A DNA stretch of 64,000 nucleotides from contig CDROCS010002735.1 of assembly GCA_977020255.1 (NCBI GenBank), positions 186,001-250,000 on the forward strand, given 5' to 3'. The notes below the pieces were generated by a model. The model saw only the letters and a program-made list of their open reading frames with translations. It did not search any database and was not told the origin of the DNA. Within the stretch, counting starts at the first letter, position 1. Each line of letters opens with the position of its first letter. The translations under genes were made by a program, and so were the position numbers. Of the stretch, positions 1 to 64,000 are shown one piece after another. This stretch comes from Obrimoposthia wandeli. Lineage: Eukaryota.

Positions 1-630
1 CAGCCACTAAATGCCAGCAATTATCACCAAGCAGCTACATTAAAAGGCATTATTGGAGCAAGATATACCTAGCGATCACCCGTGGAAAAGATTTGCAATT
101 AAAATCTAGCCCTCAAATGTGGATATAGGTTCTAACAACAACGCTGTTAATAAGCCAAGTTGGAATGCGCGAAAAGCACAGCGCGCTTCATTTCTCCAGA
201 TCATTGCACGCCTATTTTCGACGCACGACCAAGCTGGCATGAGGCAGGACACAGCGGCAAGCAAATCATGCTAGCCCTTGGTAGTTTTTGTGCGCAAACA
301 CAAGAGGAAGCACAGTTACTAGCCGGCACTGCCATCTACAGGAAGATGACGAGACTGAGCGGTGCTCAAGATGCATTATTAGCGCCAGAAGAAGTACAAA
401 ATCACCGCAAACATTTTTCAATCTCAGAGGAAGCTCACTATGCCCATCTTTTAAAGGCTATACAGTAGAGCACGCCTGAGCGCTGTAGAACTGAAATAGA
501 AGAGCTAGCCAAGAGCTTCAATACCAATGAGATGCCGTGGTAGTATTACATATTTAGGTGGAACAGTTGTGGTGATTGTTGATTCGTATGTAACGTTGCA
601 GGCAGCTTTGGCATGTCAGTGATGATACTG
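1..630 (+). pseudogene. 3' part of an LLM-class (luciferase-like, YhbW-type) flavin-dependent oxidoreductase, multiply frameshifted, truncated by the window edge
   Basis: Segments joined across frames read ALLEQDIPSDHPW...PQMWI.GS...ARFISPDH...MLALGSFCAQTQEEAQLLAG...TPERCRTEIEELAKSFNTNE, which follows LLM monooxygenase architecture. ORF 160..468 covers only one frame segment. End approximate. Confidence 0.6.
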
Positions 631-2302
631 ATCGGTCTGGCGTCTCTGATTATTATATGTCCGGTGGGTATTAAATGTATCTGTCACCACAGTTGATATT
701 TTGTGATAACATTTACGTATTAGTCACTGGTTGGTCATTATCTCGTAATTGCGCGTTATTCGTCGAGCAGTGCGATCTCTTTAAAGATTGATTTCACTCA
801 TTTCTTATAACCACCTTATCGATAAATGCGCTGGCGATCGGTTGATTGGAACGTCATCAATGTAAAGTAGGTATGATGAAAGTGACAGTAGCCCGTCGAT
901 TACAGCTAATGATCTGCATATTTGTGGGCAGATCGTCACGATAATGTATAAACTTGATGCGCTTTATTATATGGCACAGTATTGGTAAACCTTAGATTCT
1001 GAAGAAACACATCATCATCTGCTGTTATTTGCTTAAACGTGTAAACGCTTGTCTATTCTGAAAACATCGTGTATATGACAACTCCAACAGTAATAACATT
1101 GTGGTGGCTAATGGTACGATGTTAGTAAAGCCTCGTTATTGACGTCGGTGGTTAAGGATTCGTTTATCTTCTAATACGTGTATGAGTGATATTACTTCTT
1201 ACAGCTGATACATTATATCTTGATCAGTTCAGCTCCCCGATCTTGTGAATGGTGGGTATAATGATGGTGTGTTTGGCATTTCCAATTGCTGGGTGGCAAG
1301 TCTTGTCATATTGAGCACGTTAAAAATTCATCGCCACCTAAGCGCCAAGAAATCACCTTCTGTGACCAAAGACTCTAATCAACAGCGCATTGTTGAAACA
1401 ACTGATCGCCAATGGCATGCCCAAAAGTATCATTGACGAATTTGAATCGATCAAGATCAATAAAAAAGAAAGATAGTTGTGTCTCAATTTTGCCATTCAT
1501 ATCTGCCAGTAACTGATCCAGCGCTTTGGCCACGAATTGGCGGTTTAGACAGCCCGTTAAGAAATCATGATTAGCTCGCTGCACCAATTCAGCCTGTGAT
1601 TTACGCTATGGTAACATCGGTGAAAACAGCGCACAAGCCACCCCCTGAGAGGTAATAGCGATTGATTTGGATGACTCGACCATCCGAGCCGTTTAGATCT
1701 TCTTGCAGTTTCATTTTGCGGGTAAGAATAATATCCACGTACTCTTGCGCCAAGATCTTGGGATCTCCAGGACCAAGCACACCCTTGCGTGCTAATTCTA
1801 GATAGTGATCTTTTAAGTTAGCTCCTTCGCGAATAGGCCCTGCAGGATTAATACCCATAGTTTCGAATTTCGAATTCCAGGTCACTAAGCGTAATTGTTC
1901 ATCGTAGGTGAAATTCCTTGGTCTATAGCATCAAAGGTCCACGCGCAGCATGTCTTATGGATTATGCTGATCGCTCTCGAAAAACATATTTTCTAGTGGA
2001 ATTTTCGCTAAAATGACACAGCCATTGGATGTTGGATTAACGCACACTCTCGCCTTAGTACTTGTTTCATCACACAAAGTAACTGTCAACTCTGAATACT
2101 CTCCTCTACCCGCCTTAAGTATCGGTTCTTGCAAACACAGGTAGAGATCTTCACTTACTTCGATCATTGGCACTAAGATCCTGTTACTCCATCGAGTAAA
2201 AGCCTCACTGAAAGCTTCAATTTTTCCTGATTTGTCAATTAGTAGTACTGGACTTGGAATTTTCTCAAAAACTTCCAATAACATAAATGATCTCCGCATC
2301 AC
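620..2302 (-). pseudogene. PAS / PAS_7 - GGDEF - (EAL) signalling protein broken into fragments (ORFs 1955..2302, 1601..1885, 1375..1587 and downstream debris)
   Basis: Single-base corrections give MLRVTFDAIDQGIS.YDEQLRLVTWNS (PAS_7-like), then HDFLTGCLNR...FFFIDLDRFKFVNDTFGHAIGD. RLGGDEF lies out of frame at 1324-1338. Degraded ELIK..DI.MYQ.KK and possible EAL-type GY.SLSYL/IDR remnants lie toward ~800-900. Lower end approximate. Confidence 0.65.
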
Positions 2303-2777
2303 TCTTTATTTAGCAAACACATATTGGAAAAGACTATAACCTTGTTTAGGGTATATTAATATTGACTACTAACAGATTTTTATAATGAGACAACAGCTGG
2401 TATTTTTTTGCTCTATTTTAACTATAGTAACCATACTTCTATTGAAAACTTTCTTCTCTATCAGCTTTCTTCGCTCCATACCACTGTGACACTTTGGTTC
2501 CCCCTGCGCTTGGGTCTCAGATCTATGCATTACTATGCAGGCCTGAGATCCAAAAGATTATATTCATCGGCCGCACAGCTAATTGACTTCCCTATAAGCT
2601 ATTTGTCAGCACTGGTTTTTTAAGGGGGTGTTATACAGAGCGCTGGTAGCGGTATCATTAGCGCTTAAATTAACAATGATGCATTGTTCGTTACAGTGAT
2701 AAACCGCGTCGATGCCGAATCTCACTATTTGCTTATAACTTGAAATATTACGTATAAACAGATAAACCCAATAACCA

Positions 2778-4388
2778 CTATCGAGCTACCGCTTGGCTCT
2801 CTTGCATATGAGAAGTAGATAGCAGCAATTTAAACGCATTTGCACTAACCGGCTTGCTGAAGTAATACCCTTGAATTGAATCACACACAGTGCTTTTGAT
2901 GAAATTGAGCTGCTCTATCGTCTCGATACCTTCTGCGGTTATTGCTAGGTTTAAATTATTAGCCAATGTAATAATGGTACTCGTCGTTAGCATATCTTCT
3001 TCACTTGATGGGATATTCTTGATGAAGCTCTGGTCAATTTTCAGTCGATCTAATTTAAATCGCCTTAGATAGTTTATCGATGAATAGCCGGTGCCAAAAT
3101 CATCCAATGCCAGTGATATTCCGATACTTTTCAGCTGTTCTAGGCATTTTATCGCCACATCCACATCTTTCATCATTGATGTTTCTGTCACTTCTAGTTC
3201 TAAATAATTAGGGTGCAATTCACTAGAAATTAAAGATCGAGTCACAGAATCAACGATCCTATTAGAGTTTAAATGGCTCGCAGAGATGTTCACCGACATG
3301 ACAATACAGTCTAAGCTCTCTCGCTGCCATTGCTTGTTCTGCCTGCAAGCGTTAATTAAAACCCAGTCATCTATAGCCCCAATCATGCCTATTTCTTCAG
3401 CTATTGGGATAAATTCATCTGGGGAAACAACTCCTAGTTCTGTATTATTCCAACGCACTAAAGCTTCTGCGCCTTTTATCTTACTCGTTTGAACATCAAT
3501 AACGGGTTGATATACAACACTGAGTTCTCTATTTAACAATGCTTGTCGTAAGTTTAGGCACACGCGTGACCTTCTTTCAGATTGCTTTCGAATATCACAT
3601 GAAAAGAATTTGTAAGTATTTTTACCCTCGTTTTTAGCTTGATACATAGCAGTATCAGCTTGCTTTAGCAATTCTTCTGCATCATTTCCATCAGTGGGAT
3701 ACTCAGAAACCCCTATGCTTAAACTTACATAAGCACTTTGATCGTTTAAAATAAAAGACTTTGCTACACTTTTTAACAATCGTTCACAAAGCACACTTAT
3801 ACACTCTCTGTTTTTATACTTATCAACGACAATCACAAACTCATCACCCGATATGCGAGAAAACACATCCCCCTCTCTTAATTCAAGCGATATTCGAGCA
3901 GCGACTTGTCTTAATAACTCATCACCATATGAATGACCAAAAGAGTCATTAATCCCTTTGAAGTTATCAATATCAATAAAGAGTAATGCTATTTTAGAAT
4001 CTTGGGCACAAGCTTCAGAAATTTTTAGCTCTAGTTTTTCTTTGCACAGATCGCGGTTTGCTAAGCCAGTTAAGCTATCATAAAACGCTATTTTTTTTAT
4101 TTCTATCTCTGCTTGTTTACGACGAAACACCTCTTTCTTTAAATAGCTAGTGCGCCGGTAAATAATAAAAATAAAACCTAACGAAGCAATAAATAACAGC
4201 CTAAGAACGTCATCTAACTCGAACTTATCTAGAACTCCTGAAACACGAGCTATCTCACCAAAGAGATTTTGAGTTTGTGCATGCCAATACATAATGGCAC
4301 CAATGACTAACGTTCCCAACACTTCTTGAGTGAAAGGCTTTTGTAAACGTACTTGAAAGTAACTGCCAATGGATTTTAACAACTTCAC
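2778..4388 (-). CDS. Membrane-anchored diguanylate cyclase/phosphodiesterase (GGDEF-EAL)
   Basis: Two N-terminal hydrophobic segments; YDSLTGLANR, FIDIDNFK, SGDEF; EAL, QPVID, ELEVTE, DDFGTGYSS, KIDQSF, EGIET, QGY motifs. Confidence 0.92.
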   Translation of the reverse strand: MKLLKSIGSYFQVRLQKPFTQEVLGTLVIGAIMYWHAQTQNLFGEIARVSGVLDKFELDDVLRLLFIASLGFIFIIYRRTSYLKKEVFRRKQAEIEIKKIAFYDSLTGLANRDLCKEKLELKISEACAQDSKIALLFIDIDNFKGINDSFGHSYGDELLRQVAARISLELREGDVFSRISGDEFVIVVDKYKNRECISVLCERLLKSVAKSFILNDQSAYVSLSIGVSEYPTDGNDAEELLKQADTAMYQAKNEGKNTYKFFSCDIRKQSERRSRVCLNLRQALLNRELSVVYQPVIDVQTSKIKGAEALVRWNNTELGVVSPDEFIPIAEEIGMIGAIDDWVLINACRQNKQWQRESLDCIVMSVNISASHLNSNRIVDSVTRSLISSELHPNYLELEVTETSMMKDVDVAIKCLEQLKSIGISLALDDFGTGYSSINYLRRFKLDRLKIDQSFIKNIPSSEEDMLTTSTIITLANNLNLAITAEGIETIEQLNFIKSTVCDSIQGYYFSKPVSANAFKLLLSTSHMQESQAVAR

Positions 4389-4879
4389 CCAATACTCCTC
4401 GGTTACTGCACCTAGCTTTATAATATTAAGATCAAATAGGCAACTAATTAATTAAACACTTGTTTTAAAATAACATTGTTTTGCTAGGTTTTGAACTTTT
4501 TTCAATCACTTGCCCTAATTCAGGTCATGAATATCTGTTTATGTGTCAGTAATTGACGACGTTAAATTATTTGATAGCATGATTTATCAAGCCACTCTAA
4601 CCTCATTAACCCGTTCAGCCTATAGATCCATCTGCTAACGTTTAACTCGATAGCTTACGAATCAAAATCCAAAAATTGTTATTCCTTAGTATGCTATCTA
4701 GATAGATAGCTTCCATCCAGAAACGAATGTCTACTGCGACTGATTCACTAACTTGACCTGACCACCACTAAATGTAGTCATTTAGAACAACCAAGCGTCT
4801 AGATTTAGTAGTGTCGATCGCAGACCATTGGGTCAGCCTCGCTACAGCCCTGTTTTAAGGTAAAACTAGATCTAATTTT

Positions 4880-5415
4880 TAAAAAATCTCGGCCGCAAGC
4901 GACCGAGTTTTTAGAACAGCCCGAGCTGCTTACTATTTAATTCACTTTTGTTCATGACCAATAGTTGGTCTTGAACATATTTTCGTATTACTTCTTCGCT
5001 AGCATTTCCAATTGTTTCCACGAAATAACTTTGAGTCCACAGCTTCCCTCCCCAGAAGTACTTCTTTTTTATAGCGGGGTGTAATCGAAAAAACTCCCGA
5101 GCCGAAATACTTTTAATGACTTGAGATGGTGCTATTTTTTGGATCTGTTCGTAACCATATGAATATGATCTTCTGGTATTTCAAGTTCAACAATTTCTAT
5201 ATCATAGTCATATCCAATCTTTTGGATAATCGCTTTAAGATCAGCTCTAAATGGCTCAACAAATACTTTATGGTGATACTTTGAATCCAAACAAATGATA
5301 CATTAATCTGAAAACATGGTGTGAATTTCGATATAACTCCATAAGCTGAATACCCCACAATGACTTCGTCATTGTACGCTATCCAGCTCGGGGGCAAGCC
5401 CCCGAGATTTACGCT
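4880..5415 (-). mobile_element. Degenerate IS200/IS605-family element (tnpA only) with subterminal hairpins
   Basis: Hairpins ctcgggggcaagcccccgag (5387-5406) and ctcggccgcaagcgaccgag (4888-4907) flank a broken tnpA. Boundaries approximate. Confidence 0.8.
4911..5342 (-). pseudogene. tnpA: IS200/IS605 Y1 (HUH) transposase, frameshifted
   Basis: Frame-corrected: MELYRNSHHVFRLMYH.VWI.KY.HKVF...EDHIHMV...YFWGGKLWTQSYFVETIG...IRKYVQDQ. Several indels; not in the ORF track. Confidence 0.85.
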
Positions 5416-5453
5416 ATGCGGTTAAACCGAAGTAATATCGTTAAATGGGTTCA

Positions 5454-5665
5454 ATGCAAAATGTTCAGTTGATTTCGAGATTGATTTTTCAAACGGTGGA
5501 GGTATTCAAGGCCAAAGGTTTAGGCTTGATATTGAAGGTGACAGTATTACCGATCAAGTTTTAGCTGATTATATTGTCGATGACCTGCGTTTGTTAATGG
5601 TCAGTGAAGTTCGCATATTAAATAAAGAAATTATTTTAGAAAAACATAAACGCATTTCACCGTAA
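5454..5665 (+). pseudogene. Small (~68 aa) protein resembling the FDFEIDFSNGGG domain found alone or N-terminal to cyclase-family proteins; apparent -1 frameshift near the start
   Basis: ATG CAA AAT GTT CAG TT(T) GAT TTC GAG ATT... gives MQNVQFDFEIDFSNGGGIQGQRFRLDIEGDSITDQVLADYIVDDLRLLMVSEVRILNKEIILEKHKRISP. Family assignment is from memory. Confidence 0.55.
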
Positions 5666-6335
5666 TTTACCCACGAGTGGAGACCCTAATTGAAAAGGCC
5701 GCTATGTTCATTTCGACTACTTAATCATTGAGGTGAGAGAACAGTTGCGCCAAGAAAGGGAATTTATTGAAACCTAAAGACCAATAAACCCAACGGCAAA
5801 TGTGCCACTGTAAATACTCAATCAATCAGCTTTAGACAGTGTGCAAGGCTAATACAGCTTACGCATAAGCCAATAAAAACTTATATAGCTCAATTCAGCA
5901 TCTAGTCTTTGAAGAAATTTCTCTAGGTCGAAAGGTAAGCAGCCAATCCCACCCATCATGCTAATTAAATGAGATGAGTGTTCTATTGTAAATGCATTTA
6001 CTGACTTTGTTATCAGATTATTACAGATTCATTGTTTAGAGACCTCAACATAACTTACCTAGAAGGTGTGTAAAACCCGACGCAACCCTAGTATTTGTTG
6101 TAACCATAAACAGATCCATGCTAGCTAGTTTCTCTTAAACATCCTTCTTTTAGCCACATAGATATAATCATTGAACAGCACTAAAAGAGAGTATAAATCT
6201 AGAATAATTTGACATGTATCAATAAAAATACTGTCTTAATTGTAATCCTTTTTATAGCCCTATTTTTGTTGCGTTAGATCAATTTATTAACGCCATAAGG
6301 GAGTATCTTTAGCTTATCAAAAAGGAGGATTTATT

Positions 6336-6467
6336 ATGTTTGGTATCGACCCGTATGTATTTGAAACACTTTGGCCTAGTCTTCTAGGTATTGCAGGTAT
6401 GACAGCAGCTATGGTCTGGGGCTGGTTTAAGGTAAAATCATTAATTAGCCAAGATTCTAAAGAATAA
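6336..6467 (+). CDS. Small single-pass membrane protein, 43 aa (MFGIDPYVFETLWPSLLGIAGMTAAMVWGWFKVKSLISQDSKE)
   Basis: Strong RBS AAAGGAGG 7 nt before ATG; one hydrophobic helix followed by a basic/polar tail. Below the ORF-track cutoff. Confidence 0.65.
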   Translation: MFGIDPYVFETLWPSLLGIAGMTAAMVWGWFKVKSLISQDSKE

Positions 6468-6618
6468 GTGTCATATAGAAACTAGTATACATCCTACTTC
6501 GCTAATTAATAAATGGATATTTTTTAGCTATATCTTTAATTAAAACGTTTAGGATAGTTGCAGGTAAGGTAAAGTGTAACGATTGCTTTACCTGCTAATT
6601 TTATAGCTACGTTGTTGC

Positions 6619-6900
6619 CTATTCAGCTTTGGTTTCAACGTTTGCTGATCCACCTTCTTGCTCACTGTGATCAAAACGATTGAGCATCGCTTTTATACGA
6701 TCTAGGGTTTGCTCTTGCTTCTCTTCTTGATCTATCCCATCCAATAATAATGTTTCATTATCAGTTTCTAGCTGTTGTAATGTTTTGCTTAGCTGATCTC
6801 GCTCTTGTGTTACGCGTTCAACATCTGCAGTTAACATCTTATTCTGTTCAATCATTTGATCAATGACTTGCTCGAGTTTTAACAGAGCTGTGTTTAACAT
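6619..6900 (-). CDS. Small coiled-coil protein (ZapB-like character), function uncertain
   Basis: 93 aa, heptad-rich, L/E/Q-rich sequence. Confidence 0.6.
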   Translation of the reverse strand: MLNTALLKLEQVIDQMIEQNKMLTADVERVTQERDQLSKTLQQLETDNETLLLDGIDQEEKQEQTLDRIKAMLNRFDHSEQEGGSANVETKAE

Positions 6901-7278
6901 GATAAAATTTCATCCAAGATTTAAAAGTGCGTTATCTTAACAACACACTAATAAAAAGCTAGCGCTAAGTCTCTTTTAATAAATAATTTGCACAATCTGA
7001 TGTTTGTTTTATATCAATGCTGATTATTTCCTAACTTTGTACTATCAATCACTGTTGTATCGGCTAATTATCATAGCGTCGTTTATTAACATCCAACTAG
7101 CATACCTCCTCTTTATTAATACTAAGACTGTTAAAACTATTTATCAAATGACACAAAACAGAGCCACCTGTATCATGCAAGTAATAGCACGTAGGCAAAT
7201 TTTTAGCACTCACCAGTGGCTCTGTTGAATACTTATCAGTTTTTCGGCTGACGCACCTTAAGCGATGAATCAAAAAAT

Positions 7279-8544
7279 ATGGATACCAGGTTTAAAAAAG
7301 TTTTTTTAGTTGGCGGCGCTGTTCGTGACGCGTTGTTAGGTGTTGATTGTGCAGATAATGATTATGTTGTGGTAGGTGAAAGTGTTGATGCCATGTTAAA
7401 GCTTGGCTTTCAGGCTATTGGTAGTGATTTCCCCGTTTTTTTGCATCCAAAAACTAAGGATGAATACGCTCTAGCGCGCACAGAGCGAAAAAGTGGATCT
7501 GGCTACACCGGCTTTACAGTGGACGCAAGTAGCTCTGTAACTTTAGAAGAAGATTTATCGCGCAGAGATTTAACCATCAATGCGATGGCAAGAGATGGGC
7601 AAGGCCAAATTATTGACCCATTTAATGGCCAACAAGATTTACAGGATAAGGTACTTCGCCATACCACCTTAGCTTTTATAGAAGATCCCGTAAGAGTATT
7701 GCGCGTAGCACGGTTTTTAGCACGCTTAGGTGATCAGTGGTCAATCCACCCGCAAACTTACCAATTGATGCGGCAATTGCGAGATAACGGCGAGCTAAAA
7801 CATTTAGTCGCTGAAAGAGTGTGGAAAGAAACAGAAAAGGCGCTCAGTGAAAAACACCCTCATTTGTATTTTGAAGCACTTCAAGGGCTGGGCATTTTTC
7901 CTGAAGTAGAAGTGATGGTGAACATTCCGCAACCTGTTGCGCACCATCCAGAAGGAGATGTTTATAACCATACTATGCTAGTGCTTAAGCAAGCAGCAGA
8001 TAAAAACTTTGATCTTGAAACACGCTTTGCAGCGTTAACCCATGATTTCGGTAAGGCTATTTGCCATCAAAAGCGCGGTAAATTACATGGACATGAACAA
8101 GCTGGGCTACCCATCATTGACATTTTTTGTGAGCGAATAAAAGTACCTAACCGTTTTAAAACGATTGCGCTTCTCACCAGTGATAATCACACTTTGTGCC
8201 ATACTATTTTTCAGTTAACGAGCAAGACGCTACATAAGCTGTTAATCGATAAATTGAATGCCGTGGCGCAACCTGAAAGGTTCCAGCAATTTCTGCAAGC
8301 TTGCATTTGCGATGCCCAAGGGCGGGGTCCTGATTACATAGATAAACCTTATCCTCAAGCTGATTTTGCACAAACCTTAGTCACTGCACTAGCTACTATG
8401 GATAAAAAGTCTGTCGTTCAAGAAGCGATTAAGCAAGGTAAAAAAGGTCCTGATATTGGCGCAGCTGTCCGCATTGCAGAACTCAGTTGCATTAGCCACT
8501 TTCTATCAGCTAATAAAGTATATATTGATACGCAAAAGCGTTAA
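7279..8544 (+). CDS. cca: Multifunctional CCA tRNA nucleotidyltransferase with HD domain
   Basis: VGGAVRDALL, DNDYVVVG, GSDFPVFLHP, EYALARTERK, RRDLTINAM, EDPVRVLRVARF; HHPEGD..HT and HDFGK of the HD domain. Confidence 0.95.
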   Translation: MDTRFKKVFLVGGAVRDALLGVDCADNDYVVVGESVDAMLKLGFQAIGSDFPVFLHPKTKDEYALARTERKSGSGYTGFTVDASSSVTLEEDLSRRDLTINAMARDGQGQIIDPFNGQQDLQDKVLRHTTLAFIEDPVRVLRVARFLARLGDQWSIHPQTYQLMRQLRDNGELKHLVAERVWKETEKALSEKHPHLYFEALQGLGIFPEVEVMVNIPQPVAHHPEGDVYNHTMLVLKQAADKNFDLETRFAALTHDFGKAICHQKRGKLHGHEQAGLPIIDIFCERIKVPNRFKTIALLTSDNHTLCHTIFQLTSKTLHKLLIDKLNAVAQPERFQQFLQACICDAQGRGPDYIDKPYPQADFAQTLVTALATMDKKSVVQEAIKQGKKGPDIGAAVRIAELSCISHFLSANKVYIDTQKR

Positions 8545-8567
8545 GTTCAGTGGAAAAATAAAGACCA

Positions 8568-9044
8568 CTAATTTGCATAAGTCAGTGGCAATGCGGTGGT
8601 TTGTTTCATCGTTTCCATCACAAAGCTTGAGTGGATATCATTCAAACCAGCTTTACTCAATGATTTAAATAGTCGATCATATCCTTTCATATCAGGTACT
8701 ACCGCTTTTAATAAATAATCACGATCCCCTGTCATTCTGTGCACTTCTAAAAGCTCTGCTACATCATCAATTAAGAATTTGAATTGTTCAGCCCACTGTT
8801 CATTAAAACGCTCTGTACGTACCGTTATGTAAACCGTTAGCTGCAAATTGAGCAATTCTTGATTTAACAAGGTTACTTTTTGGATAATCAAACCCATATC
8901 AGTTAACTGCTGTAGGCGCCGCCAGCAAGCTGACTTGGATAAACCTACTTGTTCCGCTAAGCTAGCAACTGATAAATTAGCGTCTTGTTGCAGTAAATCA
9001 AGCATCGCGCGTTCTTGCCGGTCTAATCGTAGCGGTGAATTCAT
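8568..9044 (-). CDS. Lrp/AsnC family transcriptional regulator (DecR-like)
   Basis: LLQQDA.LSVASLAEQVGLS.SACWRRL HTH; RMTGDRDYLLK; SSFVME.MK.TTALP. Divergent from the transsulfuration gene. Confidence 0.9.
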   Translation of the reverse strand: MNSPLRLDRQERAMLDLLQQDANLSVASLAEQVGLSKSACWRRLQQLTDMGLIIQKVTLLNQELLNLQLTVYITVRTERFNEQWAEQFKFLIDDVAELLEVHRMTGDRDYLLKAVVPDMKGYDRLFKSLSKAGLNDIHSSFVMETMKQTTALPLTYAN

Positions 9045-9443
9045 AATAGCTTACCTATAATTTTACTATTTTCTAATATTTCGTAATATTAATTCGAATT
9101 TTAAACATATATTGGTACAAAGTCATAATTTTTCATTCTTAATCTCTATAATCAGAGACAATCTCTATCGCTTGATCTTCTATACTATAGTGACTGGAGA
9201 CTACCCGAGAACAGATTTATTTACTGCGAACCAATCTATTAGTCCAATTTTATTGCTCATTTTCGATAATTTTAGCAACTATTCGCCTTAAACAGCTTGG
9301 CTCTCGCTACGATCGCAGTTCTCAGACAGCCTCTTAACCTTTATTCAGAAACGGCTGCTTATTGCGAAGCTATATTAGACCAGCCTCGCAATCACAGCGT
9401 TTATGAATGAACACCTTTAAATAAGCTATTTTCTGGAGCGAAT

Positions 9444-10598
9444 ATGACGATTGAGTATTCAAACAAATCAACAACTTGTGTACATGCTGGCGTTACACCT
9501 GATGCTACTCACCAAGCAATAATGACGCCTATTTTCCAAACGTCAACCTATGTGCAGGATTTCCCAGGCGTTCCTAAAACTCACGATTACTCAAGAGCCG
9601 GAAACCCTACCAGAGATGCGCTAGAAAGCTCTTTAGCTGCATTAGAAGATGCTGAGCACGCAATTTCATTTGCTTCAGGTTTAGCTGCGATACAAGCGGT
9701 GGGACAGTTACTAGAACCAGGCAGTCATGTGATTGTTTGTGACGATGTCTATGGTGGAACTGGCCGTTTATTTAGAGAGTTTTACGCTAAGTACAACATA
9801 GAGTTTGAATTCGTGGACATGACCGTTCCAAGCGTTCAGATAGAGAAGTATTTCAAGGATAATACCAAGCTGGTATGGGTTGAATCACCGACTAATCCAC
9901 TGCTAAAAATCATTGACATTGTTGCTATCGCAGCTTTAACCAAAGCAAAGGAAGTAATATTAGCTGTCGATAATACTTTTGCTTCGCCTATTTTCCAAAA
10001 CCCACTGGCACTTGGCGCTGATATAGTGATGCACAGTGTTACAAAATACATCGGTGGACACAGTGATATCATTGGTGGAGCGCTGATGTTAAATGATCAA
10101 GCATTGTATGAAAAATTACGTTTTGTACAGTTTGCAGCAGGTGCTGTGAATGCACCAATGGATTGCTTTTTATTGCTTAGAAGCATCAAAACGTTAGCGA
10201 TTCGTATGGATGTTCATCAAAAGAATGCCATGGCTTTTGCAAAAAGCTTAGAAGCTATGCCACAATTTAGTGAAGTACTATACCCAGGGCTTGAGAGCCA
10301 TCCGCAATACGCTTTAGCGCAACAGCAGATGAAAGGTTTTTCAGGTATTGTTAGTGCACGTCTTGAGGGTGACTTTGCGGCAACTGCTAAGTTTATGCAA
10401 AACTTAAAAGTGTTCCACTTAGCAGAAAGTTTAGGGGGTGTTGAATCGTTAGTTAATCATCCTGAAACAATGACTCATGCTTCTGTCCCTAAAGAAATGC
10501 GCGAAACATTAGGCATTTCAGGTAACTTAGTGCGCTTCTCTATTGGTATAGAAAATATCGAAGATCTGATTGGTGATGTTGAACAAGCTTTCAACTAA
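9444..10598 (+). CDS. Cystathionine gamma-synthase/gamma-lyase family PLP enzyme
   Basis: YSRAGNPTR, FASGLAA, ESPTNP, DNTFASP, HSVTKYIGGHSD (PLP Lys), AESLGGVESL. Confidence 0.93.
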   Translation: MTIEYSNKSTTCVHAGVTPDATHQAIMTPIFQTSTYVQDFPGVPKTHDYSRAGNPTRDALESSLAALEDAEHAISFASGLAAIQAVGQLLEPGSHVIVCDDVYGGTGRLFREFYAKYNIEFEFVDMTVPSVQIEKYFKDNTKLVWVESPTNPLLKIIDIVAIAALTKAKEVILAVDNTFASPIFQNPLALGADIVMHSVTKYIGGHSDIIGGALMLNDQALYEKLRFVQFAAGAVNAPMDCFLLLRSIKTLAIRMDVHQKNAMAFAKSLEAMPQFSEVLYPGLESHPQYALAQQQMKGFSGIVSARLEGDFAATAKFMQNLKVFHLAESLGGVESLVNHPETMTHASVPKEMRETLGISGNLVRFSIGIENIEDLIGDVEQAFN

Positions 10599-10757
10599 AT
10601 ACCTATAAAACAAGAGCGTATCTACAGTTATTGACACGCTCTATCATTAGTATAAGCACTTTGAAAGATGAGCATTCTACTTCAACTCAAGTTCTACAAC
10701 GATAAACGCATAGTCGCTAGCATTCACAACATTGTGCTTAACACTTCTCTTTCGAGT

Positions 10758-10910
10758 CATTAGTGTCCGGTTTAATTTTTGTTGCTCTCTAACTCATTGA
10801 TTTTACGTTAACGGAAGATACTCCTTAGCTAAAAAATATCTATTTTTCCATGATAGAAAACCACAAATCAATGAGTTAGAGGGCTTACATTTTTTAACCG
10901 GACAGCAATG
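10758..10910 (+). mobile_element. MITE copy 1 (153 bp)
   Basis: Imperfect TIRs CATTAGTGTCCGGTT...AACCGGACAGCAATG; perfect 9-bp TSD CTTTCGAGT (10749-10757 / 10911-10919). Confidence 0.92.
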
Positions 10911-11165
10911 CTTTCGAGTGCTAGATTCACCCATTTCTAACGGGACTATACTCTCCCTGTTTTGGATTCAATCAGCTGCTTGCTTTTTGTTCGTGGCATC
11001 GCAATGTAACCATACTGATGAGCGTGTCCGATAGTTATAGCTCTAGGTGAAAACATCCACTGAGTAACAATGACATGATCAATCTAAATTTGCACTGCAA
11101 GTACCTTTGCTCTTTGCTGACTCATATAATATCCCTAGGCATGAAAGTGCACTAATAGATGTTCG

Positions 11166-12194
11166 TTAATTTAGGGGTGGGAATACTTGAGGCTCGATCT
11201 CAAGGGTTACCTGAAATTTTCGATGTACAGATTGTTTTATGTCATTCGCTAAAGCTAAAAGCTGATTGATGTTTGCCCCGCCGCTATGAATCAACACTAA
11301 CGCTTGTTTTGAGTATACTCCTACTCCTTCCTTGGCGTACCCTTTCCAGCCACAGCTATCAATCATCCAAGCAGCCGCGATCTTCATTTCATTTTCAGCA
11401 ACTTCAAAACCAATAATAGCAGGATACTCTTTCTTAAGTTGCTCGAAATGCTGCTGATCGACACATGGGTTTTTAAAGAAGCTTCCGGCATTAGCGATTA
11501 ATTTAGGATCAGGCAGTTTTAAAGATCTAATCTCGCATACACCGTCAAATACATCTTTTAAGCTTATTTCCTTTAAATTCAGAGTGGTTAGATGTTCCTT
11601 CAATGCTTGATACTTAATATCGATATTAACGATTTTGCTAAGTTTAAAATCCACGGCACTAATAATGTACCTAGCTTTACTGCGTTTAAAAATGCTATCT
11701 CGGTATGCGAATTTGCACTGGTTATTTGTAAGATCAACAAAGGTAGCTAATTGCGTATCATATGCGCGAACTTTGATTAATACATCTTTTAGTTCAGTGC
11801 CATATGCACCGATATTTTGTACCGGGGATGCACCGACCAAACCTGGGATAAGCGCCAAATTTTCTAAGCCCTGCCAACCTTTAGAAACGCTATATTCGAC
11901 AAGCTTATGCCAATTTTCTCCGCCAGCAACTCTTATAGAAACACTTTGAGTGGTCTCTTCAATTATATCGATTCCTTGCGATTGCATATGCAAGGTTAAC
12001 CCGGGGACTTTTTCACTAATAAGTAGATTACTCCCCCCCGAAAGTACTTGATAACTTAAATCCTTCTCTTTCGCATGTTGTAAAGCTTGAAGTAACTGTG
12101 TTTCATTTTTAATGACAGTGAACTGCTCTGCGATGGCTGAAAAAGCAAGCGTATTAAGATTAACTAACTCTTTATTAGATTCTATAGAAAGCAA
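11166..12194 (-). CDS. murB: UDP-N-acetylenolpyruvoylglucosamine reductase
   Basis: GGSNLL, GLENLALIPGLVGASPVQNIGAYG, FAYRDSIFK, NAGSFFKNP, QALVL, LEIEP. Confidence 0.96.
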   Translation of the reverse strand: MLSIESNKELVNLNTLAFSAIAEQFTVIKNETQLLQALQHAKEKDLSYQVLSGGSNLLISEKVPGLTLHMQSQGIDIIEETTQSVSIRVAGGENWHKLVEYSVSKGWQGLENLALIPGLVGASPVQNIGAYGTELKDVLIKVRAYDTQLATFVDLTNNQCKFAYRDSIFKRSKARYIISAVDFKLSKIVNIDIKYQALKEHLTTLNLKEISLKDVFDGVCEIRSLKLPDPKLIANAGSFFKNPCVDQQHFEQLKKEYPAIIGFEVAENEMKIAAAWMIDSCGWKGYAKEGVGVYSKQALVLIHSGGANINQLLALANDIKQSVHRKFQVTLEIEPQVFPPLN

Positions 12195-12665
12195 ACTGGG
12201 CCCTTATTTATAAATTTATATTCACGATTATGCTAGTTACCAATCACTCAAGTAGGTGATAGAAACTTTAATTTTCACCAAGTTCTGGAAACGACACTTC
12301 GTTTTTAATTAGTACACTATCAAAATAATTTAGCATTAATGCTAAATATATAATAATAACATTTAATAACGAACCTATTAATCATTTATTGAATTGAACT
12401 GACTTCAAGGATAGATAAACCGCTACTACAATATTCTTGGCGCCGCTATCGCTGAATTTGAAACCAGTAACTAGTTAGTGAATGCTTTTGGGGGATTGTT
12501 AGGAGGTGCATTCTCGTCAATTGATAAATAAATACGTTTAACAACAAGAGGGTATAAAAATAATAGTGTAACACCCATACCGGTGAAGCACAGCCTAACC
12601 GAATTCACTCTAGGTAGCGCTTTAACAAATGAAACCAATCATCAACTGAAGCATGGAAGAAATGG

Positions 12666-13406
12666 CTATTTAGCGATCGCATTGTTCAGTATTTCTTTTG
12701 AGGAAACTAGTTCGTGATACGCCTTTCTTATTTTATTTACCAGTTTTTCTGATGTTTTATTGCTCATAGCCATATAGAGTTTTGCTTTTCTAGCAGGCAT
12801 CACTAACTCAATTTTTTCGAAAGGTTCCATTAATAATTTAAACTCCTCTTTCAATGACGGATGTGAGCCTATTATCATATCCACTCTATTTGCAAGTAGC
12901 ATTTGAATGCTTTGGCTGCGAGTTCCTACTTGAGTCAACTTGGTAAATCCCTGTGCCTTTAAAAAGTCATAGTTAACATCTTTGTTGACGACAGCAACGC
13001 TGTTTAGTTTAGCCTCTGGTAGCGTTTCAGCCACAACGGTATCATTACCTTTTAATTTATAAAGTGATGTATTATAGGGTGATGTAAGTTCATATGGAGG
13101 CGTTACCAATCCAATCCATTTAAACAAACCTTCTCTATCGGGTGTTCTGTTTATGGTATATATCAATACATTTTCAACTTTCTGTGCCCGTTGGTACGCC
13201 CTCGCCCAAGGGTACATTGCTATATGATATGACACCCCTGCTTTATCTAATACTTTTCTAACAATGCTTGTCGCAGATCCTTTTATTACTCCATTTTCCA
13301 AATAATTTAAGGGCTTTAACTCTTCTGTTACAACTTCCACAAAATCTGCAGCTGATAATGGATTAGATACTGCAAATAAAAATGACAACAATAGTGTTTT
13401 TTTCAT
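12666..13406 (-). CDS. Solitary periplasmic substrate-binding protein (family 3)
   Basis: Signal peptide; TEELKPLNY, YPWARAY, RTPDRE..FKW, MLLANRVD, LYMAMS pattern. Confidence 0.85.
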   Translation of the reverse strand: MKKTLLLSFLFAVSNPLSAADFVEVVTEELKPLNYLENGVIKGSATSIVRKVLDKAGVSYHIAMYPWARAYQRAQKVENVLIYTINRTPDREGLFKWIGLVTPPYELTSPYNTSLYKLKGNDTVVAETLPEAKLNSVAVVNKDVNYDFLKAQGFTKLTQVGTRSQSIQMLLANRVDMIIGSHPSLKEEFKLLMEPFEKIELVMPARKAKLYMAMSNKTSEKLVNKIRKAYHELVSSKEILNNAIAK

Positions 13407-13824
13407 ACAACCTCTTTAATTTTACAAAATATCTATTGAGCTAAGACCATATAATATTAATTAAGAATAATATTTCAGGCTATAACTTATGCCGCAATAG
13501 TAAATTTAACACAACGGTGTAGGATATTTTGGTCAATTTTATGATTCGCCAAACAATCCTTTTTAGAACTGTTATGAGCTTCTAATTCATCTACCTGAGT
13601 CACGAGACTTATTCATATAAATAAATTAGCGCATAACCCTATATAGTTCGTTGTTGTGCATAGCTATGAATTGTTGTCTGTAAATAAATCAAACTCTATA
13701 TATAAAAAAGCTGTTTTGCCGGTAAACTTAATCTGTTTCAAAAATGGCAATATATGTTATTGGGAACTAATTTTGATGAACGCCCTGTCACTTGCAATAA
13801 CAATGCATCTATTTTAACTCCATA

Positions 13825-14583
13825 TTACTTGTTATGTACGAAGATATATTTATTATAAATTTCTTCATTTTTACCATTTTCAAATAGAGCTGAAAAACCG
13901 GAATTAATTACCCTCAATATATGAATTGCATTTTCGTTTTTCTTAGATACCAAGATATGATACTTTTTTGAGTATTTTTTCGAGAGTTTTATATATTTAA
14001 TGTTTTCAATTAACTCAGCGTTATTTTTATATGTTTCAAAAAAAACTATTTTTTGCAATATAGCAAAATCAACTCTACTTTTTTTCAGCATAACAACTAA
14101 TCCCTTTCTTGATACAGCGTTTTGCTTAACATCAATGTATCCCTCCAGTTTAGAGTAATTAAAGCCTTTAATTCCGCCAGTAACATACGACTTAATATCA
14201 ATTTCTGATAAATCCTTTAGCTCTGGGAATTTATCCTCCATATAAAAAAGATTCAAATTAGAGTTATAAATAGGATTTGAATAATATGAATATTTAGTTC
14301 TTTTAAACTTAAATGAAGCATTAGGTACAATATCAACTTTACCATTTTTCAGCTCTAACAAGCAGCGCCTCCAAGGCCTGACTACATGCTCTACTTTTAT
14401 ATTTTCAACCCTTAATACCTCATTGAGCCAATCGACCATTATACCTGTTAATCCCCCTTTCTCTGCGCGCATCAAATAGGGAGGCTTCATATTAAACTCC
14501 CAGCAGACCTTTAAAACGTTAGTACTATTGGCATTTACAATTTGACTTGAAAAGAGCAGCAAAAAACAAACTATAGATTTCAT
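13825..14583 (-). CDS. Solitary periplasmic substrate-binding protein (family 3), very AT-rich
   Basis: Signal peptide; PPY, PWRRCLLELKNGKVD, ASFK.KR..Y..YSNP, MLKKSRVD. Confidence 0.85.
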   Translation of the reverse strand: MKSIVCFLLLFSSQIVNANSTNVLKVCWEFNMKPPYLMRAEKGGLTGIMVDWLNEVLRVENIKVEHVVRPWRRCLLELKNGKVDIVPNASFKFKRTKYSYYSNPIYNSNLNLFYMEDKFPELKDLSEIDIKSYVTGGIKGFNYSKLEGYIDVKQNAVSRKGLVVMLKKSRVDFAILQKIVFFETYKNNAELIENIKYIKLSKKYSKKYHILVSKKNENAIHILRVINSGFSALFENGKNEEIYNKYIFVHNK

Positions 14584-14809
14584 TAAGTACCCTGAATAAA
14601 GTAAAAAACACTTACTTACCTGAATTTAAAATAACTCTCGTATGATAATTGTTCTCTTCATCCGTTTCTAGGAAAACTGCGAATAAGTCAACGATATGAA
14701 ATATTAGACGCCTAGCTTTGATAAAATATTGATAGAATGGCAGATTGGGATATTCGAATTGGGATTATGTAAAGGCTAGCATGCAGAATTTATTCGTCCG
14801 AATATAGGG

Positions 14810-15372
14810 TTAAAACCCCCGTCTTTAGACGGGTAGCTTTAAGCTAGCCGTTGCGTCTATTATATGGGTATAAAATATAGACATGGATCACACACTAAGT
14901 ACAAAATTGAATATCACTTTGTTTGGGTAACCAAATATAGATATCAGGTATTACTAGGGGATGTTGGAACGCGAGTTAGAGAGCTAACAAGGCAGACTTG
15001 TGAACATCTGGAAATAGAAATATTACGAGGTGTAATAAGTAAGGATCATGTGCACCTTCTTGTTTCAGCCCCACCCAATTTGTCTCCCTCAGAGATAATG
15101 AAAAGGATAAAAGGCAGAACTGCAACTAAGATATTTCAAGAGTTTCCGCATTTGAAAAAGCGGTATTGGGGCCAGCATTTTTGGGCTCGTGGGTATTTTT
15201 GTGTTACAGCTGGGGAATTAACCAAAGAAATGATTCAAGAGTACCTTAAGCATCATTTTGAGAAGAGCTCTAACGATAATTTCGACGTTGAGTGATGCTT
15301 AACTGGCGAGAGCCATAGCTGGACTTTCAGTCCGCGAATCTTAACCCACCGTCTTTAGACGGTGTGTTGTTA
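14810..15372 (+). mobile_element. Apparently intact IS200-type element (tnpA only)
   Basis: Left hairpin cccgtctttagacggg (~14818-14833), internal ggactttcagtcc hairpin, and right hairpin caccgtctttagacggtg (~15347-15364) sharing the same core. Ends approximate. Confidence 0.88.
14864..15295 (+). CDS. tnpA: IS200/IS605 family Y1 transposase
   Basis: YHFVWVTKYRY, HVH (HUH motif), YWGQHFWARGYF, IQEYL (catalytic Tyr). Confidence 0.95.
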   Translation: MGIKYRHGSHTKYKIEYHFVWVTKYRYQVLLGDVGTRVRELTRQTCEHLEIEILRGVISKDHVHLLVSAPPNLSPSEIMKRIKGRTATKIFQEFPHLKKRYWGQHFWARGYFCVTAGELTKEMIQEYLKHHFEKSSNDNFDVE

Positions 15373-16048
15373 AGTGCTCTTTTTAGCTTAAGGCCGAAAA
15401 CTTTAGCCACCTATTTTTCAGTGTTGTCAGCTATGGTATAACTTGAATGAGGCTCATTACAAAACAGTCATTAGACAAATACATTGCAGATGATTCAAAA
15501 AAACACTCAATCAAACCAATTGGAAATTTGCTAAAGAAATTTAAAACTTAGCGAGTAACCGATCAACATTTACTCAAAGAAAATTAAAACTAGGCTTAAT
15601 ATTGACTGTGCAGGGATGGAAGGTATGTTTTTACTGAGCCTGACAGCTTGCATCCAAATAATCGGTACAAACATTGGTTGAGGTATTTGCGAGCTAGCGA
15701 GCCAAATAAAATTGTTTAAAAACAACCAACTCTATCATTGCTTCTCTAATCTGCTTCTTTTGTACGATATCGTAGGATTAAAGGTTAATCGGATTTGTTA
15801 ATAAGTATTGGATAGGGATTCTATAAATAGCAAGCTGCTGTGAAACTTTTAAAATGTCTTCAATAGCTTTTAAAAAATAAAGTAGCTTTGTTAGCTCAAT
15901 CTATCGCGATTAATCAATAGAAACCTCAGCTTAACGAATACGCTTGATTCGCTATGCTGAGATCTTTCAAAATAAACTAGTCAATCATTCGAAATTTAAA
16001 AATTATTTACAACCTAAAGGCTGTCATTAAACTTTCAATTCTCTGATA

Positions 16049-16918
16049 TTAACTAACATTCTCAATACGTTTGTAGGCCGTGACAGTGTTAACAAGTAAC
16101 ATCGCGATCGTCATTGGCCCTACACCGCCTGGTACAGGTGTGATAGCACCAGCTTTTTCACTAGCACTGGCATAATTCACATCACCTACTAATTTATTTT
16201 TTCCATCACGTTGTATTCTATTGATTCCCACATCAATAACACAAGCTCCTTCTTTGACCCAATTAGCGTCAATCATCTCAGGACGGCCGACTGCAGCGAC
16301 TAAAATATCGGCTTGAGCACAAATTTCTTCGATATTCTTAGTACGTGAATGAACAATAGTCACTGTACAGCTTTCTTGTAATAACAATGCAGCCATCGGC
16401 TTACCCACTATGTTAGAGCGGCCAACAACCACTGCATTCATACCGGTCAAATCTTGTCCAAGTGCGTGTTTAATTAAATGAACACTACCGTGTGGTGTAC
16501 AAGGAAGCAGGCTTTCATCACCTATCGATAAACGCCCCACATTGACGGGGTGGAACCCATCAACATCTTTTTCAGGTAAGATAGCAGTTAAAACGATTTT
16601 TTCATCTATTTGCTTCGGCAATGGCAGCTGTACCAAGATTCCGTGAACGGTATCATCACCATTCATTTTTTCAACAAGTGCTAATAGCTCTTCTTGTGTC
16701 GTGGTATCTGCAAGCTTATGCTCAGTTGATATAATACCTACTTCTGCTGCTTGTTCACCTTTCTTTTTAACATAAACCTGGCTGGCAGGGTCTTCACCTA
16801 CCAGTATCACTGTCAACCCAGGTGCTTTACCGGTTTTATCTTTTAGCGCGGCCACATCAATCGCTAATTGTTTACGTAAATCACTTGCGAAAGCGGCGCC
16901 ATCAATTCTATTAGTCAT
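16049..16918 (-). CDS. folD: Bifunctional methylenetetrahydrofolate dehydrogenase/cyclohydrolase
   Basis: [60 protein letters not shown]. Start moved to the ATG of MTNRIDG, downstream of GGAG. Confidence 0.96.
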
Positions 16919-17023
16919 TTGTTTAATATACTCCAAAACAGATTAATTCATACTTTTGTTGTTTTTGCGTATTATCGCAAAAAATTTTATACATCGATTA
17001 TACTGAAAAATATAACTTAGGGA

Positions 17024-18403
17024 TTACTTTTGTGTAATAAATATATTAAAACTCTCTTGTAAATTTGTTTCCAACTCTTGGAGCCTAGAGAGCGTATTTT
17101 TGTCAATTCGAAAACCTTCACTCAAGAGCAGTATTCCCTCTTCACTGATTAAATCTCGGCTCAAACACATGCCTAATTTCAAATCATGGCTTTTAACGAG
17201 TAAATCATACTTCCCTTTACCTGCTTTGCTCAATAGCGGCAATATCTTAACTAAAAGATTTACAATATCATCAGCGTATTTTTCTGTGGCATAGTTATCT
17301 AAAAAAGTAAGCGCTTCAACAGTACTAAAAGGCCTATCAGTATAACGCCCCGCTACAAGTTCGGTATAGTCATTCACAACAGTCAACACTTGAGCCTGTT
17401 TGGAAATACTATCCTCTGTTAACCCTAGAGGATAACCAGATCCATCAAGATATTCCTTATGTTGTAATACAATTTTAGCTGCTTTATCCAAAGGCCTTAC
17501 AATCATCATAGCAGCGTGAGATAAGGTAGGATGGCAATTAAAAACACGTTGCTCTTCTACGCTTAATTGAATATATGGGGTGTGTAATATTTTATCGCTA
17601 AAGCCCATTTTACCAATATTACGTAAGTGCCAAGCGTTAGTTAAATCGCTAATTTCTTCTTCTTGAAAACCGCAAGCATTGGCGATTTCTAACAGTAATA
17701 AATTTAATTGCTGGTTGCGACCACTGGCTCTTTGCCCCATGCGTGCCAACACTTGATTAGATAACATACTAATTAACTGTTTGTTTGAGTCTTTAGTAAG
17801 CAATAATGACTGCTGAAAATTAGCTTTATATTTTGCGGATTCATCATTACTATACTGTAAACTACTTTTTAAACGCCGCTTCTTGATTAACTGTATGAAC
17901 TTCTCCTGAAGATCGATAATGATACGTAACAATCTTTTCCTTAAAAACACTTGGTTAACCGGAAAAATAATGAAATCACGATACTGGCTTTGTTGATCAT
18001 CCGTTAAAGATAGAATTTTATCAGCAGGCGCCAATAGATAAGCTAATCCGTAAGGAGAGGCGATTTTAAGTTGTTTAACAAACTCTTCAAGTCTGGCGCT
18101 AGGATCTGCTTGATCTTTATCGGGCGCCTCATTTTTTTCGAGACTAACAGTCGTTACGGAGGATTCACTTTCTTTTAAATCTTCAGTGTTTGCAGGATCT
18201 AATGGCACTGGTTCAAGGTTGATACCATTCTCAAGTACTTGCATACCAATTAATAAGACGTGCGCTTTAGGTAGAGATTCTATCGCTACATCTAAATCGC
18301 AATAATGCAAATTAACCATTTGAGTAGACAATATATCACTTAGCTGTTTGCGCTCCTGTGTCGAGAAACCCGCCAAAAGAATATGTATGTCAAACTTATT
18401 CAT
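17024..18403 (-). CDS. HD-GYP-like signalling protein with degenerate receiver-like N-terminus
   Basis: LRNIGKMG (HD replaced), HP..S, HKEYLDGSGYPLGL, QVLTVVNDY, C-terminal L..GM.LSRDL...G.LLL..G. Confidence 0.8.
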   Translation of the reverse strand: MNKFDIHILLAGFSTQERKQLSDILSTQMVNLHYCDLDVAIESLPKAHVLLIGMQVLENGINLEPVPLDPANTEDLKESESSVTTVSLEKNEAPDKDQADPSARLEEFVKQLKIASPYGLAYLLAPADKILSLTDDQQSQYRDFIIFPVNQVFLRKRLLRIIIDLQEKFIQLIKKRRLKSSLQYSNDESAKYKANFQQSLLLTKDSNKQLISMLSNQVLARMGQRASGRNQQLNLLLLEIANACGFQEEEISDLTNAWHLRNIGKMGFSDKILHTPYIQLSVEEQRVFNCHPTLSHAAMMIVRPLDKAAKIVLQHKEYLDGSGYPLGLTEDSISKQAQVLTVVNDYTELVAGRYTDRPFSTVEALTFLDNYATEKYADDIVNLLVKILPLLSKAGKGKYDLLVKSHDLKLGMCLSRDLISEEGILLLSEGFRIDKNTLSRLQELETNLQESFNIFITQK

Positions 18404-18723
18404 TAATAACCCTACCCATATTTTATGGTCTTAACATAAAACGTCTATTAAAACATTCCCAACAAACCTTTGTAAAATCAATATACTTATATCCTACAAT
18501 TTAAAATAAAACATCCACTAAACACAATGTTCATTAGTATAACCTGTTATCTATTACATTTATCGCTTCATAATGGTGTATACAAGCATGTTCGTTTTGA
18601 GATTCCCCTAAGTCCCTTTAGTTCTGATCTACTCATTAAGTATAACTATATTAGTTTTATTCATTGGTAATATAGATCAATAAATGCTGAAATAGCTCTT
18701 TTTATATAGTATTTGGAGTAATA

Positions 18724-18966
18724 ATGGAGCGCGTAACAATTTTTGGCCGCAAAGGCTGTGGTTTCTGTGTGAGAGCAAAAGACTTATGTGAAGAGCAAGG
18801 CCTAGAGCATCGTTACATTGATATTCAAGAAGAGGGTATTAGCAAAGCCGATTTAGAAAAAACAGTGGGTAAGCCTGTTGAAACGGTTCCACAAATTTTT
18901 ATTGGCACTACGCACATCGGTGGTTATTCTGAATTCGCCGCTAAAGTAGCAGCTTCTACCGCATAG
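18724..18966 (+). CDS. grxA: Glutaredoxin 1
   Basis: IFGR.GCGFCVRAK, KTVGKPVETVPQIF, HIGGY. Confidence 0.93.
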   Translation: MERVTIFGRKGCGFCVRAKDLCEEQGLEHRYIDIQEEGISKADLEKTVGKPVETVPQIFIGTTHIGGYSEFAAKVAASTA

Positions 18967-18974
18967 CTTTTATT

Positions 18975-19000
18975 CCTGCAGAGTTTACTAGCTCTGCAGG
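18975..19000 (+). terminator. Probable intrinsic terminator of grxA
   Basis: Perfect 9-bp stem cctgcagag/ctctgcagg directly after the stop codon. Confidence 0.6.
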
Positions 19001-19107
19001 ACTTCTTATCTTCCTACTTCCCGTTCTCTTCTTTTGAGAACACGGCACTTACTACCTAACCCATTTTTTATGTCATCTTATGATAGAATTCAACCTATGC
19101 TTCATAC

Positions 19108-19259
19108 CATTGCTGTCCGGTTAAAAAATGTAAGCTCTATAACTCATTGATTTGTGGTTTTTTAGTATCGTTAATTCGATTATTTGAGCCAACTAACACT
19201 TATCGTTAACGTAAAATCAATGAGTTATAGAGCAACAAAAATTAAACCGGACACTAATG
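19108..19259 (-). mobile_element. MITE copy 2 (152 bp, inverted)
   Basis: Same TIRs; TSD GCTTCATAC / GTTTCATAC (8/9). Confidence 0.9.
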
Positions 19260-19718
19260 GTTTCATACAACAGATGATACACAAGCGCGGCTATATTAGT
19301 TAAAAGTCGAGAACAGACTCTCCTCTACCTATTTTTCAAGAGCAGGCAAACCCAATTATCTGAGCTTGCCGCTGAGTATTCGCAGCGATTCTCAGATGAC
19401 CAATGAGCTCAGGAAACGCGAGATAAGTTAAAAGATTCAGGCATCGAAGCCCACTTACGAAGAAAGGTTATTCTAACAACCCAATCGGTTAACTTAAAAA
19501 ATTCGCGAGAATATGATAACTGCCACCCGAAGCGATAGTGAGCTTCCCTGCACTACTTACAAGCAACACTTTAACTCTACACCAGCGAGATTCAAGTGGC
19601 TAGCGATGGCCCCGAACATTCGTAAAAGAACCGCATTTTGAGTTATACTTTTCAAAACTATTGAAAGTAAGTCGATAAAATTGAAAATGAAGATCTATTC
19701 GCCACTCTCACTTTACAA

Positions 19719-20252
19719 TCACCAGCACAAGTTCTTATACATGATGGTAGTCGCGGCATAGCCATCTAATGCAGGGTTTAAAGCAAAACCTGGTATCACA
19801 CCCGCCGTTATGTAGCCTAATGATAAATATAAATTTTGTGCACTATCTCCTGTTTTAGTATCTAGCACTAATAATGATTTCCCCAATGATAATCCTTGCT
19901 GTTCTATACGGAGCATTAGTTTCTTGGCAATGCCTTGGCGATGAAAACTTGGATGCACTAACAGTTTTGCAACATCTGCCCTATGTTGCTGATTAGGAGG
20001 GGTATCAATATCCAAAATAACACAACCTACAATCAAGCTATCCACTTTAGCTACCCATAAAAACTGCGAACACGACCTTACAGCCTCAGTTACAAAGTTC
20101 TCCCAATAAACAGTACTTTGCTCGAGTGAAAAAGGTTGTATAAAACCAACACTGGCACCTTGTTCAACACATTGATGTAATATCTGAGCTAAAGGCGTAA
20201 TAGCTTGTGAATATTGGGCTGGTGTTAATTGTTCAATCTGGATTTCGTTCAT
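19719..20252 (-). CDS. GNAT family N-acetyltransferase
   Basis: GASVGF, HRADVAKLLVHP..HRQGIA (motif A), LLVLDTKTG..A..LY.SLGY...G.IPGFA. Confidence 0.9.
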   Translation of the reverse strand: MNEIQIEQLTPAQYSQAITPLAQILHQCVEQGASVGFIQPFSLEQSTVYWENFVTEAVRSCSQFLWVAKVDSLIVGCVILDIDTPPNQQHRADVAKLLVHPSFHRQGIAKKLMLRIEQQGLSLGKSLLVLDTKTGDSAQNLYLSLGYITAGVIPGFALNPALDGYAATTIMYKNLCW

Positions 20253-20314
20253 TTATTAGCCTTACGTTGATTACGTCTTGAAGATTAAATATATTCCTAT
20301 TGATTACATTCTAT

Positions 20315-20466
20315 CATTGCTGTCCGGTAAAAAAGTGTAAGCTCTTTACTCATAGATTTGCGATTTTATAGCATAGTTCACTGAATTTCTTAAGCTAAAT
20401 AACACTTGTTGTTAACGTAAAATCAATGAGTTAAAGAACAATAAAAAATTAAACCGGACGCTAATG
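20315..20466 (-). mobile_element. MITE copy 3 (152 bp, inverted)
   Basis: Same TIRs; TSD ACATTCTAT / ACTTTCTAT (8/9). Confidence 0.9.
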
Positions 20467-20538
20467 ACTTTCTATAATTGGTTTCTACAATAGTAACCGT
20501 TATAATCGCTTTTTTTATGATTTTTGCAGGAGTTAAAC

Positions 20539-20634
20539 ATGCGAATATTAGTCGTCTCTATTCTTTTATTAACCTTAACGGCATGTGTGGGCATCCCTGA
20601 CTCCGACGGATTTTTTGGTATTCCAGGCTTATAG
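20539..20634 (+). CDS. Putative micro-lipoprotein A, 31 aa (MRILVVSILLLTLTAC-VGIPDSDGFFGIPGL)
   Basis: RBS AGGAG 7 nt upstream; basic N-terminus, hydrophobic core and lipobox L-T-A-C with Cys16. Confidence 0.7.
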   Translation: MRILVVSILLLTLTACVGIPDSDGFFGIPGL

Positions 20635-20681
20635 TACTTTTTAAGCTTTGAATTTTTAACTCTATAATCAAGGACAATATA

Positions 20682-20750
20682 ATGAAAATTTTCACACTTT
20701 TATTGATTACTTTAGTGCTACAAGGGTGCGTCGGAATACCAGGCTTTTAA
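20682..20750 (+). CDS. Putative micro-lipoprotein B, 22 aa (MKIFTLLLITLVLQGC-VGIPGF)
   Basis: RBS AAGGA 8 nt upstream; lipobox L-Q-G-C with Cys16; shares CVGIP and GIPG[L/F] with the upstream ORF. Confidence 0.65.
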   Translation: MKIFTLLLITLVLQGCVGIPGF

Positions 20751-20776
20751 GTATTAACGATGCTATTTCAATTTCA

Positions 20777-20804
20777 AAATAGCTAATATACACATTAGCT
20801 ATTT
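20777..20804. terminator. Probable bidirectional terminator between the micro-lipoprotein pair and the yihY-family gene
   Basis: Perfect 11-bp stem aaatagctaat/attagctattt with a 6-nt loop. Confidence 0.65.
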
Positions 20805-20854
20805 CCCTCACACACTTGCATTAAAAAAGTTCTTAATTATACAGAGCGTTATAA

Positions 20855-22099
20855 CTATTTCTTGGTAAATAGGCTATCTAACGGTACGTTAAGCACCGAA
20901 AACTGCTCAGCTTTTACTTGTTTCAGCTTACTATCTAAATTGTCAATCCAAAGTCTATCATCATGGCTATCTTGCATTATTGATTCTCCTGCTGGATGCG
21001 GGATTGGCCAAGGTAAAATGTGATTTAATTGCTCTAAGCTTAAATCATTAAGTGAACGAGCTAATAAGTACTCACCTTGCTCTGAACGACAAATAATTGC
21101 ATTGTCTACCAGTATTTGCTGATAGCTATCCCAACGCTGCTGGTTAAGTCCTGCGACGCAAGTTAGTAATTTTTCATCAGACAACGTTTTTCCGCAATTT
21201 TGTGCCTCCCATAATTTACTCAAAACACCAATAATAGTATGCAAGTGTGATTGAAAACCAGCACTAGCTGCAGTATTGTAAACGGTTAACAACTTAGTTA
21301 ATTCGGCTCCTAAAAGTATGATTATCCAAGTGATAAATATCCATACCAGAAACAAGGGCACTGCAGCGAAAGCACCATATATAAGCTCGTAAGATGGGAA
21401 CTGCACGGCAAAAAAAGCGAAGGCACGTTTGGCTATTTCAAACAGCAATGCCACAACAACAGCACCTATTAACGCGTTTTTGAAAGGCACATTGCAGTTA
21501 GGTACTGCTGAATATAGCAAACTAAAGGCGGCGATTGAAAGTACCAGGGGTAGTAATGATAGTAAGTTACTGCGTCCAACGATGGCGGTCGCTTCTGAAA
21601 TTATTGACAAAGAAGCGATGTATGAAGAAACCAGTAACCCGACTCCGATCAAGATAGGGCCTAAACTTAAAATAGCCCAGTAAAGCAAAAAGCTAGACAT
21701 CCCTTTGCGCGAATGTTTTACCCGCCAGATTCGATTAAACGCCGCCTCAATGTTTTTCATCATCATTACCGAAGTAATAAATAGAAAGATAGCGCCGACG
21801 GCGGTTAAACGTTTTGCTTGGGAAGTGAAATCAGCTAAATAATCTTGGACGACTTCCCCAGTTGCAGGTACAAAATTTGAAAACACCCAATTTTGCACTT
21901 CTGCCCCTACTCCTTGAAACGACGGGATCAGCGCTAATACTGAATAAGTAACGGTCATTAACGGCACGACTGCAAACAATGTGGTGTAAGTTAATGCTGA
22001 AGCATTTACAACCCCTCCATTTCCCCAAAATTGGCGGATTAATGTAATGATAAAGTTAAGAGCATTTGCTGTGTGTTTATTGATCATTGTAATTAACAC
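20855..22099 (-). CDS. YihY/virulence factor BrkB family membrane protein
   Basis: ASALTYTTLFAVVP, AFNRIWRV, YW..LSLGP.LIG, FELAK-like FEIAKRAF, Y.LIYGAFAAVPLFLVWI. Confidence 0.92.
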   Translation of the reverse strand: MLITMINKHTANALNFIITLIRQFWGNGGVVNASALTYTTLFAVVPLMTVTYSVLALIPSFQGVGAEVQNWVFSNFVPATGEVVQDYLADFTSQAKRLTAVGAIFLFITSVMMMKNIEAAFNRIWRVKHSRKGMSSFLLYWAILSLGPILIGVGLLVSSYIASLSIISEATAIVGRSNLLSLLPLVLSIAAFSLLYSAVPNCNVPFKNALIGAVVVALLFEIAKRAFAFFAVQFPSYELIYGAFAAVPLFLVWIFITWIIILLGAELTKLLTVYNTAASAGFQSHLHTIIGVLSKLWEAQNCGKTLSDEKLLTCVAGLNQQRWDSYQQILVDNAIICRSEQGEYLLARSLNDLSLEQLNHILPWPIPHPAGESIMQDSHDDRLWIDNLDSKLKQVKAEQFSVLNVPLDSLFTKK

Positions 22100-22262
22100 T
22101 TTCCTATATTTTATAACTGTTTATTAAAATTACTGAAAACCAGTAGTGGGAATTAAATCAATGGGGTTTATAGTACTCAAAACTTGCTTATCATCATCTT
22201 TCAATTGCCCTTCGTGTATTCCAAGGTACAATGGCTGTTTTATAATAACTAGGGTGTTCATT

Positions 22263-22610
22263 GTGAGCCAAGTCGAAATAATACATAATCCGCGCTGTTC
22301 TAAATCCAGACAAACCCTTGAATTATTGCAACAACAAGGTATTGAACCTACCATTATAGAATACCTTAAACAACCCTTGGACGCAGCGCGTATTCAATCT
22401 ATTTTAAATGCATTATCTATCGATGCTCATCAGCTTTTACGCGTTAAAGAAGCCGAATATAAGGAGCACAATCTTCACCCGAACGCGAGTGCTGAAGAAA
22501 TCATCAATGCAATGGTAGCCTCTCCTAAATTAATAGAGCGCCCTATTGTAATTATCGGTGATAAAGCTCGTATTGGTCGCCCGCCAGAATCAGTTTTAGA
22601 AATTTTATAA
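22263..22610 (+). CDS. arsC: Glutaredoxin-dependent arsenate reductase (ArsC family)
   Basis: HNPRCSKSR, IIEYL..P, PKLIERPIV, ARIGRPPE.V. Start moved to GTG 22263 because the ORF-track extension looks non-coding. Confidence 0.9.
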   Translation: MSQVEIIHNPRCSKSRQTLELLQQQGIEPTIIEYLKQPLDAARIQSILNALSIDAHQLLRVKEAEYKEHNLHPNASAEEIINAMVASPKLIERPIVIIGDKARIGRPPESVLEIL

Positions 22611-22630
22611 CTCTTTTTAATGCTAATTAA

Positions 22631-23245
<615 letters not shown>

Positions 23246-23279
23246 CGCTATTTATATCTCGTTTGTATAAGGCATTTAT

Positions 23280-23696
23280 ATGAGTTTAAAAACCAAAGTT
23301 CTGCCCCCTATTAGTTTCTTAAAACCAAGAGTTAAGATTTGCCGTTTTTTATCCGCAATTTGCTATTTCAGTTTACTGGTGAGCTTAAGTGCCTGGTATT
23401 TAATTATCCACCCGGTAAACACTGCTAATCCTTGGGTGATTTGGCTATTACACTTTTTGCCTTTAGCTGCATTTATAAAGGTAATTCAAACCGGCAACCC
23501 CCGCGGACACGCATGGTTATGTTTCTTGTTAATTCTCTATTTCAATGAAGCTGTTTTAGCGGCCACCACCGTTGAGTACTCTAAATGGTACGGTATATTG
23601 AATTCGCTATTAATCGTGGTGCTTTTTATCAGTGCAATGATGTATGCACGTTGGGCTGGTCAATTTAGTAGACACCCTGACCGTATTAAAACCTAA
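23280..23696 (+). CDS. DUF2069 family membrane protein
   Basis: Four TM segments with PL, G.PR.HAW.CF..L.YF pattern; sits after wrbA as in many gammaproteobacteria. Confidence 0.8.
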   Translation: MSLKTKVLPPISFLKPRVKICRFLSAICYFSLLVSLSAWYLIIHPVNTANPWVIWLLHFLPLAAFIKVIQTGNPRGHAWLCFLLILYFNEAVLAATTVEYSKWYGILNSLLIVVLFISAMMYARWAGQFSRHPDRIKT

Positions 23697-23714
23697 ACTT
23701 AACCTAAGCTAATT

Positions 23715-25379
23715 ATGCCTGAATTCAATATCACTAAAGTTCGCCGAGACTTCCCCATCCTCTCACTGAGAGTAAATGGAAAACCACTGGTTTATTTTGA
23801 TAACGCAGCAACAACACAAAAACCTAGAGTAGTACTAGATTCTCTAAATAAGTTTTATAAACTGTCAAACGCTAACGTACATCGCGGATCTCATAGTTTA
23901 TCAAATGCAGCCACTAGCACTTTTGAAAAAGCTCGTCGCTGTGTCGCAGATTTTATTAATGCGTCCAGCGATAAAGAAATAATTTGGTGCAAAGGCACTA
24001 CTGAAGCGATTAATTTAGCCGCTAACAGTCTAGGGAATTTGCTACTAGAGCAAGGCGATACCGTTTTAGTCAGCGCGAGCGAGCATCATGCGAATATTGT
24101 GCCTTGGCAACTTGTCGCTAAATCAAAGGGGGCCCAAGTAGTTGCTATCCCATTAACTAGTGATTTACGCATAGATCAAGTGGCTTATCAGCAGCTGCTG
24201 GCACAACACCGACCCAAAATAGTTGCTTTAGGTCATGTATCAAACGCCCTTGGGATTATTCATCCTATCGCTTCAATGATAAAAAAAGCGCATGCAATAG
24301 GTGCTATAACCCTTATTGATGGTGCCCAAGCAATCGCACATTTACCTATCAATGTGCAGCAGCTAGGTTGTGATTTTTACTGCTTTTCAGCGCATAAGTG
24401 TTATGGGCCGACTGGTATCGGTGTGTTATGGGGCAAAGAAGAACTACTGTTGCGTATGCCCCCATGGCAAGGCGGTGGAGAAATGATTGAATCTGTTAGT
24501 TTTGAAGGTACTACATTTAACAAGCTACCTTTTAAATTTGAAGCAGGAACCCCCCCTATTAGCGCAGCTATTGGCTTGATGGCCGCTTTAGAATATTTAC
24601 AAAAAATGGACGCCCAGCAAACCACAGCGCACGAACAAATGCTGTTGAATAAAATGCTACACGGCTTACAACAAATTCCTGCAGTGAAGCTCCACTCTCC
24701 TACAGCTACAAATATTGGCGTCATTTCTTTTAGTGTCGAAAATGTTCACCATCAAGATTTGGCCGTATTGTTAGATCAAGAGGGTATTGCCGTGCGTAGC
24801 GGCCATCATTGTGCAATGCCGTTAATGCAAATTATTGGTATAGAGGGAACACTAAGAGCCTCTATCAGCTTTTATAATACGAGTGAAGAAGTTGATTTTT
24901 TTATCCAAGCACTGATTCAAAACATCGGTATTCTGAATAAAAGTACTCGGCATGATGAAGAATCAATACAAGCACTACCAAGCGACACAGCCTACCCCAA
25001 CTCTGAAACGATTATTGATCAACTAAGCCACGCAGCCACTTGGCAATTACGATTTAGTTATTTACTGGCGCTCGGTGAATTACTCGAAAAACCCAGCACT
25101 CAATTTTTAACCGATGAATTCAAGTTACAGCAATGTGAATCAGGCGTGTGGTTAACTTGCTTGCCAAAAGATGATATTTCAAATAACGCTTGTGATAGTG
25201 CAGTGCAGTACTTAGCCTGGTCAGATGCGAGAATTATGCGTGGTTTGATTGTTATGCTGATCAGTTGTAAAATACCAGCTCAATTAGACATAAGCGCTTT
25301 TCTTGAAGGCGTGAAATTAACGCAATTTTTAAGCCCCTCTCGTACCAACGGCGTTAAAGCAATTTTACAGGCGTTATAG
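23715..25379 (+). CDS. csdA: Cysteine desulfurase (CsdA/SufS type) fused to a C-terminal SufE/CsdE-like domain
   Basis: YFDNAATTQKP, NVHRG, DGAQ, FSAHKCYGPTG (PLP Lys), RSGHHCA; ~135-aa tail with W..RF..LL.LG and QCESGVW. Confidence 0.9.
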   Translation: MPEFNITKVRRDFPILSLRVNGKPLVYFDNAATTQKPRVVLDSLNKFYKLSNANVHRGSHSLSNAATSTFEKARRCVADFINASSDKEIIWCKGTTEAINLAANSLGNLLLEQGDTVLVSASEHHANIVPWQLVAKSKGAQVVAIPLTSDLRIDQVAYQQLLAQHRPKIVALGHVSNALGIIHPIASMIKKAHAIGAITLIDGAQAIAHLPINVQQLGCDFYCFSAHKCYGPTGIGVLWGKEELLLRMPPWQGGGEMIESVSFEGTTFNKLPFKFEAGTPPISAAIGLMAALEYLQKMDAQQTTAHEQMLLNKMLHGLQQIPAVKLHSPTATNIGVISFSVENVHHQDLAVLLDQEGIAVRSGHHCAMPLMQIIGIEGTLRASISFYNTSEEVDFFIQALIQNIGILNKSTRHDEESIQALPSDTAYPNSETIIDQLSHAATWQLRFSYLLALGELLEKPSTQFLTDEFKLQQCESGVWLTCLPKDDISNNACDSAVQYLAWSDARIMRGLIVMLISCKIPAQLDISAFLEGVKLTQFLSPSRTNGVKAILQAL

Positions 25380-25440
25380 ATATCGCTTTTTAAGCCGCTA
25401 GATGAGTAAGCGCTATTTGTTCCCCGCTTACTCTTTTTTA

Positions 25441-26001
25441 CTAGCCCCACTTATTAGCGGGTGCTTGATAAGCAACGATCGCTTCTAACAGTTGCTCAGG
25501 ATCATCGCTCACAATTAGTTTTTCGTGATACAAGCCCTTCATAAAACCTTTATTAACCATGGTCGATACAAAAGCCAATAGTTCATCATAATAACCATCT
25601 ACATTATAAAAAGCGCAAGCTTTATGATGAAACCCCAGTTGCCCTGCTGTCCATACTTCAAAAATTTCTTCTAAGGTCCCCACACCACCTGGCATGGCAA
25701 TAAAGCTATCAGCCAAATCGGCCATTTTAGCTTTGCGCTGATGCATGTCTTCAACAATATGTAACTGTGAGAGTCCTTGGTGCTGTAGTTCTTTATCAGT
25801 CAACGCTTTTGGCATCACACCAATTACATTACTACCACCGCTAAGTACTTGATCTGCTATTACTCCCATCAACCCAACACTAGCGCCGCCGTAAACAATA
25901 TCATCACCACGCAGACAAATTTGCTCGCCTAAGCGCTGCGCAAACTCTTGGTAGATAGCATCGCTACCTAAGCTCGATCCACAATAAATGGCATGTCTCA
26001 A
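25441..26001 (-). CDS. LOG family nucleotide phosphoribohydrolase (TIGR00730-like)
   Basis: YCGSS.G, VYGG.SVGLMG, MHQRKA.M, PGGVGTLEE. Confidence 0.92.
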   Translation of the reverse strand: MRHAIYCGSSLGSDAIYQEFAQRLGEQICLRGDDIVYGGASVGLMGVIADQVLSGGSNVIGVMPKALTDKELQHQGLSQLHIVEDMHQRKAKMADLADSFIAMPGGVGTLEEIFEVWTAGQLGFHHKACAFYNVDGYYDELLAFVSTMVNKGFMKGLYHEKLIVSDDPEQLLEAIVAYQAPANKWG

Positions 26002-26091
26002 AATATCACCTTTCTAAGTCGTTGATTTAAGCTACTAGGTTTAACCTGCATATTTAGCAAACCTATATTTGATAGTTTTCTATAAAGCATT

Positions 26092-27270
26092 TTATTTAGC
26101 GAGCAAGTGCTCATACTTTTTATCAGTCAAGGTCTTCATAAAGGCCACTAATGCATCTATTCGTGCATCCGTTAAAGCTTTACCTTTTGTTAGCTCATCA
26201 AGCGCAACTGTCGCAACAACTTCAGGTTTACCCCAAGGCAGATTCGATTCAGGGTTAATCTTGCGAGATCCTTTGCGGCTATTGTACTTATCGTAGAACA
26301 GCACAACTGTTTCTAAATTTGAAAAAACACCATTGTGCATATAAGGCCCTGTAACTGCTACATTTCTTAAAGTCGGTGTTTTAAATTTTCCATCTTGATT
26401 TATATCAGTAACTGCTGGGTTTTCTAACAAACCGTGATCAATGAAATCAGCTTTTTTACCAAGCACCTTACGCACGCTTTTATTGATGGGCACACCAATA
26501 TTACGATATTCATAATTACTAAATGTTTCTTGGCTTTGTGCCGGCAGTTTTTTTAACTGATGACACGTATTGCAGTTGGTGAATTGCTCGGAGAAAAAAA
26601 GCGTTTCACCCAATTTTTCTTGTTCTGTCATAGTGTATTCACCTTTTAAGTATCTATCGTACTTAGCATCAAAAGGTGCGAATAAAGCGGTATTCTCGAA
26701 ACTGGCGATACTTTCAGTCAGGGCTAAATAAGCGCTTTGGGGGTTCTTTAACGTATCTTGTGCAAATAGTGCTGCAAAGCTTCGCTCGTACAGCTTATTT
26801 TCTAGTAATCTATCTAATACAGCCTGTTTATTTGGCATTGCCATTTCACCAGGGTTTAATGGCGGTCCCGCGGCTTGATCTTGTAGTGAACTAGCTCTGC
26901 CATCATGGAATTGCCCACCTCGGTATTCCCCTGATTTAAGCTGCGAGAAAGCCGGTATAAAACTCGCATAACTGGCTGTTGGGGTGTTTCGATCACCAAG
27001 AGAAACATTATCACTACCAAGGGAGGTTGCCCCTGATACTTGATTACTTCTAGTATCAATGAACCCTTGATCGGGTGCATGACAAGTAGCACAAGATTGG
27101 TTGCGATTTAAAGATAAGTTTTGATCAAAATACAAAGCTGACCCAAGCGCTTGTTTGGTTTTAAAAATAGCTTCTGCCGCCACATCTAAACTAGAACTAA
27201 CTAGCAACACAGCCATAAAAGGGGTTCTAATTTTTTTGAACATATATAACAACTCAATATAACTGCTCAT
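26092..27270 (-). CDS. Di-heme cytochrome c peroxidase / MauG family protein
   Basis: Signal peptide; LYFD..LS.N..QSCATCH, RNTPT, QFHDGRA, CNTCH, FKTPTLRNVA.TGPYMHNG. The true start may be 27243. Confidence 0.9.
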   Translation of the reverse strand: MSSYIELLYMFKKIRTPFMAVLLVSSSLDVAAEAIFKTKQALGSALYFDQNLSLNRNQSCATCHAPDQGFIDTRSNQVSGATSLGSDNVSLGDRNTPTASYASFIPAFSQLKSGEYRGGQFHDGRASSLQDQAAGPPLNPGEMAMPNKQAVLDRLLENKLYERSFAALFAQDTLKNPQSAYLALTESIASFENTALFAPFDAKYDRYLKGEYTMTEQEKLGETLFFSEQFTNCNTCHQLKKLPAQSQETFSNYEYRNIGVPINKSVRKVLGKKADFIDHGLLENPAVTDINQDGKFKTPTLRNVAVTGPYMHNGVFSNLETVVLFYDKYNSRKGSRKINPESNLPWGKPEVVATVALDELTKGKALTDARIDALVAFMKTLTDKKYEHLLAK

Positions 27271-27561
27271 AAGAATATTGTATTCTTGTAATATTCATTT
27301 GCAGACAATGGAATAAAAAAACAGAACAGCATATTGATAACAGGCTGCTATAAAGTCAAACGATTTCAACTGCGTTTAACTTTTAACTTCTGAAAGATAT
27401 AGTTAGCGCGATTTGTCACTAATTCTGAAAATAAGCAAGTGCATTATTCAAACTTGACTATGTCTAAATAAGTAGCTTAACCGCTTTTAAAAGTTTGAGT
27501 CAGCTATTTGATGCGAATAGCAATAATGCATAGCATCAATACAGACGACATCTTGTAATAA

Positions 27562-28014
27562 TTAAGAGATTCTAGAAACCATATAATTGAATTGCTCATC
27601 ACTAACAGGCACTATTGATAATCTAGATTGCTTAAAAAGGGCTAAATTTTCAAGCTCTGAAGCCGCTTTCATCGCTTTAAGTGGCAGCAGCTGCTTCGCA
27701 CATGATACAAATTGCACATCAACTACAAACCATTTAGGCTGATCAACACTCGATTTAACATCATAATACTTATTCCTAACGTCAAATTGTTCTGGGTCGG
27801 CATACGCAGCACTGACTATTTTTGCCATGCCTGCAATTCCCACTTGTTTACAACTTGAATGATAAATCAAAACATTATCGTCAATGGCCATTTTATCGCG
27901 AATGAAATTGCGTGCTTGAAAGTTGCGGATACCTCCCCAAGGTGTCACCGTATCTTTTGCTAAATCATCAATCGAATAATCTGAGGGTTCTGTTTTTAAT
28001 AACCAGTTTGTCAT
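27562..28014 (-). CDS. EVE domain-containing protein
   Basis: WLLKTEP..YSIDDL, W.GIRNFQARNF, YHSS, AY.DP.QFD...YYD, SRLSI.PV. Confidence 0.92.
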   Translation of the reverse strand: MTNWLLKTEPSDYSIDDLAKDTVTPWGGIRNFQARNFIRDKMAIDDNVLIYHSSCKQVGIAGMAKIVSAAYADPEQFDVRNKYYDVKSSVDQPKWFVVDVQFVSCAKQLLPLKAMKAASELENLALFKQSRLSIVPVSDEQFNYMVSRIS

Positions 28015-28512
28015 AATCCTTCACTGTTTTTTTGTTCTATAAATGCATGTTATAGAACCACTAGATTCAAATAAAAGAGTTAACTTTCTTAACTTGCACC
28101 TTTGGATAATTAAGTACTCAATAAAGCTGCTAAGATACTTTCAATCTTGTTCCACAAATGCCATTACAAACAGCTACTGTACTATTTTCTGTATTATCAG
28201 CGATTGCAGTTTACTAATATTGTCACAAATACGTCTTTAGCACCAAAAATGCAGCCTTTGCTTGTCTTGAATGCTGTTAATGATAATCTTAACAGATAGT
28301 TAGCATACCAAATATGAAAAGATTTAAAAAACAAGCAACACACCATAAGGCTTTTATTATATCTATCATTTATTCAGCACTCATCGCGATGCCTTTAATA
28401 ATTGGAGATCTCAAATAGGTTTATAGTAACTCTTAAGAGTATGTTTTTTTGCGGATATTCTCTTATGTATCTTGTATCTTTTTTCTGTATTTTATTTATC
28501 GTTGGAAACTAC

Positions 28513-28839
28513 ATGTATTTTGAATTGTTTGATATTTTTCTACTCTCGCTAGTTTGCCTCATCATTTACGCTTGGATCAGCGCCCAGCAAGTACGTGAAA
28601 TTGCTTTAGTTGCTGCAACTGATGAGTGTAAGCGGCTTGATTTACAGTTACTAGACGGTAACGTTGGCTTGAAGCGATTTAGAATTAAGCGTGGTAACAA
28701 TGGTTCATTAACACTAAAACGTGAGTATAATTTCGAGTTTTCGGCGACTGGAGAAGAAAGGTATCAAGGAAAAGTGGTTATGTTAGGTCTATCGATACAA
28801 GAGATTTATCTACAACCTCACCGCATTGTTAATCACTGA
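28513..28839 (+). CDS. DUF3301 family protein
   Basis: N-terminal TM, then REIA....C...DLQLLD, Y.FEFS.TGEERYQG. Start moved to ATG 28513. Confidence 0.75.
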   Translation: MYFELFDIFLLSLVCLIIYAWISAQQVREIALVAATDECKRLDLQLLDGNVGLKRFRIKRGNNGSLTLKREYNFEFSATGEERYQGKVVMLGLSIQEIYLQPHRIVNH

Positions 28840-28849
28840 GGAAATATAA

Positions 28850-29320
28850 ATGGAAAGGCTAACCATCTCATTGGATGACGACCTTGCTAGGCAATTCGAT
28901 GACTATTTAAAAGCACATGGTTATAAAAACCGCTCTGAAGGTATACGCGATTTGATTCGTGATAAACTTGAAAAACACAGTTTAGATAAGCAAACCAAAG
29001 ATCAAAAGAATATTGGTGATTGTATTGGGTCAATGACTTATGTGTACAATCATCAGGAGCGCGAACTTGCGGCGAAACTTGCGCAAGCACAACACGACAA
29101 TCATAATATTGCGGTATCAACACTGCGCACGCCATTAGATCATAATCACTGCATGGAAACGGTTATGCTTAATGGTGATACTATAAAAGTACGTGATTTT
29201 TGCAATGACATTATTGCTCGCCCAGGCGTTCGCCACGGTAAAGCATACCTTATTCCAGTAGAGGTAGAACATTATCACCACGAGGGTAAGTCGCACATTC
29301 ATAGCACACCTAAAACTTAA
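28850..29320 (+). CDS. nikR: Nickel-responsive regulator
   Basis: Ribbon-helix-helix ERLTISLDD.L...FD......GY.NRSE.IRDLIR; YVYNH, QH, H.CME..ML.G; His-rich tail. Confidence 0.93.
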   Translation: MERLTISLDDDLARQFDDYLKAHGYKNRSEGIRDLIRDKLEKHSLDKQTKDQKNIGDCIGSMTYVYNHQERELAAKLAQAQHDNHNIAVSTLRTPLDHNHCMETVMLNGDTIKVRDFCNDIIARPGVRHGKAYLIPVEVEHYHHEGKSHIHSTPKT

Positions 29321-29392
29321 ATTTCAGCAAAAGATAACAGAACGGCCTTTTAAAAAAATGTCAGTCATTTGAAGTGTGCTTAGATCGCCTTT

Positions 29393-29448
29393 TAATTTGT
29401 ATGAACAATTGATAATTTGTATGATTTCAAATAAACTTCATACAAATT
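29393..29448. promoter_or_regulatory. Candidate NikR operator upstream of the nikKML-like operon
   Basis: 11-bp inverted repeat aatttGTATGA (29414-24) / TCATACaaatt (29438-48) contains the E. coli NikR half-sites with a 13-nt spacer; an extra taatttgtatga copy lies 20 bp upstream. Confidence 0.55.
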
Positions 29449-29466
29449 TTTAATTCTTCATAAAAG

Positions 29467-30300
29467 ATGATTATGTATACAAATCAATGTTCCAGCAAGC
29501 AGCCACCGAAAAGATTAAATATTAATCGACTTTCCTCTAAGCTAATTTTTGTAAGCGCAGCACTACTGCTTTCTATCAGTAGTGGCGCCCGTGCACATTT
29601 TCAAGAAATCATCCCTGATAGAGATTTCTTAAATGATAAAAACCAGCAACCTTTATCGTTTCTACTGCGCTTTACGCATCCCATGTCTCAAGGCCCTATT
29701 ATGGACATGGTCAAGCCCAAGCAACTTTTTGTTAACGCTAATGGCATTAATACTAATTTATTGCCAACATTGAAGACCACTCCTGACAGTGCGCAATGGG
29801 CTTTTCAATACCAAGTGCAAGAACCCGGTGATTTACAATTTTTTGTAGAGCCACAGCCTTACTGGGAACCAGATGAAGGAAAGATGATCATCCACTATAC
29901 CAAGGTTATCGTGGATGGTTACGCGAGCTTTAATGGCTGGGATACGCTCATCAAAGCACCTGTTGAAATAGAACCCCTAACTAGACCTTATAGTCTTTGG
30001 GTAGGAAATAGCTTCACAGGCATCGTTAGAAAAAACGGCCAAGCAGTTCCCTTTGCAGAAATTGAAGTTGAATGGCGTAATGATGGCTCTGTAACACCGC
30101 CAACGGATAGCTATGTAACACAAGTAATCAAAGCAGATAGTACAGGTACCTTTCACTATACCCTGCCCCGTGCAGGCTGGTGGGGTTTTGCAGCCCTTAT
30201 TGATGCTGACTATACTCTTGAATCTCCTAAGGGGAATCAGGTGCCAGTAGAACTCGGTGGACTAATTTGGGTTAACGCTAAAACAATGCAAGGTAATTAA
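29467..30300 (+). CDS. DUF4198 / NikK-like periplasmic Ni/Co-transport accessory protein
   Basis: Signal peptide; [19 protein letters not shown]...[38 protein letters not shown]. Confidence 0.85.
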
Positions 30301-30303
30301 CAT

Positions 30304-30939
30304 ATGGCACATATTCCAGATGGCGTTGTAAGTCCACAGATTCTCGCAATGGGGGCTACAGGTGCTATTTTGATGCTCAGTTATGGCTTGAAAAAATTAG
30401 ATATTGATAAAATCCCACAAACAGCCATGTTTGCCGCAGTATTTTTTCTATCATCCATGATCACATTTCCTGTTGGGCCAAGCTCAATCCACCTTCTTTT
30501 TAATGGCTTAATGGGATTGATGCTAGGCTGGGCTGCAGTGCCCGCTATTTTTGTTGCTTTGACCCTGCAGTTAATGTTTTTTGGTTATGGAGGGCTCATG
30601 GTATTAGGCGTTAATACTTTTAACATGGCACTACCCGCTATTATCATCGCATTAACCCTTAGGCCATTACTGCTCAAACAGCTTAATTCTCAATCACCCA
30701 TTTCTTCTCGCTATATTAGCTTTATAGGGGCACTTGCCGGTGCTATCGGTATTGCCCTAACGACACTACTTTTAGCGACGAGCTTGGTTTTGAGCGGCCA
30801 GGAATATGCACCTATGATGAAAGTTATTCTTGCCACTAATATCCCCCTACTCGTTGTTGAGGCCGCCGTTACTGTGGTGGTGGTGAACTTTTTAATTCGC
30901 ACCGCACCTAACACCTTCAGATTATCGGTTAACAATTAA
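30304..30939 (+). CDS. ECF-type Ni/Co transporter S component (CbiM/NikM)
   Basis: MAHIPDG N-terminus, F.VGPSSIHL, L.LQ..FFG.GG...LG.N. Confidence 0.9.
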   Translation: MAHIPDGVVSPQILAMGATGAILMLSYGLKKLDIDKIPQTAMFAAVFFLSSMITFPVGPSSIHLLFNGLMGLMLGWAAVPAIFVALTLQLMFFGYGGLMVLGVNTFNMALPAIIIALTLRPLLLKQLNSQSPISSRYISFIGALAGAIGIALTTLLLATSLVLSGQEYAPMMKVILATNIPLLVVEAAVTVVVVNFLIRTAPNTFRLSVNN

Positions 30940-31530
30940 ATGCTCATAAAATCTATCCTTGTTTTCTTTTGCTTATTATCTTCTGGCATTGTCAATGCAC
31001 ACTTACTAAAAATTTTTGCATTTTCCAAAGATACCAATAACCAACAAACACTGATCACTTCCGGTAAGGTTTACTTTGCTGGAGGTGCTGCTATCCCCAA
31101 CGCAACGGTTCAGGTGATTGATGAGCAAGGTGCTGATATAAAAAAGGTGATCACTGATATGAACGGAAAATTCACACTTGAATTAGCCCAAGGCAACTAT
31201 CAGCTGGTTGCTGATACTCAAGATGGGCATGTCGCCAAATGGCAGATTAAAGGTAGAGTTTCTAATCCTGACAGTACTAAAGATTCTCTTCATCAGAAGG
31301 TAACAACATCAACACTGCCATCTGCGAATAGCGCACAACTACTAGCGATTAATAATATTATAGCAGAGCAATTGGCTCGCCAAATACTACCGCTAAGCGA
31401 ACAGATAAATACCTTGCAAGAAAAAGCTCGATTTCAAGATATCCTCGGCGGTTTAGGTTATATTTTTGGCTTATATGGCTTTGCTATGTGGTGGAGGCAA
31501 CGTAAAACTCAATCCGAAGCTGATGAGTAA
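30940..31530 (+). CDS. NikL/CbiL-like accessory protein (periplasmic domain plus C-terminal TM)
   Basis: Signal peptide ending AH; G.VYFAGG, DGH.A.W; DILGGLGYIFGL.G TM. Confidence 0.75.
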   Translation: MLIKSILVFFCLLSSGIVNAHLLKIFAFSKDTNNQQTLITSGKVYFAGGAAIPNATVQVIDEQGADIKKVITDMNGKFTLELAQGNYQLVADTQDGHVAKWQIKGRVSNPDSTKDSLHQKVTTSTLPSANSAQLLAINNIIAEQLARQILPLSEQINTLQEKARFQDILGGLGYIFGLYGFAMWWRQRKTQSEADE

Positions 31531-31681
31531 TTGCTTGCTAAACATTGATTCTGTAGCCTTTTGTACCTTGATGATCCCAATATTAAAAAAGAAAATATCA
31601 AACATTGAACTAGCCTATACAAGCAAGGTCTAGAAAACTAATGTTGAATATTTTCCAGCTTATCCAATAAAAGGATTTTGT

Positions 31682-32140
31682 ATGCGCTCAATTTTTTTAA
31701 GTCTAATTTTTATATTTTTCTCTTTCAATGCTTCTGCCGACGTTGTCAGTAAAAGCTATTGGGGAGATAAAGCCATTGGTACACATGACACAGTGGCCTA
31801 TCACAATAAAGCTGTAAAAGAGACACACCAGGCAGTAAAGGGCAATAAAAGCTATATGGTTAAATATAGCGGCGCTAATTGGTATTTTGCGAGCCAAGCT
31901 TCTGCCGATAAGTTCCAACAAAACCCCGAGAAGTATAAACCTTTGTACAATGGCCATTGCGCTAACGCCTTAAGTTTAGACGAAGGTTTAGTACCAACAA
32001 ATGGTCAAATTTGGGAGTTTTTTGGTGACGAGTTACATTTATTTTATGCTGAAGCAGGTCGCCAGCGTTGGCTAAAAGGTGATTGGAAAAGTTATCGCAA
32101 AGTGGCTGACCAAGCATGGAGTAAACTAAAAAACGGCTAA
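31682..32140 (+). CDS. YHS domain-containing periplasmic protein
   Basis: Signal peptide; AIG.HD.VAY, GA.WYFAS....KF..NPEKY.P.Y.GHCA.ALS, W......LHLFY. Confidence 0.85.
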   Translation: MRSIFLSLIFIFFSFNASADVVSKSYWGDKAIGTHDTVAYHNKAVKETHQAVKGNKSYMVKYSGANWYFASQASADKFQQNPEKYKPLYNGHCANALSLDEGLVPTNGQIWEFFGDELHLFYAEAGRQRWLKGDWKSYRKVADQAWSKLKNG

Positions 32141-32472
32141 CTGTTGCCGCTTAAAAATTAAAACATCAGTTTCTCATATAATTAATGACTATCACTGATG
32201 TTTTAATTTCTTTTAATGTCCAATTACTTTTTATTACATTCTTTATATAAAAACACATTCTAATTCCTTCCCTCTTCTTGCTATCTCTTATTATTAATAA
32301 CATACATTAATTGCATGCCACCTATTAGGTTCTATAAGTGTTCAAGCATATTCGTTTGTTTTTATACACTCATTGTTATGCATTATATAGATGATTTAAA
32401 CGATAGATTTTACATTTATTATAACTGACCTAAAGCCTATCGATAAAATTATATTCATTGGCACTTTCAATA

Positions 32473-32488
32473 TGGCACAGTATTTGCA
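32473..32488 (+). promoter_or_regulatory. Candidate sigma-54 (-24/-12) promoter
   Basis: TGGCAC-AGTAT-TTGCA is an exact match to TGGCAC-N5-TTGCW, inside an ~800-bp intergenic region. Confidence 0.55.
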
Positions 32489-32946
32489 TTTATTATTTTT
32501 ACCTTAAATCTATTACATGCTTTCGCAAAGGAGAACCATCACGATTATTTTTTTATAGCAAACCCTTAAGAACCCAGATAAAATCTTTGTTTTTAATAAC
32601 TTACGAGACAGACACATCAAAAATTTAACCTTGTCGTTATATACTGCTGTTAATGGTCGTAGATTAGCTAATTAAATTCGAAAAGCATTTACTGGCATAA
32701 TGTTTCTTAAGCAACATAATCGATACTATGAATTTATTTATATTTTTGTAAATAGAACGCGGATCTTATTAATCTTTAATTAGAAAATTGTTTTTAATCA
32801 AATTAATAATAAACGCCACATACTTATTATATTTAAAATAGTCTAAAAATATTATCTGTTAATTTTTTTAGTCATAATTTTGTATATTTAAAAATAAACA
32901 GCATAATTTTACTTAAAAATTTTATTTTTATTAATGGAGATAATAC

Positions 32947-34062
32947 ATGATCATTCAATCTAGTGAGGTTAATACCACTGCCACACACGAGAAAAGCGAA
33001 TCGAGAACTTTTTCTTCAACTTCAAGCATTAATTTTGATTCACAATTAGCGCCATCTAATAACGAAGATAATACAACGAACTCTGCATCAGCACGTTTTG
33101 CGCAACTTATTGCACAATTAAGTAATGATAAGCAAACCACAGCGGTTGACGAAAGTGATACCAACTCGTTGCTAGTAATGACTAAAGAAGGTTTTCGTTT
33201 TAGAACTGCGGATGAAAGAAATGCAGCGAATGAACAAGAGCTTCAAACTAGTATAAAAATGTTCCGACAGCTACTCGAAGCTCTATCTTTACAAGAAGGT
33301 AAAGCGCTTGATTATCCGGATATAGACCCTACCAATGCACTTCCCTCTGATGAAGCTTACCCGCAAAACGACAATCCAAGCACGTTTGAGCCAGGCGGTA
33401 TTGGTATCCAGATATCACTAAGCACCACTGAGACTATTGAAGAACATGAAAGCATGTCATTCAATTCTAGTGGTACTATTAAAACGATGGATGGCAAAGA
33501 TATTTCGTTTTCTTTGGATATGTCTATGCAGCGAGACTATAGCTATACCTCCACTACCGAGTTTACCCAAACAGTATTATTTAAAGACCCTTTAATTATT
33601 AATTATCCTGGAGAATCTGCCGAGTTAGCTAATCAGAAATATGCATTTGATATAGATGCTGATGGAAATGAGGAAATGATTAGTTTTTTTAACAAAGGAG
33701 CCATGCTGGCATTAGATAAAAATAACGATGGTATTATAAATGATGGATCAGAATTATTTGGTGCATTATCTGGTAATGGATTTGCCGATTTAAAAGCTTA
33801 CGATGAAGATGGAAATAACTATATTGATGAAGCTGACAGCATATTTAAAGACTTAAAATTATGGACCAAAACACCAGGTGAAGATTACTTAGCAAATTTA
33901 CAATCGATGAATATCGGCGCTATTTATTTAGGGGCAACGGATACCCCTTTTGACCTAAAAGGCGCAGATAACCAATTTAACGGGCAAGTTAAAGCTTCTA
34001 GTTTTTATTTAACCGAAGATGGACAAGCTGGTAATATTCAACAGGTAGATATGGTTGTATAA
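32947..34062 (+). CDS. Conserved hypothetical protein with C-terminal DxDxDG-type calcium-binding-like motifs
   Basis: FDIDADG, LALDKNNDGIINDGSELFG, GFADL..YDEDGN..IDEAD, IGAIYL; low-complexity S/T-rich N-terminus; no classical signal peptide. Confidence 0.75.
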   Translation: MIIQSSEVNTTATHEKSESRTFSSTSSINFDSQLAPSNNEDNTTNSASARFAQLIAQLSNDKQTTAVDESDTNSLLVMTKEGFRFRTADERNAANEQELQTSIKMFRQLLEALSLQEGKALDYPDIDPTNALPSDEAYPQNDNPSTFEPGGIGIQISLSTTETIEEHESMSFNSSGTIKTMDGKDISFSLDMSMQRDYSYTSTTEFTQTVLFKDPLIINYPGESAELANQKYAFDIDADGNEEMISFFNKGAMLALDKNNDGIINDGSELFGALSGNGFADLKAYDEDGNNYIDEADSIFKDLKLWTKTPGEDYLANLQSMNIGAIYLGATDTPFDLKGADNQFNGQVKASSFYLTEDGQAGNIQQVDMVV

Positions 34063-34210
34063 TTCACAGTCTTTAATATTGCGAAGTGACTAATACGTAG
34101 TATTAAAGACGCTTTTTAACCTCTCATTTATTATCATCTCCGTAATAAACACCCTCTTTTATTAAGATTAAGGTATTCTTATCTCTTTGCATTTTCATCA
34201 AGGAAAAATA

Positions 34211-35188
34211 ATGCCTAAAACGCTCGATCAGCCTAATCAATCAGCTGAAACACCCTCTTGTGATGCTACTTTTATGAACGTTCCTTTTCTAAGCGTCCCT
34301 ATTATAAACACGCCTATTACCAAAACAACTGACCAAGCAAAGGCTATCATATTAGGAATACCTTTTGATTGTGGGTCTGATCCCGAACGTATAGGTGCAA
34401 GGTTTGGACCGAACAGTATTCGCCAACAATCACGGCTTATAAGCCCTTTTGATGGCGCGAGTAACATTAACCCTGTTGCTACCTTAAATGTACATGATAT
34501 GGGTGATGTAAAGGTTAATTTAGCCTCTATAGAAGAAACGTATACACTGATTGAACAAGCAATGGATCAAGTTATCCAACGAGGCTGTGTCCCTATTACT
34601 TTAGGTGGCGATGGTTCCGTTGCACTACCACAAATGAGAGCACTTGCTAAAGCCTATCCTGATTTAGTCGTCATACATATTGATGCACATACCGACGCTT
34701 ATCCACTGAGCGAATACAGCAATGCCACCCCTTTCACACACGCTGTGCATGAGCAATTGATAGACCCACAAAATAGCTTTCATATTGGTCGGCGTGGCAG
34801 TCATTTTGTACCAGAGGTCGTGAGCTACTGTAATGAACTTGGATACAACTTAGTTGATATGCAAGAATTGCTTAGCCGTGGCATTGATGAAGTTGTTGCG
34901 CAAATCAAAATACAAATTGGCCCAAGGCCCGTTTACCTCTGTTTTGATATGGATTTTTTTGATCCATGTGTCGCCCCTGGCGTTTGTTCACCAACCTTTG
35001 GTGGTGCCACCAGCAGAGAAGGATTACAGCTACTAAAAGCTTGTGAGGGACTAAATATAGTCGCCGCTGATATCAATACCATCAGCCCGCCACATGATGT
35101 TTCAGGTTTATCTGCGTTATTGGCAGCAACTGTTGGCTATGAAATATTATTGTTACTAGCCAAAAATAATTTGGATGTTGAAAATTAA
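34211..35188 (+). CDS. Ureohydrolase (agmatinase/arginase family) with atypical active-site residues
   Basis: GIPFD, GARFGP.SIR, GGDGS, HIDAHTD, DMDFFDP..APG...P..GG, DINTISP. Start placed at ATG 34211 after AGGA. Confidence 0.88.
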   Translation: MPKTLDQPNQSAETPSCDATFMNVPFLSVPIINTPITKTTDQAKAIILGIPFDCGSDPERIGARFGPNSIRQQSRLISPFDGASNINPVATLNVHDMGDVKVNLASIEETYTLIEQAMDQVIQRGCVPITLGGDGSVALPQMRALAKAYPDLVVIHIDAHTDAYPLSEYSNATPFTHAVHEQLIDPQNSFHIGRRGSHFVPEVVSYCNELGYNLVDMQELLSRGIDEVVAQIKIQIGPRPVYLCFDMDFFDPCVAPGVCSPTFGGATSREGLQLLKACEGLNIVAADINTISPPHDVSGLSALLAATVGYEILLLLAKNNLDVEN

Positions 35189-35267
35189 GCTAAGTTTATT
35201 TCATACATTAGTGATTTCCCTTTCTGTCGTTAAGGGTCAGTTATTATTGAGAGAGTGTGTAGTAGAT

Positions 35268-35418
35268 CACTAGTGTCCGGTTTAATTTTTGTTGTTCTAT
35301 AACTCATTGATATTACGTTAACCATAAGTGCTATTTGGCTGAAATAATCCAATTAACTATGCTAGAAAACCACAAATCAAAGAGTAAAGAGCTTACATTT
35401 TTTAACCAGACAGCAATG
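35268..35418 (+). mobile_element. MITE copy 4 (151 bp)
   Basis: Same TIRs; TSD GTAGTAGAT / ATAGTAGAT (8/9). Confidence 0.88.
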
Positions 35419-35451
35419 ATAGTAGATATATTAAAAGTTTAAGAACACGTG

Positions 35452-35480
35452 ACTTACCCGTAATCTAGTTACGGGTAAGT
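35452..35480. terminator. Probable terminator of prpE (convergent with the ureohydrolase gene)
   Basis: Perfect 12-bp stem acttacccgtaa/ttacgggtaagt with a 5-nt loop, 6 nt from the prpE stop. Confidence 0.65.
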
Positions 35481-35486
35481 AGTTAT

Positions 35487-37376
35487 TTACTGGCTAAGAA
35501 AAGAAGCTAAATGCTGCTCAATCTCTTTTAATATTTCTGGATCATCTATTGTTGAAGGTATTTGGTAGTTTTCATGACCAGCGATTTTGCGTAACACGGC
35601 CCGCAATATTTTACCTGAGCGTGTTTTAGGTAAACGCTGCACCACAAATATATCTTTAAAGCAGGCTAACGCACCAATTTGTGAACGAACCTGTGCGACT
35701 AGCTCTTTTTGTAATTGCTCATCAGAAATATCAACGCCTGCTTTTAGCACCACCAACCCTAATGGAATTTGCCCTTTTAAATTATCACTAGTGCCGATCA
35801 CTGCACATTCAGCGATGGCTGGATGGCTAGAAACAACTTCTTCCATTTCACCGGTTGATAGGCGATGGCCTGATACATTAATTACGTCATCGGTTCTGCC
35901 AGTAATGAACACATAATCATCATCATCTTTATAACCGCCATCACCAGTATGATAGTAACCACTAAACCTCTCTAAATATGCTTCATGATAGCGATTGGGC
36001 TGCCCCCAAATACTAGTTGACACACCCGGTGGCAAAGGTAGTTTTAAGCAAATATTACCTACCTCTCCATTGGTGAGTTCCTCACCATCTTCCGCCAACA
36101 CAGAGATAGCATAGCCGGGAGTGCACTTATTGGTAGAACCTAACCTAGCAGCTGATGGATTACTCCAACCCATCATCGGCGATGTCATCGGCCAACCTGT
36201 TTCTGTTTGCCACCAGTGATCCAAAATTGGTACTTGTAAAAGTCCACTCAACCAATGATAAGTCGATGAATCGAGTTTTTCTCCTGCAACAAACACCCAG
36301 TGCAAATGACTTAAGCTGTATTTTGCAACTAATGTACCTTCAGGGTCTTCCTTGCGCACGGCTCTAAAGGCGGTAGGTGCGCAGATCATCGCATTTACCT
36401 TGTACTCACTCAGTACCCGCCAAAAAGCGCCTGCATCAGGGGTTCTAATCGGTTTTCCTTCATAAAAAACGCTACTAGCACCACAAAAAAGCGGCGCATA
36501 AATAATGAATGAATGCCCAACAACCCAACCAATATCTGATGCGGCCCACCAAACATCTCCAGGTTTTAATCCATAAATATCATTAAATGATAATTTTAGT
36601 GCCACCGCGTGACCACCATTATCGCGAACAATACCTTTAGGTTTACCCGTGGTACCCGAAGTGTACAAAATATAAAGAGGATCGCTACTTTGCACCGGCA
36701 CACATGCAGCAGGTTTTGCATCTTGAATGAATGTTTGCCAATCCACATCCTGTTGATTGGCAAGTGTGGCGGTTAACATTTCTCTTTGTAACACAATTGT
36801 TTTTAAAGGTTTATTACTGGCAAGCTCGATTGCTTGGTCCACTAATGGCTTATAGGCAATAACCTTATCGAATTCAATTCCACAAGAGGCAGTAACGATT
36901 AATTTGGCCTGCGCATCATCAATACGTACCGCCAATTCATTAGCAGCAAAACCGCCAAAAACCACAGAGTGCACAGCGCCAATGCGTGCACATGCTAGCA
37001 TTGCAATCGCCGCTTGCGGCACCATCGGCATATAGATAATAACTCTATCGCCTTTATTAATGCCTATCTCTTGCATAGCTCCTGCAAAAACACTCACTTG
37101 CTCTTGCAGCTGCGCATAGCTAATTTGCTGCTTTACGCCCGCGGCTGGCGAATCATAATAGAAAGCAACTTGCTCTCCACGACCTTGCTCAACATGGTAA
37201 TCAACGGCTAGATAGCAAGAGTTTAAAACCCCATCACTAAACCACTCGTAAGTATTATCTTCTTTTACTGTAAGGCCTTTGGTTGGTGCTTGGAACCAGC
37301 TAATGTGTTGTGCTTTTTCTAACCAATACTCACTTGGATGCTCAAGAGATTGCTCATATTGCGCGCTGTAGTCCAT
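35487..37376 (-). CDS. prpE: Propionyl-CoA synthetase (acyl-CoA synthetase family)
   Basis: CARIGAVHSVVFGGF, YTSGTTGKPKG, WWAASDIGWVVGHS, DHWWQTETG, GRTDDVINVSGHRLSTGE, PKTRSGKILR. Confidence 0.88.
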   Translation of the reverse strand: MDYSAQYEQSLEHPSEYWLEKAQHISWFQAPTKGLTVKEDNTYEWFSDGVLNSCYLAVDYHVEQGRGEQVAFYYDSPAAGVKQQISYAQLQEQVSVFAGAMQEIGINKGDRVIIYMPMVPQAAIAMLACARIGAVHSVVFGGFAANELAVRIDDAQAKLIVTASCGIEFDKVIAYKPLVDQAIELASNKPLKTIVLQREMLTATLANQQDVDWQTFIQDAKPAACVPVQSSDPLYILYTSGTTGKPKGIVRDNGGHAVALKLSFNDIYGLKPGDVWWAASDIGWVVGHSFIIYAPLFCGASSVFYEGKPIRTPDAGAFWRVLSEYKVNAMICAPTAFRAVRKEDPEGTLVAKYSLSHLHWVFVAGEKLDSSTYHWLSGLLQVPILDHWWQTETGWPMTSPMMGWSNPSAARLGSTNKCTPGYAISVLAEDGEELTNGEVGNICLKLPLPPGVSTSIWGQPNRYHEAYLERFSGYYHTGDGGYKDDDDYVFITGRTDDVINVSGHRLSTGEMEEVVSSHPAIAECAVIGTSDNLKGQIPLGLVVLKAGVDISDEQLQKELVAQVRSQIGALACFKDIFVVQRLPKTRSGKILRAVLRKIAGHENYQIPSTIDDPEILKEIEQHLASFLSQ

Positions 37377-37673
37377 GATAGCTCCGTTTTTTGTGATATG
37401 TTATTTTTGTGATATCGTCAAAGCGAATATTGTTAACTAACTACATTGAATAGTATAGGCAGCCTGATTTTTTTGTTAACAAAATTAGCTCATATCGTTA
37501 TATTTATAAGTATAGTTTAATAATAATCAAGATATTGTTGACAATACATAGTTCTTTAGTCGTACAAACATAAAAAATAATAAGAGGCTAACTAAGGGAC
37601 AAGCGAACAAGTAACTGAATAGGCAGGTAATAATAAAAGACAGCGATCAAGCTTTAGTATAGTAAACAGAATT

Positions 37674-37700
37674 AAGCTCACCCAAGGCTTGGATGAGCTT
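37674..37700 (-). terminator. Probable terminator after mmsB
   Basis: Stem aagctca-cccaa / ttgg-a-tgagctt adjacent to the mmsB stop. Confidence 0.5.
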
Positions 37701-37708
37701 TGCTTTAA

Positions 37709-38596
37709 CTAATCTTGATACTGATTAATAATGCTTGAAAAATCAAGTGCACCGTTACCAGCTTCTGCATGGCTCTTAAACAATGCTTGTGCTTGAGTAC
37801 CCATTGGCGTTGGTGAATCACTTTGTGTGCTTAAATCCATGGCTAAACCTAGATCTTTAGCCATCAAATCAACTTGAAAGCCTCCTTGATAATCGTTTGA
37901 TGCCGGTGCCTTAGGCATAACACCCGGATATGGATTATAAACTTCTAGCGCCCAATTACCGCCAGAGCTTAAGCGCATGATTTCAGAGAGCACTTTAGGA
38001 TCTAAACCATTATCAACGCCCATATTTAGTGCTTCACTGGTGCCACTCATCAAGATCGCCAGCAACATATTGTTACACGCTTTTGCTACTTGCCCGCTAC
38101 CTTGCGTGCCTGCGTGGAAAATATTTTTACCCATCACATCTAGGATCGGCTTTGCCTGTGAAAACTGCGTTTCACTAGCGCCCACCATAAATGAAAGCGT
38201 CCCAGCAGTTGCACCGCCCACACCGCCAGAAACAGGTGCGTCGATGAAATTTATAGCGCGCGCTTGCGCAACACTTGCCACACTCTTTGCCGTTTTGGCA
38301 TCAATGGTAGATGAATCTATCACTAACGCACCATCTTCTAGGTGATCAAACAATGGTTGCTCACCGGTCACATACAAGCCTTCTACATGCTTGCCAGCAG
38401 GTAACATGCTGATCACATACTCAGCCCCTGCTACTGCGTTAATAGCACTTGTAGCAACGCTAGCACCTGCACTTTCTAAAGTAGCCATCGCTTGTGCTGA
38501 TAAATCAAACACTGTTACGTTGTGACCGGCGTTAACTAAGTTAATTGCCATTGGGCCACCCATATTACCTAAACCAATAAATCCTATCTTCGCCAT
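37709..38596 (-). CDS. mmsB: 3-hydroxyisobutyrate dehydrogenase
   Basis: FIGLGNMGGPMA.NL, ISMLP, DSSTI, DAPVSGGVGGA..GTL.FMVG, KACNNML, GF..DLM.KDL. Confidence 0.93.
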   Translation of the reverse strand: MAKIGFIGLGNMGGPMAINLVNAGHNVTVFDLSAQAMATLESAGASVATSAINAVAGAEYVISMLPAGKHVEGLYVTGEQPLFDHLEDGALVIDSSTIDAKTAKSVASVAQARAINFIDAPVSGGVGGATAGTLSFMVGASETQFSQAKPILDVMGKNIFHAGTQGSGQVAKACNNMLLAILMSGTSEALNMGVDNGLDPKVLSEIMRLSSGGNWALEVYNPYPGVMPKAPASNDYQGGFQVDLMAKDLGLAMDLSTQSDSPTPMGTQAQALFKSHAEAGNGALDFSSIINQYQD

Positions 38597-38730
38597 GATC
38601 TTTTCCCGTATGTGTTGCTATGTAGGTTAAAAGTGTATTTTAATACTGTGACTAAATATTTCTGTTAAATATCTCCGCTAGCTGCTTTGATAATTTTTGC
38701 GTGTGGACCTTCAAGTAAAGCTTTTACCGA

Positions 38731-39831
38731 TTACATATCTTGCAGTGGGTTAATATCCCAAGGTGCTGTAAACATCTGATCTAAAAAGGCCTGATCAACT
38801 TCTTCTACGCTTTTAAACTGCCAATTTGGTTTACCATCTTTATCAACCAATAACGCTCTAATACCTTCTGCAATTTCGCCTTGTATGCAACACTGTGCGG
38901 AAAGCGCCAATTCACTCATGAATGCTTCTTTAAGTGATAAATGCTTAGTGGCTTGCAACTGTCGATAAATCATCGCGATCGACATCGGGCTGCCATGACG
39001 CACCGCTTTTTGTGCTTTGATTAGCCAGCTATCATCTGTTTCCAAATTTTGCAGCGCATTCACAAAATCAGCAGCACTATCAACATCGGTTAACTGCTGT
39101 ATTAAGTCAAAATGCTCTCTAACTAACGAGACTTGCTTGTGGTTCTCGCTGTCATTTTCTAACGTTCTTAATATGCTGCTTATATTGTTATTAGCTGCAC
39201 TTTCATCTGACCAATCACAGCTTAATAACTGCGCTATTAACGCAGGACGCTGGCTGTTATCAAGTTGACGATCAGCAATGCCAATAAACTTAGCATCTGC
39301 GCCATTGATACGCTGACCGGTAATACCTAAGAACATACCGGTGCGACCAGGGCTACGATTCAAAAACCAGCTAGCACCAACATCAGGATATAGCCCTATA
39401 GTCACTTCAGGCATCGCAACCATAGTCGTTTCAGTCACAATGCGGTGTTTACATCCAGATAACAACCCTAGCCCGCCACCCATCACAATGCCCGCTCCCC
39501 AGCCAATAATAGGCTTAGGGTAGGTATGTATATCATGATCTAAATAATATTCTGCACTGAAATACTGCGTAGCAAATGCCGCCCCACCTTCTTTTTGCAA
39601 AGCATGATACAAGCTCACCACATCACCGCCCGCACAAAAAGCTTTATCGCCAACACTATCTAGGATAAGCGCCACAACCGAATCATCGTGTCGATATTTA
39701 TCTAGGGCCGGTTGAATCAATTTAATCATTTCAAAGGCAAGCGCATTGAGTGCACGCTCTGCATTTAACGTAATCTCGACAATTTTTTTACCATCAACAG
39801 TTTGATGTTCTGTAAATAAAACACAACTCAC
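38731..39831 (-). CDS. 3-hydroxyisobutyryl-CoA hydrolase-like enoyl-CoA hydratase/isomerase
   Basis: LNALA, KAFCAGGDV, EY.LD..IHTYPKP, GIVMGGG.GL, AMPEVTIGLYPDVG, EGIRALLVDKD..P.W. Confidence 0.88.
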   Translation of the reverse strand: MSCVLFTEHQTVDGKKIVEITLNAERALNALAFEMIKLIQPALDKYRHDDSVVALILDSVGDKAFCAGGDVVSLYHALQKEGGAAFATQYFSAEYYLDHDIHTYPKPIIGWGAGIVMGGGLGLLSGCKHRIVTETTMVAMPEVTIGLYPDVGASWFLNRSPGRTGMFLGITGQRINGADAKFIGIADRQLDNSQRPALIAQLLSCDWSDESAANNNISSILRTLENDSENHKQVSLVREHFDLIQQLTDVDSAADFVNALQNLETDDSWLIKAQKAVRHGSPMSIAMIYRQLQATKHLSLKEAFMSELALSAQCCIQGEIAEGIRALLVDKDGKPNWQFKSVEEVDQAFLDQMFTAPWDINPLQDM

Positions 39832-39854
39832 AAAGCTTACCTCTAAAAATAAAT

Positions 39855-39977
39855 CATTAGTATCCGGTTAAATTTTCGTTGTTATTTAACGCATTGATTT
39901 TACGTTAACCACAACTGTTATTTGGCTGAAAAAATCCAACTAACAATGCTAAAAAACCACAAAGCAATGGAGTTATA
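39855..39977 (+). mobile_element. MITE copy 5, truncated (right ~30 bp missing), inside the valine-catabolism cluster
   Basis: Left end CATTAGTATCCGGTT and body match the other copies; sequence runs into the hydratase stop codon; no TSD recoverable. Confidence 0.8.
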
Positions 39978-40763
39978 TTAAGCGTTTTTCCACTGTGGCT
40001 TGCGCTTTTCTAGAAAAGCATTCACCCCTTCTTTTTGATCTTCTGTGTGAAATAAATCAACAAACAGTTCACGCTCAATAATATAACCTTGCTCCCAGCT
40101 GCGAGTGCGATTTGATTGTATTAGTGTTTTACACGCAGTGACCGCTTTCGGGCTTTGCTCAGCGACTTGTTTCGCCAAAGTAATAGCACGCTCAATTGAA
40201 GTGCCATTTGCAACAACTTCTTCAACCAAACCAATACGTAAAGCAGTTGCAGCATCTGCTCTTTCACCACATAAAATCATCTTTTTAGCCCAACCTTCGC
40301 CCACTAGCATGGTTAAGTTTTGAGTGCCGCCTGCGCAAGGCAAAATACCCACTTTAGCTTCAGGTAATGCCATCACCGCTTTTTCTTCAGCAATACGAAT
40401 ATCACACGCAAGTGCTACTTCTAAACCACCGCCCATCGCCCAGCCATTTACCGCCGCGATTGATACGCCTCTAAACTGTGACAGTACATAAAACGCTTCG
40501 CCAAAATACTTAGCCATATCACGTGCATTGGCTAAATCACCATCGGCAAAAAGCTTTAGATCCGCACCGGCTGAAAAGAATTTTTCATTCCCCGATTTAA
40601 TCACCAAACTATAAACCGACAAATCGTTGTTCAAATCATTAACGATATTAATTAGCCCAATCAAACTCTCTTTATTCCAAGTGTTTGCTGGAGCATTATT
40701 CAAGGTAATAACGGCTACATTGTCTTGTTTTTCTACTAATAATGTTTCAGGAAATTGCGTCAT
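39978..40763 (-). CDS. Enoyl-CoA hydratase
   Basis: FSAGADL, A.GGGLE.ALACDIR, LPEA.VG..PCAGGTQ, EGVNAFLEKRKP.W. Confidence 0.92.
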   Translation of the reverse strand: MTQFPETLLVEKQDNVAVITLNNAPANTWNKESLIGLINIVNDLNNDLSVYSLVIKSGNEKFFSAGADLKLFADGDLANARDMAKYFGEAFYVLSQFRGVSIAAVNGWAMGGGLEVALACDIRIAEEKAVMALPEAKVGILPCAGGTQNLTMLVGEGWAKKMILCGERADAATALRIGLVEEVVANGTSIERAITLAKQVAEQSPKAVTACKTLIQSNRTRSWEQGYIIERELFVDLFHTEDQKEGVNAFLEKRKPQWKNA

Positions 40764-40966
40764 ATCTGTGTCTCTTAGCTGTTTAATCGTACTTATTTAA
40801 TAAAGATGAATTAGGCGGAGCCTAAATCATCAGAGGGTTAATTCCCAGCCCCTTGGGTCGAATCTTGCCCCGAGGATGTTTATTAAAGTTCGAATATGAT
40901 TAATCTCATAAAAAGGCTATCGTAATTATTGTTTTAACACAACAATGCAAAAACCACCTGTTAGCA

Positions 40967-42124
40967 TCACAGTATTTGATTCGTCTGCGCAATTAAAATA
41001 CGTCGCGCAATGATCACATTCATAATTTCATTGGTGCCCTCTAATATGCGGTGCACACGGTTATCGCGAAGGTAGCGTTCCATCGGGTATTCTTTCATAT
41101 AACCGTTACCTCCTAAGATTTGTAGCGCTTCATCGCAAATTTTGAAGCAGGCATCGGTTGCAAAACGTTTTGCCATCGCACAATAAGTGCTGCGATCAGG
41201 GTGTTTATTATCTAATTTTGAGGCAGCTAAACGCACCATTTGTCTGGCGGCCACTAGATTAGTATTCATGTCGGCAACTTTAAACTGTAATGCCTGAAAA
41301 CTAGCGAGTTCACGCCCGAACTGTTTTCGTTCATGTAAATAATTAAGGGCGTAATCAAGTGCGGCTTGTGCAGTACCGACCGAACAAGTGGCAATATTGA
41401 CACGCCCACCATCTAAACCTTTCATGGCGATTTTAAATCCATCACCTTCCGTGCCTAATAAGTGATGCTCTGCTACTTCAACATTTTCAAAAGTGATAGT
41501 ACGTGTCGGCTGTGAATTCCAACCCATTTTCTGCTCTTTACGCCCATAACTGATACCAGCGGTATCTGCGGCGACAGCAAAAGCGGAGATACCTTTAGCA
41601 CCATCACCTGAAGTTCTAGCCATTACCAGTAGTAAATCAGTAGCGCCAGCGCCTGAAATAAAAACTTTAGCGCCATTTAAAATGTATTTATCGCCTTCTT
41701 TGCGCGCAGTGGTTTTTAAAGAGGCGGCATCAGAGCCAGCATTAGGTTCAGTTAAACAGTAAGAGCCCAATTTGTCACCGCTGCTAAGTGCTTCACTCCA
41801 TTGAGCTTTCGTGGCATCAGTGGCAAAGGTACTCAGCATCCAGCTGACCATATTGTGGATGGTTAAATATGCAGTCGTAGAAGTACAACCCATCGCCAGC
41901 TGTTCAAAAATAATGCTTGAATCTAACCGCCCTAATCCTAAGCCACCACCTGATTCAGGGGTATATAAGCCACATAAGCCAAGCTCACCGGCTTTTTTTA
42001 ATACATCAATAGGGAAATGTTGTTCTTCATCCCACGCAGCTGCATTTGGCATCATCTCTTTGTCTGCAAATGCTTTGGCCATATCACTAAAAGCTATTTG
42101 GTCTTCGTTTAATTCAAAATCCAT
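40967..42124 (-). CDS. Acyl-CoA dehydrogenase (isobutyryl-CoA dehydrogenase-like)
   Basis: YCLTEP.AGSDAASL, NG.K.FISGAG, KMGW.SQPT, GLDGGR.NIA.CS.G, RVHRILEGTNE. Confidence 0.92.
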   Translation of the reverse strand: MDFELNEDQIAFSDMAKAFADKEMMPNAAAWDEEQHFPIDVLKKAGELGLCGLYTPESGGGLGLGRLDSSIIFEQLAMGCTSTTAYLTIHNMVSWMLSTFATDATKAQWSEALSSGDKLGSYCLTEPNAGSDAASLKTTARKEGDKYILNGAKVFISGAGATDLLLVMARTSGDGAKGISAFAVAADTAGISYGRKEQKMGWNSQPTRTITFENVEVAEHHLLGTEGDGFKIAMKGLDGGRVNIATCSVGTAQAALDYALNYLHERKQFGRELASFQALQFKVADMNTNLVAARQMVRLAASKLDNKHPDRSTYCAMAKRFATDACFKICDEALQILGGNGYMKEYPMERYLRDNRVHRILEGTNEIMNVIIARRILIAQTNQIL

Positions 42125-42337
42125 GATCGCTACCCTGCATTATTTTGTGAGCTGAAGCTTGTTAATTCACTTCATTTTAACTTAATCTAACTTCAAATCA
42201 ATGACGTTAACTTTTGTTTTTATTAGTTTTTTATTTATTACTATTTGCATTTAACGCATAAAACGATAAACCATCAGCGAGACAGTTTACCGTTCTTTTA
42301 GCGTTTTTTAACAAACTTATAACCGTTAATATGCGCT

Positions 42338-43831
42338 TTATTTCATAGTAATGGTGGTGTTAACTCCAGTATCAATATCTTCTTCGAACCAGCGAGCCGT
42401 TACTGTTTTTGTTTCGGTGTAAAACTTAACAGCCTGCTTACCATAAGCGTGTTGATCACCGTAGAAAGATTTTCTCCAGCCAGTGAATGAGAACATTGGC
42501 AAAGGCACAGGTACAGGTACGTTTATACCCACATTACCTACTTTGATTTCATGCTGGTATTTACGCGCTGCTGCACCTGATGCTGTAAAAATTGAAGTGC
42601 CGTTGCCGTATGGGTTAGCATTGATCAAGGCAATCGCTTCTTCTAGCGTTTCAACTTCTAACGTGACTAATACCGGGCCAAAAATTTCATCTGTATAGAT
42701 TGTCATATCCGTTGTGACATCGGTAAACATGGTTGGGCCCACGAAATTACCTTTTTCTAAACCTTCAACAACAACATCAGAACCGTCTAATATGCAATTT
42801 GCCCCCGCCGCTTTACCTTCAGCGATAAATTCTAGAACACGTGCTTTAGCTTGTGGCGTAATTTGTGGGCCGTATCCGGCTTCTGGATCATCCCAAGCAC
42901 CTGGGCGTACTTTTGCCAGTGCGTCTTTAATCTGCGGAATAAGATGCTTTGATTCACCCACAAACACAGCAACTGAGATTGCCATACAACGCTGACCCGC
43001 AGCGCCAACTGATGCACCAGCAATGCTGTTAACCACTTGATTTTTTGCAGCATCAGGCATGATAACCATATGGTTTTTAGCACCTGCAAACGCTTGTACT
43101 CGTTTCATGTGGTCAGAACCAGTACGATAAATATATTCGCCAACATTACAAGAACCCACAAACGAAATGGCTGGCAAATCAGGATGTACTAATAACTGTT
43201 GAACAACTTCTTTAGCGCCGTGCAATACCTGTAACACGCCTTTAGGCGCGCCCGCTTCAATAAACAGTTCTGCTAAACGGTTTGGCGTTAATGGGTTATG
43301 CTCAGAAGGTTTTAGAATAAAAGTGTTACCGCAAGCAATTGCCATTGGGAACATCCACAATGGAATCATTGCCGGAAAGTTAAAAGGCGTGATACCGACA
43401 CAAACACCTAATGGCTGCGTAAAGCTAGAGCAATCAATTTTACGCGCTACATTTTCTAAGGTTTCACCCATCGTTAAAGAAGCAACGTTAGCTGCGTGCT
43501 CTACTACTTCAATACCGCGCCATACATCACCCATCGCATCTGGGAATGTTTTGCCTGACTCTTGTGAAAGAATAGTCGCAATTTCTTCTTGATGTTCTTT
43601 AAGAAGGGCTTGATAAGTTAGCATCACACGTGCTCTGTCGCCAACTGATCTCTCTTTCCACAGCTCAAACGCTTCTTTAGCGGTTTCAATGGCAAGATTC
43701 ACTTCTTCGTCAGTTGCACAAGGCACTTGTGCAATCACTTCTTGTGTCGCTGGGTTAGTTACATCAATCAGCCGTGTGCTTTTACTTGTGATAAATTCGC
43801 CGTTGATTAACAGTGGAACTTGCTTGGTCAT
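42338..43831 (-). CDS. mmsA: CoA-acylating methylmalonate-semialdehyde dehydrogenase
   Basis: [55 protein letters not shown]. Confidence 0.95.
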
Positions 43832-44044
43832 TTTGCATTCCTTGTTTAGGGAGGTAAGCTGAGCGAAAAAGACTAACTCAGTTGTTTATGCATTGATTTA
43901 AACACAATAAAAGCACGCTAAGGATTGATAATCTTGTGCAATTAATGGATTATATTGCGATTCATCTACTCCTTTAGTATAGGTTTAGCTATTGGAATAG
44001 GATCAATTATTAGTATAGGGCTACCTATTAACATAAGGTCAACT

Positions 44045-44950
44045 ATGAGCCAACTTTCAAACTGGCCTTTACCTGCTGGTAGTTATCGCCATGTAGTGCC
44101 GAGAACTATCACTAAAAAACTTGCTCTAAATATGCTTTCGAGTGCCGTATACCCTAAAGCATCAGGTTTTTACCAACAGGCGAATAAACACACTATGTTG
44201 CGCCGAATTCATGATGATAATTTACTTATTTATTGCGTAGAAGGTTCGGGACAATTTAGTACTGATAATGTCCAGCACCGGGTCAAAAGCGGCGATATAT
44301 TAATACTACCCAGTGGTGTCGCACACGCCTATAGCGCAAGCGATGAAACCCCTTGGAGCATTTACTGGATTCATTTTAGTGGTGATAAATGCAGTGACTT
44401 TATTGAATATATACGACCGCAAAAAGAGAGTTTGATTATACCGGTTGGCGTGAACGCCGCTCTAATTAATAACTTTGAGATGCTGTTAGAAAGCATCCAA
44501 TCAAGCATTCATTTATCATCCTTTATTCATGCCTCTAATATGCTAAGGCAAATCCTCACGCATATTCCGTTACTTAAGCCACTTGCCAAAGCGCAATTAG
44601 TTGCCCATCAATTTAACTTAGAATTAGTGCACTCTATTATGCAATCTAACGTGCATGGCAGTTTAAATTTAGAAACGCTAGCGCAGAGCGTTAACTTATC
44701 TAAATTCCATTTCATAAAGAAATACAAAGAGTTAACTAATACCACGCCTATAAATTACTTTATCCATTTAAAAATTGAACGCGCTTGCCATCTACTGGAT
44801 ATATCAACCAAATCGATCAAAGAAATCAGTTTTAATTTAGGTTATGAAGATACCTATTACTTCTCACGAATATTTAAAAAAGTCATGGGTATTTCTCCTA
44901 AGCAGTATCGACAAATGCGTAATAGCACCTTCCAAAGTAGTGCTCTGTAA
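44045..44950 (+). CDS. mmsR: AraC family regulator divergent from mmsA (MmsR-like)
   Basis: Cupin domain (IYC..G.G, PW.IYW.HF.G) plus double HTH (LSKFHF..KY, YFSR.FKK.MG.SP). Start moved to ATG 44045. Confidence 0.8.
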   Translation: MSQLSNWPLPAGSYRHVVPRTITKKLALNMLSSAVYPKASGFYQQANKHTMLRRIHDDNLLIYCVEGSGQFSTDNVQHRVKSGDILILPSGVAHAYSASDETPWSIYWIHFSGDKCSDFIEYIRPQKESLIIPVGVNAALINNFEMLLESIQSSIHLSSFIHASNMLRQILTHIPLLKPLAKAQLVAHQFNLELVHSIMQSNVHGSLNLETLAQSVNLSKFHFIKKYKELTNTTPINYFIHLKIERACHLLDISTKSIKEISFNLGYEDTYYFSRIFKKVMGISPKQYRQMRNSTFQSSAL

Positions 44951-45098
44951 TAATTGATTTAAAAAGTTAATTTAAGCAGATCATCTAAACACTATTATCC
45001 TATAGGTATTCTCTAATAGGACTTTGCCACATAGTGGCCTATAATTGCGCTTTTTTATTAAGTCACTATTTTCAGTAGCGATCATACAGAGTGTGCTA

Positions 45099-45602
45099 AT
45101 GCAATTATATCCAATTGATAAATCGATCTATAACAAACGCATAAAAATAGTTTTTTTCGCAATATGCTTATTTATGATAACGGTATCCTTGTTTGTGTCT
45201 ACGCTGTTAATTCATTTTTTCAGCTTTGGCGAAGGTAATAATTTCTGGTTAAATGTTGCAGGTATTTTAGCCGCCGCAGCAGCCTTTTCTGCTGTTTATA
45301 GGCATTACAAAACACACCCTTTTTTACAAGACATTGTTTTTGTACGCGCCTTAAAAGCACAACTAAATTACATTTATCGAAAACAACAGCCTTTATTGAA
45401 AGCCATGCAAGCAGGCGACCCCACTGCTATGGCTGTTCTTGATTTCAGCTATAACACGGCAAAATTTGTTTACGAATTAGATAACAATACCTTAACACTG
45501 GAAGAGCTCAATAAAGCGCATAACGAATTGAAAGCACTGGCTGATAAGTATCAAGTTACTGAGTTTGAAACTTACTCAAGAGATTTACTGAAAAATTACT
45601 AG
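45099..45602 (+). CDS. DUF3087 family protein
   Basis: MQL..IDK..Y, two TM segments, NF.LN..G, P...I.....LK..LN.IYRK, Y.LD.N. Start moved to ATG 45099. Confidence 0.75.
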   Translation: MQLYPIDKSIYNKRIKIVFFAICLFMITVSLFVSTLLIHFFSFGEGNNFWLNVAGILAAAAAFSAVYRHYKTHPFLQDIVFVRALKAQLNYIYRKQQPLLKAMQAGDPTAMAVLDFSYNTAKFVYELDNNTLTLEELNKAHNELKALADKYQVTEFETYSRDLLKNY

Positions 45603-45749
45603 TTTGGTCCTAATATAATGGCGCTAGAACAGTAATGAAGCCTTTATTCTTACTTTAAAGCAAGGACCAAAAAAGATTTGCTCAGTATTATGCATTGGTT
45701 TTGAGCATAACAGCATTGCGATGTATATTAATTTATATATTAACACTTA

Positions 45750-46369
45750 GATTACCGCGCCCTGTGAGCGGGGGTAAAAAAAGCTTTGCGTAAAAGTTAC
45801 TCAAATGTACATCCTAAAAGAGCTGTTCCCGCAATTCGATTAGGAGAATACAAATGAGTAGATTTAAAAAATTAGCACATGTTTTATGGCATTGCCAGTA
45901 CCACATTGTTTTTGTACCCAAGTACCGTTACAGGGTACTGACAGGTAATATTGGCAAGTCAGTTTACCAAAGTATAAGAGCGCAAACAGAAAGAGCAGGT
46001 TGTGAAATAGTTGAATTGAATGTGCAGCCCGACCATGTTCATTTATTGGTAAGAATCCCGCCAAAGGTTCAGTATCATCGCTAGTAGGCAGAGTAAAAGG
46101 TAAAACTGCAATATTAGTGTTTCAAAAATATCCAGATTTAAGATCGAAGAGATATTGGGGAAATCACTTTTGGTCAGTTGGTTATTGTGTTGATACCGTA
46201 GGTATGGATACAGAAATGATAAGAAAGTACGTCAAATATCAAGATAACAAATAAAGTAGAGGATCGGGAATAACTAGCTATTCCTGCAAAGCCCTTTGGG
46301 TTTTGCTGAGAACGGCCTTTCAGGCCGATTACATACCACGTTTTTTAAGCTTGATAGTTGATTCTTCAA
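45750..46369 (+). mobile_element. Degenerate IS200-type element (different subgroup from 14810..15372)
   Basis: Decayed left hairpin at ~45752-45777, frameshifted tnpA, decayed right hairpin at ~46334-46360, and a possible TCAA right-end cleavage tetranucleotide at 46366-69. Confidence 0.8.
45854..46254 (+). pseudogene. tnpA: IS200 Y1 transposase with a -1 frameshift at ~46068
   Basis: MSRFKKLAH..WHCQYHIVFVPKYRY...DHVHL..IPPKV; restoring one T continues SVSSLVGRVKGKTA...YWGNHFWSVGYCVDTVG..EMIRKYVKYQ. Confidence 0.9.
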
Positions 46370-46692
46370 ATAATGAACCGCTACCACCGCAGTTAATGTA
46401 TGGCCTATTGGCGCAAGCCTCGAACCAAGGTAACAAGTTTGATGGGATTGGGCGTTAAAGTTTAAACGGCAGCTGCTTGTGGCATTACCAGTAAAGGGCC
46501 ATGGCATAGCTCTAAAATCCCCGCTTTCCTAAGTATAAAAAGCATCAGACATCGTCGAATGATTATTTAAAACGTCAGGTTTTTATACGTAACGTGATGG
46601 ATTAAGCTTCACTATTCTAAGTGGAACCCCTGGGCGCATCCGCTTACAGGGTGTTGTGGGGGCTGAGGGTTAGAGACCTTCGGCTACTCGAT
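46370..46692 (+). mobile_element. 3' remnant of a group II intron (class IIC-attC-like): end of the maturase X domain plus RNA domains V and VI
   Basis: Degraded MAYW.RKPRTKV..LM.LGV...AA.CGITSKGPW.SSK...WIKLHYSK; D5-like ggaacccctgggcgcatccgcttacagggtgttgtgggg; D6 ggctgagggttagagaccttcggctactcgAT end. Confidence 0.85.
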
Positions 46693-46698
46693 TAATTG

Positions 46699-47592
46699 CT
46701 AATCGTTTGAGTGTAGTGCCGAATTTAGCCCTCCCCATACTTTTGAGTCAGTAGGTAAAACTTCTACCTGACCATTTAGGCTATTGCGTCTGAAAAGCAA
46801 ATTAGACATTCCGGACAGCACGCGAGCAGATACCACTTTATTGTCAGGTGTTCTGACCTTTGTACCAGCAGTCACATATAATCCAGCTTCAACGATACAA
46901 TCATCACCAAGGGAAATTCCAATACCCGCATTTGCACCTAGTAGTGAACGCTCTCCGATTGAGTTTACTTGTTTACCGCCTCCAGACAAGGTACCCATAA
47001 TGGATGAGCCTGCGCCTACATCTGAATTATTACCCACTATAACACCAGGAGTAACTCGACCTTCAACCATGGAGTTACCAATAGTTCCTGCGTTGAAATT
47101 AACAAAACCTTCGTGCATTACAGTTGTACCACTTGCTAAGTGTGCACCTAAACGAACCCTATCTGCATCACCAATTCGTATACCATCAGGTACAACGTAG
47201 TCTGTCATACGAGGGAATTTATCAACAGAAGTCACTTGTACATGGAAAAAGTATTCTGCGACCAAACTTTTGAGCTTACTTAAGTTCACTGGCAGACATG
47301 GACCAGCATTTGTCCAAGCGATGTTAGGAAGCAGTCCAAATATATTCTCTAGATTTAATTCATTTGGTTTAGCACTACGCTCAGACAGAAGATGCAAACG
47401 CAAGTAAGCATCCTCTGTTGACTGAGGGGGTAACTTCGGGTCAATAGTAATTTCAAATATTTCGCCAAAGACTAAACTTACTTTTTCCACTAAGCATGAG
47501 CGATTAATTTCGTTGGTATCTAATGGAAACCAACTATCAATGACTTTACTTGTCGCTACATCTATATAGCGATGTCCTTTCCTTGTTATCAA
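46699..47592 (-). CDS. dapD: Tetrahydrodipicolinate N-succinyltransferase, actinobacterial-type, in an integron cassette
   Basis: VIDSWFP, EDAYLRLHLLS, DKFPRMTDYVVP, DADRVRLGAHL..GTTVMHEGFVNFNAGT, SIMGTLSGGG, NLLFRRNS. Start set at TTG 47592 after GAGGAAG; the ORF-track extension runs through the attC. Confidence 0.88.
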   Translation of the reverse strand: MITRKGHRYIDVATSKVIDSWFPLDTNEINRSCLVEKVSLVFGEIFEITIDPKLPPQSTEDAYLRLHLLSERSAKPNELNLENIFGLLPNIAWTNAGPCLPVNLSKLKSLVAEYFFHVQVTSVDKFPRMTDYVVPDGIRIGDADRVRLGAHLASGTTVMHEGFVNFNAGTIGNSMVEGRVTPGVIVGNNSDVGAGSSIMGTLSGGGKQVNSIGERSLLGANAGIGISLGDDCIVEAGLYVTAGTKVRTPDNKVVSARVLSGMSNLLFRRNSLNGQVEVLPTDSKVWGGLNSALHSND

Positions 47593-47624
47593 TTTTCTTC
47601 CTCGGTTTAAAAGCTCTATGAAGC

Positions 47625-47706
47625 AACTAACACTAACCGTAACCGGCGTAGTTTTTGCGAGCATAGCGAACGAAAAATACGTCCGAGTTTAGGGTCCTGA
47701 ATTCAT
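47625..47706 (-). other. attC site (degenerate inverse core) between the GFA and dapD cassettes
   Basis: Imperfect palindrome cggacgtatttttcg...caaaaactacgccg ending in core GTTAGTT (47631-47625). Confidence 0.65.
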
Positions 47707-48069
47707 TTACTGCTTTATTTCTTCCCATGTATCAGCACCATCAAAATATCTAATTTTAAGAGCACTAACAACATTTGCATTTACTAAACGAAAATTGACA
47801 GCCATTTTATCTTTATTGCCAAGTTCTGTTGCGGTGTAATGAGTTAAACAACCACAGTTGTTGCAATGATGGAATTCAATGGTTTTATCACCCCAAGAGT
47901 ATGAAGAAATAGAATTAGCTGCAGCAGTAACGTTAATGTCTTTAGGTGAAAAGTAAGCCCATAATGATGCGTATTTACTACAAGCAGAACAATTACAACT
48001 TGTAACTGTCTCCGTTGTTTCTGGAACTACTATTTTGATATTGCCACAATGACAACTTGCTTCGATCAT
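47707..48069 (-). CDS. GFA (CENP-V/glutathione-dependent formaldehyde-activating) family protein, cassette gene
   Basis: CHCG, CNCSAC, HHCNNCGC.THY, AVNFRL, FDGA. Start at ATG 48069 (alternative 48084). Confidence 0.88.
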   Translation of the reverse strand: MIEASCHCGNIKIVVPETTETVTSCNCSACSKYASLWAYFSPKDINVTAAANSISSYSWGDKTIEFHHCNNCGCLTHYTATELGNKDKMAVNFRLVNANVVSALKIRYFDGADTWEEIKQ

Positions 48070-48087
48070 TCCCTGATACTCCATGAT

Positions 48088-48165
48088 GCCTATCGCTTTT
48101 AGCAGGGGACGAAAAACCAAAGCGGCGCAGCGGTTTTTTGTTCCCTCTGGCTGGCTGTGTTAGAT
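48088..48165 (-). other. attC site (78 bp)
   Basis: ATCTAAC...agggaacaaaaaacc...ggtttttcgtcccct...GATAGGC (core with one substitution). Confidence 0.8.
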
Positions 48166-48171
48166 TTATTT

Positions 48172-48861
48172 TCAGACAAATTCAACCGATCCTCCTACAG
48201 ACACCGTACCAGTAGATAGTACTTTTGCATAGACTCCAATATACAGGCCAAACTGCTGTGATACTGACTTAAGAATTTTAGGCTGATTCTCAAGAGTTGG
48301 CTGAGCCATTGTAATCATGCGACACCGTTCTGTTTTGTGAGTTATCTCCAAAATTGTTTCGCCAACTTTTATCGTTTTTCCAACAAGCTCTTGATCGAGG
48401 TACCCACTATCTATAACGATATTTGGCCTAAAGCGCCTTGAATCTATACCCGAGTTTGGCAATAGTTTTTCAAGCAAAGATAAAGATGAGGTCGTTAAAA
48501 TATGTATTGCGCCATCATCAAAATGAAGTATGTCACGCTCCTTGGTCAAAGTGACGGCTTGGCCAAGTGTTTCAGATAACTTACGGTTCATCGATGGATC
48601 TTTGTCTGTGAGCACAATGCCATCTGGAAACTTAATCGATACTCCATTTGCTGAGATCTCGGCAGACATTGAAAAAAGCCCATCAATTCTTCTAAATCTA
48701 CGTGTATTTTTGCCACTACCAAATTTCCCATCAGAATTGGATACAGCGTACTCCCTGTCACCCAAAACACCTCTTGCATCAATATCGAGAGTTTCTAATC
48801 TCTCACCAATGAGTGATTTGACAGGGTACCGCCAAAGTGACACTACTCTTCCTAATTCCAT
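48172..48861 (-). CDS. MOSC domain-containing protein, cassette gene
   Basis: V.SLWRYPVKSL.GE, GDREYA, RRFRPNI, ERC.M.T, GVYA.V...G.V.VG. Confidence 0.9.
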   Translation of the reverse strand: MELGRVVSLWRYPVKSLIGERLETLDIDARGVLGDREYAVSNSDGKFGSGKNTRRFRRIDGLFSMSAEISANGVSIKFPDGIVLTDKDPSMNRKLSETLGQAVTLTKERDILHFDDGAIHILTTSSLSLLEKLLPNSGIDSRRFRPNIVIDSGYLDQELVGKTIKVGETILEITHKTERCRMITMAQPTLENQPKILKSVSQQFGLYIGVYAKVLSTGTVSVGGSVEFV

Positions 48862-48885
48862 TTATGTATCCATACTTGGCTGAAA

Positions 48886-48966
48886 ATCTAACGCTCGCCG
48901 CACTGGCGAGCAACTTGTTGCGAGTCCAAGGCACAGACTGCCTGATTATGCTGGCACTTGTTACAT
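48886..48966 (-). other. attC site (81 bp)
   Basis: ATGTAAC (overlapping the HAD stop)...ggactcgcaacaagttgctcgcc...GTTAGAT. Confidence 0.8.
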
Positions 48967-49611
48967 ACTGCCACTGAGACCAGCCATAGCCAACGTTTTA
49001 TCAACATCTGTGAAGTCATTTATCTTTCGTATATGACTTACTCGATCGCCAACAATAACCACATTTGCATTTAGCTCTTCACATGCTCTTAAGTCCCAGC
49101 CTGCATCACCAAAATATGTTAACGGAACTGAAGAATCGCAATCAGCTCTCGATTTGGCGAGTTTCATGATTTCTATCCTCGAATAGTGATCATTGGATGA
49201 AGCCAAGGGAATCCCGTCAAGGTCAAAGCCAGCAGAATTAAGTTTCTCTATAGCAGTATCTGCCCAGCCCCCTGTTGCGATGCTTAATGTGATGGTACTT
49301 TTTAATTTAAGATGCTCTAAAAACTCAATTGCACCTTCTACAGCGTTTGCAGGGTTAGAGATTAGGTGCTCCCTAATCTTGGTAATGAAAACTGGTTTCA
49401 CTAAATTTTCTAATTTTTCAATTGAATAATTGAAAGCCTGTCTTTCAATAAATGTCATCAGGATCCCTCGGTCAGTGACATAAGGGTAGCTTTCCCAGTC
49501 GCTGTCAATTTTTATCCCTGTCACTTCTTGAATCGAAGCGATAAAACATTGCTCATCAAAATCATAGGATTGAACGAGGGTACCGTCAACGTCAAACATT
49601 ACATGCTTCAT
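48961..49611 (-). CDS. HAD family hydrolase, cassette gene
   Basis: MFDVDGTLV (motif I), IATGG (motif II), R.EIM (motif III region), YFGDA.WD (motif IV). Confidence 0.9.
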   Translation of the reverse strand: MKHVMFDVDGTLVQSYDFDEQCFIASIQEVTGIKIDSDWESYPYVTDRGILMTFIERQAFNYSIEKLENLVKPVFITKIREHLISNPANAVEGAIEFLEHLKLKSTITLSIATGGWADTAIEKLNSAGFDLDGIPLASSNDHYSRIEIMKLAKSRADCDSSVPLTYFGDAGWDLRACEELNANVVIVGDRVSHIRKINDFTDVDKTLAMAGLSGSM

Positions 49612-49627
49612 TTAGATGCCATTTAGT

Positions 49628-49735
49628 ATGTAACGCCAAGCTAAACGGAGGAGTAATGTTGGCGACTTTTTAGCGTTTCTTTGCGCAAAAGGAGGTGACA
49701 AGATTACGGAGTCCGATTTGAGCGCCTTGTTAAAT
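49628..49735 (-). other. attC site (108 bp, long VCR-like type)
   Basis: ATTTAACaaggcgctcaaatcggac...ccgtttagcttggcGTTACAT. Confidence 0.88.
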
Positions 49736-50152
49736 ATTTTTTCATTAGCATGCCAGAAATACCACAAACAGGCATTACAACTAAAGAAACCAAAAAGCCT
49801 ACAAAACCAAATATAGCAGCACGTACTAAGTAACTATCATTGTCATTTCAATGTGCACCTAAACACATTTCTTAATGTTATAGAATGCGGGTAGCTCACC
49901 TTGATTTACTACAACTAATACTAATGTCGCCAAAATTGCGAACTTCATTCCAGTGATGAATTTCGGCTCTGTAATCCCATGCAGCCATTTGACTTTACTT
50001 ACAATGAAAACTGCAATTAAGGAACTAGCTAAAACACCAACGATATCTTTTATGTTTATATTTCCAATGTTTGGTGAAAAGTACCAAGCACCTACTGTCG
50101 TGACTGCAAAACAAAAAGCATATACGAACAGTACTATGTGATTATTATTCAC
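49704..50152 (-). pseudogene. Membrane protein cassette gene, interrupted (ORF 49859..50152 plus a continuation in another frame)
   Basis: Three TM segments, then a stop; another frame continues NDNDSYLVRAAIFGFVGFLVSLVVMPVCGISGMLMKKYLTRRSNRTP*, reading into the attC as cassette genes often do. Confidence 0.55.
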
Positions 50153-50531
50153 CAGGATTCTTTGTATATAACAGCTTTATAACTGCGCATGCGCGTTTGT
50201 ATGGGGAAGTAAATTCTACAAAAGAGATATAACTAATTAATTCATTAAGAAAAAATCCATTTTATAAAAAACTCCCTAGAAAAATGAGCATGCGCGTTTG
50301 TAAAAATGACGAGTTTCTCGTTATTTATTTTTTTACTTATCTATATTATTGATATTGCATCAGTTTAAATGATATTGCCAGCGCAAACGAGCATGGTATC
50401 TAAAATTAGTAGTGCAATATCAAGCTATAATCAACGAGCGCGCTTAGAATCTAAACACGCTCGTTTTAAAACATTCCTTTTCACACTACCCTTCTTACAT
50501 CACTCTCTTTTTACATCCTCTGTTCGCATCT

Positions 50532-52091
50532 TTAGTATAATACCGATGGCAAGTAAGTGGCTATTTGCGGTAAATACCAAATTAAAGCGATACCCACCAA
50601 CTGCAGCGCAACATAAGGTGCTACCCCTTTATATATCTGCCCTGTGGTGATTTCTTTAGGTGCAGCGCCCCTTAAGTAGAATAGCGAGAAGCCAAAAGGT
50701 GGAGTTAAAAAGCTCGTTTGTAAATTGATGGCTATAATCACTGCTAACCAGATTGGATCATGACCCATGATGATCAAACTAGGCACGACAATGGGCAGCA
50801 AAATGACTGATATTTCGACAAAATCTAAAAAGAAGCCCAATACAAATATCAGCAACATAACAAACACTAATGCACCGGTTGAGCCACCTGGCATTTGCTC
50901 AATGATATCTTGAACACGCTCATCCCCACCGATACCGATAAAAACTAACGAAAACAAACTTGCGGCGATGATAGTCACAAATATCATTGAAGTTATTGTC
51001 ATGGTATTGGTAGTTACAGGGCTTAACATTCCCGCCTTGTACAATCTTTTAAGAGAGATATAAATAGCATTTGTCGCCAGCATCAACATCACAATGATGA
51101 TAGCGGCAGATAAATACTCTACAAAGCTCACTTGCTCTTTTTGCAATCTAACTGTCACAAAGCCTGCCACAAAAACCACCGTCACCAGTGCTATGGCGCC
51201 CGCCGCTAACCAATGGTTTGAGTCTTTTCCATTTAACCTAAATCCCGCTAAAATTATGGCGCCAATGGCGCCGACTGAGGCAGCTTCTGTTGGAGTGGCC
51301 ACACCACCAAGAATTGAGCCTAGCACTGAGATAATTAGCACCAGCGGCGGCATTAAGATAGTGATAATGCGCTTAAACGAAACGCTTACCCGTTTATCAA
51401 TCGCCAAAGCGGGCGCTATATCCGGTTTTAAATAAGCAATTACAAGGATATAGATAATGTAGAGTAAGATTAGCACTAGTCCTGGAAACAGGGCCGCTGC
51501 AAACATTTGCCCTACTGAAATGGTCTCTAATGTAAACAACCCTTGCTCAATTTGCGCTTGTTGAAATGCGTTCGACATCACCTCTGAAAGTATTATCAGC
51601 AAGGTAGATGGCGGTATTATCTGCCCTAGTGTACCTGCTGTCGCAACAGTGCCTGCCGCTAGACTTGGAGAGTAACCATTACGTAACATGGTAGGTAAAG
51701 CAATCAATGCCATCGTAACGACAGTAGCACCCACAATACCAGTGGACGCTGCTAATAAGGCCCCTACCACAATAACTGAGAGACCTAGACCACCTTTTAA
51801 ACCACCAAATAAACGGCCCATCTCTTCAAGTAAATCTTCGGCGATGCGGCTGCGCTCCAATACAAGCCCCATCAGCACAAACAGTGGAATAGCGATTAGT
51901 ACTTCTCGTGTCATTATGCCGAAAATACGCTGTGATAACGCCCCGAGAAGAACAAAATCAAACTGGCCAGTTAATGCGCCGATAATAGCGAACATCACTG
52001 CCACGCCTGCTATTGTAAAAGCGACAGGATAACCCAATAAAATGGCGCCAAACAGCACACCAAACATGTAAAAATCTAAGTATTCAATCAT
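50532..52091 (-). CDS. TRAP transporter large permease (DctM)
   Basis: LLGYPVAF, L.AIPLF..MG..LERS, AASTGIVGA.V, GTLGQIIPPS, G.ATPTEAA, QTSFLTPPFG. Confidence 0.93.
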   Translation of the reverse strand: MIEYLDFYMFGVLFGAILLGYPVAFTIAGVAVMFAIIGALTGQFDFVLLGALSQRIFGIMTREVLIAIPLFVLMGLVLERSRIAEDLLEEMGRLFGGLKGGLGLSVIVVGALLAASTGIVGATVVTMALIALPTMLRNGYSPSLAAGTVATAGTLGQIIPPSTLLIILSEVMSNAFQQAQIEQGLFTLETISVGQMFAAALFPGLVLILLYIIYILVIAYLKPDIAPALAIDKRVSVSFKRIITILMPPLVLIISVLGSILGGVATPTEAASVGAIGAIILAGFRLNGKDSNHWLAAGAIALVTVVFVAGFVTVRLQKEQVSFVEYLSAAIIIVMLMLATNAIYISLKRLYKAGMLSPVTTNTMTITSMIFVTIIAASLFSLVFIGIGGDERVQDIIEQMPGGSTGALVFVMLLIFVLGFFLDFVEISVILLPIVVPSLIIMGHDPIWLAVIIAINLQTSFLTPPFGFSLFYLRGAAPKEITTGQIYKGVAPYVALQLVGIALIWYLPQIATYLPSVLY

Positions 52092-52648
52092 TTATCTACA
52101 CCGCTATTTACTTCACTGTCTACCCCATTATTCACACCGCCAATTGAGAAAGCGATAATGAAATCTCTCGCTATCGCTGCACTGGCTTGAGTAATCAGCA
52201 AGATGCAAAACAATGGAATGATAGTTTTTAATAAGAAGGATGCTGGAATCCCCCCCACTGAAAGCGGCCCTTCTAAAATTGACCAACTATTGAGTACAAA
52301 ACGCCAGCTCATATAGATGATCAACACACACATAGGCAGTAAAAAAAACAAATGTCCGAAGAGATTGATGAGTGCTTTTTTCTGCAAACTCATCGTTGCA
52401 TAGAAGATATCAACTCTAACATGCCCATCAACAAGCATGGTATAACCCGCACCTAACATAAACAGTGCAGCATGCATGTAAAGCACTGCTTCGCTGAGAA
52501 AAATAAAACTGATGCCGAATAAATATCGCAGCATAACAATGGCAAATTGCAATAACACCATAATCAGCGCAAACCAGCGGATTGAATGGCCTAAGTGATG
52601 ATTAACACTGTCTATTTTTGCTAACCATTGGGTAGAATTTTCGGACAT
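52088..52648 (-). CDS. TRAP transporter small permease (DctQ)
   Basis: V.LRY.F, Y....F.LG.GY....DGHVRVD.FY. Start moved to ATG 52648. Confidence 0.9.
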   Translation of the reverse strand: MSENSTQWLAKIDSVNHHLGHSIRWFALIMVLLQFAIVMLRYLFGISFIFLSEAVLYMHAALFMLGAGYTMLVDGHVRVDIFYATMSLQKKALINLFGHLFFLLPMCVLIIYMSWRFVLNSWSILEGPLSVGGIPASFLLKTIIPLFCILLITQASAAIARDFIIAFSIGGVNNGVDSEVNSGVDK

Positions 52649-52877
52649 ATATAACCTTAAAGATAATAACGACACTAGCATTGGCATAAAACAATGAGCC
52701 GTATTTTTATACAAGCTTTGTTAATGAAGAGAAGAATGTTTGATCAACTACAGAATTTAAAAACAAGAATTCGCGCTAAAGCAGTTTTTTTCGCTACTTT
52801 TGGCTACTTGAAAGTTGATATAAAAAGTATCTAATAAAATACTGATTTATTAAATACTTGTTACGTAACAGCGAGTG

Positions 52878-53981
52878 CTATTTAGCGTAGTTATAATCCA
52901 AACTACGCGCATTCATTTGCCCGTTATCGGCATAACCTTTATAAGTACGCATTGCATCGCGATATTCTAAAAAGCTAGCGGTGATGCGCCTTACTAACTC
53001 ATCGTCGTCCGCTTTTAGCTCTTCCATTACTTCGCCAGCGGCGTTACCCATGGCTAAAATGACATCGTCAGGGAATTTTTTAACGATAACCCCTTTCTCT
53101 TCCACCATCATCTTTAAGGCTTTAGCATGGTTAGTGGTGTACTCAGTCCATACTGGGTTATATAAAGATTCGCACGCGTAAGTGACAGCGAGCTGCAAAT
53201 CTTCAGGCAGCGCGGCAAACGCCTTGGTGTTCACAACACACTCTTCAGCGGAAGATGGCTCACCAACACCTGGCCAGTAATAGTGCTTGGCTATTTGGTA
53301 AAAACCTAAAGCACTATCTGTCCAAGGGCCGATAAATTCACCTGCATCTAAAGTACCTGTCTGCAATGCTTGGAACATCGCACGGCCACCCATCGCTTGT
53401 ACCGACATACCCATTTTTGCACACATTTCTGACGCTAGTCCTGTTGTTCTAAAACGTAAACCTTTTAGATCTTCAACAGAGTTTATTTCTTTGCGAAACC
53501 AACCTCCCCACTGTGGGCCTGAGTTACCACATAAAAACGGCTTGAGGTTAAACTTAGCATACAGCTCATCATAAAGTGCTTGGCCACCACCGTGTGCCAT
53601 CCAGCCGAATTGCTCATCAGCGGTTAAACCAAAAGGCTGTGAGCCGAACAGTAAAAAGCCTTTTGATTTAGAACCCCAATAAGCAGGTACTGAATGATAT
53701 AAATCTGCAGTGCCTTCTGAGACAGCATCAAAAACACCGCGCCCTGGTACTATTTCTCCAGCAGCGTAAAGTTTAACTTCTATTCTGCCACCCGATAGTG
53801 CGGTAATACGATCAGCCAGCATTTGTGCTGCTACGCCAGGTCCGGGCAGATTTTTAGGCCAAGAAGTAACCATGCGCCACTTTATTTTCTCACTGGCAAT
53901 GGCAGGCGCTGAAATGCTCGTCGCAGCCACAGTACCTAATGCCGCCACTGATGTGTTTTTAAGGAATGCTCTTCTTTTCAT
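52878..53981 (-). CDS. TRAP transporter substrate-binding protein (DctP/TakP-like) with Tat signal
   Basis: MKRRAFLK twin-arginine signal, APAIA, W.MVTSWPK, YYW-type AYWGSK, PFG, GGWFRKEI.S..DLKGL, E..GP..D..LGF. Confidence 0.93.
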   Translation of the reverse strand: MKRRAFLKNTSVAALGTVAATSISAPAIASEKIKWRMVTSWPKNLPGPGVAAQMLADRITALSGGRIEVKLYAAGEIVPGRGVFDAVSEGTADLYHSVPAYWGSKSKGFLLFGSQPFGLTADEQFGWMAHGGGQALYDELYAKFNLKPFLCGNSGPQWGGWFRKEINSVEDLKGLRFRTTGLASEMCAKMGMSVQAMGGRAMFQALQTGTLDAGEFIGPWTDSALGFYQIAKHYYWPGVGEPSSAEECVVNTKAFAALPEDLQLAVTYACESLYNPVWTEYTTNHAKALKMMVEEKGVIVKKFPDDVILAMGNAAGEVMEELKADDDELVRRITASFLEYRDAMRTYKGYADNGQMNARSLDYNYAK

Positions 53982-54583
53982 GTTCCCCTCCTAAATGCGT
54001 ATATATTGCTAACGATAATAAATATAGCAAAAAAATAAACGCTAAAAAAATAAGTGATAAATCAATTAACACCAAAATAAAAGTTATTCACTCTGTATTG
54101 ACAATCACTACAAATTGATCAAAAGCAATCTGTATATACAGGGCTATACATTAATATATACAGTTATTATGCTTTGGTAAAGCATTGGTGTGTAGATAAA
54201 AATTGATATTATCCGCTTTGTGTTGCCTGAATAAGCAATCAAGAATGAGTGCATTTGTGCAGTAGTTAATTCTCTATCAAAGCTATCTGCTGACGAGTAT
54301 ACCAAGCCTGATATTAACGCTCGTTATCGCTGTAGGTTAAGCATAGTATTAACCACGTTTGTCACATTTCAATTATAATGTCCCTTTAATGAGACAGTTT
54401 AATATTTACCAGTGGACTGAATTAATATTATATCTTTGCTTTATCTATAATTAATAAATTTTGCTTTTTTTGATTGCATATTCTCCCAATCTAACGTAAA
54501 AATTACATTGATTATTACTAACATATTAGATAAATACAGGGATGTATAACAGTTAAAATACTGTTATTGCTAAGGATTAAGCA

Positions 54584-55402
54584 ATGTTTAACAAAGTCGC
54601 AAATGATGTGTTTCTTCAAATAATATCGCCTAATTGGAAAAGAAGTGCTTCTTCTTCTATTAGCCCTCGTCCTTGGCTACGCGCTTTCACCAAAGTCGCT
54701 ACAAATACAAATATTATTTCTGTAAAGCTTGCCACATCACTCGCTTCTTCACCTTCATTGTTGCGCATTTTACTCAACAGTTTTACCCCGGATAAGGCCT
54801 TCCCTAGTGCAAGACAGTTTGCTGTCAATATTGCATTTGAGATAAGCCAGCCAAATTTCGATATTGATTTATTAGACTTACCAGAGCTTTGGCGGTTGCG
54901 TGAATTTTCCAGAGCCGTGAGATTGCAATGGCTTCATACCATTGAAAGCAGCTTCGTATTACACACTAGATTCCAAACAATTTATGGTATTAACGCTAAC
55001 CAACAACCTCTTGATGACACAGATTGTGCAACAGATTTTGATGGCGTGCTATGTAACCGAGATAAACTTACCGAAGCGTATTTCGCCTATTATAACGTTG
55101 ATGATGCCACTACACAGATGACCGTTTGGCTGCCTGATAGTAAAGGGTGTGTTGCTGTTGATACTTGTAATAGCATATTGGTGCTTAGTGATATTGAAAA
55201 AGGCGCTGAGCTCGGTTTCTTTAGGCAAAACTTGGATTACTCTATTGTCAGGGAAGACCAGCGCCAATGGTTACAAAAGAGTAGTATTGATCCCTTACAG
55301 GGAATTGAATCTGCCAAGTTTGAAAACACGCAACTTGGCCATATAAGCAAGCATATCATTTGGAATAGCGATTCAAAACAAGCGATTTTAGAAGCTGCCT
55401 AG
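54584..55402 (+). CDS. Hypothetical protein, no family recognised
   Basis: 272-aa open frame with plausible upstream AAGGA; no motif recognised. Confidence 0.6.
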   Translation: MFNKVANDVFLQIISPNWKRSASSSISPRPWLRAFTKVATNTNIISVKLATSLASSPSLLRILLNSFTPDKAFPSARQFAVNIAFEISQPNFDIDLLDLPELWRLREFSRAVRLQWLHTIESSFVLHTRFQTIYGINANQQPLDDTDCATDFDGVLCNRDKLTEAYFAYYNVDDATTQMTVWLPDSKGCVAVDTCNSILVLSDIEKGAELGFFRQNLDYSIVREDQRQWLQKSSIDPLQGIESAKFENTQLGHISKHIIWNSDSKQAILEAA

Positions 55403-55477
55403 ATCGCCTTCCATCAAAAATTTATAAGCCCCTTACATGCTTTTTGTCGCTAACTAGAACATACCTGTAAAGGCAAT

Positions 55478-56590
55478 CTATTGATGATTTTGAATTAACT
55501 TCACCGCTTTATCCGGATGATCTGTAAAAACACCTTCTACACCAAGTTGATAGTAAAAGATATTTAGCATGTCAGTGAACGATTGCGCATATTTAGCGAC
55601 TCTTTTAGGATCTGCCCTAAAAGTATAAGGATGCACTGTTAAACCCGCTGCACGTGCACTCGCTAACATACCTGTTGGTTTAATATTATTGACGGTTGAG
55701 CTTGGCTTTATTAGCATGTTTTTATAGGGGCCAATTGCCTGGGCATATTCAGCAATTTTTTTCATTGCTCCTTGCGCTAACATCCAATCATAATTGTAAT
55801 TTGAGCTTTGCCCTAATTTATAGATAGTGGTGAGGTTCCAGCGCGTGTTTGCAATGAGTTGCACCAGTTTAAGATCCATATTGTATTCGCCGAGCAGCTC
55901 ATAGCGAATACGCTTTAACTCATCTACCTCAAAACTTTGTAAATACACTTTATCGCTTTGGTTGCTATAGCCGTAGCGCTTTAGCATTTGTAACACCAAA
56001 CGACTAATGTCCTTACCTTCCTTGCGATGAAAGCTAGGTGCTTTTATTTCAGGATAAATGCCAATTTGTTTGGTGCTGCTTTTATTTAGCTGCTCAATAA
56101 GCTGCAACTCTTCTTCAAAACTATGCACTTTATAGGATCCCGCTGGCCATCTGCGATGCTTAAACACTACTGATTTTTTGCCATTTTTAAGGCTAAAACG
56201 CGCAACGCGCTGTAGCGTTTTTATTTCTGCTAGATTGAAATCAATAGCGTAAAAACGGCCGTCTTGGCGCGCTCGTTTAGGATATTTCTGAGCGACATTA
56301 GTTACTCTATCAAGATATAAATCATGCAAAACCAATAACTTACTATCTTTTGTTAACACCAAATCTTGTTCTATGTAATCAGAACCCATTTCGAATGCCA
56401 ACTGTTTTGATTGCAAACTGTGTTCGGGAAAATAGCCACTTGCTCCTCTGTGGGCAATTACAATTTTTTGTTTGGCTGATTCTTCTTTTAATGCCTTGTT
56501 CTTTGCATCTGTACTTTTCGCATAGCCAAGATGGCTATAAACCAAAACTATTGCGAGTAAACTATAGTAAATATTTTTGATGGTAAGCAT
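55478..56590 (-). CDS. glpQ: Glycerophosphodiester phosphodiesterase
   Basis: IAHRGASGYFPEH, YIEQDLVLTKD, HD..LD.VTNVA, IYPEIK, LQSF, VHPYTFRAD, GVFTD.PD. Confidence 0.92.
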   Translation of the reverse strand: MLTIKNIYYSLLAIVLVYSHLGYAKSTDAKNKALKEESAKQKIVIAHRGASGYFPEHSLQSKQLAFEMGSDYIEQDLVLTKDSKLLVLHDLYLDRVTNVAQKYPKRARQDGRFYAIDFNLAEIKTLQRVARFSLKNGKKSVVFKHRRWPAGSYKVHSFEEELQLIEQLNKSSTKQIGIYPEIKAPSFHRKEGKDISRLVLQMLKRYGYSNQSDKVYLQSFEVDELKRIRYELLGEYNMDLKLVQLIANTRWNLTTIYKLGQSSNYNYDWMLAQGAMKKIAEYAQAIGPYKNMLIKPSSTVNNIKPTGMLASARAAGLTVHPYTFRADPKRVAKYAQSFTDMLNIFYYQLGVEGVFTDHPDKAVKLIQNHQ

Positions 56591-56672
56591 GCCATTAATT
56601 CCTTTGATTTATGCTTTTAAACACATAGATGTAGGTTTCACATAAATAAGATGGTGGGTGACGAATGCATCA

Positions 56673-57593
56673 TTACGATTTTAAAAGCGCTTTCAAATGT
56701 GCCACAACAGTCCGCCCTAACGCATTAATCGCATACCCACCTTCAAGCATGGAGATAATTCTACCTTGTGCGTGTTTATCAGCTAAAGCTACTAACTGCG
56801 ATGTCAGCCAGTGGTAATCAGAGTCTACCAGGGAATGTGATGACATTTGATCGGCTACATGCCCATCAAACCCTGCTGATATAAGCATAAGTTGCGGCGA
56901 AAAGTCATCTATTTTGGTAAACCATTCACTAACGGCGGTGCGAAATTGCTCACTACTAATATCTGCGCTTAAAGGTATATTGTGCACATTACTCGCCGCT
57001 GCCTCAGCTCCACTAAAAGGATAAAAAGGATGTTCAAAGCTAGAACAAAATAAGATACGCTCATCCCCTTCCACTATATTTTGAGTACCGTTGCCATGGT
57101 GCACATCAAAATCAATGATTGCCACCCTCTCTAAACCGTGTTCAGCTATAGCATATTTTGCACACAAAGCTATATTATTAAAGAAGCAAAACCCCATTGC
57201 TTTATCTTTTTCAGCATGATGCCCAGGTGGGCGCACGGGGCAAAAAGCCGCTCTGTGCTCTTTTTTCATCAATAAATCAACAGCCATTACTCCCGCACCT
57301 GCTGCAAATTGTGCCGCCTCCAGTGTCGCCGGCATCATTTGTGTATCACCATCAATATCTAAAATCCCCTCTTGAGGCGCATTTTTAAAAATGTAATTTA
57401 GATATTGCTCATCATGTACGAGACGTAACTGTTCTAATGAAGCTTTTTCACTATAGTGTTGTGGGCATACATAACTTAAACCAGAACTAATCAATTGATC
57501 ATTAATAACACTTAATCTAGCAGGCTGTTCTGGATGCTGTGCACCTAGGTCATGACGAAGACACTTAGGATGTGAAATGATGGCGACTGACAT
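56673..57593 (-). CDS. Histone deacetylase family (Zn-dependent) amidohydrolase
   Basis: HPE.PARL, RPPGHHA, GFCFFNN, DFDVHHGNGT, SAGFDGH..D, LEGGY. Confidence 0.93.
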   Translation of the reverse strand: MSVAIISHPKCLRHDLGAQHPEQPARLSVINDQLISSGLSYVCPQHYSEKASLEQLRLVHDEQYLNYIFKNAPQEGILDIDGDTQMMPATLEAAQFAAGAGVMAVDLLMKKEHRAAFCPVRPPGHHAEKDKAMGFCFFNNIALCAKYAIAEHGLERVAIIDFDVHHGNGTQNIVEGDERILFCSSFEHPFYPFSGAEAAASNVHNIPLSADISSEQFRTAVSEWFTKIDDFSPQLMLISAGFDGHVADQMSSHSLVDSDYHWLTSQLVALADKHAQGRIISMLEGGYAINALGRTVVAHLKALLKS

Positions 57594-57658
57594 ACGATTT
57601 CCTTTTCATGAATATTATGTAACAACGACCTAGTATCTAAAAACAACTACTTAAGTCT

Positions 57659-59491
57659 CTAAACTGTCTCTTTTATCTTAAGTTCAAAATGTATTTCATC
57701 CATATCTTGCTGCACTATCGCAAAATTAAACGCTAAAAATATATTTTGCATCGGTTTATTATCTCTACGAGTGTATGCCACCACTGCATCTAAATCGCGC
57801 GCTTTGGCGATTTCTATCAGCCAAGTAAGTAATGTTCTCGCCATCCCTTTCCCCTGCTGCTCTTCTCTAACCACAAAGGCTACTTCCGCACTATTGGTTT
57901 TCTCTAAAAAATAGTAACGCCCTACCGCATGAATTTTCTCCTGAGGGCCTTTTTTAGTAGTGATACACAACGCTAGATCGCGGCTTTGATCAACAGCCAC
58001 TAAACTTGATGACGTTTCGCGTGACATACGTGTTGGGCGATAGTTATAGCGCATCATCAAGGTTTCTTTTTTATGCGAGTAAAAAAATTCTTGTAAATGA
58101 CGTTCATCTGAAGGGACTAAAGGGCGCAAAATATACTTTTGCTTTTTTAAGTATAATATTTTATCTGATACTTTACCTAGCTCTGGCACCTGCCCTGGAG
58201 TCTGCAACTGATAATGAGGAACACGCATATGCTGCCTAACTTGCTGTAACAACTCATCTCTGAACTTGGGGTGAGCAATCTTTATTAGCTCTAAGGCACG
58301 CTCTCTTATGCTTTTTCCTCGCAAAGTAGCTATGCCATATTCGGTAACCACGTAATGTACATCCCCTCTTGAGGTTACCACGCCACTACCTTCCGTTAAT
58401 AAAGCTGTGATTTTTGATACAGTACCATTTTTTGCAGTTGAAGGTAGTGCAATGATTGGCTTACCCCCTTGGCTCATAGAAGAGCCTCGAATAAAATCAA
58501 CCTGTCCACCAATGCCACTATAGAACTGATAGCCGATAGAGTCCGAGACGACTTGCCCTGTTAAATCGACCTCTATAGCACTATTTATTGAAACCATATT
58601 ATCGTTTCTAGCAATGTTTGCCGGTGCGTTTACGTATTCAGAAGGATAAAATTCAATATGCGGATTGTTATCTACAAAATCATATAACGCTTTAGTTCCC
58701 ATACAAAAGCTGGTGATCACTTTACCAGTATGAAACGTTTTTTTACGATTGTTAATGACTCCCGATTTAACTAAATCGATCATACTGTCACTAAACATCT
58801 CAGTGTGAATACCTAAATCTTTATGATCTGATAGATAGCGCAACACCGCGTCAGGTATTTTACCAATTCCTAGTTGAAGCGTATCGCCATCGTCTATTAG
58901 CAACGATACATACTGCCCTATTTGTTCTGTTACAGCATCTAGAGGTGGTGATTGTAGTTCAATAATGGGGTGGTCTATATGCATACAATAATCAATTTCA
59001 TCAATATGAATAAACGACTGCCCATTAGTCCTCGGCATTTGATTATTAATTTGTGCCACCACTATTTTAGCCGCTTTGGCCGCAGCCCTCACTACATCCA
59101 CTGAGACCCCATAAGAGCAATAACCAAAATCATCTGGCGGCCCAACCATTATTAATGCGACATCGAGTGGCAAAATATCATCATTAAACAAGGAAGGTAT
59201 TTCAGAGAGAAAACAAGGCGTGTAATCTGCATAGCCTGCTGCTACCGCATCCCTAATACCCGCACCTAAAAAAAGAGAGTTTATTTTGAATAGTTCACGA
59301 TATTTTTCTTGTGCCCATATAGGGGTATCTAACGTTAATATATGCACTAATTCTATATCAGATAATCCATGCACGTTCTCTAATAAATTCATCATCAAAG
59401 CTTTAGGCACAGCGGCATTTGATCCGATAAACATACGATTACCTGAAACTAATATGCTGTTCCAGTCAAAATCACTTTGTACTATATTCAA
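57659..59491 (-). CDS. Acetyl-CoA hydrolase/transferase fused to a C-terminal GNAT acetyltransferase domain
   Basis: GYADYTPCFLSEIP, TLQLGIGKIP, GIHTEM, NSAIEVDLTGQV, SGIGGQVDF, VTEYG.A.L.GK; tail AEVAFVV.EE.QGKGM. Confidence 0.92.
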   Translation of the reverse strand: MNIVQSDFDWNSILVSGNRMFIGSNAAVPKALMMNLLENVHGLSDIELVHILTLDTPIWAQEKYRELFKINSLFLGAGIRDAVAAGYADYTPCFLSEIPSLFNDDILPLDVALIMVGPPDDFGYCSYGVSVDVVRAAAKAAKIVVAQINNQMPRTNGQSFIHIDEIDYCMHIDHPIIELQSPPLDAVTEQIGQYVSLLIDDGDTLQLGIGKIPDAVLRYLSDHKDLGIHTEMFSDSMIDLVKSGVINNRKKTFHTGKVITSFCMGTKALYDFVDNNPHIEFYPSEYVNAPANIARNDNMVSINSAIEVDLTGQVVSDSIGYQFYSGIGGQVDFIRGSSMSQGGKPIIALPSTAKNGTVSKITALLTEGSGVVTSRGDVHYVVTEYGIATLRGKSIRERALELIKIAHPKFRDELLQQVRQHMRVPHYQLQTPGQVPELGKVSDKILYLKKQKYILRPLVPSDERHLQEFFYSHKKETLMMRYNYRPTRMSRETSSSLVAVDQSRDLALCITTKKGPQEKIHAVGRYYFLEKTNSAEVAFVVREEQQGKGMARTLLTWLIEIAKARDLDAVVAYTRRDNKPMQNIFLAFNFAIVQQDMDEIHFELKIKETV

Positions 59492-59951
59492 GATAATCCT
59501 TTTACATTACTTAAGTTAATTTAAAAACATAAGCTGGCAAGTTCATTTAAAAAATGCTCTAGCGATGCTAGTAAAACCGAACTTAGTGCAAGGTACACGC
59601 TTTTATTTTGTATTAGTAAGCTATGATTAGCTTTATGTTTAAAGTTCTTTATAAAGATAAAACTGACAGGTGGATTATCTCCTTAATTGATGTCGGTTTT
59701 ATTAATCTATATCAATTGTTATAGTAATTTTTTATGCTTAGCAAAAACTGCGTTTAACGCAAAGTATCACCCTCTTACACATAAAAAATTAATTTATAAC
59801 CTACAATCAAATACTTAAATAAATTTATTTATGTCCATCTAATATAATTTAAGATTTCAAGCGTCTCTTGTTGGTAACCATTAGATATATATTCATGATA
59901 AATTCATAAAAAACAAACTATAATGAGCCTTAATTCAAGCGGGAGATAATA

Positions 59952-60572
59952 ATGGACATTACACCCACAAACCTGAATATTGAAAATAGCACCCATAAAA
60001 ACAGCGTTTCACATGCAACTAGTGGCAGCAACATAAACTCTGCTATCGCCTCCTCTGCCAATACTCCATTAATTGAAAGTATAAATAAGCAAATATCAGG
60101 GGACCCGACAGTATCTCGAAAAAATATCGATAACACTTCTGCCCTACAAATTTCTCAAGAAGTAGTCACTCAAGTTGCCAATGACTTGATGCAATTAAGA
60201 GAACTGGGAATACAAGCAGGCAATGCCACTCTTAACCCGCAAGATAGAAAAACCCTCCAATTGCAGGCAATCGAATTATTACAAAGCATCAACGATAGCA
60301 TGAACAATAGCCATTTTAATAATAAGCCACTACTAAACATTAACACTTCACAAGCACTGCAAATAGGCGCGAATAAACACTCACAGCAAGAATTACCTCA
60401 CTATGGTTTAGCAGATCAATTAAAAGACACAGGTTTATTTGAAATAGACTTCACCGTCAGCAAAGTGACTGAAACCCTGAATAGCATTGATAGTAGTTTA
60501 AATATTACGGAGAAAATACAGAGTACTTTTGACATTGTCAGCAAAGATTGTAATTTAACCCCACCGCTTTAA
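59952..60572 (+). CDS. Divergent, C-terminally truncated flagellin-like protein
   Basis: SG..IN.A, LQI, ..L..LREL.IQA.N.TL...DR..LQ.....L...I......FN.K.LL, LQIGAN; the conserved flagellin C-terminal helix is absent. Confidence 0.65.
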   Translation: MDITPTNLNIENSTHKNSVSHATSGSNINSAIASSANTPLIESINKQISGDPTVSRKNIDNTSALQISQEVVTQVANDLMQLRELGIQAGNATLNPQDRKTLQLQAIELLQSINDSMNNSHFNNKPLLNINTSQALQIGANKHSQQELPHYGLADQLKDTGLFEIDFTVSKVTETLNSIDSSLNITEKIQSTFDIVSKDCNLTPPL

Positions 60573-60608
60573 AGTATTCTAGCGCCATGAAAAATCAGCA
60601 TCACTGCT

Positions 60609-60759
60609 CATTGCTATCCAGTTGAAAAGTGTAAGCTCTCTAACTCATTGATTTGTTGTTTTCTAAAATAGTTAATTGGTTTTTTCAGCTAAAAAACACT
60701 TGTGGTTAGCGAAAAATCAATGAGTTAAAGAACAACAAAAATTAAACCAGACACTAATG
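60609..60759 (-). mobile_element. MITE copy 6 (151 bp, inverted)
   Basis: Same TIRs with substitutions; TSD ATCACTGCT / ATCACTACT (8/9). Confidence 0.88.
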
Positions 60760-61032
60760 ATCACTACTAAATAGTCGATACTCATTCTGTCGCTTTTTTA
60801 TCAAATTTTTGCTGAGGAAGTACTTTCTAAAAAGCTTAAAACTGACATATTAAAGCAATCAAAAGTCGATAAAGAACAGGTATTACAGCTACTGAAAGGT
60901 TGGTTAAAAAGAGTGATTAATACTATCTAAAGACACTATTTAATCACTTTATTTTATTACCAAACTTCAGCAATCTATTGCTTTTATACGAAGGCTCGCA
61001 AGAGACTGTAGTACCTTAAAACAAACGACTCA

Positions 61033-61602
61033 TTAGCCTTCTTGCATCGCTTCAAAACGCTTGCGCAATACTTCAATACCTGGCTTGTCAGATAATAACT
61101 CCGCTTTGGTTAAACCTGATAGTTCATGCGGAAAAACCAGCCATTCATCTGTCTCATACAAGTAAAAATCAGGGGCGCGACCCGTCTTATTATTAGTCGG
61201 TTTATAGTAAGGTGTTGCGATCTTAATAATCGGTGCGTTTCTACGACACTTTTTATTAATGTCTTCAACCACTTGTGCAACAGATAAACCTGAATCATAG
61301 ACATCATCAACAATTAATAAGGTGTCTTCGGCATTTACATTTTTAATAATGTAATCCAAACCATGCACGCGTACATTTGAAACCCGCTCGGCAATACCTG
61401 TATAAGAAGAGGTACGTATAGAAATATGATCACATTTTATATCAAAAAAATCGAGCAGTTCTTGTACCGCTATACCAACAGGAGTACCACCACGCCAAAC
61501 ACCAACAATGTAATTAGGCTTACAGCCACTATCTAAAATTTGTAATGCTAAATTGTAAGAATCATCCAGCAATTGCTGAGCATCTATGTATCTTTTTGTC
61601 AT
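61033..61602 (-). CDS. Type I phosphoribosyltransferase (purine PRT-like)
   Basis: VGVWRGG, SSYTG, LLIVDDVYDSG (PRPP loop), YYKP, WLVFPHE. Confidence 0.9.
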   Translation of the reverse strand: MTKRYIDAQQLLDDSYNLALQILDSGCKPNYIVGVWRGGTPVGIAVQELLDFFDIKCDHISIRTSSYTGIAERVSNVRVHGLDYIIKNVNAEDTLLIVDDVYDSGLSVAQVVEDINKKCRRNAPIIKIATPYYKPTNNKTGRAPDFYLYETDEWLVFPHELSGLTKAELLSDKPGIEVLRKRFEAMQEG

Positions 61603-62552
61603 ATTATTCCTAATATATTGCTTTTAGTAAGCCAAAACTCACCAAATAATTTTTTTTGATTAAACCGCTCTATTAACAAATTGTAAATTGTGAGACAGCA
61701 AACAGATATTGTAAATTTCTTCAAAACTTAAAAATCATAGGTTTCCTGACTGTATTATTAAGTTATTCGCTAGTCAGTATTTAAATACAACGCCTATATT
61801 TTAGCCTACTCTACATAGAATTGCCCTAATAGTAACTTTAGCAATCGCCTTCTAGTAAAAGCGACTATTATAACGAATTCTGATAACTAATCACTATAGT
61901 TTAGCTAAGAATATTCAAGCGGCTGATCTTCAAATAAAACTAAACCCGCCGCTGCAATAGCTCTATATTTTTCGTTAACTGACTTATTTCTTGTCATTTA
62001 TTAATTACATTAGGAGTAAAGCATAGAGCGACTTCAAGTGAGTGTCTATTTTGTAAATCAATCATATACCGAAGGTATACTGATGTGAGTGTCTCAACAA
62101 GTTTGCTGTAATAATTAAACCATCCCGCTTAACTCTTTAATGTCTATAAGTTGATTATGAAATGGTTATAAACTTTAATCTTATCAACTGCTAGAGCTTC
62201 AACGTTTATCATAACAATTTAATAGATAAAACGTGATTATTAACTCTTGAGCTTCTAGACTTGCTTATGAAATGAGCAACCATTTAGATCTTACTATGTA
62301 AGATAATTTGAAAAGAAACTCTGACGAGAGTCTAAAACCGTTGATGATATAGAAGACGATACCCATAGAATACTCAATGGAGATATTTGTTATAGCCAAA
62401 GATAAATTATTGCTATTTTAAGTAATATTGCAGTAAAACAGCACAGGGGTTTAACAAACTTATTAGCAAGGAAAGCCAGATCAGCGGTAGCTTGCTTCCT
62501 TCACAAATAAAACAAATAATAGTTTATTTACCGTCCATACAAGGAGTGCGCC

Positions 62553-63287
62553 ATGAATATTTCAAAGAAATTAGCAGCCGAATTTTTAGGTACGTTTTGG
62601 TTAGTTTTAGGGGGTTGTGGTAGTGCAGTATTAGCCGCAGCCTTTCCAGATGTTGGCATCGGTTTATTGGGAGTGTCATTAGCCTTTGGTTTAACCGTTA
62701 TGACAATGGCCTACACTATTGGGCATATTTCTGGGTGCCATTTAAACCCTGCAGTGAGTTTAGGTTTATATTTGGCTGGGCGTTTTAACAAAGAAGATCT
62801 ATTCCCCTACATGATAGCACAAGTGATTGGCGGCATTTTTGGCGCCTTTGTTCTATACATGATAGCAAGCGGCCAAGCTGGTTTTAGTACCGCTGATGGT
62901 TTCGCTTCAAACGGTTATGGCGAGCACAGCCCTGGCGGCTATAGCTTACTAGCAGCTTTAGTGTGTGAAGTGGTAATGACTTTTATGTTTTTAACCATAA
63001 TCCTAGGCGCAACAGATGCACGTGCGCCCAGTGGTTTTGCACCAATAGCCATCGGCTTAGCCTTAACGCTGATTCATCTAATTAGTATTCCTGTCACTAA
63101 TACTTCAGTGAATCCAGCGCGAAGCACCGCCGTGGCATTGATTACAGGTGATTGGGCGATTATGCAGCTATGGCTGTTTTGGTTAGCACCATTAGCAGGA
63201 GCTGCCCTGGCAGCCATTGTATACAAGTGGATGAGTAGCCAAGGAAAAAGCGTTGAATCAAACATAGAACCGATTAGCGGCGACTAA
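62553..63287 (+). CDS. aqpZ: Aquaporin Z
   Basis: [61 protein letters not shown]. Confidence 0.96.
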
Positions 63288-63681
63288 TAAAAGGTGTAAG
63301 TCTACCTATCTCTCAACTGCGCTATCATTGAGTTTTATAGTGATAGTGTCGTTGCCAAATCGAGTTTGCTGCTATTTTCTGGCTCATGACTTCTTCATGT
63401 AGTGACGACTTAATATAGTTTCTCATTGTTTAGCTCTTTTACAAAGCCAAAGCATATACTGACCCAATAGCTGCGTACTTTAAGTAATGAGCGCTTTTGG
63501 TAAGAAGTACAATTGTCTTTTGTGGCTCTAAAACTTAAAATAGTTCGCATAACCAACAATAATAGGTGTGTGAATGCTGTTATAGTCATACCAGCCCTTA
63601 TCACAGTTTTTCAATTTATTGATAGATGATTTAAACTGATATTTGTTGATACCTTGTGTACGTTACTTTGCTTATTAAAAT

Positions 63682-63833
63682 TATTAGTGTCCGGTTTAAT
63701 TTTTGTTGTTCTGTAACTCATTGATTTCACGTTCACTACAAGTATTATTTGACTAAAAAAATCCAATTACCTTTGCTAGAAAACCACAAATCAATGGGTT
63801 AGAGAGCTTACACTTTTTAACCGGACAGCAATG
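63682..63833 (+). mobile_element. MITE copy 7 (152 bp)
   Basis: Same TIRs; perfect TSD TATTAAAAT (63673-81 / 63834-42). Confidence 0.92.
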
Positions 63834-64000
63834 TATTAAAATATCAAAAATCACGAACTCTAGGCTATGCTCCGAATTTTTGATCAGAGGCCGATCACTT
63901 AAATGGGCCAATGCTATACTTAGGATGATCCAGTTTTATATACATATTTCGTTATAGTCGGTAAGTGTAAATGATAAAAGTATTTTCAGATTTTAGTTGC

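Follow-up and report, generated by a model that had tools for sequence, protein, structure and literature searches.

A question raised by this locus is what a bacterium might do with lipoproteins that carry only a handful of residues on their lipid anchor. Two open reading frames (ORFs), here called genes A and B, lie in tandem within the window (the whole 64,000-nucleotide stretch of DNA that was analyzed, C2735:186001-250000), and they predict lipoproteins with mature parts of 16 and 7 residues. We favor the view, at a probability of roughly 0.55, that A and B are co-transcribed ultrashort lipoprotein genes whose products would be lipidated, sorted to the outer membrane (OM) and used there as tethered ligands or mini-subunits.

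Layout of the A-B locus

The initial annotation of the window had described two tiny ORFs, each with its own ribosome-binding site (RBS), a 15-residue lipoprotein-type signal peptide and a cysteine at position 16, and both were found exactly as noted (Table 1). The synonymous differences that it had quoted between the CVGIP stretches of the two ORFs are in the DNA as well. A degenerate CVGIPG pattern matched the window twice, at the A and B sites, against 0.04 matches expected. Judged from their conservation in relatives, A and B are almost certainly translated genes and not chance ORFs.

Table 1. Coordinates of the A-B unit and its flanking genes in the window.
Feature	Position	Strand	Description
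GNAT acetyltransferase gene	19719-20252	-	divergent upstream neighbor (context only)
Candidate sigma-70 promoter of the A-B unit	20478-20506	+	TTGGTT, 17 nt, TATAAT (20501-20506)
RBS of gene A	20528-20532	+	AGGAG, 6 nt 5' of ATG
Gene A	20539-20634	+	31-aa prolipoprotein, MRILVVSILLLTLTAC followed by VGIPDSDGFFGIPGL; ORF reading
Gene A, predicted signal peptide	20539-20583	+	lipobox LTAC; Cys codon 20584-20586; stop 20632-20634
Gene A, predicted mature peptide	20584-20631	+	16 residues, CVGIPDSDGFFGIPGL
RBS of gene B	20670-20674	+	AAGGA, 7 nt 5' of ATG
Gene B	20682-20750	+	22-aa prolipoprotein, MKIFTLLLITLVLQGC followed by VGIPGF; ORF reading
Gene B, predicted signal peptide	20682-20726	+	lipobox LQGC; stop 20748-20750
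Gene B, predicted mature peptide	20727-20747	+	7 residues, CVGIPGF
Hairpin	20777-20804	.	11 perfect pairs, -12.8 kcal/mol, z = -5.7
yihY/BrkB-family inner-membrane protein gene	20855-22099	-	convergent downstream neighbor (context only)

The TATAAT box that had been claimed upstream of A is present, and the TTGGTT/TATAAT pair is likely to serve as a sigma-70 promoter. A promoter scan of the window did not list this pair because its -35 hexamer matches at only 3 of 6 positions. In most relatives, a TATAAT or GTTATAAT box lies 30-45 nt 5' of the ATG of A within DNA that is otherwise only ~50% identical among relatives (120 nt upstream of A compared). Before the ATG of A, most relatives have purine-rich GGAG/AGGA motifs, and at gene B the relatives have AAGGA/AGGG/AGAG-type motifs at the same distance as in the window.

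Downstream of B, the initial annotation had reported a perfect terminator stem. The stem stands as described, but its identification as a terminator is not secure: the hairpin has no U-run on the + strand and a terminator scan of the window did not call it. We regard this A+T-rich element as a hairpin between convergent genes, and a role as a two-way terminator is possible. Four of 5 relatives likewise have a stable hairpin 3' of gene B, of unrelated sequence and in two cases with U-runs, and such an end to the cassette fits a discrete two-gene transcription unit. A search for RNA runs that cover the locus found none. The nearest relative (G001, L016) keeps the stem despite changed sequence (AAATAGCTAAT/ATTAGCTATTT in the window versus AAAACAGCT.../...AGCTGTTTT in G001), with what looks like at least one paired change.

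Source assembly and nearest relatives

The contig of the window sits in a 1.35-Gb assembly of 6912 contigs (G000) that holds at least 11 lspA, 18 lgt and 12 lnt genes scoring over the family cut-offs. These many complete bacterial genes are spread over many contigs, and the assembly is therefore a mixture of organisms. The window's own contig carries no copy of lgt, lspA or lnt, and the copies elsewhere in the assembly are not assignable to this bacterium. Some of the contigs that carry them are several Mb long, and a few of the genes contain 7-14 in-frame TGA codons, a hint of bacteria whose genetic code recodes TGA.

Relatives of the source bacterium were reached through its YihY protein. 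This protein shares 91% identity with the YihY of an Oceanospirillaceae MAG; for other Oceanospirillaceae, Nitrincolaceae and related gammaproteobacterial genomes, and for Osedax symbiont Rs2 genomes, the value is 71-77%.

Conservation of the cassette and selection on the mature peptides

In the GTDB family to which the nearest relative belongs (190 genomes), the A-B cassette was found in the genomes of eight related species (G001, G002, G003, G004, G184, G185, G186 and G188). The degenerate CVGIPG pattern gave 23 matches over this genome set, of which five were true cassettes and the others, in other frames, arose by chance. Three more cassettes came from an A-core pattern, in G003, G184 and the Osedax symbiont Rs2 genome G004; their B peptide is CAGIPGY or CAGIPGF. 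The cassette is also present on the metagenome contigs L101, L103, L125 and L126.

Across these cassettes the mature consensus is CVGIPD[ST][DE]GFFGIPG[LI] for A and C[VA]GIPG[FY] for B, and the signal peptides of both genes have little in common beyond hydrophobicity and the lipobox. The spacer between A and B ranges from 16 to 197 nt among relatives. This spread is due in part to tandem repeats in G002, whose spacer (L017:304-421, - strand) is made of about five tandem copies of a ~16-nt unit (CCAATAAAGAGCCTTC-like).

Nei-Gojobori-type counts over all pairs of unique sequences place the mature parts under strong constraint. For the mature part of A, pS is 0.76 and pN 0.041 (pN/pS 0.054), and for that of B, pS is 0.81 and pN 0.052 (pN/pS 0.065), so that synonymous sites are near saturation in both. 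The corresponding values are pS 0.68, pN 0.257 and pN/pS 0.38 for the signal peptide of A, and pS 0.70, pN 0.336 and pN/pS 0.48 for that of B. Selection at the peptide level in these frames is the only reasonable reading of such ratios, as had been proposed from the window by itself. Conservation of frame and lipobox in relatives, which the initial annotation had set as a test of its proposal, extends to every relative found, and the Cys and the stop position are kept along with them.

A wider family of gene A

Gene A fits each position of the pattern C-x-x-IPD-x-x-G-x-x-GIPG-[LIFV]-stop, with a Cys followed by exactly 15 residues, I4-P5-D6, G9, G12-I13-P14-G15 and a hydrophobic last residue. 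By this resemblance it is a local variant of a widespread 16-residue family in marine Gammaproteobacteria, the main type of which has the motif Cys-x-x-IPD-[LM]-PGP-[I/L]-GIPG-[L/I/F/V]-stop. The suggestion that the locus belongs to a micro-lipoprotein family is thereby upheld insofar as the family is real and unnamed, but A is no peculiarity of this locus, and B is found as an addition in one clade only.

The DNA pattern C-xx-IPD-xx-G-xx-GIPG-[LIF]-stop was found at 58 loci on public metagenome contigs, and at all 58 a signal peptide and lipobox stand directly before the Cys and the stop follows residue 16. A profile search of 1.84 billion representative proteins returned 28 matches at E <= 0.001, 26 of which are true members (each a cluster of proteins at 50% identity). 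One of these members is an over-extended gene call of 125 aa; the others are 31-63 aa long, and all members but two end in ...IPD[LMA]PGP[IFLV]GIPG[LIVF]. Of the remaining two of the 28 matches, one is a false positive of 288 aa and the other a divergent lipoprotein of 36 aa (P0008). An A profile run over 401 genomes of the order gave hundreds of weak matches, mostly to unrelated signal peptides, and two remote members with the mature parts CVGIPDLPGPIGIPGL and CSPIPDAPGPIGIPGI. The initial annotation had allowed that the ORFs might be 5' stubs of a longer lipoprotein gene; among the homologues found, none is a longer lipoprotein.

Three of the retrieved proteins depart from the usual form. 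The mature part of P0008, CAGNPDADGVFEIPGNYV, preserves the PD-x-DG-x-F-x-IPG spacing and looks like a more divergent relative of window-type A, and the family may therefore be broader than the patterns used. P0026 and P0027, the sole length variants seen, have 10-19 residues beyond the usual stop (GIPGIEIQPF..., GIPGIEAQPL...), and their mature parts begin with CSIPD or CAIPD and are thus one residue shorter at that end.

The DNA patterns fixed positions 4-6, 9 and 12-15, so that part of the invariance of the main family is built in and overstated, and divergent members such as V4 variants are undercounted. Evidence independent of the patterns comes only from the profile search of the 1.84 billion proteins and from the unfixed positions. 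Among the latter, P8, P10, I11 and the hydrophobic residue 16 are also highly conserved.

The family appears to have escaped description, in line with what had been supposed. Pfam and NCBIfam hold no model for it, and all weak matches there span the signal peptide only. The sole name given to family members by any source is 'hypothetical protein', the motif strings occur in no paper, and searches of the general small-lipoprotein literature returned nothing on the family. A PDB sequence search gave signal-peptide noise only, and the ESM Atlas gave no match at >= 0.9.

Distribution of the main type and the window type

Family members are present in 32 of the 190 genomes of the GTDB family (17%), in exactly one copy each, and 9 of 400 sampled Gammaproteobacteria (~2% of the class) carry a single copy. 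A reversed-pattern control gave zero matches in both sets. The main type (IPDLPGP-x-GIPG) accounts for 24 of the 32 carriers, and at none of these 24 loci does a B-like ORF lie within 700 nt of A. The other eight carriers have the window type, with B downstream in every case, and B is found only beside window-type A.

The two types never co-occur in the 32 carriers. Since they are mutually exclusive and single-copy, the simplest reading is that window-type A and main-type A are orthologues, the former standing in for the latter in one clade, to which the addition of B is specific. B resembles A with its middle removed (CVGIP + G[F/Y]). The signal peptide of B is unlike that of A, and the duplication would therefore be old.

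Predicted processing and sorting

Both precursors satisfy a PROSITE PS00013-type lipoprotein rule (PS00013/PS51257), which calls for K/R within the first 7 residues, an uncharged h-region and a Cys at 15-35, with the lipobox pattern applied here as [LIVMFWSTAG]2-[LIVMFYSTAGCQ]-[AGS]-C. The n-region is positive in each (R2 in A, K2 in B), and the lipobox context is ...TLTAC in A and ...VLQGC in B. The Q at -2 in B is allowed by PROSITE, lies outside the classical consensus and recurs in the family. In the family at large, 64 of 72 loci pass the strict rule, and the eight that fail are near misses with a double Cys, an N at -2 or a truncated contig.

LspA and Lnt are encoded by single full-length genes in four cassette-bearing relatives, and Lnt N-acylates the small synthetic diacylglyceryl peptide FSL-1 in vitro (PMC6828757). 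From the SPII features of the precursors, the enzymes of the relatives and the activity of Lnt on a small peptide, we infer that the products are triacyl-Cys peptides. That the A and B precursors are SPII-processed and lipidated is thus a prediction with a good deal in its favor, and we consider it quite probable.

In the proposed route, the 22-31-residue precursors would insert into the inner membrane post-translationally, Lgt would diacylglycerate Cys16, LspA would cut off the 15-residue signal peptide and Lnt would N-acylate the Cys, yielding triacyl-CVGIPDSDGFFGIPGL and triacyl-CVGIPGF. At +2 the family has V, S, L, A or I and never Asp. If the +2 sorting rule, which was established for Enterobacteriaceae and not for this bacterial group, holds here, the Lol system would deliver these lipopeptides to the inner leaflet of the OM.

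Genomic neighborhood

Clustering of all ORFs within 5 kb of 65 loci revealed no gene family common across lineages. Immediate neighbors vary by lineage, and those sampled include DUF4197, Usp, EEP nuclease/phosphatase, globin, HIT, SMR, ParA-like ATPase, ABC-F and methyltransferase genes. Since these neighbors are functionally unrelated, the gene behaves as a stand-alone accessory envelope gene. The neighborhoods show no clustering with dedicated modifying or export enzymes, which a RiPP-type lipopeptide precursor would call for.

In one metagenome group (L077:998-1804, with similar-sized upstream ORFs in L078, L082 and L106), a same-strand DUF4197 gene precedes the micro-lipoprotein gene by 70-120 nt, the DUF4197 assignment being Pfam-checked in L077 only. 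This DUF4197 gene is the sole hint of an operon partner, a possible and lineage-specific one.

Within the window-type clade, a GNAT gene lies 0.3-2.8 kb upstream of the cassette in 6 of 6 genome loci, with one to three genes between them in four, which amounts to regional synteny and not tight linkage. Adjacency of yihY and the cassette is confined to the window and G001. The initial annotation had looked to synteny next to yihY for a check on the locus; it is present in the nearest relative but not elsewhere, and we therefore dropped it as an argument. Elsewhere in the window, an 80-aa ORF in a long intergenic stretch (18724-18966, + strand) has 96% protein identity in G001, and the genes that flank it have lower identity to that genome (79-91%).

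Possible function of the short tails

What might such short tails do? Gly recurs at every third position (G9, G12 and G15 in A; G3 and G6 in B) among several Pro residues, and the tail of A has an invariant Asp6 and a hydrophobic free C-terminus. The tail is an extended, turn-rich, anionic head group and not a folded domain. The near-invariance of its 16 residues argues for a specific binding partner. We propose that the tail would serve as a ligand or mini-subunit, tethered to the membrane, for which a conserved envelope protein provides the docking site, much as LptDE does for LptM, and B, which carries both ends of A, would then target the same site as A. By analogy we assign this role tentatively, at somewhat short of even odds.

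An alternative is that the products are no protein subunits but gene-encoded lipids or lipopeptides, free amphiphiles that serve as OM lipid surrogates, vesicle cargo or signals to other cells or a host. Each would be a triacyl-Cys with a 6- or 15-residue Pro/Gly-rich anionic head, made with the housekeeping Lgt, LspA and Lnt only. We think this unlikely. If it were true, the lipoprotein pathway would be a route to natural lipopeptides in marine Gammaproteobacteria, and CVGIPGF would possibly be the shortest natural lipoprotein product.

It is also conceivable that the lipopeptides are released in vesicles or into the medium, where they would act as signals, surfactants or host-directed ligands and not as envelope subunits. 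Triacyl-Cys peptides are classic innate-immune agonists, and in size the predicted products recall natural lipopeptides more than proteins. The source assembly is mixed and apparently host-associated, Osedax symbionts are among the close relatives, and the neighborhoods lack a conserved partner gene. However, linkage of the family to an exporter, a receptor kinase or an immunity gene was seen in no lineage, and triacylated lipoproteins normally stay in the OM. The family is, moreover, common on free environmental metagenome contigs and single-copy, and in this it resembles a housekeeping accessory. Release is therefore an unlikely fate for these peptides.

The processing of such short substrates is an assumption, and A and B might instead be uncleaved, unlipidated single-helix inner-membrane proteins whose conserved periplasmic tail modulates another inner-membrane protein. 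The hydrophobic segment could span the membrane, and single-helix modulators are frequent among bacterial proteins under 50 aa. What makes this alternative quite unlikely is the pattern of conservation: an invariant Cys and, before it, an equally invariant small residue stand exactly at the end of the helix in more than 100 sequences in which the helix itself drifts, and the hydrophobic part has a pN/pS 6-7 times as high as the tail. An invariant Cys site next to a drifting helix is expected of a cleaved signal peptide and not of a functional helix.

A further proposal makes the products bulk amphiphiles of the membrane and not specific ligands: phosphorus-free anionic 'lipids', templated by the ribosome, that fill the inner leaflet of the OM. 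Phosphorus-sparing lipid remodeling is frequent in marine bacteria, and the carriers of the family are marine. The head group is very short with acidic charges only (net charge about -1 to -3), and gene A is preceded by a perfect -10 box and a strong Shine-Dalgarno sequence. Yet a bulk role has no need of 16 nearly invariant residues at fixed spacing, the spread of the family is patchy (at the 17% of the GTDB family and ~2% of the class given above), and no Pho-box-like sequence was seen upstream of A. We consider this proposal very unlikely.

The initial annotation had also raised the idea of a toxin/antidote pair, which would make A and B an entericidin-like couple of small lipoproteins. The tandem arrangement recalls ecnAB, and the nearest named ESM Atlas cluster is that of the colicin lysis lipoproteins (0.76, against a 0.9 threshold). 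Most family members are solitary genes, however: A stands alone in 24 of the 32 family carriers and at all main-type metagenome loci. In addition, neither Pfam Entericidin nor Lysis_col matches, and A and B have like sequence ends, not complementary ones, under equal purifying selection, all of which leaves such a pair highly improbable.

Finally, that A and B are not genes at all, and are instead chance ORFs, remnants of a longer lipoprotein, a leader peptide or an RNA element, can hardly be maintained: both ORFs fall under the usual annotation cut-offs and the exact window protein is missing from a collection of 15 billion proteins, but the frame, start, Cys and stop are conserved over saturated synonymous divergence, longer homologues were not found, an Rfam search of the window gave no match, and the unit has no co-oriented gene downstream and ends in a hairpin that faces the convergent yihY gene.

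Novelty and significance

Small bacterial lipoproteins are a known kind; it is the family of A, its 16-residue length and the 7-residue product of B that are undescribed in curated libraries and the searchable literature. Bacterial lipoproteins are usually folded proteins, or peptides of at least 20-30 residues, on a lipid anchor, and we know of no natural lipoprotein gene with a mature part as short as that of B. Should the predicted processing take place, A and B would be the new lower bound on the size of substrates for Lgt, LspA, Lnt and Lol, and they would provide a defined and easily synthesized pair of natural triacyl lipopeptides for tests of envelope function and host recognition. The locus also illustrates that genes of 22 codons can be certified by comparative genomics at saturated synonymous divergence. 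Both A and B had been missed by annotation or left as 'hypothetical' despite strong constraint.

Comparison with known small lipoproteins

The products predicted for A and B may be set beside several small lipoproteins and lipopeptides. Like the Mycoplasma lipopeptides of the MALP-2/FSL-1 type (10-14 residues), they would be acyl-Cys peptides. MALP-2 and FSL-1 are proteolytic or synthetic fragments of large lipoproteins, whereas genes A and B encode nothing past the short peptide. With the colicin lysis or bacteriocin release lipoproteins (PF02402), A and B share a small size and a short mature part, in keeping with the nearest named ESM Atlas cluster, but genes of the A/B family are chromosomal and unlinked to a bacteriocin operon.

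The entericidins EcnA/EcnB and Atu8019 (PF08085) are likewise encoded by very small lipoprotein genes in tandem. Their precursors are 41-52 aa long, with some 20-30 residues in the mature part, which forms an amphipathic helix. A and B differ in having mature parts of 16 and 7 Pro/Gly-rich residues, and most members of their family are solitary. Homologues of the entericidins have been detected and studied as small lipoproteins in Agrobacterium and Sinorhizobium (PMC7296081, PMC10117765). The Entericidin (PF08085) and colicin lysis (PF02402) HMMs did not match A and B (E up to 10) or the main type (E up to 1).

[quoted passage not shown] As a small lipoprotein with a conserved lipobox and a short Gly/Pro-containing mature N-terminus, LptM (PF13627, NF047847) has the same general plan as A and B. 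The motifs differ, reading CG-x-KGPL... in LptM and C-x-x-IPD-x-x-G-x-x-GIPG in the family, and in LptM the conserved stretch is followed by tens of further residues and the gene has conserved neighbors, neither of which is true of A and B. Nor are A and B themselves LptM: the LptM model gave no match to either, with two main-type members and one divergent relative it aligned in the signal peptide alone and reached 12-15 bits, short of its cut-off of 27.7, and cassette-bearing relatives have a separate, true LptM elsewhere in the genome. As an analogy for how A and B might work, with a lipid anchor and a short conserved stretch fitted to a partner in the envelope, LptM is nonetheless the best that we know.
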